DNA of 47,568 bases from Chara braunii (lineage: Eukaryota > Plantae > Charophyceae), in NCBI GenBank assembly GCA_003427395.1, contig BFEA01000027.1, forward strand, positions 461,111 through 508,678, read 5' to 3'. The stretch's first letter is position 1; every line of letters begins with the position of its first letter. Of the stretch, positions 1-47,568 are shown one piece after another. The translations under genes and the position numbers were made by a program. The notes under the pieces are model-generated. The model saw only the letters and a program-made list of their open reading frames with translations, made no database searches and was not told where the DNA came from.

Positions 1-444
1 AGCGTGCAAGTGGGCTGTTATGGCATACGGGGATGGGGGCAGCTCGCGCTCAACTTCATCAACGTGGCGAGCCTTGCACGTGAGAGGCACAGTGGAGGTG
101 GAGTTCAAAGAAGAATGAGAAATTTAATGGTTTCAATCTGCCCTCGTTTTTTCTTTTTGTTTTTATTTTTGCATGTTATCACTGTGCCCGTTTTTTGCTT
201 TTATTCTTTGTTCCGCAAAGTGCGCTCTTTTAGTTTGTAGTGATGTGACAATATATATATATCGTCAATATATATATATATGTATTTTTATTTTTTTTTG
301 GGATTCAGTGCAAAAATGTTTCGCTCGTTGATGACAATTTTGTTGTCAGTCCAGAGTTCAGTAATGCATCACGCATATGATCATTTTTTTCAATTTTTTG
401 TGTTTTTGTGTTTATTCCTCAAAGCCGAAGCATGATAGTCCAAT

Positions 445-835
445 CATAGGGGCAAACCCAGATGCTATCCATCTGCCAGAGGCAGAGGTCTGATTAGCTG
501 GGCCTTGAGAGAGGCATTGTGAATAGGAGGAAGGAGAAAAGGAAGAGAGGCGATCCTCCTGCTTAGCGAAGACCTTGGTGTGCAAATGGCAGGAAGGTGG
601 GGATGTGTCCAGTCTGGCTGGCTTTCAGTGCGACAAATGTGTTCATAGGGGCAAACCCAGATACTATCCATCTGCCAGAGGCAGAGGTCTGATTAGCTGG
701 ACCTTGTGAGTGGCATTGTGAATTAGGAGGGGGAGAAGATCAGGAAGAGAGGCGATCCTGCCTCGGTGTGCGAATGGCAGGCAGGTGGGGATATGCCCAG
801 TCTGCCTGGCTTTCAGTGCAACAAATGTCTCTCAC
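445..835. repeat. Tandem duplication, ~200-bp unit x2 (intronic)
   Basis: CATAGGGGCAAACCCAGAT-CTATCCATCTGCCAGAGGCAGAGGTCTGATTAGCTGG...CTGGCTTTCAGTGC-ACAAATGT occurs at ~445-640 and again at ~645-830. Confidence 0.9.
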
Positions 836-906
836 ACTGATGACGAGTTCCCCGGCAATCGGCGCTCGTCTGCTGTTGTTGTGATATGGTGGATGGTCTT
901 GCACAG

Positions 907-1056
907 GTCGCATCGGAGCGGGCATTGGCTGCAGGGCCTGAAGATGGCGGCATGGGCATGCCGTACGAGCTCCTGTATGGGCGCGCAGGTTTTTTGTGGT
1001 CTGCTCTCTACATCAACAGGCACTGTGGTGACGGAACCATCCCTCTGTCAACAACG
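907..1056 (+). CDS. LANCL: LanC-like protein (GCR2/GCL family), internal exon; upstream exons lie outside the window
   Basis: cag|GTC...ACG|gtaaat. Encodes VASERALAAGPEDGGMGMPYELLYGRAGFLWSALYINRHCGDGTIPLSTT, with the LanCL ELLYGRAG motif. Ends in phase 0 and joins 8360. Confidence 0.9.
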
Positions 1057-1313
1057 GTAAATTTTCACTTGGAAGTTGGAAGGTTGAACTTTTTGAAGTT
1101 TGACAACATGTGTTTGAACTTTTTGACTGTAGAAGTGAAATGGCATTTATTCGAAGGGTGATCTTTTTTGAAGTCTGAACTTTTTGACCTACTTCAACAG
1201 GCACTGTGGGCCTCTGTGTACAGCGGTGCGGTAAATTTTAACTTGGAAGGGTGAAAATTTTGAAGTTTGACCTTTTTTGACAGTAGAAATGAGATGGCTA
1301 ATCGTGGCATTAA

Positions 1314-2294
1314 ACCACCAGTACTTGGTCCAGCTATTGAAGCCGAGCCTGAATATGCCCTGCGCGCCGATTTTTGCCGAGCCTGCAGTGAATGGGGAAA
1401 AATACGGGACATTTGTTGCTTCAAGCAGGTGCCGCCCCTTATGCTGGACCTGCTGCCAGCAGATGGAACGTAAACAGGCCGTCGTTTTCTTGTTTCCACT
1501 CAGGTGGCACCCGAAACCTCGCCAGGAATGCAGCCAGTGCGAAAGATCTTCTTCAAAAAAAAAACAAAAAAAAACGGGTGAAAAGTGAAACCAAGCTATG
1601 CACTCACATGACGCGTTTTACATCTAGATACATTTGGGAGAGTGTGAATGTTACACTGCCAGGCACTCAATGCTCCCCGTGTCCAACGGGGAGTCAGATC
1701 ACGAAGTGCCAACGATCTTCTTCAGACAAAGCAAAAAAAAAAAAAAGGTGAAAAGGGAAACCAAGCTATGCACTCACGTGCCGCGTTCTACATCCAGATA
1801 CATTTGGGAGAGTGTGAACGTTACACTGCCAGGCATTCAATGCTCCCCGTGTCCAACGGGGAGTCAGATCACGAAGTGCCAATGATCTTCTTCAGAAAAA
1901 GCAAAAAAAAAGAAAAGGTGAAAAGGGAAACCAAGCTATGCACTCACGTGTCGCGTTTTACGTCCAGATACATTTGGGAGAGTGGACGTTACACTGCCTA
2001 GCATTCAATGCTCCCCGTGTCGAACGGGGAGTCTGACTACGAGGTGTCAACAATCTGTTTCGGTTTTTTTTTTTCCCTTTTCGTTTCTGTTTTTCCCCTC
2101 GTTGATTTCAGTCACTGTGTCTGTGTGTTTCCACATAGCACACCACCAGGACATTGTGCAGTCCTTTTGCCCAGTTTCCATGGGGCCACCAGCTCCCTCC
2201 CCCATTGCCATGCCAAGCCTTTGCCGAAGCGCGGGAAACGCGTAGCGTTAATGCTAAGGGCCCGCGGCCGATGTATGGGCCAAGTACTGGTGGA
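1314..2294. mobile_element. Non-autonomous TIR element (ACCACCAGTAC family), TTAA-flanked
   Basis: ttaa|ACCACCAGTACTTGG...CCAAGTACTGGTGGA|ttaa; contains internal ~180-bp tandem repeats. Confidence 0.7.
1540..2050. repeat. ~180-bp tandem repeat x3 inside the TIR element
   Basis: GAAACCAAGCTATGCACTCAC...AGATACATTTGGGAGAGTG...CAATGCTCCCCGTGTC occurs three times. Confidence 0.9.
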
Positions 2295-2354
2295 TTAACT
2301 TCGAAGGTTGAACTTTTTTGACGGTAGAAATGAGATGGCAAATCATGGCATTAA

Positions 2355-2515
2355 ACCACCAGTACTTGGCCCAGCTATCGGCCGTGGAAAAAAATAGAGT
2401 AGAAACGTTTCTAGTTGGATGAATTTGGACGCTCCTGTAGTGGCCCGTACGTTTCTTAAAATCTCGTAGCGTTAACGCCAACTTAACAGCCACGACTTTA
2501 GGAAGTAGTGGTGGT
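2355..2515. mobile_element. Short, internally deleted copy of the ACCACCAGTAC TIR element
   Basis: ttaa|ACCACCAGTACTTGGCCCAGCTATCGG...AAGTAGTGGTGGT|tcaa, in the same flanking context as the 1314 copy. Confidence 0.6.
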
Positions 2516-2902
2516 TCAACTTCGAAGGTTGAACTTTTTTGACCTACTCCAACAGGCACTGTGGGCCTCTGTCTACAACGGTAAATTTTTTAACTTGGAA
2601 GGGTGAAGTTTTCAAAGATTGTAGTTTTTTACGGTAGAAGTGAAATGGCATTAAAGTGCCCTTTTTTTTTGTGTGGCGACCTTCTGATTTGCAATAATGA
2701 CCTGCTTCATTTGTTGGGGACAGCAACCAACATGTTAGACCCTGAAACCGAAGGGTTAAAAAAGACGAGGAAAAATAATTAAAAAAAGAACTTAAAAAAA
2801 AAAAAAAAAAAAAAAGATCGTTTTTTATTTTTTCCCCAACAAATTTTGCTATGTTGGCGAGATCGTGTGAGGCTCTCTGAGCCGCCACTACCTTTCTCAT
2901 AT

Positions 2903-3822
2903 NNNNNNNNNNNNNNNNNNNNNNNNNNNNNNNNNNNNNNNNNNNNNNNNNNNNNNNNNNNNNNNNNNNNNNNNNNNNNNNNNNNNNNNNNNNNNNNNNN
3001 NNNNNNNNNNNNNNNNNNNNNNNNNNNNNNNNNNNNNNNNNNNNNNNNNNNNNNNNNNNNNNNNNNNNNNNNNNNNNNNNNNNNNNNNNNNNNNNNNNNN
3101 NNNNNNNNNNNNNNNNNNNNNNNNNNNNNNNNNNNNNNNNNNNNNNNNNNNNNNNNNNNNNNNNNNNNNNNNNNNNNNNNNNNNNNNNNNNNNNNNNNNN
3201 NNNNNNNNNNNNNNNNNNNNNNNNNNNNNNNNNNNNNNNNNNNNNNNNNNNNNNNNNNNNNNNNNNNNNNNNNNNNNNNNNNNNNNNNNNNNNNNNNNNN
3301 NNNNNNNNNNNNNNNNNNNNNNNNNNNNNNNNNNNNNNNNNNNNNNNNNNNNNNNNNNNNNNNNNNNNNNNNNNNNNNNNNNNNNNNNNNNNNNNNNNNN
3401 NNNNNNNNNNNNNNNNNNNNNNNNNNNNNNNNNNNNNNNNNNNNNNNNNNNNNNNNNNNNNNNNNNNNNNNNNNNNNNNNNNNNNNNNNNNNNNNNNNNN
3501 NNNNNNNNNNNNNNNNNNNNNNNNNNNNNNNNNNNNNNNNNNNNNNNNNNNNNNNNNNNNNNNNNNNNNNNNNNNNNNNNNNNNNNNNNNNNNNNNNNNN
3601 NNNNNNNNNNNNNNNNNNNNNNNNNNNNNNNNNNNNNNNNNNNNNNNNNNNNNNNNNNNNNNNNNNNNNNNNNNNNNNNNNNNNNNNNNNNNNNNNNNNN
3701 NNNNNNNNNNNNNNNNNNNNNNNNNNNNNNNNNNNNNNNNNNNNNNNNNNNNNNNNNNNNNNNNNNNNNNNNNNNNNNNNNNNNNNNNNNNNNNNNNNNN
3801 NNNNNNNNNNNNNNNNNNNNNN
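2903..3822. other. Assembly gap (N run)
   Basis: Run of Ns followed by (CT)n. Confidence 1.

Positions 3823-3897
<75 letters not shown>
3823..3897. repeat. (CT)n microsatellite
   Basis: Pure CT run. Confidence 0.95.
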
Positions 3898-3906
<9 letters not shown>

Positions 3907-4599
3907 GAGATACTGACCGATGAAAGATGAAGACTTGAAGCCCGGCTATGGCCGTATCCAGTCCCAAGCTATGGCGCCCAGGTGATTTGTCTACTGCTCT
4001 ATGCCATTGCAGACCGTACCCTCTCTCCAGTCCCTCCTACTATATCACCTAATGCAAAACTAGCTCTGCTAGCACTAACACAGTGCCCCTCCCTCTCTAG
4101 CAGCCTGTCGCGGAAGTGAAAGCACTAACACTGTGCGCTGAACCCATGGCTGGGCCCAGCTGTATACCACTGGGCCTCTCCCTGTGTCGATTGGTAGTCC
4201 ACGCACCCCTCTGACCAGATCCGATCCGACAAACCAGGAGGATGGACGAGATCATGGTCCAGCGGACCAGGCCAATGAAATATCATGGTCCAGCGGTTTC
4301 AATCGGACGTCCTGGCCCATGTTTTGGCCATTTTTTTTCGATTCATTCTGGACCAGCAGCTACTGCATCAGCTGATGGTCCAGAATGAATCGAAAAAACA
4401 TGTGTACCAAAACATGGTCCAGTGGACGATCCGGCCTGGGTTCCAATTAGCTGCTGGTCCAGAATGAATCGAAAAAACATGTGTACCAAAACATGTGAAC
4501 CAGTGCACGACTGGTCCAAACAGGAGGCGTTGCTTAACGGGCAATGTGGTTCAGACCAGACAAAAGCAGAGGAACAGATGAAGATCTGTGGACTACCTA

Positions 4600-4704
4600 C
4601 CGTCTTCACCCGAATAGAACACCCAGTCATTATCGCTGCATCTGGACGGAAAGTTGTGCCAAATACAGCTATAATGACCGGGCGTTCTATTCGGGTGAAG
4701 ACAG
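4600..4704. mobile_element. 105-bp palindromic MITE, Tc1/mariner-pogo type (copy 1)
   Basis: ta|CCGTCTTCACCCGAATAGAAC...GTTCTATTCGGGTGAAGACAG|tg; long TIRs. Confidence 0.85.
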
Positions 4705-5267
4705 TGGAAAACAATAACAGAAGTGACAACCGAAAAAAAGGAAGGAAAACAGCAATGAGTCAGTCAGCTGATAATAGTACTCAAGACTGCTGAAAATGAA
4801 AAGGAATCCAGATACAGACCATGGTTTGTTTGTTTGTTTGTTTCTTTCTTTTTCTTTTTCTTTGTTCGTTTGTTCTTCATCCACGAGCCAGGTACAGACC
4901 TGTGTTTGAAAGTGGTTTCTTTCAAACCCCCCCCAAAAAAAGGAAGCCAGGCACAGACCTGTGTTTGAATCTGACTGGAGCTAGATGGATGAAAATTCTT
5001 GAATTAACTGGGCATGGTCAGTTGGACGATAATATCTCAATGCCAGCGCCCGAGTCCATGTGTAGAGAAAGAACCATGGCCGTAATAGGGCCGCCCAAAT
5101 GTGGGTTGCCGGGTCCTCCTCAACCAAGATCAGCCCATGTGGAGGCCCATGCATGCCGCACCCTGTCTGAGATCAACACGTGCAACATTTATAAGACTAG
5201 GTGTGTGCAATGTATCCAGAATAACATTTAACTTTGATTAACACTATTCCTTCGAACATTGGGGGGG

Positions 5268-5334
5268 GAGAGAGAGAGAGAGAGAGAGAGAGAAAGAACT
5301 GTGTGTCTGTGTGTGTGAGAGAGAGAGAGAGAAT

Positions 5335-5367
<33 letters not shown>

Positions 5368-5528
5368 ATTGTGTGTGTGCGTGTGAGAGAGAGAGAGAGA
5401 ACTGTGTGTGTGCGTGTGAGTGAGAGAGAGAGAGAACTCTGTGTGTGCGTGTGTGTGTGTGTGAGAGAGAGAGAGAAGTGTGTGTGTGTGTGTGTGTGTG
5501 TGAGTGAGTGAGAGAGAGAGAGAGAGAG
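5268..5528. repeat. Compound (GA)n/(GT)n microsatellite
   Basis: Alternating GA and GT runs. Confidence 0.95.
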
Positions 5529-6111
5529 TCAAATCTACGCAGACGGCGGCCCCCCCGCTTCCCCCCAACATTCCCCCTCCCTCTTCTCATTTTTTTTCTC
5601 TCTCCTTCATTTTTTTGCAAGCGAAGCGCAACAGGTACCCTTGTGATTGATTAACTTGTCACTTTTGGTTTTCTTCCCCTTTTTGTCTTTGAAAATGCGA
5701 TTGTCTTTTTTTTTTTCGAAGTGCAGAGTGCAGTAGTGCATGTACAGTAGAGCATTGCTCGATGTGTCAAAGCTGTCATTGACGCTTGCACCAGATACAC
5801 CTTGGATGGAGGTACCATCAGCGTATAGCCAGATTTTCATCTTATTTTGTCTTTTGTTTGATGCTGTGTGGATTAGGTATGTAGTTAGGTTCATCCCTGC
5901 CATTCCCAGCTGGAGATCATTCTGTTCCGCCTAGGTCATCCATGACATCTCCTTCCTTGGCCTCTTGGAATTCACCTCTGAATGGTGAGTTGAGTGGTGT
6001 TGGATCCTAGCTGCCCAAGCACTGGTGGCAGCAGGGTGGTGGTCCAGGCACCGGGCGTGTACTTAGTCTCTCGTTACGCAGTCGTCAAGCTCACAGAATG
6101 TATATCAGATC

Positions 6112-6220
6112 GTTGTCCTTCGGGACATCCGTGAACATTGGAACGATACAGAGAAAGAACATTAGCATGGCCCCTGCGCTTTCAAGGATGACACCCACAA
6201 ATCCAGAAATGGTCCATATT
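6112..6220 (+). pseudogene. U6: U6 snRNA pseudogene or variant inside the LANCL intron
   Basis: GTTGTCCTTCGGGACATCCGTGAACATTGGAACGATACAGAGAAAGAACATTAGCATGGCCCCTGCGCTTTCAAGGATGACACCCACAAATCCAGAAATGGTCC matches plant U6 (5' hairpin, ACAGAGA box, AGC triad). It has two 4-nt insertions and no oligo-T terminator. Confidence 0.9.
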
Positions 6221-6404
6221 GCCAAATTTATTATTAAAAAATATATTATATTATATAATATATAATATTTATGTATATCAGTATCCTCAGATCCGAGAGA
6301 TAGATTATCTTTTCTGCCAAAGCACTGGTGGCAGTGTGGGCAGGAGGGACGTTGGACCATAGCTGCCAGACCACTACAGGTAGTGGCAGTGCGGCCACGA
6401 GTGT

Positions 6405-6602
6405 AGTGTTACTAGTTAGTTACTGTCTCATCACTGTTTACCCTCAGTCAATGTGTTACTAGTTAGTTACTGTCTCGTCACTCTGTGTTTACCCTCAGTC
6501 AATGTGTTACTAGTTAGTTACTGTCTCATCACTCTGTGTTTACCCTCAGTCAATGTGTTAGTAGTTAGTTACTGTTTCATCACTCTGTGTTTACCCTCAG
6601 CA
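6405..6602. repeat. ~51-bp minisatellite x4
   Basis: TGTTACTAGTTAGTTACTGTCTCATCACTCTGTGTTTACCCTCAGTCAATG repeated. Confidence 0.9.
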
Positions 6603-6898
6603 AATGTGGTTAAGCTCATCACTTGCTGGTTAAGCTCATCGCTTGGTATGTTTACCCTCAGTCGGCGTGATGAGTGAGTGAATGTAGTCAGTTTCTCATC
6701 ACTGTGAGCTTAGCGACCGACTTGTGTGGCCAGATCACGCACAAGTCGGTGGTTAAGCGAGAGGAGGAAGGATGGTCGGGTCTGTCAGCACTGGAGTGTT
6801 CCGGCCCCGAGAATATTCTAGTTGGTTAGAACAGGCAGGGTGTCAGTGAAGCGGCAGGTTCTAGTTGGTGTGATCGTTTTTTTTTTTTTTTTTTTTTT

Positions 6899-7403
6899 NN
6901 NNNNNNNNNNNNNNNNNNNNNNNNNNNNNNNNNNNNNNNNNNNNNNNNNNNNNNNNNNNNNNNNNNNNNNNNNNNNNNNNNNNNNNNNNNNNNNNNNNNN
7001 NNNNNNNNNNNNNNNNNNNNNNNNNNNNNNNNNNNNNNNNNNNNNNNNNNNNNNNNNNNNNNNNNNNNNNNNNNNNNNNNNNNNNNNNNNNNNNNNNNNN
7101 NNNNNNNNNNNNNNNNNNNNNNNNNNNNNNNNNNNNNNNNNNNNNNNNNNNNNNNNNNNNNNNNNNNNNNNNNNNNNNNNNNNNNNNNNNNNNNNNNNNN
7201 NNNNNNNNNNNNNNNNNNNNNNNNNNNNNNNNNNNNNNNNNNNNNNNNNNNNNNNNNNNNNNNNNNNNNNNNNNNNNNNNNNNNNNNNNNNNNNNNNNNN
7301 NNNNNNNNNNNNNNNNNNNNNNNNNNNNNNNNNNNNNNNNNNNNNNNNNNNNNNNNNNNNNNNNNNNNNNNNNNNNNNNNNNNNNNNNNNNNNNNNNNNN
7401 NNN
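6899..7403. other. Assembly gap (N run)
   Basis: Run of Ns. Confidence 1.
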
Positions 7404-8250
7404 AGAGAAACATAGAGCCCGAGGCGCCGATAAAATACGGAGTGAGCCCAGTGCGGCCAATGCCCGCCGTCATGTTGGATGGTGGGGGCAGTCAGCCTCT
7501 TCCAGAGGTGCGAGAGCCTTGATGCAAACACTGCCAAACAGTGATAAATTGTTAGCGACTAGGGGGACCTATCGGGACCCAAGAGGAGTTTGATTCTGGG
7601 ATCAGCCAAAGTAGGGAAGAGGGAGGCAGGGGTGCAATTCTGGAAACAGTGAAAAGATAACTTGAAATAATTGAAAAGAGAGGGCCCGAAGCGGGCACTT
7701 CCCTCCCAGCTACTGCCTCCGCAGGATAGGACTCCCTCCCTCACCGACAACCAACGTCCGCCCTCTCTGTAATGGGGCTTCACCGCACAACCCCCGAAGT
7801 CACCCCCTTGCCCACAAAGGACAAAAACCACCACCCTCTCCTTAAACCGGCCCCACCGAAAGGAGGCCCCCTTCTCCTCATCAGCCCCAGTTCAGGACAG
7901 GCCCCCTAACAGTCACCCCTGCTCCCTCATGGGTGTACAGTGCCCACTTAAAGTCCACTCCCGCAGAACCGTAGTTCCCCTGTTCCTTACATCCCATCCT
8001 CTCCAACTGAGACAGCCCACCGAACACCACTCCCCGCTCAGGAAAAGCAGTGCCCCTTGTCTCTATCTGCCCCGGCCAGGGCTGATTCCCCATTCCGAAA
8101 ACCAACCCCCATACAGCCCCAGAAAGCTGCAAACCCTGCCCTCATATCTGCCCCCCCTACCCTCTCAACAACCACAACTCCCTCCTTGTGCTGTCCTTGC
8201 AGAATAGGACTACCCATCCTCCAGGCCACAGGCTTGCCCCTGAAGGCGAT
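7404..8250 (-). mobile_element. Possible degenerate LINE ORF2 3' remnant
   Basis: Broken, Trp-containing minus-strand frames (e.g. LSHLWKRLTAPTIQHDGGHWPHW) resemble L1 C-termini; strong G skew on -. Weak evidence. Confidence 0.3.
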
Positions 8251-8359
8251 GCTATGCTCCAGGTCGACTTCGTGATGATTCGAATCGTTTCAGATTTCTT
8301 AAATACGTGTGCATTGTATGTTGTTTGTGTTTGTTGTTGGTGCTGGAATGGCGAAGCAG

Positions 8360-8883
8360 GGGGCTGTGATCGAAGCAATCATCTCAGGAGGCCGTGCCGG
8401 GGCAGCAAACACCGGATGGCCTTTGATGTACCAGTGGCATGGCACAAGGTACTGGGGCGCTGCCCACGGTCTGGCAGGCATCATGCAAGTCTTGATGCAC
8501 TTTCCCTTGAGCCCCTCCGCAGAGGAGGATGTGAAAGCGACTCTTCGACTGATGATACGGAACCGATTCCCGAGTGGAAACTACCCCTCCAGTGAAGGAA
8601 AATCGCGAGATCTCTTGGTTCATTGGTGCCACGGAGCACCAGGCGTTGCTGTCACAATGGTGACCGCGGCGTCCAAGTACGGGCCTCAGGGAGAAGGGGC
8701 AGAGTTTCTGCAGGCGGCAGTCGAAGCAGCGGATGTGGTCTGGGAAAGAGGGCTCCTCAGGAGAGCTGGCCTCTGCCATGGTGTCAGTGGAAATGCGTAC
8801 GTCTTCCTCTCGCTTTTCAGAGCAACAGGAGAGAAGCGCCACTTGCATCGGGCCCAAGCATTCGCCACATTTCTACGTGACAG
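8360..8883 (+). CDS. LANCL: LanC-like protein (GCR2/GCL family), penultimate exon
   Basis: cag|GGG...GAC AG|gtgagg. Encodes GAVIEAIISGGR...YWGAAHGLAG...VHWCHGAPG...GLCHGVSGNAY...FLRD, with the LanC catalytic His and Zn ligands (WCHG, CHG). Confidence 0.95.
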
Positions 8884-9179
8884 GTGAGGCAACAACTGTA
8901 CGCTGATCTCTCGCAGCCGTGTTTTTTTTTTGTGCCTGCCGAGCCTGTCGTTTGAGAAGTGCATTGGATTCGGTCTTCTTGTAGCTATAAGATTCATACA
9001 TAAGAGCGTGCAACTGAAAAAAAAAAGGGCCTCACCGCGCCGCTCACCAAATGCACAAAAGACAAAAAATTATGGTGGTGCGTCTTTCCATGTTCTAGCT
9101 GAAAATTCATTCTCATTTTGCACAATTGGTGCGCGCGGTGCGGTGAGGCCATAAAAAATATCAGGATAAGAACCGCCTA

Positions 9180-9284
9180 CAGTCTTCCCCCGAATACAAC
9201 GTACGGTCATTATACCTGAATTGAGACTGAAAGATTCTCCAAATTCAGCTATAATGACCGTACGTTGTATTCGGGGGAAGACTG
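9180..9284. mobile_element. 105-bp MITE (copy 2)
   Basis: ta|CAGTCTTCCCCCGAATACAACGTACGGTCATTATA...TATAATGACCGTACGTTGTATTCGGGGGAAGACTG|ta; near-perfect TIRs and TA TSD. Confidence 0.92.
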
Positions 9285-9496
9285 TACCCCTGCTGCCTAT
9301 AACCACTGTTCAGTCCAAGTCATCCTCTAGGGGAGGGGTGATAGTCCTGAGTGATTGACAATTTGACACTGAAGTAGGATAGTGGGAATGGGGGTACACT
9401 AGGAGGAATGTGATGAGGTTGGGTAGGGCGGTGGCCCGGTGGTTCCACGAACGAGTGTCAGGACAACCACTGGCCGACTGAATCGAAATAGTACCA

Positions 9497-9604
9497 GCTT
9501 CTTCGCCCGAATACAACGTACAGTCATTACAATAGCTGTATTGGGGGTATATTTCAGTCTAAATACAGCTATAATGACCGTACGTTGTATTCGGGGGAAG
9601 AAGG
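9497..9604. mobile_element. 105-bp MITE (copy 3, with a 3-nt insertion)
   Basis: GCTTCTTCGCCCGAATACAACGTAC...GTACGTTGTATTCGGGGGAAGAAGG|ta. Confidence 0.85.
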
Positions 9605-10252
9605 TAGGAGGCAAACCCCCTGGGAAGCTGACCGGTTCCAGAGTGGCTGAGTGAACAAGTGGGAGCCTTGAAGACCTTGGGTGGGGCTAGGAATAGGCGA
9701 CGCGACATGAAATACCACTACCGGGTCCAACCTCCCCCGGTAGCCGGCCACGCTGAACCGTCCGCTTCAGCGTGGCCGGAATAGTACCAGGAAGGGTGGC
9801 CTCCTGGGAAGCTTTCCGGTTCCGGCGCTCCTACGAGGGCAACCACCGTGGGTCGGAATCTGGCCTCTACAACAACCTGGACTTTTTAAAAGAGGGGGGG
9901 GGGGGAAACAAAAAGGATGAAGAAAGCTTTTGAACTGGCCCATACATAGCTGGCACATGTGGCGGAATGTCACACACACGCACACAACTATTGGTAATGT
10001 GGTGGAGTGTCACACGCTCGCAACTATTGGGGTAAATAGTAAATACTAAATCGGTTATGTGTTCGAACTCGGATGGAATCAGATGAACCCAGTATTTTTT
10101 TACGGGTTATTGTGTACCCCGTTCTAATAAAAATAAGAAAAAAAGCATCGCCGTAGTACTCAAACGTCTGTAGAGTCCGCTTGTCTGCGATGCTTATCAA
10201 CGAATTACGGGCTTTGATAAGAATGGAACAGACTCAACAGAGCGTCAAATTA

Positions 10253-10458
10253 AGCGCACAGTTAATTAGTACCGCATACTGCACATGGGGGGGGGGATTG
10301 TCATTTCGTAGCAGTTAGCCAAGAATGGAACGCGCATGCTACGAAATTAATAACTAATTAGTAGTAATTAGTAATTAGTAATTAGTAATTACCAACTTTT
10401 AATTCAATCTTGTGTCCAGTGTCAAATTGCTATATGTGGTACTAATTAACTGTGCGCT
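10253..10458. mobile_element. MITE-like inverted-repeat element
   Basis: AGCGCACAGTTAATTAGTACCGCATA ... TATGTGGTACTAATTAACTGTGCGCT; no clear TSD. Confidence 0.5.
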
Positions 10459-11099
10459 CCCCACCAATGGAACAGAGCCATCCATCAGAAGGCCTCGATC
10501 ATATATTGGCTCTCCTACAGCAATGGGACCGAAGATCTTCATGGGATGTTTGTATATAAAATTTTAAAAAATAAATAACACTTCGATTGCTTTTATTTTT
10601 GGAGTCCCCCAAGGAGTCGATTGAGTAGGAGGACCATGGAGTTGTGAATTGCGTGCGTGATACGCGTATGGGAAAGTAGCTGAGTTCTTGACCCGCAAAC
10701 GCAGACTCAAGTTTTAAGGCCTTAATTTCCCTTAAACGCTAATCGCACTTGAGTCCGCACGATTATACGCGTTTTAAAACGCCCGCGTATACCACTTATA
10801 CCCACCCAGTTGTTTGTTGGAGTCTGATGGAGTCCACTGCAGTTTCCTGCAGTCCATTGGAGTCCAATGTGGTCCCATGCGGTCCACCGAAAGTCCCAGG
10901 GCAGGTTCCAACCTCAAAGAAATCCTTCTTTTTTTTTTTTTCTTTTTTTTTTTCTTTTTTTTTTGTTTTGTTTTGTTGGGCGGGGGGGGAAATAACATGC
11001 TCCAATCTATTCGTGGGGAGCTGCACCCATATGAAAATACACAAGTATTAAAGCACCGGGGCCATTACCTGGCTTTGGCTGAGAGAAATCGAACTGCAC

Positions 11100-11898
11100 C
11101 AGGGGTGAAGTCCCACCGCCCAAGTTGAATTTTCTCAATGCTGAGCGCGGAGCTTTCTATCACATATTGCATGGTGAGATGGAGCTCTGCCGTTGATGTT
11201 GATGTATTGCGAATCTAATGGTACGGAAATACTGGAGAACAACCTAATATTAGATTTGGTCATTTTGTAGATTTTTTTATTTGACGTGAAATCCGTTTTG
11301 TAGTATGCTTTGGCCCTTTCGGTTTGGGCGGGAAACCATTGTAAGTTGAGAAAACTACCCTGGCCCCCTACACCCCCCCTGGCGAGTAGATTTCTCAACT
11401 TATCTGCCTTTCTTTTCTTTTTTTGTTTGTTTTAGACATCATTGCATCCTGAAACGGAGGAACTCTGACAGCGGTGTTTGGCTCTCTGGCATAGAACTTG
11501 TTTCCTTCTCTGGGCAATGAATGCATTTGGCCATCCATGTCGTCCCTGTCCATTTTACAAATGGTGAGCTCCTGTCCCCTCACCAAGGGGAGCATCCCTT
11601 TTTCACGGACACGTTCACTCCGACTGTTCCAGACGTGTTTCATTTCTCCGAGTTACGTTATCAAAAATAAGGCGAAAACGCCGAAAAGCTGTTTCCCGAC
11701 CTCCTGCTCAGTCAATCCCCTGAACTCTCAGGGTAATCAATGCTGGCAGGAGCACACTGTCAAATATGTGAGCTGATCTGGGTATATGTAAGGGACGCTG
11801 GACCCGGTTTCCAGCAGGTGCTGCTCCCCACCAATAGATGGAGCCCCCCAGGTGCTACCGGTGTCTGCTGCTACCAGCACCGCTAGCACCGATGGGCT

Positions 11899-11930
<32 letters not shown>

Positions 11931-12336
11931 CGAGGCTACCAGAGTGGCCGGGGGTCACTTGCCCGGCCGGGCCAAAAAAAAATTAAAAACTAAAAAATTA
12001 AAAATAAATAAATTATTGTAAAGTTTTATTTTATAATTTAAATTTGGTAAGGAATTGCGATGTGACCCTGAGGCAAAAGTTGTTGAGTTTAGTTTTCTGC
12101 ATAACATAGTTTTCTTCCGGATTTTTTTTTATTTTTTTTTTTTCTGGGACCTTCCTTGGTCCTTGCACGGGCTGGCCACCCGCCGCACCCGGGACCCGGG
12201 CGGCCCGGCTGGTAGCCTAGGTTTCTAGCGGGTTTTTTCTGTTTTTCAATTTCTTGTTTCGAATTTCTAAATGTCGAAATGGTGTCACACCGTTGCGTTT
12301 TCTAAGCTCAGCTTGGGCGGTGGGACTTCACCCCAG
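11100..12336. mobile_element. hAT-like TIR element relic with nested repeats
   Basis: CAGGGGTGAAGTCCCACCGCCCAAGTTGA ... TCAGCTTGGGCGGTGGGACTTCACCCCAG (~28-bp TIR). Internal minus-strand FVKWTGTTWMAKCIHC resembles a BED finger. An 8-bp TSD is not recognisable. Confidence 0.55.
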
Positions 12337-13003
12337 AGAGAGTGATATTAACACAAGAAGGGACATTTGAGTATTTCTGACAGGTAATTATTAAAAAAGA
12401 AAAAGGAAAAGGAAAAAGAAGAGGGAAGTGGATACTCATACTGGATGTGTTCTCCTGTGTGTGCCGTGCACGGCACACACACGAATCCCGGGGTCATTTG
12501 CGTTCCACTGCGGATTTGCCTGGGGGTCGTTTGTCGTCCGCTGACTGCAGGGCGGGATAAACAGATTGGTCTAACAGTTTGTCAGAGGGCAACCTGTATT
12601 GCTATCACCCCGTGTCGAAGAGGGGAACGCCCAGTCGTTAGGCGCCAGGTCATATGTGCCTTGCCATCTGTAGCGAGAGCATGCTGTACAGTGTACACCC
12701 CTGCGCAAGGTGATTTATTTGACATGAGCCATGAAGTAAACTCTAAAGGCCACTGAAATTTCAGTGGATGGGCTCATTCAGTGTCGCACGTTATGGTGTC
12801 GGCACTGTCGGTTCAATGGAAAACGGATAGAGTTGTGTGGAAATTAGGCAGCACCTGTCGGGATGCCGGTCAGCTGGGTAGCTGTCAGCAGGAAGGGTTG
12901 TGAAGTTATATGAGTGAGCACCGCTTTGCTGCAATCTCAAAGGGGTGTGGCTTGTCGGACTCGCAGTTTTTTTGTGAGTGCAGCACATCGTTGCGACGTC
13001 TTA

Positions 13004-13507
13004 GTGCAGGCCCCCGTGCGCTCATTACAGGACTCGACACAACATCTCACTACACAAGCTCACGACAACAATGCACCACCTGAAGGGGGGTTGTGCTTGT
13101 TATAGGACTTAACGAAACAAGCTCACGACGACAATGCACCACCTGAAGGGGGGTTGTGCTTGTTATAGGACTTAACGAAACAAGCTTACGGCAACCATGC
13201 AGCAACTGTACGGGGGGTTGCAATCTTTATAGGACTTAACCCAACATGTCGCGACACAAGCTCTGTACGGGGGTTGCGCTCGTTATAGGACTTAACCCAG
13301 CATGTCACGACACAAGCTCACGACACCCATGCAGCAAGCTGTACGAAGTATAAGTAAATCCCACTCACTCTTATGAGGAGTTTCTTTCATATGTCAAGGG
13401 CTGGTAAGGTTGGTGCGTTGTATCGAGTCAAAGCACATGCTTCACGGCTTGTGCAGGCCCCCGTCGGTTCCTTTGAGTTTCAGCCCCTTGCGACTGCACT
13501 CCCCAGG
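13004..13507 (-). pseudogene. rrn18: NUMT: plant mitochondrial SSU rRNA fragment, partly amplified in tandem
   Basis: Reverse complement gives CCTGGGGAGT...AACTCAAAGGAA...GGGGGCCTGCACAAG...ACCTTACCAGCCCTTGACATATGAA...AAGTCCTATAACGAGCGCAACCC. CCCTTGACATATGAA and GTCCTATAACG are plant mitochondrial signatures. Many substitutions. Confidence 0.9.
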
Positions 13508-14379
13508 GTTCGGGACCCACGAGCAGTGTTGTACAACGTGTGTGACGCTGTTTTCACATTTAAAAAAAAATGGGTTTCCCGATTTTTTTAGATTTTAAAA
13601 CCTCGTTTTCTGCGGATTAACGAAAGCCAAGCATTCTCTGGATTGCTAAAAGGTTTTTTGACTCTCCTGTCAGCCAATGGGCAACGAGGCAGCGAATTCG
13701 ACGCCTTTTTTGAGGATGGGTTCTTCGGTCAGCCAATGGGCTGCGTCCTCTGAAAGTTGTGTTTCTCCTTTGCCGATCAGATGGCGGCTGACAGCAACGA
13801 GGAAGCAACGAGGAATTGTTGCAAAATCGCCCCCTACCTCAAAAATGGGCAAAAATGCTTTCAATCCGGAGAACAGTGAGTGGAATTCTAATTAAAAAGA
13901 AAATTTCAAATGAAGTAGTAAGCCTATCTAATGGGCAAAAATGCTTTCAATCCGGAGCGCAGATTGGTTGACACCCCCCGGCCACGAAACTTCACGTGAA
14001 GTGTCACAAACAGGCAGGCTGGGGATATCAATCTCCATCCATGGACTGTATGTGTCACAAAAGGCCGCACGTGATTGAAAACGCCAGCAAGTCGTCGTAA
14101 AACGTCTCTAATGGGTCCTGTCCCCAGGTGGAGTGATTTTGTCCACTATGTGGAATTGGAATTATAAAAAAAACAAAGAAAAAAAAACAGGAAACATGGG
14201 AGATCCCGGTGGTTGAATGTGTTATGACCGGATTGTGACTGAAAATGGAGGAAATTGGAACGAACAAAAAGTTATGGGTGGGTTTGCTGACTGATGAACT
14301 CAGTGCTGTCTTTGAAATAATTGCCCTTCATCTGAAAATGGTATTGTGTGTCCTGTATAATCGTTTGTCGTCGCACCAG

Positions 14380-14524
14380 GGGGCAGGAGCTTATACGGAC
14401 AGGGAAGATGCATGGTGGGGACCGTCCTTACTCCCTCTACGAAGGAGTTGCTGGCTTCTCGTATCTCTGGCTTGATTTGTGTCAGCCTGAAAATAGCAGG
14501 TTCCCTGGCTATGAGCTATTTTGA
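14380..14524 (+). CDS. LANCL: LanC-like protein (GCR2/GCL family), last exon
   Basis: cag|G GGG CAG...TTT TGA. Encodes (R)GQELIRTGKMHGGDRPYSLYEGVAGFSYLWLDLCQPENSRFPGYELF*, the typical GCR2-like C-terminus; phase matches the 8883 donor. Missed by the ORF track. Confidence 0.95.
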
Positions 14525-14556
14525 CCGTTGCAACCTACACTAGTCTTCCCTTTCAG

Positions 14557-14559
<3 letters not shown>

Positions 14560-14637
<78 letters not shown>

Positions 14638-14700
14638 TGCGTGTGAGAGAGAGAGTGTGTGCGTGAGAGAGAGAGAGAGAGAAAGGTTTTCCACATATAC

Positions 14701-14787
<87 letters not shown>
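14560..14787. repeat. Compound (GT)n/(GA)n microsatellite just 3' of the LANCL stop
   Basis: GT and GA runs. Confidence 0.95.
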
Positions 14788-17700
14788 GTGATCCATGTTT
14801 GTTCATTCCTTTCAATGAAGGAAGGTGAGCGTACCTCAGGAGTAGGCGTCTTGCATCATTTTGTGCAGTACCCAAAGTAGGATGCTTTACTTTTTGTGGC
14901 TAGTTGTTGCAAAGGTCACAAAGGTGTCAATGTTATTGCGGCTTGTCAGGATGGTATGGCATCAGATTTTTGCACACGGTAATGCAATGCATAGTTTGAA
15001 TGAATTCATCCTCGCTTCCTCTTTTAGTGCCAAAACAAAAGGTGCTGGTATTCTGAAGTCAGTACGTAGTCACCTGTACAGCTTTGACAGAAGGCCTTTT
15101 AAATTCGGCAAGAAAGGCCCAGGCCTGCCATGAAAAGGTACAGTTTTAGTGTCCTTTGACAGAAAGCCTGTGTAGGTCGGTGTCAGGAACGAAGGTAGTC
15201 TGGTGGGCAGTGGTAGCAGCCCTCCTCCATGCTAGACAATGTGGAGGAGAATCAGTGTGCAATAAATTCCACTTTAATGTAGAATCGCTGTGGAAAGTAC
15301 CAATTGGATCTTGATGTACAGGGGCAGTTCAAACACTTCACTTCGATGTCAGAGATAAGTTTGGCGCGATGTATGCTTTCCATAGTCCTCTCTCCTCCTG
15401 TGGCTGGGTGAAAAGATGTGATGTCGACGGCCCACCGAAGCGGAACGGCTGCAGTTAGTGCATTCATTGTATTATTACAGGCATGTGATGCTGCCACTTG
15501 CAAGAAGCGGTGGCCGTAAATTCTGCAATCGTTGTAGCGTTGCACATTTTCATTTCATTTGCGTTCCGTTTAAACATGCATCCGACCGGACTGCTTGCCC
15601 GGCCATAAAAGGGGGTAAAGGTACTCAGTGTAGGCATGTATGTGCTGGCGCCAACACCACAAAGAATAAAGAAATCCCATCTGGACCTTCTATATAAAAA
15701 TTGATATTTGATAAGTTGAGTAAGGAAGCCATCGTATTGTCTCAACAAATTGGAATTTAGCAGTAGAATTCTCAAATTGTATCCAAAACAACAGAGTCTA
15801 GTCTAGGCTCTGTTGTGTACGGTGTGTCCGCCTTACCGCTTGCCCGGCTAGTCTACTTGTATGACGCAATTTCTGTACATATCGTGCCATTTCATCTCTC
15901 ATGACGCAATTTCTGTACATTGTACATTTTCATCTGTCTGCCCTTCGGTATGTCCGGAGTTTCTATACACAGTTTCACACTTGCCATTCCCCTTGGAGGA
16001 TTTTTTTGGAGTCCTTGCAGTGTACCGATCTTTGTCACAAGAGTGGTCCCGGAACATTTGATCCAATTTGGTAAAGAATTTTGATGTGACCTGGAGGCCA
16101 AAGTTGTTAAGTTCGTTTTTGCTGCACAACGGTCCCTTGTTTTCCCAATGTAGTTCTTTTCCCGGATTTTTCGGAGGATGTATTTTTATTCCACATTTTT
16201 GCTGCACAACTGTCTAGTTTTGGAGGCTGCATTTTTATTCTACATGTTTGCTGCACAACTGTCCCTAGTTCCCAACATAGTTTTTTTCCGGGATTTTTTG
16301 GAGGGTGTATTTTTTTTTCCCACATGGAGTTTTCCTGGCCGTTAGCCGGCAGGGCCGCCGAGGAAACCAAGGTGCCCCGGGCAGCACACAGTGGGTGGAA
16401 ATACAGGTTTTCTGATGTCAATCTTCTCCCTTGTTGCTAGAAGACTCCTCCCCTTAGGGCAATGTGATCTCGATCATCCAACTTCATACTGGCGCATAGC
16501 TTGCAGAGAAATGGTGGCGGATGTTTTTGTGAAGCGGCGTCCGTAAGGAGGAGATGTCTCCCGAAGCTGCCAGTGCCTGCTACCACTCGTCCCTCACCTA
16601 AGAAGACAATTTAACATCTGTTTGAATACTGGCTGAGGTAGTCTTCTTCTTTTTTTTTATCACGTTTTTTTTTTGGAACACTGCAGTGCAATAGCTACTC
16701 TCATTGGGGCCCAGTGCCTACAATGACACTTTTTTTTCCTATTTTTTGAAGCACCAATTTCACCTCTACAATGGGCTACATACGCAAAGAGAAAGGAACG
16801 GGCAGACAGGTAAGTCTTGCGCACACCGGGGCACAGAGCCAACAATGATACTTTTTTTTTCTATTTTTTCAAGCATCGATTTCACCTCTACACACCAAAA
16901 GAATGGCAATCTATGAAACCACAAAGCTAGCGAGGTGGGGAGCAATCTATTGCTTGTCAGCCCAGTTCTTGTCACGGTATTCTCATGCAGCTCTGTCCAG
17001 AATGTATCTGGTCTGGGCCGGTGGACAAGTGGACAACGCCTGAGTAGCTTGCTTTTAGTTTATTTACTTTGTTTTCTTTCTTTTTTCTTTTTTCTTTTTT
17101 TTTTCCTTAGAAATTGATTGCCTGTCAGTTCTTTTTTCGTGAGGACCTCCAGCAGCAGACCCGCCACCAGCAGCAGACCCGCCACCCTCTTTTCCCCATG
17201 TGCGGGTAAGCAAAAATTGACGTGCAGGGAATCTTAAGTGGCTCAGCAATAATTTGTGCACAGGGCCTTTTCTTTTTAGGTCATTTCTAGGCTCAGCATC
17301 AATGGCCGGGGAAGGAACTGGTGGTTTAACATCTATAGCAATTTTCAGTGTCTAAACCCTAAACCCTAAGTGACCTAATTCTTTCCAACATCGAAGTAGG
17401 ACATACTACGTACAGACAGCCTTCAAGATCTAACAGGAAGGCAAAACTATGTTGACAACTCGTAACAAGCGGACCGAGGGAGGAAAAAGGAAGTCCAAAT
17501 TTATTGTTTTTAAAGCGCAAGTGTAAACAACAACCCCCCCCCACCTTACTTCACACCAATGTGTCTCCCAAAAAAGCTTCCAACATCAGAAGCAGCAGAA
17601 GGAGGGAGAGAAATATGGAAACCCCTTTCCTTGTGTAAACCCTCTATCCTGACGGTGGTAAGACAATCGTCAGCATAGAGGGTTTACCTGTCGGGCTGCT

Positions 17701-18031
17701 CCATCTATTGGTGGGGAGTGGCACCTGCTGGAAACAGGGTCCAGCATCCCATTGATACATCTTTTTTTTTTTGAACCGCCGCGAAAGTGTGTGTCAACAA
17801 GCCTCCCAACCACGAATCAGATAGGTGAAACCTATTCAATCCACCTTCGACCACCACGAGCATGGCTGTTTTCAGCACGAGCCGAAGCTCTTCCAGGTCT
17901 CACGCTCCCATCAGGCTAGGTTACAGAGTCGGTTATCAAAAATTCTGTGTGTAATGACCCTTGTCACCGTACTTCACACTAGTCTCCCAAACAGACTGAG
18001 AGGCTACCACCACCATATCTTCAACAGTTAA

Positions 18032-18168
18032 ACCAGCAGTACCTAAGATCACTGTGTGCACCAAAGAAAAATGAACCCTCAGGTACCCAAACCCTTGGAA
18101 AGTCAATCGGTATTCAAGGGGGGAGAGGTACTGGTGGTACGAGTCAAGTGGGGAAAGGTACTGGTGGT
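18032..18168. mobile_element. MITE of the ACCACCAGTAC TIR family
   Basis: ttaa|ACCAGCAGTACCT...AGGTACTGGTGGT|ttag; the right end is duplicated. Confidence 0.6.
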
Positions 18169-18967
18169 TTAGGAGATAATTTTCCATGGAGGGTGAACCC
18201 TCTTGAGCCTCTAGAGTAAAATGTGGAAGTAAAATGTGCAAGTAAAACGTGCAAGTAAAACGTGCAAGTAAAATGTGGAAGTCGACGGCGCGAAGTCTGG
18301 CGACAAAAGTACAATCCACTTGAACCGACAGTACCTCGCCCAACTTTGAAAAAAATGCCTCCTCCGTTATGAAGAAAACTTTCTCAAAATGGCAAATTTC
18401 TTTGACTATGATATTCACAATGTCTGGATTCATTTTCAAAATTGAGAACAGTCTCAAAGTAGCATCCATTTATTTAAGTAAGAAGAAAAAAAACTTCTAT
18501 GCGATTATTGTCCATCCCCATATCTTCGCCATATTTGTGTTAATTCAGTCCAAACTAGTTTATTTTTACATATCCTTTTTATTTGTTTATGCAAAATCAT
18601 TTTTACCTCACCAAACACTTCTACATTTTTTTACTCCAAAAAATTGAATTGTTGATACATTTGATCTCCAGTTTCCCTTTTCTCTTCCATAAGCTCGCCC
18701 AAAATTCCCAAACGGAAAGCCATCAAACATGAAATTCAACCCTAATGAACCATTTGACGAGTAGGCAACAGATCGTATGATATAATTACAAGCACCTTGT
18801 ACAATCTGTTGTTTTTTTTTGAAGAATCTTTGCAATATCTAAGTTCACCCAAGCCAATTTGGCATGCGGTTTACCGGCTTAATCACAAAATCCATATTTA
18901 GGTGCTTCCGTTGTGATATTGGTTTTCCAAAGACTGATAAGCGTAGACAATAATTTAACTCTCTCCT

Positions 18968-19365
18968 CGAGGATATACACCCAATCCAATTCTCCTTTAG
19001 CTGCTTTTACACAGGTGTACGTAAAGCGTAGACAATAATTTAACTTTATCACCAAGCTCTACCCTCGAGGATATACACCCAATCCAATTTTCCTTTAGCT
19101 GCTTCTATACAGGTGTACGTAGAAGAAGTTGGTATAGACACACCCTCCGTGTAAAGCTTGAAGTGATGAATTAAATGTTTCATGGATTATGTCATTTAAG
19201 AGCCTGAAGGACGACAAAGTCTACGAACATCCGCTTTGATCATGCCGCTAGGCATTTTGATTCACGCATTGGACAATGATTCAAAGACTTTATCGCATTT
19301 CTTCAGTGAGCACACAATAACAATCATTACAATCTCCTCGTAGGTACTACGGGTAAATCAAATTA
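18968..19365 (-). pseudogene. nad7: NUMT: degenerate mitochondrial nad7 3' fragment
   Basis: With stops and frameshifts the minus strand reads [41 protein letters not shown]...SMKHLIHHFKLYTEGVSIPTSSTYTCIEAAKG, compared with nad7 [39 protein letters not shown]...[32 protein letters not shown]. The 3' end is locally duplicated. Confidence 0.9.
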
Positions 19366-20757
19366 TACTTTGCCATACCAATAAGATTCAACCCAAACGA
19401 ACAAATGAACAAAAAATCATTACACTATGCATCAAAAAAAAAAAAAAAAAAAAAACTACGCTACGCTCTTGCGAACAGATCACCAGCAACATGCATAGAC
19501 ATTTGCCACTCACACGTCTATCCACAGGGTCTACAACGAAGCTAAGAAGAAAGCGTCTGCAACATGGGACGCAAGCCATTTTGGGTTTCTAACCTGCAGG
19601 TTCATCTGCAATGCTGTTCGATCTCGCACCTTCCCGAAACTAATAAGAAACCAAGCAATTTTGCAAATCAACCGTACAGAAACCAGCAGCGTCCCCGGCC
19701 AACCCGAGGTCAAGGGACGCAAGCCAACAGTGCAATCAAGCAACCTCCCAGGGCTACGGCAAGGGCTAAAGCAATTAGGTGCCTCGCTAAACTCTCAATC
19801 AAGTCAAGGACGACCAGAATGAAGCCTTGAAGCATGTCTGCCCCAGGCCAATCTTATGGCGATTGGCAAGGCGAAAACATCCAGATGCATGCGAGAACAT
19901 CCAGTTGTGTGTTGCGACGGAATGCTTATGGACAGCTGTATGACAGGAAACTGTCATATAAGGTTTGGGTGGCAATGTCTCACATCTTACTCCTCTCCTA
20001 CCCTTTTTGGTTTGCCTTTAACTGGAGCTATTGCTTTATTCCCCTTCAAGATGTGGATGCACCACACTCCACCCTAAGGTGTATTGAAGCCACACGAGCA
20101 CACACAAAAGCTTCCATGATGTACACCACATACAGATATATGGTGGTCCCACTCGCCGCACAGAGCTACCGATGCCCGACAATTACGTTAGACTGCTACG
20201 TTGGCATCCGTGAACTCGTTGAAGTCTGTGCGTGTGTGAGTGTCAGTGTATGTGTACCGAAAAAAAACAGTAGCGTTCCAAAGTGTTCCTTTGGGCTTTC
20301 ACCATGTTTAAAAATTCCCCACACCATGCCCCGTCCACATCCAGCCCGATTTGAGATTCTTACAAACCCACACCCAGGTGAGCCAGCATCGGAGTCCACC
20401 CTGCCCACCCCTAGACATTTTATAGCTCCTGCACCTCTGCCCAAACTCGATCCCACTCCGACGACCCTCACCCACCCAAATACCCTGAAGGATTATTCCA
20501 CAGATCTTCACTCACGGCACGAGGCAGTCACAGAGGCAGTTCGAATAAAGAAACTTCAGCTGAACTGACACTGCAAGGGATGTAGGAAAAGGAACGGGGT
20601 GGGACAGTCTATTCGTGGGGGAACAGCACATGCTGGGAACCAGGTCCCATATAGAGTTACACAGGTCGTTGAGATACTGGGGCCATTACCCGGCTTCGTC
20701 TCAGAATGGCAATGTCCATTCTTTGAAAGGGACAAAGTATAGATTGCAAAAGGTTAA

Positions 20758-21476
20758 ACCACCAGTACCTCACTCAGCTATCGGCTGCGGGCGTTCCCAT
20801 ATACGCGCCGAGTGCCTTTGAGGCGCTTATTTCTTTTTTTTATTTTAATTGCTTCTTTATTGTATGTGGACAGTTGCTTAGGAAGAATTATAGACTGATA
20901 TTCTTTTTTTAGGGGGGGTCGACCAAGGGAAGGCCCGGTTGTTGCGCTAAGGCCGGGCCCCGGTTCTGTAGAGATGACACTACAACAGAAAAAACAATAC
21001 AAGAACAAAGGGAAAAGAAAAAGAAATACACAAACGAAAAAAAAAGAAATACACAGAAGGAAAGTCGCATGGGAGAGAGAGAGAGCGAGAGAGAGAGAGA
21101 GAGCCCTCCCTCTCTCTCTCTCTCTCGTCTCGAAAAAACGAAACGGGAAATGCATCCCGTTTCGTTTTTTCGAGACGAGAGAGAGAGAAAGAGGGAGGGG
21201 CGGCAAGTTCGCCGCGACCCTCCGTGCAGGTCCCCCCCCCCCTCTCTCTCTCTCTGCCGAAGCGGGTAGATTCATCTTCTTGTTTCCGACACAAAGCGGG
21301 AATGATTCCGTTCGTTATTCTTATTTCTTTTCTTTTTCATTTTTCTGTTTCCGTTTTTTTGGTGCATTTCATGGCAACGTTCGGTATGCCTGCGCCCGGT
21401 AGTCCGAGCCTCGGGACGGGTCGGCCTACCGGTCGGCCGAGGCTCGGACTCGATAGCTGCGCCAGGTACTGGTGGT
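20758..21476. mobile_element. Non-autonomous TIR element (ACCACCAGTAC family) with an internal perfect hairpin
   Basis: ttaa|ACCACCAGTACCT...CAGCTATCG ... CGATAGCTGCGCCAGGTACTGGTGGT|ttac; palindrome at 21104-21199. Confidence 0.7.
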
Positions 21477-24400
21477 TTACGATAGTACCTCGGATTAATC
21501 ATATGCTTGAAGCTTACGTACAACTATACATCCCACTTCCCTCACGAGTCGCAACAAAGGAAAAACAACGACAACGTCAACTCAATTCATTATGTCGTTG
21601 GGGCATTTGGTACAGTCGGTACTCTCTTCGCCCCAGTAAACCTGCTGAGTGGATATCCATTTTGCAAGGGCAGACTCTTCTTGCTTACGATCCCCCACCG
21701 GCTTTTACCCTACCCGATGACAGTACAAAACAGAAACATAAAACGTGCCCAGGGAGATGCTTCCTCCTGCGCAAGAGCAGTTAACTCGTATATAACTAAC
21801 CAAGAGGCGGTTACCATCAACAGACAAGCACCACTTCTTGTTGCTCAACTATAATGCTCACAGAGATTCCTCTTCATTCAATCGCCCAATCACGACTGCA
21901 ATCGCCTTACGAAGTGCCCGAAATCTGAACAGTGTTTTGAGCTCCAGCTGCCAACTGCATTACGCCTCACAAAAGATTCGGACACATAAAGACATTGCAC
22001 GCGATGGATGGATCCTATCTCACATATCGCTCGTCGGTCGACATCCTAAGCGGTCATGGAGACCTCCCGTACGCATAGTCCTAACATGCATGGTGTGGAA
22101 TACCGGTCCCATTGCCCAGGAGCACAACAGGCCCCACATGAAAAGTCCAATCCATCCAGCCAAATGCTACCAGCTCCCGATGCGCGCCTGCCCGGACAAA
22201 AATGATCAAATAATCGCAAATGGCACTACACCCTTCACCAACGAATATACGAAGATCAGGGTCGCCAAGGCATAAATCTGTACATTCACAGAGCAAGAAG
22301 CTAAGAAGCTAAAGTGTGACCCGGTTTTCAACACGGCTTAATGCAATGAATCCCTCCTTAGATCAGGCAACCGTTCAGATCAAAAGACCTTGAAATCCAT
22401 ACTAGGAAGAACCATGAAATTCTTCCACACCCATTCAAATACAACAATTTTGTCCATTGGACCCTTCGTGTGTTGTAACGACTGGGAATAACAAAACACC
22501 AAATTCGATAACTGAAATCCATTACAGTAAATCCAAACCGTTTGTAGTAAGAACAAGCATGGGTGTGCTGAAAACACAAGGAATATATAGTCGAAGAACC
22601 GGTAGTGGTGGATGCATTAGAATGTACCTGTGCCCTGGATTGCATTTAATTGTTTTCATATCCGCTTAAAAGTAGGCCACCAGAGTGGCCCGAGCCCTGA
22701 GGCAAAAGTTGTTTAGTTCATATTTCTCCATAACTTTTCCGATTTTTTGGATTTGCTTTTATTTTTTTATTTTTTTTGCTGGGACCTTTGCCCCATAGTT
22801 AACTTTCGGCAAAGTGCTCTCGTCTGTTGGTGATGAGCAGCACCTGCTCAAAGCCGTGTTGAAAACCGGGTCAATCAGCCCCGTGCACCCCCCCACCAAC
22901 TCTTGTAGTGGTGTATGGCGAACATGGAAAAACATAAACACACCACAATCACTACCTCACCCTTCCGCAACAACATCAACAAACAAACTACAGGCTGGAA
23001 AGAAAGTAAAAAATAACAAAGAAGCAGATGTTGCTTTCAAATGCAGATGTTGCTTTTGCATGCGTCGTTCGTCTATCAAATATGTACCGTGTCCTTCGCC
23101 CGATCAGTGCCTACAGTCGACCGTGTCATCTATCAAATATGTACCGTGTCCTTCGCCCGATCAGTGCCTACAGTCGACCGTGTCGTTCGCCCGATTAATG
23201 CACGGTCAATGTCCACACGCATATAGCTGGGAAACTCGGCTCTGTTATACCGGGCACTCGCACACAATTGTTGCATTTCGGAACAGAGAGATCCGCATTT
23301 TCACATCGCACACAATTGTTGCATTTCGGAACAGACAGATCCGCATTTTCGCATTCTTACCATCTGCTTGTACCAGATGGCATACACTAAGAAAGGCGAA
23401 AGCAGGCACGTTCACAAGTTTTTAGACTCCTCCACACATTTCCTCCCACACATTTCCTCCCACACATTTCGGGTCGTCTAGCTGCGCCAACGACGTAGAG
23501 TACCGACACCGAAAGCTCATTATGAGGGCCTCCAGCAGCAGACCGGGTCGTCTAGCTGCGCCAAGGCATGAAGTGTGCACACACACCAGGCTTCATGCCT
23601 GCAACAAACAAAACCGTTGCTAAGATATCGCAAGATGCTCATTAGGAAAAAGAACACTCAGGAAGCAACTGCTGTGAATAACCACTCGGAACCTCACATT
23701 CCCAACAGACAGTTTCACTGCAATATTTTTACAATCGATTCCAAGTAAGAACACGTTGACTCACTGCACAACATTGCTCAATTGTGAAACAAACATCCCA
23801 GGATCAGTTCTGCGATGCATTCCGTCCTTAAGATACTGCCAGAGACAACTAGTCTTCCTCACAGCATGAGGTTTCCACAATACAAACAACGGACTGACGA
23901 CTTCCACCAAACCCACGCCGCGATGCTGCCGCCATCCCCAACGAAAAGCTCTTCACTAAATAACGATCAGGACACTAAACTGGCAGTCCGAATAGAACAA
24001 GAAAAGACATGCTGACTTCACTACTACCTCTCGAATCGAAAAAGCTACAAAATCCTCATGCTAACAAATGCGACGTCGAACTCCCATGCGTCCAAACGAC
24101 AAGCCCAAATGAGACCCTACTCTTCAAGCCACTACGCAAGAGATGGGAAAGCATACGCCATCATCAAGTAGGATCATATACATGTAGTACCTCTCCTCTT
24201 CCGTCCGAATACTACTACCAAAGCCTGCGCGCTCGATAAAGCTTCGAATCAGAATCCCGACACGGAGAGAGAAACAATCCGACCGAGCCTGTGGCGGAAG
24301 CCACAATCTCTTGGAGGCCCGTGCTGACAGAGAAAGAGCCAGCCAACAGATACCGTGCCAGGAGCCATCGAGCCGTCTTGATCGTCGACTTCCGCCTCCC

Positions 24401-24480
24401 GCCGAACCCAAATAAATGGAGAACGAAACTTACAACCTAAGTAAAAACCGAGCTGCAAAAATAGAATTTCTCCGCTGCAG

Positions 24481-24535
24481 CTAACTGTGCTTGGCTTGCT
24501 TGTGCGATTGAAGAGCAGTTTCGCTTGCAAAACCC
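24481..24535 (-). CDS. HDT: HD2-type histone deacetylase, exon 11 (last coding exon; end of the C2H2 finger)
   Basis: ccag|G GGT TTT...CAC AGT TAG = (R)GFASETALQSHKQAKHS*. Confidence 0.9.
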
Positions 24536-26340
24536 CTGGTCAAGGCAGGCAGGCCACAAAGCGTTCATATTTTCGTCAGCACATGAACGACGAACATGGA
24601 CCAAAAAAGACAAAGCAGCTATACGCCCTTACGCGCAGGCAAACGGATGTACAACATTTAAACTGCGAAAACAGGAGACAATTCTCACGTTTCAAACAGA
24701 CGGTTGAAACGAGTAAATACGAGAAACTAAGGTGGGGGGCAATTCCCGTGCAACAGGCGTTGCCCTACAAAAACGAGACCCTTAGAGATAAATAATAGTG
24801 ACCTATGTCAACATTCACATCCTCAGAACAGCAAAAGTTTTTCAAGTTCATACCTCAAGTACGTGGAAAGCCGCGGGTTCACGTCCTCAGAACAGCAACA
24901 ATTTAAAGTACATTTCAAAGAGTATTATTAACGAGATCCTTCCGAGGGTGTTGAAAGTGATAACACAACTTCCAACTGCAGAATTCATTCGTAGCAGTAT
25001 CTGCATTTTGGTTGTGTCATCGCTTTCCCCGATCTTTACTGCTGGGAGCTTGAGCTAATTCCGTTGGCTTGTGTGTGCTGTGCCTCGGACAGGGACGAGG
25101 TAGGAGAGAGACTAGCAGAGATGGCATGCTTCAGGACGGAAATAAGGCAGGCTCTGGGAAGGGGGGTTGTAGGGCCAGGGACGAAAGTAGATTGTCCAGA
25201 GATCTGATAGGATTTTCCAACAATTTTGCGAGGCTCCGTAACAGCTTCTGTGAACTGTTACGCTTAGTGGGTAGTCCTGTAAAAAAAAACGAGTAATGGA
25301 AGTGTTCAGGCCCGTTCATAGGAGGGCACTAGACTACAGGCTGTGACGCGGAGCTGCAGGGTGAAATGATGCTCCTGCAAAAGAAGCAGGTAAGCCTAGC
25401 GTAAGCAGAGGGTGAGACGGCTACTGCTGGGTAGTCCCAGATCAGTAGGTACGGGAGGTGTGACAAGCCACATTACAGCGGATGTAGTGTGATGAGCGGT
25501 ACAATCCGGTTCATTCTTTAAGCGGGCATTTAGAGCACTTGGAGAAGAAGCTGAAAGGCGGGAGGGAAGCCATCCGTGATATCGGGTCATGGGAGGCAAG
25601 GTAATTTGTGGTAATGGGAGGTGGTAAGAGGTAGGCCCAGGTTGCGGAAGCTTCGGAGGTGAGGCAGTGGAGATGCATAGGCGGTAGGAGGAAGGACGCC
25701 AGCAGGAAGGCGACTTACTTCTGGCCAAGACAACTGTGTTGGTACCGGTTCTGCTAGGTCCTCAACTCCGACTAACGCTCGGGAGGAAGGCAACGGCAAA
25801 GCGCCCTTAAGTGGGTACCGACTGTGCAGGGTCTTCAACATAGAGCAATGCTATAACGATTAGCGATGGGGGAGGCAATGTAGACGTTGCTTTTTTCTTT
25901 GATCATCATTTCTACACCTGAGGTTCCGCCTTAGCTAGGACTGCCACCAAGTTAGAAGCGAGTTTATGACTGCAAGAAGGATTCTTTGTGCGCTGGCTGA
26001 AAGGGCAGGAATAATCGGAGACATTCTGCCACCTCCGTTCGCTGTTTGTTGATACTAAGACGGAGACATTGAGAGGATGAAATACCATTAGTCCAATCGT
26101 CGTGCACTCTTCTTTTTCTCATACTCTTCATTCTTCTTTCTGTTCTCCCAATTCTTCCTGGTGCCAATAGACTGGCATTATCTCTTTGGGTTTTCGCATT
26201 GGGAGTTGACAAAGGGTCATGACATTTATTTCGTGAAACATTCACTTACACGCGTGTTCATTGTGACACCATCGAATAAAGATTCAATAGACACACGACT
26301 TTGCATTCCAGAGGGTCAAGGTCGTGTGACTTCTACTCAC

Positions 26341-26387
26341 CTATTGCATTCTTTGCAGGTGAAGGCCTTCTTCGGTGTGGAAGCGTC
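26341..26387 (-). CDS. HDT: HD2-type histone deacetylase, exon 10
   Basis: tttcag|GAC...AAT AG|gtgagt = DASTPKKAFTCKECN(R); CxxC of the C2H2 finger. Confidence 0.9.
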
Positions 26388-27120
26388 CTGAAAACCAACA
26401 CAAAATGAAAAGTTCAGCACACAGATGGAACCTGTGTTTGACATCATTAAAAACAGATCCAAACATACAACTTTTTGCACTCGTATAAAGGAGGAAAGAC
26501 GGTTCGCACACAAGCACAAGCATTAATCGTTGAAAGCCTACTGTTTGAGAAGTACCAAAAGAACCACCACATCTGCATAACAAGCATTCTCCAACCACTT
26601 CCTCGTTGCCTGGCGACCAGCTGCTCCACGGAAAGGTCAAAACTTCTGCACTTGTCTCCGGATTGCTATAGGGAATACTAACTTGCACTTGCATAGAGAA
26701 CACGAACTAAGTACCAACTTCCACTCGCACTTGCTATTCTGTATACCAACCCGAAGACGAGCTCACACAGATACTTTCGTATATGGAATACGTGTGCTGT
26801 ACCACCCACTCACCCAGATACATTCGTACAAGGAATACGTGTGCTGTTCCACCCCCTCCGGATTTAACTACAATAAACAGGAAGATATCTGATTCCGAAA
26901 AAAAACGGCGAAATAGACATGCCATTGCATTGATATGAAAATACAATCGATCGTTCTATCCTCTCATAGACTGAACAACACATATTAAAGGATATTACAT
27001 TCGATTCAGTTCAAAGACGACTCAGTGCAATTCACATGCACGCTGTCTGTTGCCCCCCTTTTCCTTACTCGATTCCCCATGCTACCGTTGCAGTTTCATC
27101 GTTCCGCAGCGTTACATTAC

Positions 27121-27239
27121 CTTCCCACCAGCAGCCTTCGCAGCATCCTTTGCTGGCTTATCCTTTCCTGCGGGTTTTGCATCCTTGCCGTCAGATTTGT
27201 CCTTGCCTTCAGATTTGTCCTTCTTGCTTCCCTTGCCAT
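27121..27239 (-). CDS. HDT: HD2-type histone deacetylase, exon 9
   Basis: tgcag|AT...AAG|gtaatg = (D)GKGSKKDKSEGKDKSDGKDAKPAGKDKPAKDAAKAAGGK; phases consistent. Confidence 0.88.
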
Positions 27240-28049
27240 CTGCACACATACACGAGGAAGGGGTCAGTCTGCATAACATCATAGTTGGGAACAAGTGCAC
27301 GAATCGCATTATTCAGTATAGACTCGCAGCTGCTACTTGAAGCTAACTTTCAACGCTTCATTCACTCGCCCTCCAGGAGCATAGCCTTCGTGTCTTCTGC
27401 ATTCTCAATAGAAACGATCGGGACGTCTGAACCGCGGTACAGAAGGTCTAGGTCTCTGGTGTACGGTCCAGAGCGTCCGGATGCATCACCCAGACCCCGC
27501 CACCAACAAAAAAACACGACCTTCGGAAAAAAAGATAAAAAAATGAAAAAAGCGATTTATGCAGCATTGCAATACAAAATCTCGTTTGCCTAAACACCAT
27601 GTCGAAATTCGTTGCCAATCCGAGGGAACGACATAGAAACGTTTTTTTTACTCCTTATATAAAACGAGTCTGGCGCAGTTCAGACGCCAGACGCAGATCT
27701 GGCCTGACGTCCGCACCGACCCGGTGCCCGGATTCGGATTTGCCATTATATTCTCCGCTAACCATCGCAATCGTTGTGCTCGGGGTATAACAAAAGCCGA
27801 CGATCATGACTCAAGAGCGTTGGAACCCATGTACAGTTGCAGATAAAGCATCTTACACCCGACCGCGAAGCCGATCAAGAATCCACTGGCGAGGGACTGA
27901 ACACAACATTTTCGCGAGCGATAGAGATTCGGTGTGATTTCCTAGGAAATACACTTTTTTGGATCGAGACAGTGAATCGAGTTACCACACAGTGAATCGA
28001 GACAGTGAATCGAGCTACGACGCAAGGTCATCAACAGGCCATTGGGTAA

Positions 28050-28122
28050 GGAATGCTCAGACTTATTTGGATCTATCATTACTGTCAGGTTAACGAGATT
28101 TAAATCGACATCACTGCATTCC
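28050..28122 (-). ncRNA. Box C/D snoRNA, U79/snoR44-like (copy 1)
   Basis: Terminal stem GGAATGC/GCATTCC, box C GTGATGT, guide AATCTCGTTAA + D' CTGA, C' ATGATA, D CTGA. The guide is antisense to the conserved 25S GGAUUAACGAGAUU. Confidence 0.85.
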
Positions 28123-28261
28123 TTACAACCCGGCTAAATAACAATATTAGCTGGCCACATACGGACGTTTCCTCAAAGAACCTAAAAAAGCCTCGCTAAT
28201 AGCCTTGCCTGCTACATGAAATGATAATAATTTCCCCAAAACACTGAAAGAATCGCTCACA

Positions 28262-28332
28262 GAATGCTCAGACTTGTTTGCATTTATCATGATGGTCAGG
28301 TTAACGAGATGGAAATGAACATCACTGCATTC
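28262..28332 (-). ncRNA. Box C/D snoRNA, U79/snoR44-like (copy 2)
   Basis: Same boxes and stem; guide ATCTCGTTAAC-CTGA. Confidence 0.85.
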
Positions 28333-28380
28333 CAAACAAGAGGTCATCATAACACAAAATCTCTACAGGCCGCTGGGTAC

Positions 28381-28452
28381 GAATTTCGCAGACTAATCTG
28401 CATCTATCATTGCTGTCAGGTTAACGAAATTCGAAATCGGCATCACTACATT
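28381..28452 (-). pseudogene. Box C/D snoRNA, U79/snoR44-like (copy 3, degenerate)
   Basis: Box D mutated to CTGC, a guide substitution (ATTTCGTTAA) and a broken stem. Confidence 0.7.
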
Positions 28453-28569
28453 ACTTAGTCCAATAACCATATCACCTGTTACACAAGAAAATGTTTCCTA
28501 AGAACAGAAAAAAACATTATCTGCTACAAAGAAATTGGTTCCCCTAAAAACTGCTACAGAATCGATCAC

Positions 28570-28642
28570 GGAATGCTCAGACTTGTTTGGGTCACTCATG
28601 ACGATCAGGTTAACGAGATTTAAATGAACATCACTGCATTCC
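28570..28642 (-). ncRNA. Box C/D snoRNA, U79/snoR44-like (copy 4)
   Basis: GGAATGC stem, box C GTGATGT, AATCTCGTTAAC-CTGA, terminal CTGA. Confidence 0.85.
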
Positions 28643-29037
28643 AATCGCATCATTCTTGGAGTAGGGGTCTATGTCATTACCAGCCAGCAAAAGCAGACTT
28701 CTCTCATACATCTCATTCTACGCAAGCATAAACTGTCCCGTGGTCACTTGCACCAGCGAACCCGGAAAGATTCAGTTACCCTCCTCAGCGTCTGTTACTT
28801 ATCCATGCGCGCTAGAATTAAAATATCCCGATCGAAATCACTCGACTGCATCTCAGAGTGGATAGAACTGCTTGTAAGAAGACACATAACCACATGTAAT
28901 CTCTACGTCTTCACGCATAAACGACCTTCACTTGCTGGGCAGGCACTTGATTAGACGAGATCCCTCCAGGGGCATTAATAAAATATGTGACTGCTACAAC
29001 TCTTGATTAGACGTTCTCTGGCGCTCGACTGTTACAA

Positions 29038-29107
29038 TGCTCAGAACAACTACACGAGTTTTCGATCATGGAGTTCTGGATAGCGACGTTTTTATTCATC
29101 ATGGCAC
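29038..29107 (-). ncRNA. Box C/D snoRNA, snR38/snoR38Y-like (copy 1)
   Basis: Box C ATGATGA, guide AACGTCGCTAT + D' CAGA, C' ATGATC, D CTGA. The guide is antisense to 25S CAUAGCGACGUU. Confidence 0.88.
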
Positions 29108-29588
29108 AGTGTCAGCAACCGTTTACGTTTTCATTGTCCTGGAATTTCGCTAAGCCTTTTCCCAGACGATACAATACCTGGAACGCGAGGTAAAAAGGAT
29201 ACTTAAAACTAGCGATGATTGGATAGGCTAATCAAACTCGAAGATGGCCGATGTTCAACGAAATCTATTGAGATAGGTGTGATCTTTATTGTAAGAGGTG
29301 GGGAGCGCTCGATGAGCGAGGGTGGCCCAAAGATTGACCAACCCGAAGGGGACTCCGCATACTTGCAATGGGTAATCGCGAAGACTGCAACACTCAGGCT
29401 TGGGTGTTAAGTGCTCAGCAGGACTTCATGGATTGTTCACAATTGCATACTACAGCGAGACTTGTCCTCTCTAAAACGATTCTGGGATACCGAAGTCATA
29501 TCCCTCCGATTGCGTACCCAGTTCACTTTTCTGGCGTAGGGAAATCATATCCCTCCGATCGCTGGACAGGCGCCTGGATGTAGCTGAA

Positions 29589-29659
29589 GTGCTCAGCGAA
29601 TCTTCACGTGATTTCTATCATCACGTTCTGGATAGCGACGTTTTTAATCATCATGGCAC
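29589..29659 (-). ncRNA. Box C/D snoRNA, snR38/snoR38Y-like (copy 2)
   Basis: GTGC/GCAC stem; ATGATGA...AACGTCGCTATC-CAGA...CTGA. Confidence 0.88.
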
Positions 29660-29712
29660 ACCAGAGACAGCAATCCTTAAACCTAAAGCTACTTTCGCGC
29701 TACGATGCTACA

Positions 29713-29783
29713 GTGCTCAGCAGAATTTCATGAATTCTCGATCATTGAATTCTGTATAGCGACGTTTTGATTCATCATGGCAC
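29713..29783 (-). ncRNA. Box C/D snoRNA, snR38/snoR38Y-like (copy 3)
   Basis: GTGC/GCAC stem; ATGATGA...AACGTCGCTATA-CAGA...ATGATC...CTGA. Confidence 0.9.
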
Positions 29784-29856
29784 CATCGCATCAATGAAGT
29801 CCATTGAGAATGTGTTCTCTCCGATCGATGAGACAAGGTGCCTCGACGTAGCTGCA

Positions 29857-29927
29857 GTGCTCAGCGACACTTCACGAGTTTTCGATCATTCAGTTCTGGA
29901 TAGCGACGTCTTGATTCATCATAGCAC
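29857..29927 (-). ncRNA. Box C/D snoRNA, snR38/snoR38Y-like (copy 4)
   Basis: Same architecture; guide GACGTCGCTAT (G.U at the distal end). Confidence 0.88.
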
Positions 29928-29997
29928 CGCGACGTAAGATTTGCTATCCATCCTACTTCGTTGAAACCTACCGTTACGTTCGCGCTAGGATACTCCA

Positions 29998-30068
29998 GTG
30001 CTCAGCAAAATTTCATGAATTCTCGATCATTGAATTCTGTATAGCGACGTTTTTATTCATCATAGCAC
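29998..30068 (-). ncRNA. Box C/D snoRNA, snR38/snoR38Y-like (copy 5)
   Basis: Same architecture; nearly identical to copy 3. Confidence 0.9.
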
Positions 30069-30534
30069 CTTCGCATCAAAATATATTCAATTGCGAATGT
30101 TCTCGATGTTAAACATAAATCCAAAATTTTCGAACATCGCAACTAGGGGGAACAATAAAGAAAAGCACCGCAATTAGGGGGAACAATCAAGAAAAAAAAA
30201 AAAAAAAAAAAAAAAACAAGAGCGTACTTCTGTTTAGGCCCTTGGATTTTACAGTGCTCAGAAAAGCCAAGAGCGTACCTTTGTTTCGACCCTTCGAGTT
30301 TGCAATCAGCAAAACCTCACAACTTTTCGGTCACTCAATTCTTCATCATGACAGAGTGGCAGCATCTCTTATTTCGCTTATTTCCCCCAACTCCGACCAC
30401 AACCTCCCAACACCCACCCCCCTGCCCCCCCAATTGGCATATTCGTGTTGCAAGCTCCAGTTCTACTTCCGCTTCAGGAGCGCTAACCGATACAACACAC
30501 GGAATGAGAAATCCAATGATGACGATTGTCGTAC

Positions 30535-30631
30535 CTTTCTTGGGCGTCGGCGTTTCCTGGGCTACCTTGGCCTTCTTTTCAGCCTTCGGTGTTTCCACAG
30601 CAGGATTTGGCCTCTTCTTTCCAACAACAAC
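30535..30631 (-). CDS. HDT: HD2-type histone deacetylase, exon 8 (NLS-like)
   Basis: gcag|GTT...AAA G|gtacga = VVVGKKRPNPAVETPKAEKKAKVAQETPTPKK; the GKKRP...TP...KKAK pattern is typical of HD2. Confidence 0.9.
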
Positions 30632-31135
30632 CTGCCATCAGTTCAGTGAAACCGACAAATCCACATCACCAATCGAAATGAGTTTCTCGAATGGGAAAAC
30701 GAACAGCAAACGCAGGTCGGATCCATTTCGTTGTTCAAAACCATTGTCGATTTTCCACAGAATAGTCATCAGGCCAATGTTCTCACCGACAATTTAGAGG
30801 ATTTGCATCAATCAAACAATATTCATAAAAGAGAGAAGCAATCCTACAACCTCGCCATGCCCACCTCGACAAGCCTCTGCATGCACGCTAATCACAGATT
30901 TTCAGGTCCAGGGGAAACGTCTATCATCCAGAGTCCCAATAAGACATGTCTGCACTCAACATAAAGCCTTCAGTTCAGGACGACTGAAGGTATTCGAAAT
31001 TGCAGCAGTTTTTTCAAACGATAAATTACTAATCAACAGCATTCCCAAAACACAGGTACGGATCAACGGCAGCAAATCCTCAAACCTTCGAATTTAACAA
31101 ACTCCTAGAAATAAATCGGTGTTGAAAGAACTTAC

Positions 31136-31276
31136 TGGTTTGGCGAGCAATTCATCCATGTCCTCGCCTTCGTCCGATTCCTCCTCATCGTCATCATCCT
31201 CATCATCATCCTCGTCATCATCCTCATCCTCATCCTCATCATCCTCATCTTCAAACTCCTCCTCGTCCGAATCCTC
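31136..31276 (-). CDS. HDT: HD2-type histone deacetylase, exon 7 (acidic tract)
   Basis: acag|GAG...CCA|gtaagt = EDSDEEEFEDEDDEDE...EDMDELLAKP; 141 nt, phase 0. Confidence 0.92.
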
Positions 31277-31555
31277 CTGTCGCATTACATCACCACGTAA
31301 ACATGTAGAAACAAAAGCATGAGATTCCACAATCGCACAGCAAAACCACACACCGTGCTCACGGGAGGGTGCACAACCACTGATCGGCGCACAAAAACAT
31401 CAGCACCATTCTTCATAGCACATCGAACGTCATAGGCACCACTTACCGCTACAGGACCCGAAAAGGGAACAAGCACATCAAGGGCAGAACTGAGAGATCT
31501 CTTCCCGCATCTATCAACTTTCAACATAGTCATTCCATCTAGCTGACTTCCAATT

Positions 31556-31914
31556 GTGCGTATAAATGACCGGATATGTACATTCCAATCCACTAAAAAC
31601 ACCAGTCCCTCCACCATTGAGTTGAAAATACCCTACACTCCCAAAAAACCGGGAGCAGGGCCCGACGACGGCCGCCGATGATTTTCTAATCGGTGGCCAC
31701 CCTTTCGTTTCGCCCTCCTAAAATGTCGGAGCGCCACACGAGGACTCCCTATTTTTCCAAATGGGGGAGGTACTGTGTTTAAGCGTATTACGCCCACATC
31801 CCACTAGCCTCTATTGTTCATTTCTGAACATCGATATGAATAATTCAGAGTAGTGGGATCTGGCCCTTAACGGGAATATACATACCCTCATCTGAAGAGA
31901 ACGGTGAGGTTCAT
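31556..31914 (+). other. Highly structured insert, probably an organellar group II intron 5' end/domain I
   Basis: Starts with GTGCG. Long-range stem 31575-31586/31873-31884 encloses several hairpins. Most wobble pairs read as G.U on +. Confidence 0.4.
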
Positions 31915-32122
31915 CAACTACAAGAGTGCTCATCAACGTCCCGCTCACTCTCGTGTCAAGACCCATATACCCCAATTCCTACTTCGCAATTAATTAATAA
32001 ATATGTGAAGTCGTCACAACAACTATGGTCATTCCACGTAATTACTTTATCGAATTCGGACTCATGCATTAGAAGGCCGATCAATGACAATCATGCTTTG
32101 AGGCCGATCAATCACAACGGCA

Positions 32123-32205
32123 AAAGCGCTCATCAAGTGTTTAAGTCTGCATAGGAGAAACTTCCTTCAGGTTGAAGACCGAAAATATTTTAATCATCGC
32201 GCTTT
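32123..32205 (-). ncRNA. Box C/D snoRNA, unassigned family, 25S guide (copy 1)
   Basis: AAAGCGC/GCGCTTT stem, box C ATGATTA, guide TTCGGTCTTCAA + D' CTGA, C' ATGCAGA, D ATGA. Antisense to 25S UUGAAG(A/G)CCGAA. Confidence 0.7.
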
Positions 32206-32253
32206 GCATCATCCAAACGCACTAGTTTCGTACACTTTCCACCAACTCAGCTG

Positions 32254-32348
32254 GAGGCGCTCATCAATATTAGGGTAAGTCTGCACAGGAGAGGACGGAT
32301 TCCTCCCCTCGAGGTTGAAGACCGAAGAACATTTAATCATCGCGCTTT
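32254..32348 (-). ncRNA. Box C/D snoRNA, unassigned family, 25S guide (copy 2)
   Basis: Paralog of 32123-32205; guide CTTCGGTCTTCAA is conserved while the spacers diverge; D' reads CTCGA. Confidence 0.6.
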
Positions 32349-32879
32349 CCAACATTTGAACACACATCATTTGCTCTGCCACTGTCAACTCTACTGTGGA
32401 GACGAGTATCATTTGCCAATTCTCTATACACATCATTTTCGCATTCAAAAAGTCACCACAAGATTCACCGAAAACTCGCCATACCCGTAGGCCTCTGGCT
32501 CAAATTCCTTCTTTCGAGTGTTTCGCTATTGAACTCCTTTGGGAATTCGATATCCAACCCACCACACAATACGTGCCCTGAACGAAGGGTAAAAGACAAC
32601 CAAACTAAACCCTCGAACCCTATAATATGAACCAAACAAACAAGCCCTACATATATTGACCCTTTTCTGAACATAGACAATAACCCCCGAGTTTTCAGCG
32701 TTCTCACAGCTTTCACATTACGCTAGGGGGAGCACTAAGAAATCGCTTAACGCTCCATCGTCCACAGGCGAGACAATCTACATATGGCTCAACCTCGACG
32801 AAAGAAACTTAACGCTCCATCGTGTGAAAACAACGTTGGCCATAGGGGAGACCTAGCTACGCATGACGCCAACCGCATA

Positions 32880-32988
32880 AAAAAACTTTGTAATTGTGAA
32901 GTACCATTACGAGCTCAATATATACGAGTGTTATTTTGTGAGATTACCCGGATCTTAAATCATCTACTTGCATTAACCACCCATGCTA
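32880..32988 (+). pseudogene. nad7: NUMT: short, well-preserved mitochondrial nad7 fragment
   Basis: [35 protein letters not shown] matches nad7 [35 protein letters not shown](MDVG); AT-rich organellar codon style. Confidence 0.92.
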
Positions 32989-33201
32989 ACGCGCGCGGGT
33001 CAGAACGAGTCAAATAAGGGCGCGAAGGTACGAAAGAAGGAAAAGATTGGTGTTGCATGCACCCATCAGGAAACTGTTAAGTACACTGCGAGAACAGGGA
33101 TTTTTGAAAGGAGACTTTATACCCTGTCCCCCACAGAATTCAAACACGGCGCGCGTTTTACATAACCACAGCAGCAGTTCGCTAGACGATTACTAAGACA
33201 C

Positions 33202-33298
33202 CACATGAAACTTCACATGAAACTCGACATGAAACTCGACATGAAACTCGACATGAAACTTCACATGAAACTCGACATGAAACTTCACATGAAACTTC
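33202..33298. repeat. 12-bp tandem repeat x8
   Basis: CATGAAACT(TCA/CGA) units. Confidence 0.9.
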
Positions 33299-33687
33299 CC
33301 GAGTTCCGGATGAAAAGGGGAGTTATACATCTGATTGTCAAACGGGAGATCTTCCCTGAATCTTCCCTGACTGGGCAAGTGAACGTCCTGTTTCAAAACT
33401 CGAAACTTAGCGCTAACACATCACCACATTTCATTTGCACCGCACCCTTTGGATTGCGAAGGGCGAAATTTGTCACTTGATCAGACACCATTCACGTGCA
33501 TGCGACCAGATTTATCCTCCACCTCCGCTACAAGAAGTTGCATGCACGCGATTCGTTCGTAGGTGTTACCTTGTTCAAAGAGAACAACCACAGGCACATA
33601 GATACACATCGAAAAACGAGCGAAATCAATTGAACGTTCGGACTTGGAACACACGCTGGGATCGAGAGAATCAGAGCAAGAACTCAC

Positions 33688-33800
33688 ATCCATGTCGTCG
33701 TCGCTATCATCTTCCTCGTCAGAGTCTTTCATCGGCGAGGGCGCCGCTACCTTCGCAGCCTTCTTCGCATCCTTACCGGCTTCGGCTCCTGCTGCAGCAT
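33688..33800 (-). CDS. HDT: HD2-type histone deacetylase, exon 6
   Basis: gtag|AT...GAT|gtgagt = (D)AAAGAEAGKDAKKAAKVAAPSPMKDSDEEDDSDDDMD. Confidence 0.9.
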
Positions 33801-34437
33801 CTACATGCCCATTCAATTGTCACCCCACCCCGTTGCCACACATTCATTAACATTCAGACATGCACAAACAGACAATGAACACGGCATCTTAGTGCCGTAA
33901 CAATACCAGGTAAATGAAGACAGTTTTTTCGAATGCTCAGACACATCCACAAACAGATATTGATTCCGACTCCTGCTCGATTGCTCATAGACATGCACAA
34001 TCACACATTGCTTCAAACTCATAACGACGCATTCGTTCTCAAGGTAAATACGCAAACATAAAGCTCCTGCAATCGAAGTGAGAGATGTTCACATTCAGGA
34101 CGAATGTAGATCATCTACGAGGGAAGATACACGTATGCACAACATGCCTCATCGGAACGACGTTCCAGGGGAACATCAAAAGGGACCTCACACACAGATC
34201 CGTTCAGACATTCCATAGGTCATAAAACTAGCACGACCTCAGAAACGATAACAGTTCTGCAATTGTCAAGGAAATAACGCAGTTGCTCATTCCAAACTCC
34301 GCCCAACCTCATGCTTGAAAATGATCGGAGCAAGACGCGCTGTTTAAGAGCTCAGTCAAGAAATAAAGAGATATAAAGCACTCCGACCACGTTACGTAAT
34401 TAAACATTAGAGACCTTGAAGAGACGACTTCACTCAC

Positions 34438-34575
34438 CAGCTTTAGCAAGCTTTCCATTCTCCTTCGCTGCAGCTTTAACATCCGCAGCAGCCTTCGATT
34501 TGTCCTTGCCGTCCTTCGACTCCTTCACATCCTTCTTCTCCTCCTTTACTTTCCCAACTTGTTTGGCCTTCACTT
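34438..34575 (-). CDS. HDT: HD2-type histone deacetylase, exon 5
   Basis: acag|AA...GCT G|gtgagt = (E)VKAKQVGKVKEEKKDVKESKDGKDKSKAAADVKAAAKENGKLAKA. Confidence 0.9.
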
Positions 34576-35354
34576 CTGTGCAAGCACAAAAAATCATAGA
34601 GCGGTTATTACGTATATCAGGTCCTTTGCACAGCCGAGTGCAGGAGCGCCACGCAGACAAAACACGAAAAACCAAACCAGACTCACACCAACTGCGGAGA
34701 CGAGTTAAACGACGATTCGGTTACATTTTCGCTCAATACATTTTGAGAAGGGAATCTCAGCAGTGCCTGCAGACTGAACTTGAAAATTCCACGCCTGCAA
34801 TTCGTCGAGAAAACATTCACGGGAAGGAGAAATCCACGCAGACGGACGTCATCCGTCTCTCCACGCATTTACCGATAAACTCGAGGTATGGCCGTAGCAG
34901 ACAATTAACTAGTCTTTACCAACTCTAAGCACATGAGCACGAAACAAGTCGCAACAAGACACATTTTCTAGATCACACCCTTCCCGGCCTCACAGACAGA
35001 ACAACAATAGTCACATCACCACCTGAAAGCCGTCTTCCGCAGCAACCCCCTTAAAATCCAGCGACTCAAACTGTAGTTGTAGATCCATATACATCTGGGT
35101 CCAAGGCCCTCCTCAGTGCTAGCACGAATAAGAACCCGCGACCGTGGACTAGAGAGGCAAGACTCAAAACCACAATAGACAGAGAACGCGGTGTTCAAAA
35201 ATGTAAAACCATACCGTTCGTGATTTCCACCCAACCCCACCAAGGCTCAAGTGTCCAGTTGGACACATACCACACACCCCAGCAAAAATTCCGGAAACCA
35301 AACACCTTAAAAAAATAAAATTGTACTGGTAAAATCCAGTATAGGAACACTGAC

Positions 35355-35407
35355 CTTCTTTAATATCTTTGACGTCCTCTTCGTCCAAACCCATCTCTTC
35401 CTCGTCA
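35355..35407 (-). CDS. HDT: HD2-type histone deacetylase, exon 4 (follows the AC acceptor)
   Basis: TCCTTGACggaggtcttcAC|T GAC...GAA G|gtcagt = (S)DEEEMGLDEEDVKDIKE. Confidence 0.88.
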
Positions 35408-36195
35408 GTGAAGACCTCCGTCAAGGATAAATTGCCAAAATTATTACGTTATAAACAAAACCACACCACATACATGACCTGCAGGCAATTTCTACATGCT
35501 CCTACGGATATAACTTCGAAATCGTTTTGACAACAAATATCCACAAACCAACCGACTTCCGGTTCCCACACCCACTTCCTCTCCGATTTTCTTCATCAAC
35601 TCCCCCTTCTTCCGCCTCACCCAGCCAAGCGTCTGAAAGCCCCGCTGCATTCATAAATTCGTCTGCCAGATCTCCCACAACATTCCGTACAAAAATCGGC
35701 TACACACCACCTCTCCCACATCTGCAATATTTCAAGGTACGAAGGGAACCTTCACGACAACATTGCCCATGTGCCGGCCTGTGACAATGTAAAGACCGCA
35801 TCCATCTAACAGTAAAAGCCACGCCTAGATACCCTAACCAAAATGAAAAGCGAAAAAGCCATAGCAGAATTAATGAAGGGTTCGTCCCCGATCCTCGCCA
35901 AAACATTCATCGTCACCGAAAATAACGGACAGAAGTTATCTCCACATTCCTAAGACACGAGATCCACAATCTATATAACACATTACCCATGTTCACTAGG
36001 CGAACCACCACCACACCAACTTATCATTGTTTGTGCTAGAAAAACACAAGCAGCACAACGATTTCAAATGCGTAAACGGTGCGATCTCAAACAGCGAAGG
36101 CCACCTACCACACATCCAAAACAAAACATGCAGACAACAAACAACACAATGATTTCAAATGGGCAACCGGTACAGTACACTCGTTCAAAGGATAT
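35408..36195 (-). other. U12-type (minor spliceosome) AT-AC intron
   Basis: 5' site ATATCCTT at 36195-36188, branch site TCCTTGAC at 35427-35420, AC acceptor at 35409-35408. Splicing here restores the reading frame. Confidence 0.92.
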
Positions 36196-36410
36196 CTGGA
36201 CGCCAATGTGCTTTCGAAACTCTCATAGCCAATAACATAAACCCCCGTCGATCCTGAGTGAGACAACTTAAATGTCCGATCGAACACCAAGTCCAGCTGA
36301 AACTGATCCGTCTTCCCCTTCACCAGCGTGCCGATGACCCACTTCTTGTCTTCATGCTCAACGCTGAGAACCGCTCTCTCATTGTCCTTCGGGTTGTGAC
36401 CAAGCGCCAC
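36196..36410 (-). CDS. HDT: HD2-type histone deacetylase, exon 3 (nucleoplasmin-like core)
   Basis: tcag|GTG...TCC AG|atatcctt = VALGHNPKDNERAVLSVEHEDKKWVIGTLVKGKTDQFQLDLVFDRTFKLSHSGSTGVYVIGYESFESTLAS; HD2 motifs IGTL, DLVFD..F.LSH and V..GY. Confidence 0.95.
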
Positions 36411-36950
36411 CTGATACACACCAAGCCATGCGCAACAATAAAGCAGCAATAAGACGGGCATGTGCTTACCAGACTCAATGATACACAGATTAACCACGCT
36501 GCTCTTAAAAGGATTTAGATCATCCATCCACACGTAGGAGTGTCTGAGTTCAAAGAGCATAGACCAGGCTAAGCATCCTCTGCAGGTTGGTTTCCATGAG
36601 AACCATCTCCTTCCGTACTAAAAACCTCGGCACTGACATCAATAATCGACAGACCAGGACAATGAGATCTGTCGCCATCCGTACGCAAAGAGTATGCCGA
36701 TTCCCAGCAGGCACCAACGATAAGAGGGTTGAAGCACCGTCTACCAATAGAAAACTCAGTCTGATCTTAAAGCCATAGATATATAGCACCCAAGTGCCAG
36801 CTCCTAGGATTTCCATTGGGCGTCACTGCAGTTCCAACTACACACTGCAACCGCTAAACCTTCATGTCGATTACATTCAGATCTCGCCCGACGCAACATA
36901 GCCGAAACCAGACGTCCATCTCTCCGGAGATGCAAACGATGATAGTACTT

Positions 36951-37073
36951 AGTGGCAGTGGAGTACAACACTCAGAGAAGATAACGGCGGAAGTGAATGG
37001 AAGCTATGGAGTCAGTGGCAGTGGAGTACAACACTCAGAGATAACGGCGGAAGTGAATGGAAGCTATGGAGTC
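36951..37073. repeat. ~62-bp tandem duplication
   Basis: AGTGGCAGTGGAGTACAACACTCAGAG(AAG)ATAACGGCGGAAGTGAATGGAAGCTATGGAGTC x2. Confidence 0.9.
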
Positions 37074-37493
37074 CAACGTTCAAAGCAGCGCGACGAAAGA
37101 CGCCCACAGGACAGGACACTTGAAACCAGGCCACCACCACGTCCCGCGTGCATGTGCTCGATACCCTACCTAACCAGAGACAGAAACATACATGAACATG
37201 CAGAGTCCCTCGAGACCTTAACTTTTCCAGTTCTATCAAGTCAAACACGATCCCCACAAGTAATGTTCACGAAACCCTCACTCGTAAAACAAGAAATCTC
37301 TTTTTCAGTCCGTGATAGACAACCTCGCCAAATGGCCGACGAATGATGCATTCAATCCGCGGTTTTCTTTGCGACGCAACTTAAATCATGATGCTTCCAA
37401 CACGAAGCAGTCGCGCTACAGTTAACAAGTAGAGCCGAACTCGTACCGATAATAAGCCGCCGATAGCTAAATCTAGCCACCGGACATTATAGA

Positions 37494-37954
37494 GGCTGAC
37501 ATACTGCGAGTCCCTCTGCAAAAGAGGGAGTGCCTACGGGAACACATACAGTTGCTGCATGGCTGTCTTCAGCTCGTGTCGTGAGATGTTGGGTTGAGAC
37601 CCGCAACGACCGCAACCCTCGTTTCTACCGTCTTCAGCCGAATACAACGCCCGGTCATTACAGCTGCATCTGCGGCAACTTCCCGACCAGATGCAGCAAT
37701 GATGACCAGGCGCTTTATTCGGATGAAGACGGTACTTGCCATTATGGAACTCTAGAGAGACTGCCGGTGATAATCCGGAGGAACGTAATATTGACGTCAA
37801 GTCAGCATAGCATACCCCTTATACATCCTGGGAGACACACGTGCTACAATGGCCGGGACAAAGAGTCGAAACCTTGCGAAGGCGAGCTAACCTCAAAACC
37901 CAGTCTCAGTTACGATTGCAGAGTGCAACTCGGCTACATCAAAAGGCGGAATCG
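37494..37954 (+). pseudogene. rrn16: NUPT: plastid 16S rRNA fragment, interrupted by a MITE
   Basis: GCATGGCTGTC-TCAGCTCGTG...CGCAACCCTCG...AGACTGCCGGTGATAA-CCGGAGGAA...ACACACGTGCTACAATGGCCGGGACAAAG; the TGGCCGGGACAAAG segment is plastid-type. Confidence 0.88.
37628..37732. mobile_element. 105-bp MITE (copy 4) inserted in the NUPT
   Basis: ta|CCGTCTTCAGCCGAATA...TATTCGGATGAAGACGG|ta. Removing it restores CCCTCGTTTC-TA-CTTGCCA of 16S. Confidence 0.93.
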
Positions 37955-38955
37955 ATAAAACTCGCATATGGCCATTCACCCACTTCTCGAATCGACCCAT
38001 AACCTGACCTTAATACGTCATTAATCTCTGGATGGAGCATTGGAAACGATTCGCGTAACCTAAACTCACTCGGACGACCTCGACCAATTGAACCCCTGCA
38101 AACTTATAACCTGTTGCTGCTGTATGGGCGACATTCAGCCGATCTGCGGGGCGGCCCAAATACAAAGCGAAAACCTGGAGGTCATCAACTACAATTGAAG
38201 AAGCACACGCGGCACGGGCCGCATAACAGAAGGCCTTAGTAAAAGCATAACGAAGCTGCTGATACAGTCGCATTACATAGCACAGCACATGCAACAATCT
38301 CTGTTTCAGTAAACAAACCAAACAGCCTCACCATTTATGTGCTCAAGGATCGTATGTTGGCTTAACATACATCGAAGAGATCAACGAGATAGCACATCAG
38401 ATCCTTCATTTGGAAATTAACCCGGTCTATACACATTTCAAGCAATCGTTCAAAGTGTGTCACAATTATGGCTGGATAATTCATTTGATGCGAACAGGCT
38501 TTCAAGAATACTGCACATCCAGTCTATAATCTAGAGATCAAACGTAACAACAACTTACATTCGTGTACAGAAATACTGAGCAAAATCGACGATGCCTACG
38601 ACACAAACAACGTTCTTCGCTTCCACCATCATCATCGTCGAAAACCGATCTCCACTCAACCTATATATCCATCATCATCCTCGAACGATCCACTGACCAT
38701 CCACTATTACCGTTAGCGTACTCATGATGAACTGGTTCTAATAACTCCAGCGTCATCCGCACACACCGTACAGAAAATACGCCCGCGATAGATCCCGCTC
38801 CTCGTCGGGAGCCGTGAATAAACCGTACCCCGAGCACGCCAACTCTTCCGCTTCCATGTCGAACAGCACAACCTGAAAAACCAGCTCCCTATAGAACGCT
38901 TAAGCGCGGCTGGCAGTCGATAGCTAGAGACACCACAAACTGCATTCCAAATCTG

Positions 38956-39060
38956 CCGTTTCCCCCCAACTACAACGCACAGTCGTTACAGCTGTATTTA
39001 GACTGAAAGATGCCCCAAGTAGAGCTATAATGACCGTGCGCTCTATTCGAGGGCAGAAGG
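38956..39060. mobile_element. 105-bp MITE (copy 5, diverged)
   Basis: tg|CCGTTTCCCCCCAACTACAACG...GCTATAATGACCGTGCGCTCTATTCGAGGGCAGAAGG|ta. Confidence 0.8.
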
Positions 39061-39159
39061 TACCAGTGGTCGCAAACCTGTGAGAGTTGCTAAGATGCCC
39101 CTACCGTTCGATGTTCACCCTAACCTAACTGTAACGAAGGAAAATCAGACTTCACATAC

Positions 39160-39233
39160 CTGTGACAAGTGCAGGTGCGTTCCTTCTTCAGGCGTGACTG
39201 TAACCGGCTTCGACCCCCCCGGCACCTCGATCC
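39160..39233 (-). CDS. HDT: HD2-type histone deacetylase, exon 2
   Basis: tgcag|GG ATC...CAG|gtatgt = (G)IEVPGGSKPVTVTPEEGTHLHLSQ; conserved HLSQ. Missed by the ORF track. Confidence 0.93.
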
Positions 39234-39605
39234 CTGCAAGGCGCGACCATTTCAGCATCCAATCAATCACACAGACGAAATCAGAAGTCCATCAGCATCA
39301 TCGAAAGAATTGAACCACTCCAGTTCAGCTCGGGGCGAGCGTCATAAACCTCCCATAGCCGCTTTGTGTGTGCAAACGATCTGAACACAATCAACTCTCT
39401 GATTGTCAGCCAGTCATCCAACAACCATGGAAATTTGCATGCGCTCACTGGCAAACATCCGCCCTTAAAATAACCTAAGACAATCGTAAGGCAGCAATAG
39501 TCGACAAATCGAGGAGCCGACCTTGTCATTGCAATTGCATTACTGAATAGATAGACACAGAGACGCATATTCGACAACATGCTTGGAGGGGTAGGCACGG
39601 CTTAC

Positions 39606-39618
39606 CCCAGGCCATCAT
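39606..39618 (-). CDS. HDT: HD2-type histone deacetylase, exon 1 (13 coding nt)
   Basis: ATG ATG GCC TGG G|gtaag = MMAW(G), equivalent to the MEFWG first exon of plant HD2 genes. The 11 exons sum to 1065 nt = 354 aa + stop. Confidence 0.88.
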
Positions 39619-41379
39619 CTTGACTAGCGTGGGAAATGCGAACCCTCGAAAGTGCCAACGCCGTCAGAGGAGTCGAACGCAGGTGGGCGATGGAGTACAC
39701 AAAGGAGAGCAGCTTCGTCGCAGCTATCAAATATAGATCAGGTCAAGTCGGCCTCCCGTGCGGTGGCGTGCGACGTGCCGTCTACGGAAGCCAGAGATGG
39801 CGGCGCAAGATCGACCTCCTTTCCCGACGGCAGTTCCTCTGCTCAGTGCAGCAGAACTTTCGCTGCCCGCGCCACCGAGGAAGAGAATCGGCTCGGCTGA
39901 ACAAAACAGATGCGATGAGTCGGAACCTGCTTGTTCGACAGGCTGCGCTCGGACGTGTGTAAAGACTTTGCTTGGGCCCAGATAATGCCGATGCCGATGC
40001 CGAGCTTGGGGTGCAGTCTCCCCCACCACGACGGCCGGCGGCGCATAGAGACTACAACTCCCTCACAGAGCTCTCGTTGCTCTTACCGAGCGCCAAACGG
40101 CGCAGCACGCTGGAAGGCTCGGGCACAGCTACGGTACCCCACGACACCCTGCAGTGAGATTCCCGCGCTATCTGCCGAGGACCGAAGCAGGGGGCAAGCC
40201 GCTAACCTGCCCTCAGGGACACCCGTTAAATTGGGTTGGAACGGTAATGAGAATGCCCAGGCCAAGTGAGCTCGGTTTCATCACAATCGAACTGATAGGT
40301 ATGCAGATCGGCAACTCCCGAGAAGGTCTGGTAGGCGTGCCGGCGGACATCGGTGACGATGTCGCCCAGATTGGAAGTTGGAAGGGCCTGCGAAAAACAC
40401 CAAGCCCTGGCCTTGGGGTACAATGAAGGGCAGGTTGGACTGGGATGCGATATGGTCTTAGCCGATGTTGCTACGTAGGCGCAGCAGATGAGCCACCAGG
40501 GAGAGGTCCCATTTGCACGGACTGGCTTGACGGCCGGGCACCCATCGGCCAGGGTTGTGCGTACTCGGCAGTGCACTTGCCAGCGGATAGCTGGGCATCC
40601 AGGAGTGCAGAAGGACAGCTGTGCTGTCCACAAGCGGCTATGCTGCTTTATGTTACCGTTTCTTTCTTGTTGGGAAAATGTTTGGCAAATTTGGTTGGAT
40701 GCCCCTAATATGCGGCATTTTGAGTTATGCCCCTCAAAGGTTCGACATTCACCTGAGCTACCAGCCGAGCCGCCTGGGTTGCCTTATACTGGCCCAGGTG
40801 GGCCAGACCTGGCCCCAGTCGAGGTACATTCCCCCTTGTGGTGGTGCTACTCTACCCTGTATGTGTTGGTCTCCAGGAGAAGGGTCCCAATGGCCACTTA
40901 CTTCGGTAGTCTGTTCACTGCCAGTTGCCAACTTATAAAAACGCCGAAATTGACGTCTAAAAGGGAACACACCACCATTCACATACAGATTTACCAAGGC
41001 AGGTAACGAAAACCACGCATCACAGAAAAACGAGTTCTTCGAGGAAAAGGGTTTCGTGGTTTACGTGTTTACACGCAAAATACACAGAGCAACTTGAGAG
41101 CTTATTTCCCCCTCTCGCTGCTACCCAAAAGGTATTCCTCCCCCCTCTCACCACTCCAAAACTGGCTATCCAAATTCCAACAGATGACAATATGTACAAT
41201 CTCTCCGGAATACGAGGCAACCATCATCGTCTTCGGACAATCTTTGTCCACCTTTAGGCAAAAAATAATACTTTAAAACACCAGTACTTTAGGGACACTT
41301 TTCTCCAGGTCTGGAAACGCCCTGCACCAAAAAAAAAAAAAAAAAAAAAATCGGCACAAATCTTTTTTTGGCTAGTGCC

Positions 41380-42640
41380 GCCAGCTGGAGACCAAACCCT
41401 GAAAGATATGGCAACATCCAAACTGTATCTTTGAAAATGTACCGGGGAAACGTATTGACCGTTTAAGGTGTAAGGTACTTGCGGGTGAAAGGTGTCCAAT
41501 CTGCCATGTCATGGTCCCACTTTGTCCTAAAAGCGAATAGGGTCATGCAACGCTGATATAAGTGTGAAATAGTTTCTTCCTCCTGCCCATGGAACCGAGA
41601 CAAAAGATTTGCAATTTGTGACTTGGTCGCTTGCCACTTTGTTGTCACTACTGCTACATGTATGATGAGCCATAGCAGCCACACTTGTTCCTGATTAGGC
41701 AGCATCACATTAAGCCACGCGAAACGTTGCATCATGTTTGATGTCAATGCTACAAGCGATGTATGAGGGACCTAATCCCTTTTGGCCTGTCTAATTGTCA
41801 ACTCTTTTATAATCCCATATGGCTCTATTAACTGCCAGTATAAGGACCAAGTTGAAACTTGCAACAATGACACTTTGTGGTGCTGAAGTTTTTTTGGAGG
41901 ACAGAAGAGGGTCAGATCCCCTTCCAACTCAGCCTACCTTTGAGGGATATGGTATGCCTTGAAGGTGCGTTTACCAAAACGACACTCCCTTACCATATCC
42001 ACAATAGTGAATTGCTCCTCTCTAACTCTTTATGGTCGATCGATTTGTTGCTTTATCCCAAGCCGCATGACACATCCTATAGAAGTCACATACCAACTTT
42101 CCAGCATAAGTCAAGCATCAAGTCATTTTTTCTCCTCTCGAACCACCGTTCCCACTTTACAATCATCCAATGGTTCATTCCCTGCCACAAAGAAGGGGAC
42201 CTCAAGTCTTCCCTATTTTGCCACCAACCCTTGTCCTATTGCAACGGATTTCTGAGTTCGATGGAACGCGATGACTGCTACTATCACATGCCATAATAAC
42301 GGCCCATATCATTTTCGGCTTAAGATTCTATAAGAGCTGGTTTTTCAGTAGACAATGACAGAGAACCTGCAATTGCGTTCTCAATTTGGCCGCGATCGTT
42401 TCCATGGAGACCAAAGACGTCTGATCCCTCGAGTTTGTTGCCAGATATTGTTATCCATATCATGCTTGTAGTGTTGGTACTTGATCATTTAAGTTTATAA
42501 CGCCCAGCCTGCCGGCAGATTTCGGTTGAACGAGTTTCCGCCATGTCACTGTTTTACTTCTTGACCACAATAATTTCCCTATGGTTGTTTGATGTGAATT
42601 GGAAGTTGTGATTCAACAGCTGCATTACGACAACATACTA
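41380..42640 (-). mobile_element. Degenerate L1-type LINE ORF2 C-terminal region
   Basis: Minus strand reads TTIGKLLWSRSKTVTWRKLVQPKSAGRLGVINL (the post-RT FLW...W..L..PK..GGLG motif), then HGQEEETISHLYQRC (zf-RVT-like). Many stops. Confidence 0.75.
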
Positions 42641-42959
42641 AAGAAATGAAATAGTATAAGTACTAACAATTAGCGTTTTACCTCTTACTCTGTACTTTCG
42701 ACATCTTGTGATCGTCCTTATGGGACTTTCGTTGCTACCTCCTCCGTCTGCGTTAGTGCTCATATGTGTGTATTCTCCGCAACTTGTGATCGTTTTTATG
42801 ACTTTCATTGCCGCCTCCTCCGTTTGTGTTACAATTGCTTCCTCCAATGGTGTATACATGCCAAATTGTGCACATTTTCTCACATTTGTTATATAGGAAT
42901 ATCTCACTTCCCTCACGTAGAGTCTAACCCACTTTCCCCTTGCAGTGATCCCAATTCAG

Positions 42960-45900
42960 CGTGTGCGTGCTGGTCTTCAAGGAAAGGGTCCCATTAGCCA
43001 CTTACTTACATTGCCCCTTAATTGTTGGTTGCCAACTCATCACAACAACTTTTAAAAAATCCAAAGAAGAACGAAACACCATTCACATAAAGAGTTACCG
43101 AGGATAGCAAATGGAAACCATTCCCTATAGAAAAGTGAGCACTCTAGCAGAGGGGCTCCATACCCTAAGTGTCTATGCTCAAAATCCACGGAGATTATCA
43201 ACCTGAAATTTTTTTTCACTGCCTCCATCGTTGACATTCTTTCCCCTACCGATCACCCACCCCTCGTTATCCAAACTCCCCAACTTCCTAGAGTACTGAC
43301 AATCATCATCGCCATCGCAACATGTTTGTCCACCGCTCCAAAGAGGTTGTATGCATTGACATTTGTTGGGGAATTTTGACGACGAGATGATAGTGGTCAA
43401 TGGGGGAAAGAAAGTTTTTTGGATAGCAACGAGATGAGCAGTGAAATAAGCTCTCAAGTTGACAACGTTTGCGGATTTTAAGCGCAAATAGATAGGGCAT
43501 GGAGCCCCTTCCCTTGAGAGCTTGTTTTTTTATGGTTCGTGGTTTTCATTCCTACCTTGGTAAATCCGGATGAGAATGGTGCTTCATTATTTTTGGGACG
43601 TATATTAAGCCACGGTGACATATTTACAACGAACAGTGAAGGGACTAACCAAGTGCTCGAGGGACCATAGTCCATGACCACAATGCGGTAATGACAATGG
43701 CTGCCTAGTACTCAAGGAAAATTGTATGCATTTTCATTTGTTGGGGCATATGAACAACGAGGTGTGAGTGGTAAGAGGGGAAAATAAGACCTCATGGGTA
43801 GCAAGAGGAGAGGGAGTTGAATAACCTTTTAGTTTGACAATCACTATGGATTTTAGCGCAAACATATATGACCCGAACCCCCTCTGTTCGAGAGGCTGCT
43901 TTTCTATGATGAGTGGTTTTCGTCTCCCGCATTGTAGGTTTGGATACGAATGACACTTCATTCTTTTTTTTACGTTTATTGAGTCTCGACAACAAGGTGT
44001 GAAATTGTTAGAGAACGAAAGAAGGCCTATTGGATAGCAATAAGCGAGGCGGTGAAATACGCTCTCAGGTTAGCAATCTCTATGGATTTTAAGCACGGAC
44101 TCGAAGGTTTTAGAACCCTTGTGCTCAAGAGATTGTTTTTCTATGGTGAGTGGTTTCCTTTACCGACCTTGGTAAGTGTGGATATGAATGACACTTCTTT
44201 ATCTTTTGGGCGTTTACTAAGTCGTTGTCATGAGTTGGCAACTACCCAAGTAACTAACTAGCGAAACCCTTCTTTCGGAGACCATCTCACACAGGGCGAG
44301 GTGAACAAACACGGTGCTACGACGATGATGGCTCCCTAGTACTCAAGGAAGGTTGTACGAGTTGTCATCTGTTGGGGAATTGGACGATGAGGTGTAGAGT
44401 GGCCAAAGAGGGGAAAAAAACCTCTTGAGTAGCAACGAGAAAGGTGGTCTCATGTTAGCAATTTTTGCGGAGTTTGAGCACAAACACTTCAAGCCCGAAG
44501 TCCCCTTTCTCAAATGCTCGGTTTTATACTGTTCGCGGTTCTCATTCACTGTCTTAATAACTCTTGTGAATTATGGTTTGTTCTCTTTCGAACGTCTATT
44601 GAGCCGTTGTGCTGAGCTAGCATCTGACAGTGAAGGGACTACGCAAGTACGTGGCCAATTTGAGCCCTCTTGAAGACCGACACATATAGAGCAAAGTGGA
44701 CAAACACAGTGTGACGACGACGATGGATGCCTAATACTCTTAGGAGGTAAAACGCTTTGCCAACTATTGGGGAGTTTGGAGAAGAGGTGGAGTGGTTATA
44801 GGGGGAAAGAAGGCCTCCTGGGTAGCAACTAGAGAGGTAGTAAAAGGAAAGATGGTTAATGGAAGACCTAAAATTCGAGTTTTTTGCCGCATCACCACAA
44901 GCAATGTCATTGAAAATTTTGCGAATAAACAATGCAGGCTCATAATATAAACATAAAAAAAAGAAAACATACATATCATACAAAAAAGGAAGAAAAAAAA
45001 AAAAACTTTCAGAAAAATATGGCAATTTTTGTGAAAAATTCGTGAAAAATGACACCTCCTATTACACCATTAGTGAGTGAAAGAATCTCTCAGGTTCACA
45101 ACATCTGCAAATTTCGAGCATGGACATATAGGGCTTGGAACCCCTCTGCTCGAGTGCTCATTTTTCTATGGTGTGTGTTTTTCCTTCCCCGTCGTGGTAA
45201 CTTCAAATGTGAATGGTCGCCCGTTCCCTTAGCATTTATTCAGCTGATGTGATGAATTGGCAACTGATAGTGAAGCGGCTACCCAAATAAATGGCTAGTG
45301 GGACCGTTCTACCGAAGACCAACACAGAAAGGGCGAAGTGGACAACAAAGTGACATGATGGTTATACGCGCTGCTATTTGTTGGGGAATGTGGACAACGA
45401 GGTGTGGAGTGGTCAGAGAGAGAAACAAGGCCTCTTGGGTAGCAACGAAAGAGGCAATGAAATAAACTCTCAAATCGGCAATCTCTACAAATTTTGAGTG
45501 CAGACACATTGGGTCTGAGGAGCCCCTCTGTTCGAGTGCTCACTTTTGTATGGCGTGTGGTTTTTGTTCCCTGCCTTGGTAACTTTGGATATGAATGGTG
45601 GTTCATTCTCTTTTGGATGTTTAATGAGTCGGGTGATGAGCTAGCAACCGACAATGAAGGGATACACAAGTAAGCGGCTAGTGGGACCCTTTTCCTGGAC
45701 GCCTACACACATAGGGAGAAGTGTCATCGCCGAAGGTGCGACGGCGGTGACAGATACCTAGTACTTGAGGGAGGCTATATGGGTTGCCATTTGTTGGGAA
45801 ACTTTGACGACGAGGTGTACAATGGTCAAGAGGTGGAAACAAGCTCTATTGGGTAGCAACGAGGGAGTTAATGAAAGAGGATCTCACATTGACAATCTTT

Positions 45901-46570
45901 GCAGATTTTGAGCGTAACATTTTTTTTAGTGCATGTTTTTTTGTCTCCACCACAACTTTTCTATGGTGCGTGGTTTTCACTCTTCACTTGGTAACTCGGG
46001 ATACGAGTTGCAGTTCATTCACTTTTGAATGTCTGTTGAGCCATGGTGATGAGCTGACAACTGACAATGCAGGGACTACGCAAGCAAGTGGCCTTTAGAC
46101 CCTTCTCCGAAAGACCAGCGCATACAAGGCTTTGGGAGAAGGGTTTTACTGGCCACTTACTTGGGTAACCCCTTCACTGTCAGTTACCAACTCGTCACCA
46201 GGACTCAATATACGTCTACAATGGGGACGAACTGCTAGTCTCTAAGGGTTCCATTGGCCACTTACTTGGGTAAGTCGTTCACTGTCGGGTGCCAGCTCAA
46301 TAGACGTCCATACGATAACAAACTACAATTAGCATTCAGAGTTACTAAGGCGGGAACAAAAACCACGCTCTATTGAAAAGTGCTCCCTGTGTGTTCGCGT
46401 TTAACATCCATAGCAAATGCTAACTGGAAAGTTTGTTTTACCCCCTCTCTCGTTGCTACCTAAGAGAGCGTCTTTCCTACTGTTGTCACTCCACACCTCA
46501 TTGTCCAATTTTCCCATGAAATTGTGGCGGGTACAACCTCCCTAAAATACTGGGCAGCCATTGTTGTGGT
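42960..46570. repeat. Degenerate ~400-bp tandem repeat array bounded by inverted copies
   Basis: The marker T(T/G)TTGGGGA..T.GAC.ACGAGGTG...GG.TAGCAACGAG recurs at ~43361, 43737, 44369, 44766, 45376 and 45790. Reverse-orientation copies lie at ~42990-43320, ~46150-46570 and ~41000-41240. Confidence 0.8.
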
Positions 46571-47568
46571 CCCAAAGTCCGTACGACACAATCAATGAAT
46601 TCTCACAATCTTAATTTCCGAGTTCATTTCTAAGTGTCTAATTATTGCAACAAATACCTTAAATTCTATTTTTTCCTTATAGAAGTCTATCAAGAGTTTT
46701 GACCGTCGCGGCAACATTCATTGCTAACTTGTCATATTTGCAACTTTGATTTCCCCGCAATAAACTCAAGGATCACCTTTATGATAACAGACCTGCTCCC
46801 TCTCGTATTCACTCTAATGCAACATAGGTTCATTATACTAATTGTATAATGGGTATCTTTCAATCTATATACAACAATAATTATCGTACATTGTATTCAG
46901 GTGAGGAACGTCGAGGTGCAGCATTGATATGGATCTCTACCACCTCTTGCATAACCCACACTACGTAGTAATGCAACATCATAATACTCTATAAATAATA
47001 TTTTTCTATAGACTATCAAAATCGTGTAACGTTTTGCTAACAATTTTAAAACAAGACAAGCGGGTTGAATCTGGCTCATCATATCCATGCAACGACCACC
47101 CTGTCCCTCATATCATGAATCTTATAAGTTTGGCAGAGTACGGATGTTTTTAATGATCACACATACCAAGTTACTCTCATTTCCTACATGTGGCAGAGTA
47201 AGAACGTTTTCAATGATCACACACACCAAGTTACTCTTTATTTCCTACATGGATGATCAAGGTCAGTTTGAGTTACAATTGTGTTAATCACACGTGCATA
47301 GTTTTGTATACCATTTATTGACATCAGTTAGAGTGATAGCGGGTAAATTGCTAATTAAAAGCAAAATCATTTATCACACAAATCATTCACGAATGTTTAG
47401 TGTGTACGTAAATGCAAAAAAATTCTCAATCGTCATACACATACGTATTACCTTCCATAAGTAAACATTGAAAACGAGTTTGATGCTTGTTAAAGCTTTG
47501 AACCATCTGCTATTTACACTTACCTTGCACTGACACTTTCATCTAAAAGCTACATATTATCGCTTATT

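Follow-up and report, generated by a model that had tools for sequence, protein, structure and literature searches.

The window analysed, the whole 47,568-nucleotide stretch of Chara braunii DNA, carries on its minus strand an HD2/HDT gene with 11 coding exons, two introns of which contain 11 box C/D units. The gene and its two host introns are laid out as follows.

24487..39618, minus strand: HD2/HDT gene, 11 coding exons, in-frame exon model
39618-39606, 39233-39160, 36410-36196 and 35407-35355, minus strand: HD2 exons 1-4, in-frame model
34575-34438, 33800-33688, 31276-31136 and 30631-30535, minus strand: HD2 exons 5-8, in-frame model
27239-27121, 26387-26341 and 24535-24487, minus strand: HD2 exons 9-11, in-frame model
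27240..30534, minus strand: intron 8, 3295 nt, phase 1, GT-AG, host of families A and B
31277..33687, minus strand: intron 6, 2411 nt, phase 0, host of family C, defined by reading frame and GT-AG sites

The encoded protein has the features that define the HD2/HDT family, namely an N-terminal nucleoplasmin-like domain, acidic tracts in the middle and a C-terminal C2H2 finger, the coding sequence of which is interrupted by the last intron. With homology searches run one exon at a time, exon 3 was found to match Pfam NPL (E 1.6e-11) as well as the HDT1-4 domains in the PDB. Word-indexed protein searches with the algal HD2 query returned almost no matches, the exon-3 tree, built on 64 residues, is weak, and the Chara N-terminus reads MMAWG versus MEFWG. 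Intron positions are common to this gene and the other HD2 genes compared. In addition, intron 3 (35408..36195, minus strand) is of the U12-type AT-AC class, a feature shared with the HD2 genes of Sphagnum fallax and Diphasiastrum.

Splicing of intron 8 was observed directly in stranded RNA-seq, where the joint 27239/30535 occurs in 86 raw reads from the minus strand; the same joint was found in contig sets from three further RNA-seq runs, and the junctions between exons 7 and 8, 8 and 9, and 9 and 10 are all present. For intron 6, poly(A) read depth is zero over 31404-32460 in reads that do not cover its junctions, and splicing rests on the gene model. Because the guides are intronic in a spliced HD2 gene, one primary transcript carries both the mRNA and the guides, as the earlier note had proposed. 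Within these introns the units and their decayed relatives are arranged as listed below.

28571..28641, minus strand: A1, U30 orthologue; D' guide with predicted target 25S Am2322 (Arabidopsis numbering)
28383..28453, minus strand: A2, degenerate U30 copy; D box CUGC, weak stem
28262..28332, minus strand: A3, U30 orthologue
28051..28121, minus strand: A4, U30 orthologue; Rfam snoU30 34.6 bits, E 0.005, below gathering
29996..30070, minus strand: B1, C/D unit; guide before D' (CAGA), predicted target 25S Gm2849
29855..29929, minus strand: B2, family B C/D unit
29711..29785, minus strand: B3, family B C/D unit
29587..29661, minus strand: B4, family B C/D unit
29035..29107, minus strand: B5, family B C/D unit
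30306..30346, minus strand: B relic, decayed 3' half, guide lost; E 8e-4
29410..29452, minus strand: B relic, decayed 3' half; E 1.5e-3
32254..32348, minus strand: C1, C box AUGAUUA, D box AUGA; predicted target 25S Am1484; extra base in D'
32123..32205, minus strand: C2, family C, canonical D' box

All 11 units (4+5+2) were located where the earlier note had placed them, on the sense strand of HD2, and the architecture it described, with C, D', C' and D boxes, an rRNA-antisense guide and a terminal stem, was largely recovered. The terminal C and D boxes can form a kink-turn in 10 of the 11 units, the exception being the degenerate A2. Family A uses GUGAUGU as C box and CUGA as D box, the boxes of family B are canonical, and the non-standard C and D boxes of family C compensate each other. 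The internal D' and C' boxes are clear in A and B and weak in family C, which has a poor C' box and a guide able to pair with its own 3' arm. Terminal stems are present, with 92% of cells paired in family B and two-sided changes in five cells of the U30 stem.

The claim that cores are better conserved than spacers held up as well. Among the family B copies, identity is 0.96 in the guide and 0.94-1.0 in the boxes, against 0.66 in the D arm and 0.32-0.40 in the flanks, and in the three intact family A copies the guide reaches 1.0 versus 0.31-0.37 in the flanks. Substitutions within guides (A2, B2, C2) are all G-U compatible. Furthermore, the six strain differences within units all lie outside the guides; one of them affects box C and leaves a purine in place.

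These patterns bear on the proposition that the units derive from a dispersed repeat or transposon, or are tandem repeats without function whose likeness to snoRNAs is accidental. In its favour, no unit in the whole window reaches the Rfam gathering level, the best match being snoU30 at 34.6 bits versus 45, and no mature RNA is seen in poly(A) and unlabelled libraries, in which intronic coverage is low, extends beyond the units and shows no peak on them. Against it, conservation is limited to boxes, stems and guides, and no copy of families A-C occurs outside the HD2 introns within the 47.6-kb window, the scope to which the check for a dispersed element, suggested in the earlier note, applies. 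The seven box-linked rRNA-antisense 11-mers are all in gene sense, compared with none on either strand of the 32 kb outside. In addition, family A shares ancestry with the U30s that land plants carry in the same host gene, which largely refutes this proposition for family A; overall, it is considered very improbable.

The homology of family A was established with an HMM built from four land-plant U30s, which finds A1, A3 and A4 with E values of 9.8e-9, 1.1e-7 and 7.4e-7, respectively; A2 scores 0.066, and family B is hit at 0.003-0.02 on the shared boxes. In the Rfam search advised in the earlier note, family A scored 22-34.6 bits against the snoU30 model, highest for A4 and short of the gathering score of 45. 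The Rfam threshold evidently misses divergent U30 members, since the U30s of Selaginella (34.8 bits) and Calypogeia (43.2 bits) also fall below it.

Inspection of HD2 introns beyond Chara, which the earlier note had advised for charophytes and bryophytes, was positive for U30 and negative for families B and C. Among eight other HD2 loci, which include no seed plant, four carry U30 in their last intron, those of the liverworts Marchantia and Calypogeia, the moss Sphagnum fallax and the lycophyte Selaginella (two of these four U30s score above Rfam gathering), and the other four lack it; B and C occur in none of the eight. The presence of U30 in the last intron of land-plant HD2 genes is new here, and its occurrence in the HD2 genes of an alga and of land plants suggests that host and passenger have been linked for a very long time. 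This conserved linkage, missing from the earlier note, is the strongest point of the analysis. No publication naming HD2 as a snoRNA host or describing a U30-HD2 pairing was found, in agreement with the earlier note; the rice and Chlamydomonas primary papers lay outside the search, and an older mention is possible. The last intron of the Chara gene itself contains one further feature.

24927..24937, minus strand: possible U30 relic, exact 11-nt U30 guide in the last intron, without C or D' box

This guide lies ~400 nt upstream of the 3' splice site, with a chance expectation of ~0.0007 in the last intron; full-length U30 models are not significant there (E 0.1 and 0.59). It is possibly a relic of the land-plant U30 position. 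A broader history can be offered only tentatively, and is on balance unlikely: U30 would have been tied to HD2 since before land plants because co-expression was needed, would have moved from the last intron that splits the zinc finger, leaving the relic, to intron 8, and the HD2 introns would then have gained two families placing the lineage-specific marks G2849 and A1484.

A related possibility is that the array is a selected unit of co-regulation and dosage, in which HD2 transcription sets the level of a nucleolar factor together with three guide families, and additional copies are retained because they increase methylation. Retention of the U30-HD2 linkage in algal, liverwort, moss and lycophyte genes is consistent with this, as is the state of the copies, most of which appear to be still under selection because their guides are intact despite only 63-86% identity across unit and spacer. 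On the other hand, U30 is missing from half of the other HD2 loci and B and C from all, Arabidopsis manages with one U30 copy, decayed copies exist (the broken A2 and the two B relics), and constrained drift explains hosting by broadly expressed genes (PMC3511168). Tuned dosage is regarded as unlikely. The term operon-like unit, used in the earlier note, overstates the case: intronic tandem clusters in ribosome-biogenesis genes are general (PMC2875012, PMC7671301), so that the organisation itself is already known, and B and C are not shared with the other HD2 loci.

Guide assignments were derived from pairing with rDNA of other eukaryotes, from loci chosen for the target words of A and B. Anchored duplexes between guides and LSU rRNA span 10-13 bp versus a shuffle mean of ~8; the significance of single guides is modest, with P values of 0-0.08 for anchored pairing and up to 0.45 when it is unanchored. 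Guides in the D arms were rejected, their anchored pairing being only 7-8 bp and variable between copies. The site of family A, Am2322, is a mapped 25S site guided by AtU30 (PMC8583080). Family B has the geometry of U30 in five copies, and its target was placed at 2849, with 15 of 15 landmarks in 76 of 114 rDNA loci. For family C, an unbiased rDNA search returned one and the same LSU site as top match in most loci covering it; its antisense segment is invariant in both copies and stops one base short of D'. The predicted sites G2849 and A1484 are absent from the methylation maps of Arabidopsis, tomato, tobacco and Drosophila. Identification of family B with snoR38Y was rejected, the targets being 2849 and Gm2816, as was equivalence of its site with Drosophila Gm3113, the fly map having no Nm between Gm3348 and Cm3412.

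The lack of mapped counterparts for both sites also suits a reading in which family B, family C or both yield stable C/D RNAs that leave these positions unmethylated, acting as orphans, rRNA chaperones or, for C2, a U2 snRNA guide. The non-standard C' and D' boxes of family C fit this reading, and C2 weakly matches Rfam snoU2-30 (RF00493; 30 bits versus gathering 60, E 0.005). The U2-like stretch measures 7-8 nt, is absent from C1 and is out of register with the D box, and a U2 guide was rejected as the primary role of C2. The unchanged antisense segment of C and the U30 geometry of B speak against an orphan role, and the reading as a whole is judged unlikely.

Altogether, the locus very probably holds functional intron-encoded box C/D snoRNA clusters. 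In this mechanism, the HD2 pre-mRNA would be spliced, as observed for intron 8, and the excised introns cut and trimmed to RNAs of 60-95 nt, presumably protected by Snu13, Nop56, Nop58 and fibrillarin as in the known pathway. Through base pairing with pre-25S rRNA, the 10-13 nt preceding D' would guide 2'-O-methylation to the position five bases upstream of D', at Am2322 for A, G2849 for B and probably A1484 for C, sites deduced from the pairing. U30 would be a long-standing resident of HD2 genes in streptophytes that in the Chara lineage lies two introns upstream of the land-plant position and was tandemly copied, while families B and C seem to have been acquired within this lineage. The number of copies is most probably the outcome of local duplication and decay under selection that preserves boxes, stem and guide, and not of tuned dosage.

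These results describe a snoRNA and a host gene that have long stayed together in plants, a group in which the intronic positions of snoRNAs are considered unstable over such spans (PMC3511168); the pair can thus serve to test co-expression against constrained drift. They also extend U30 to a lycophyte, Selaginella, scored zero in a published survey, and add two predicted rRNA methylation sites to those of the maps compared. Furthermore, HD2 deletion or silencing in bryophytes, Selaginella or Chara may also remove U30, which could confound nucleolar phenotypes.

Compared with snoU30/SNORD30 (RF01283, clan CL00052; AtU30 25S Am2322, human Am3825), family A shares the D' guide and target, is similar in size and terminal stem and is found by the land-plant U30 HMM, but differs in having four tandem copies versus one, the C box GUGAUGU and scores below Rfam gathering. 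The four land-plant HD2 U30s lie in the last intron, whereas family A lies in intron 8. Both snoR38Y/snR38 (25S Gm2816) and family B are C/D guides directed at a G in one region of domain V; the predicted family B site lies 33 nt downstream and the guides do not overlap. The grass snoR160a/AtsnoR147-type guide (25S Cm1479, a target read from its D-box spacing) has an rRNA-pairing region that overlaps with that of family C. The grass guide precedes box D; the guide of family C is located before D', with its predicted target displaced by five bases to A1484. Guides of B and C were not found in Ostreococcus sequences or in the first 200 files of a plant family survey.

Intronic snoRNA clusters are described in rice, Chlamydomonas and Ostreococcus, and 33% of Ostreococcus hosts function in ribosome biogenesis, an enrichment (PMC7671301, PMC8351944). 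The polycistronic intronic organisation is that of Chara HD2, a host not named in the texts searched on these clusters. Tandem intronic paralogues are known from Arabidopsis, as in snoR155a/b/c (RPL23A), snoR100a/b/c (At5g08180) and snoR87-2a/b (eIF3G) (PMC2875012). As in Chara, several copies of one guide share one intron, in the sense orientation of a host gene for translation or ribosome biogenesis; the Arabidopsis clusters are H/ACA with 2-3 copies, whereas that of Chara comprises three C/D families in 11 copies within an HD2 gene.

The host gene comprises 11 exons on the minus strand, which keep one reading frame between 39618 and a stop codon near 24487. In homology searches, which were run exon by exon with no joined protein query, exon 3 matched Pfam NPL (E 1.6e-11) and N-terminal-domain structures of Arabidopsis HDT1-4, and its relatives included plant and algal HD2 proteins. 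The N-terminal domain of HD2 is a nucleoplasmin-fold histone chaperone, and intrinsic deacetylase activity of HD2 is disputed. Intron positions agree with those of land-plant HD2 genes, including a phase-2 last intron interrupting the C2H2 finger and the following minor intron:

35408-36195, minus strand: HD2 intron 3, U12-type AT-AC

An exon-3 tree places the gene loosely with streptophyte algae (84/81), a position that is unsettled. Lying upstream of the snoRNA introns, intron 3 could, as a slow minor intron, alter their output. Sphagnum fallax and Diphasiastrum share the AT-AC form at this position; in Adiantum the intron has GT-AG ends and a U12-like donor. In the Sphagnum balticum HD2 locus, a U12-type donor motif at 3860 falls within annotated exon 3, so the public model may lack an AT-AC intron.

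Two further RNA-like features were found in the window:

37456-37946, plus strand: degraded small-subunit rRNA fragment of organelle or bacterial type with a 112-nt insertion (Rfam, 143 bits)
6115-6223, plus strand: U6 snRNA-like copy with two 4-nt insertions (57.9 bits)

The former, antisense to the gene within HD2 intron 2, is probably an organellar DNA insertion, and the latter probably a pseudogene. In addition, a long open frame at 8309-8887 (plus strand) resembles part of a LanC-like (GCR2/LANCL) protein, and a near-perfect, GA/CT-flanked inverted repeat at 21100-21200, matched below threshold by many miRNA models, is likely a simple-repeat hairpin.

Models derived from the snoRNA units recovered exactly 4 + 5 + 2 copies in the window, together with two decayed relics of family B; no copy lay outside the HD2 introns. 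Families A (A1-A4) and B (B1-B5) lie in intron 8 and family C (C1, C2) in intron 6, all sense to the gene, in agreement with the 11 units described in the earlier note. The gene is transcribed and spliced: the joint 27239/30535 occurs in 86 reads of one stranded poly(A) run and in three contig sets, which makes families A and B intronic, and family C appears intronic from the gene model and the lack of read coverage. Pairwise comparison of the five B copies gives identities of 1.0 in boxes C and D, 0.96 in the guide and 0.94 in C', against 0.66 in the D arm and 0.32-0.40 in the flanks; family A follows the same pattern. The earlier impression that cores are better conserved than spacers was thus borne out. 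The D box of copy A2 is broken. In family C, box C is AUGAUUA and box D is AUGA, the kink-turn stem G-C pair is replaced by U-A, C' is poor, and D' of C1 carries one extra base. The Rfam search proposed earlier gave no snoRNA at gathering level, the top match being snoU30 on A4 (34.6 bits). Unit-plus-spacer identities (0.63-0.86) and the closest pairs (B1/B3, B2/B4, A1/A3, A2/A4) fit single, then two-unit, tandem duplications; reading the resulting array in terms of dosage or as an operon is doubtful and unproven.

Guide targets were assessed on 114 eukaryotic rDNA loci, which, being retrieved by family A and B target words, form a biased test for A and B and an unbiased one for C. When the whole family C unit was compared with whole loci, most of the loci that include one particular LSU site, located about 830 nt upstream of the U30 site, placed the longest duplex there. 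D'-anchored duplexes with rRNA of other eukaryotes reach 10-13 bp, where shuffled sequences average close to 8 (P 0-0.08 for each copy) and the D arms reach 7-8 bp. Box-linked rRNA-antisense 11-mers number seven on the HD2 sense strand versus none in 32 kb outside the gene. Guide substitutions in A2, B2 and C2 retain G-U pairing, and a second strain differs at six positions within units, none of them in guides.

By Arabidopsis landmarks, family A targets 25S Am2322, the mapped AtU30 site, equivalent to human Am3825 (PMC8583080). Families B and C are predicted to target G2849 (15/15 landmarks in 76 loci) and A1484 (Arabidopsis landmarks), respectively; both are candidate new methylation sites, found in none of the Arabidopsis, tomato, tobacco and Drosophila lists. 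Identity of family B with snoR38Y was rejected because the latter guides Gm2816. Two isolated antisense stretches were also seen on the minus strand. At 25881-25909, in the last HD2 intron, a perfect C box precedes 13-14 nt complementary to 25S immediately 3' of the family B target; D' and D boxes were not found, Rfam snoZ188 matches weakly (E 2.1), and the element may be chance. At 29430-29440, 11 nt of a decayed family B relic are complementary to a different conserved site in rRNA; they do not lie in register with the relic's D box and are no more than expected by chance.

Sequence comparison shows that only boxes, stems and guides are conserved, that complementarity to rRNA lies in the +5 register, and that family A is orthologous to U30; the units are very probably snoRNAs. 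Mature forms did not appear in the RNA libraries examined, which are of a kind that would not reveal them. Following the known pathway, endonucleolytic cutting and trimming of the excised introns would release them, and assembly with Snu13, Nop56, Nop58 and fibrillarin would allow them to direct rRNA methylation. The closest splice-site distances, 470-1350 nt, make it unlikely that assembly is tied to a fixed branch-point distance.

U30 was also sought in eight HD2 loci, no seed plant among them. The last, finger-splitting intron carries it in Marchantia paleacea (46.6 bits), Calypogeia fissa (43.2), Sphagnum fallax (58.1) and Selaginella (34.8), and none was found in the loci sampled from Sphagnum balticum, Adiantum, Diphasiastrum (one paralogue) and Closterium, with further paralogues outside the sample. 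A second, 3'-truncated U30 in Marchantia paleacea (locus positions 6903-6953) indicates tandem duplication and decay there too. An HMM built from the four land-plant U30s only finds A1, A3 and A4 (E 1e-8 to 7e-7), and among the eight sequences paired positions of the terminal stem have changed on both sides. These observations point to an ancient, previously unreported link between U30 and HD2. In the window gene U30 sits two introns upstream of the land-plant position, where a short match occurs:

24927-24937: 11-nt exact U30 guide in the last HD2 intron, about 400 nt upstream of the 3' splice site (about 0.0007 expected)

Since boxes C and D' are absent and full models give no significant score, this match is rated only a possible U30 relic, at about even odds. 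That U30 entered HD2 separately in algae and in land plants is a less economical explanation than the ancient link. AtU30 and HDT1 both lie on chromosome 3, which is only a lead towards a similar link in Arabidopsis. None of the eight loci contained a family B or family C unit.

HD2 was not named as a snoRNA host in the literature searched, consistent with the earlier note, several primary papers being outside that search. A survey of 24 species scored U30 absent from Selaginella and Physcomitrella (PMC5122169). The cluster architecture itself is of a known kind: intronic snoRNA clusters are documented in plants, with hosts enriched for ribosome biogenesis (PMC8351944; PMC7671301), and in Arabidopsis tandem paralogue clusters lie within ribosomal-protein and translation-factor introns (PMC2875012). 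Furthermore, Arabidopsis fibrillarin introns host U60 (PMC2685112). Across eukaryotes, intronic snoRNA location was found to be unstable over long timescales and constrained drift was proposed (PMC3511168), a question on which the U30-HD2 pair, with the same host and a different intron, bears directly.
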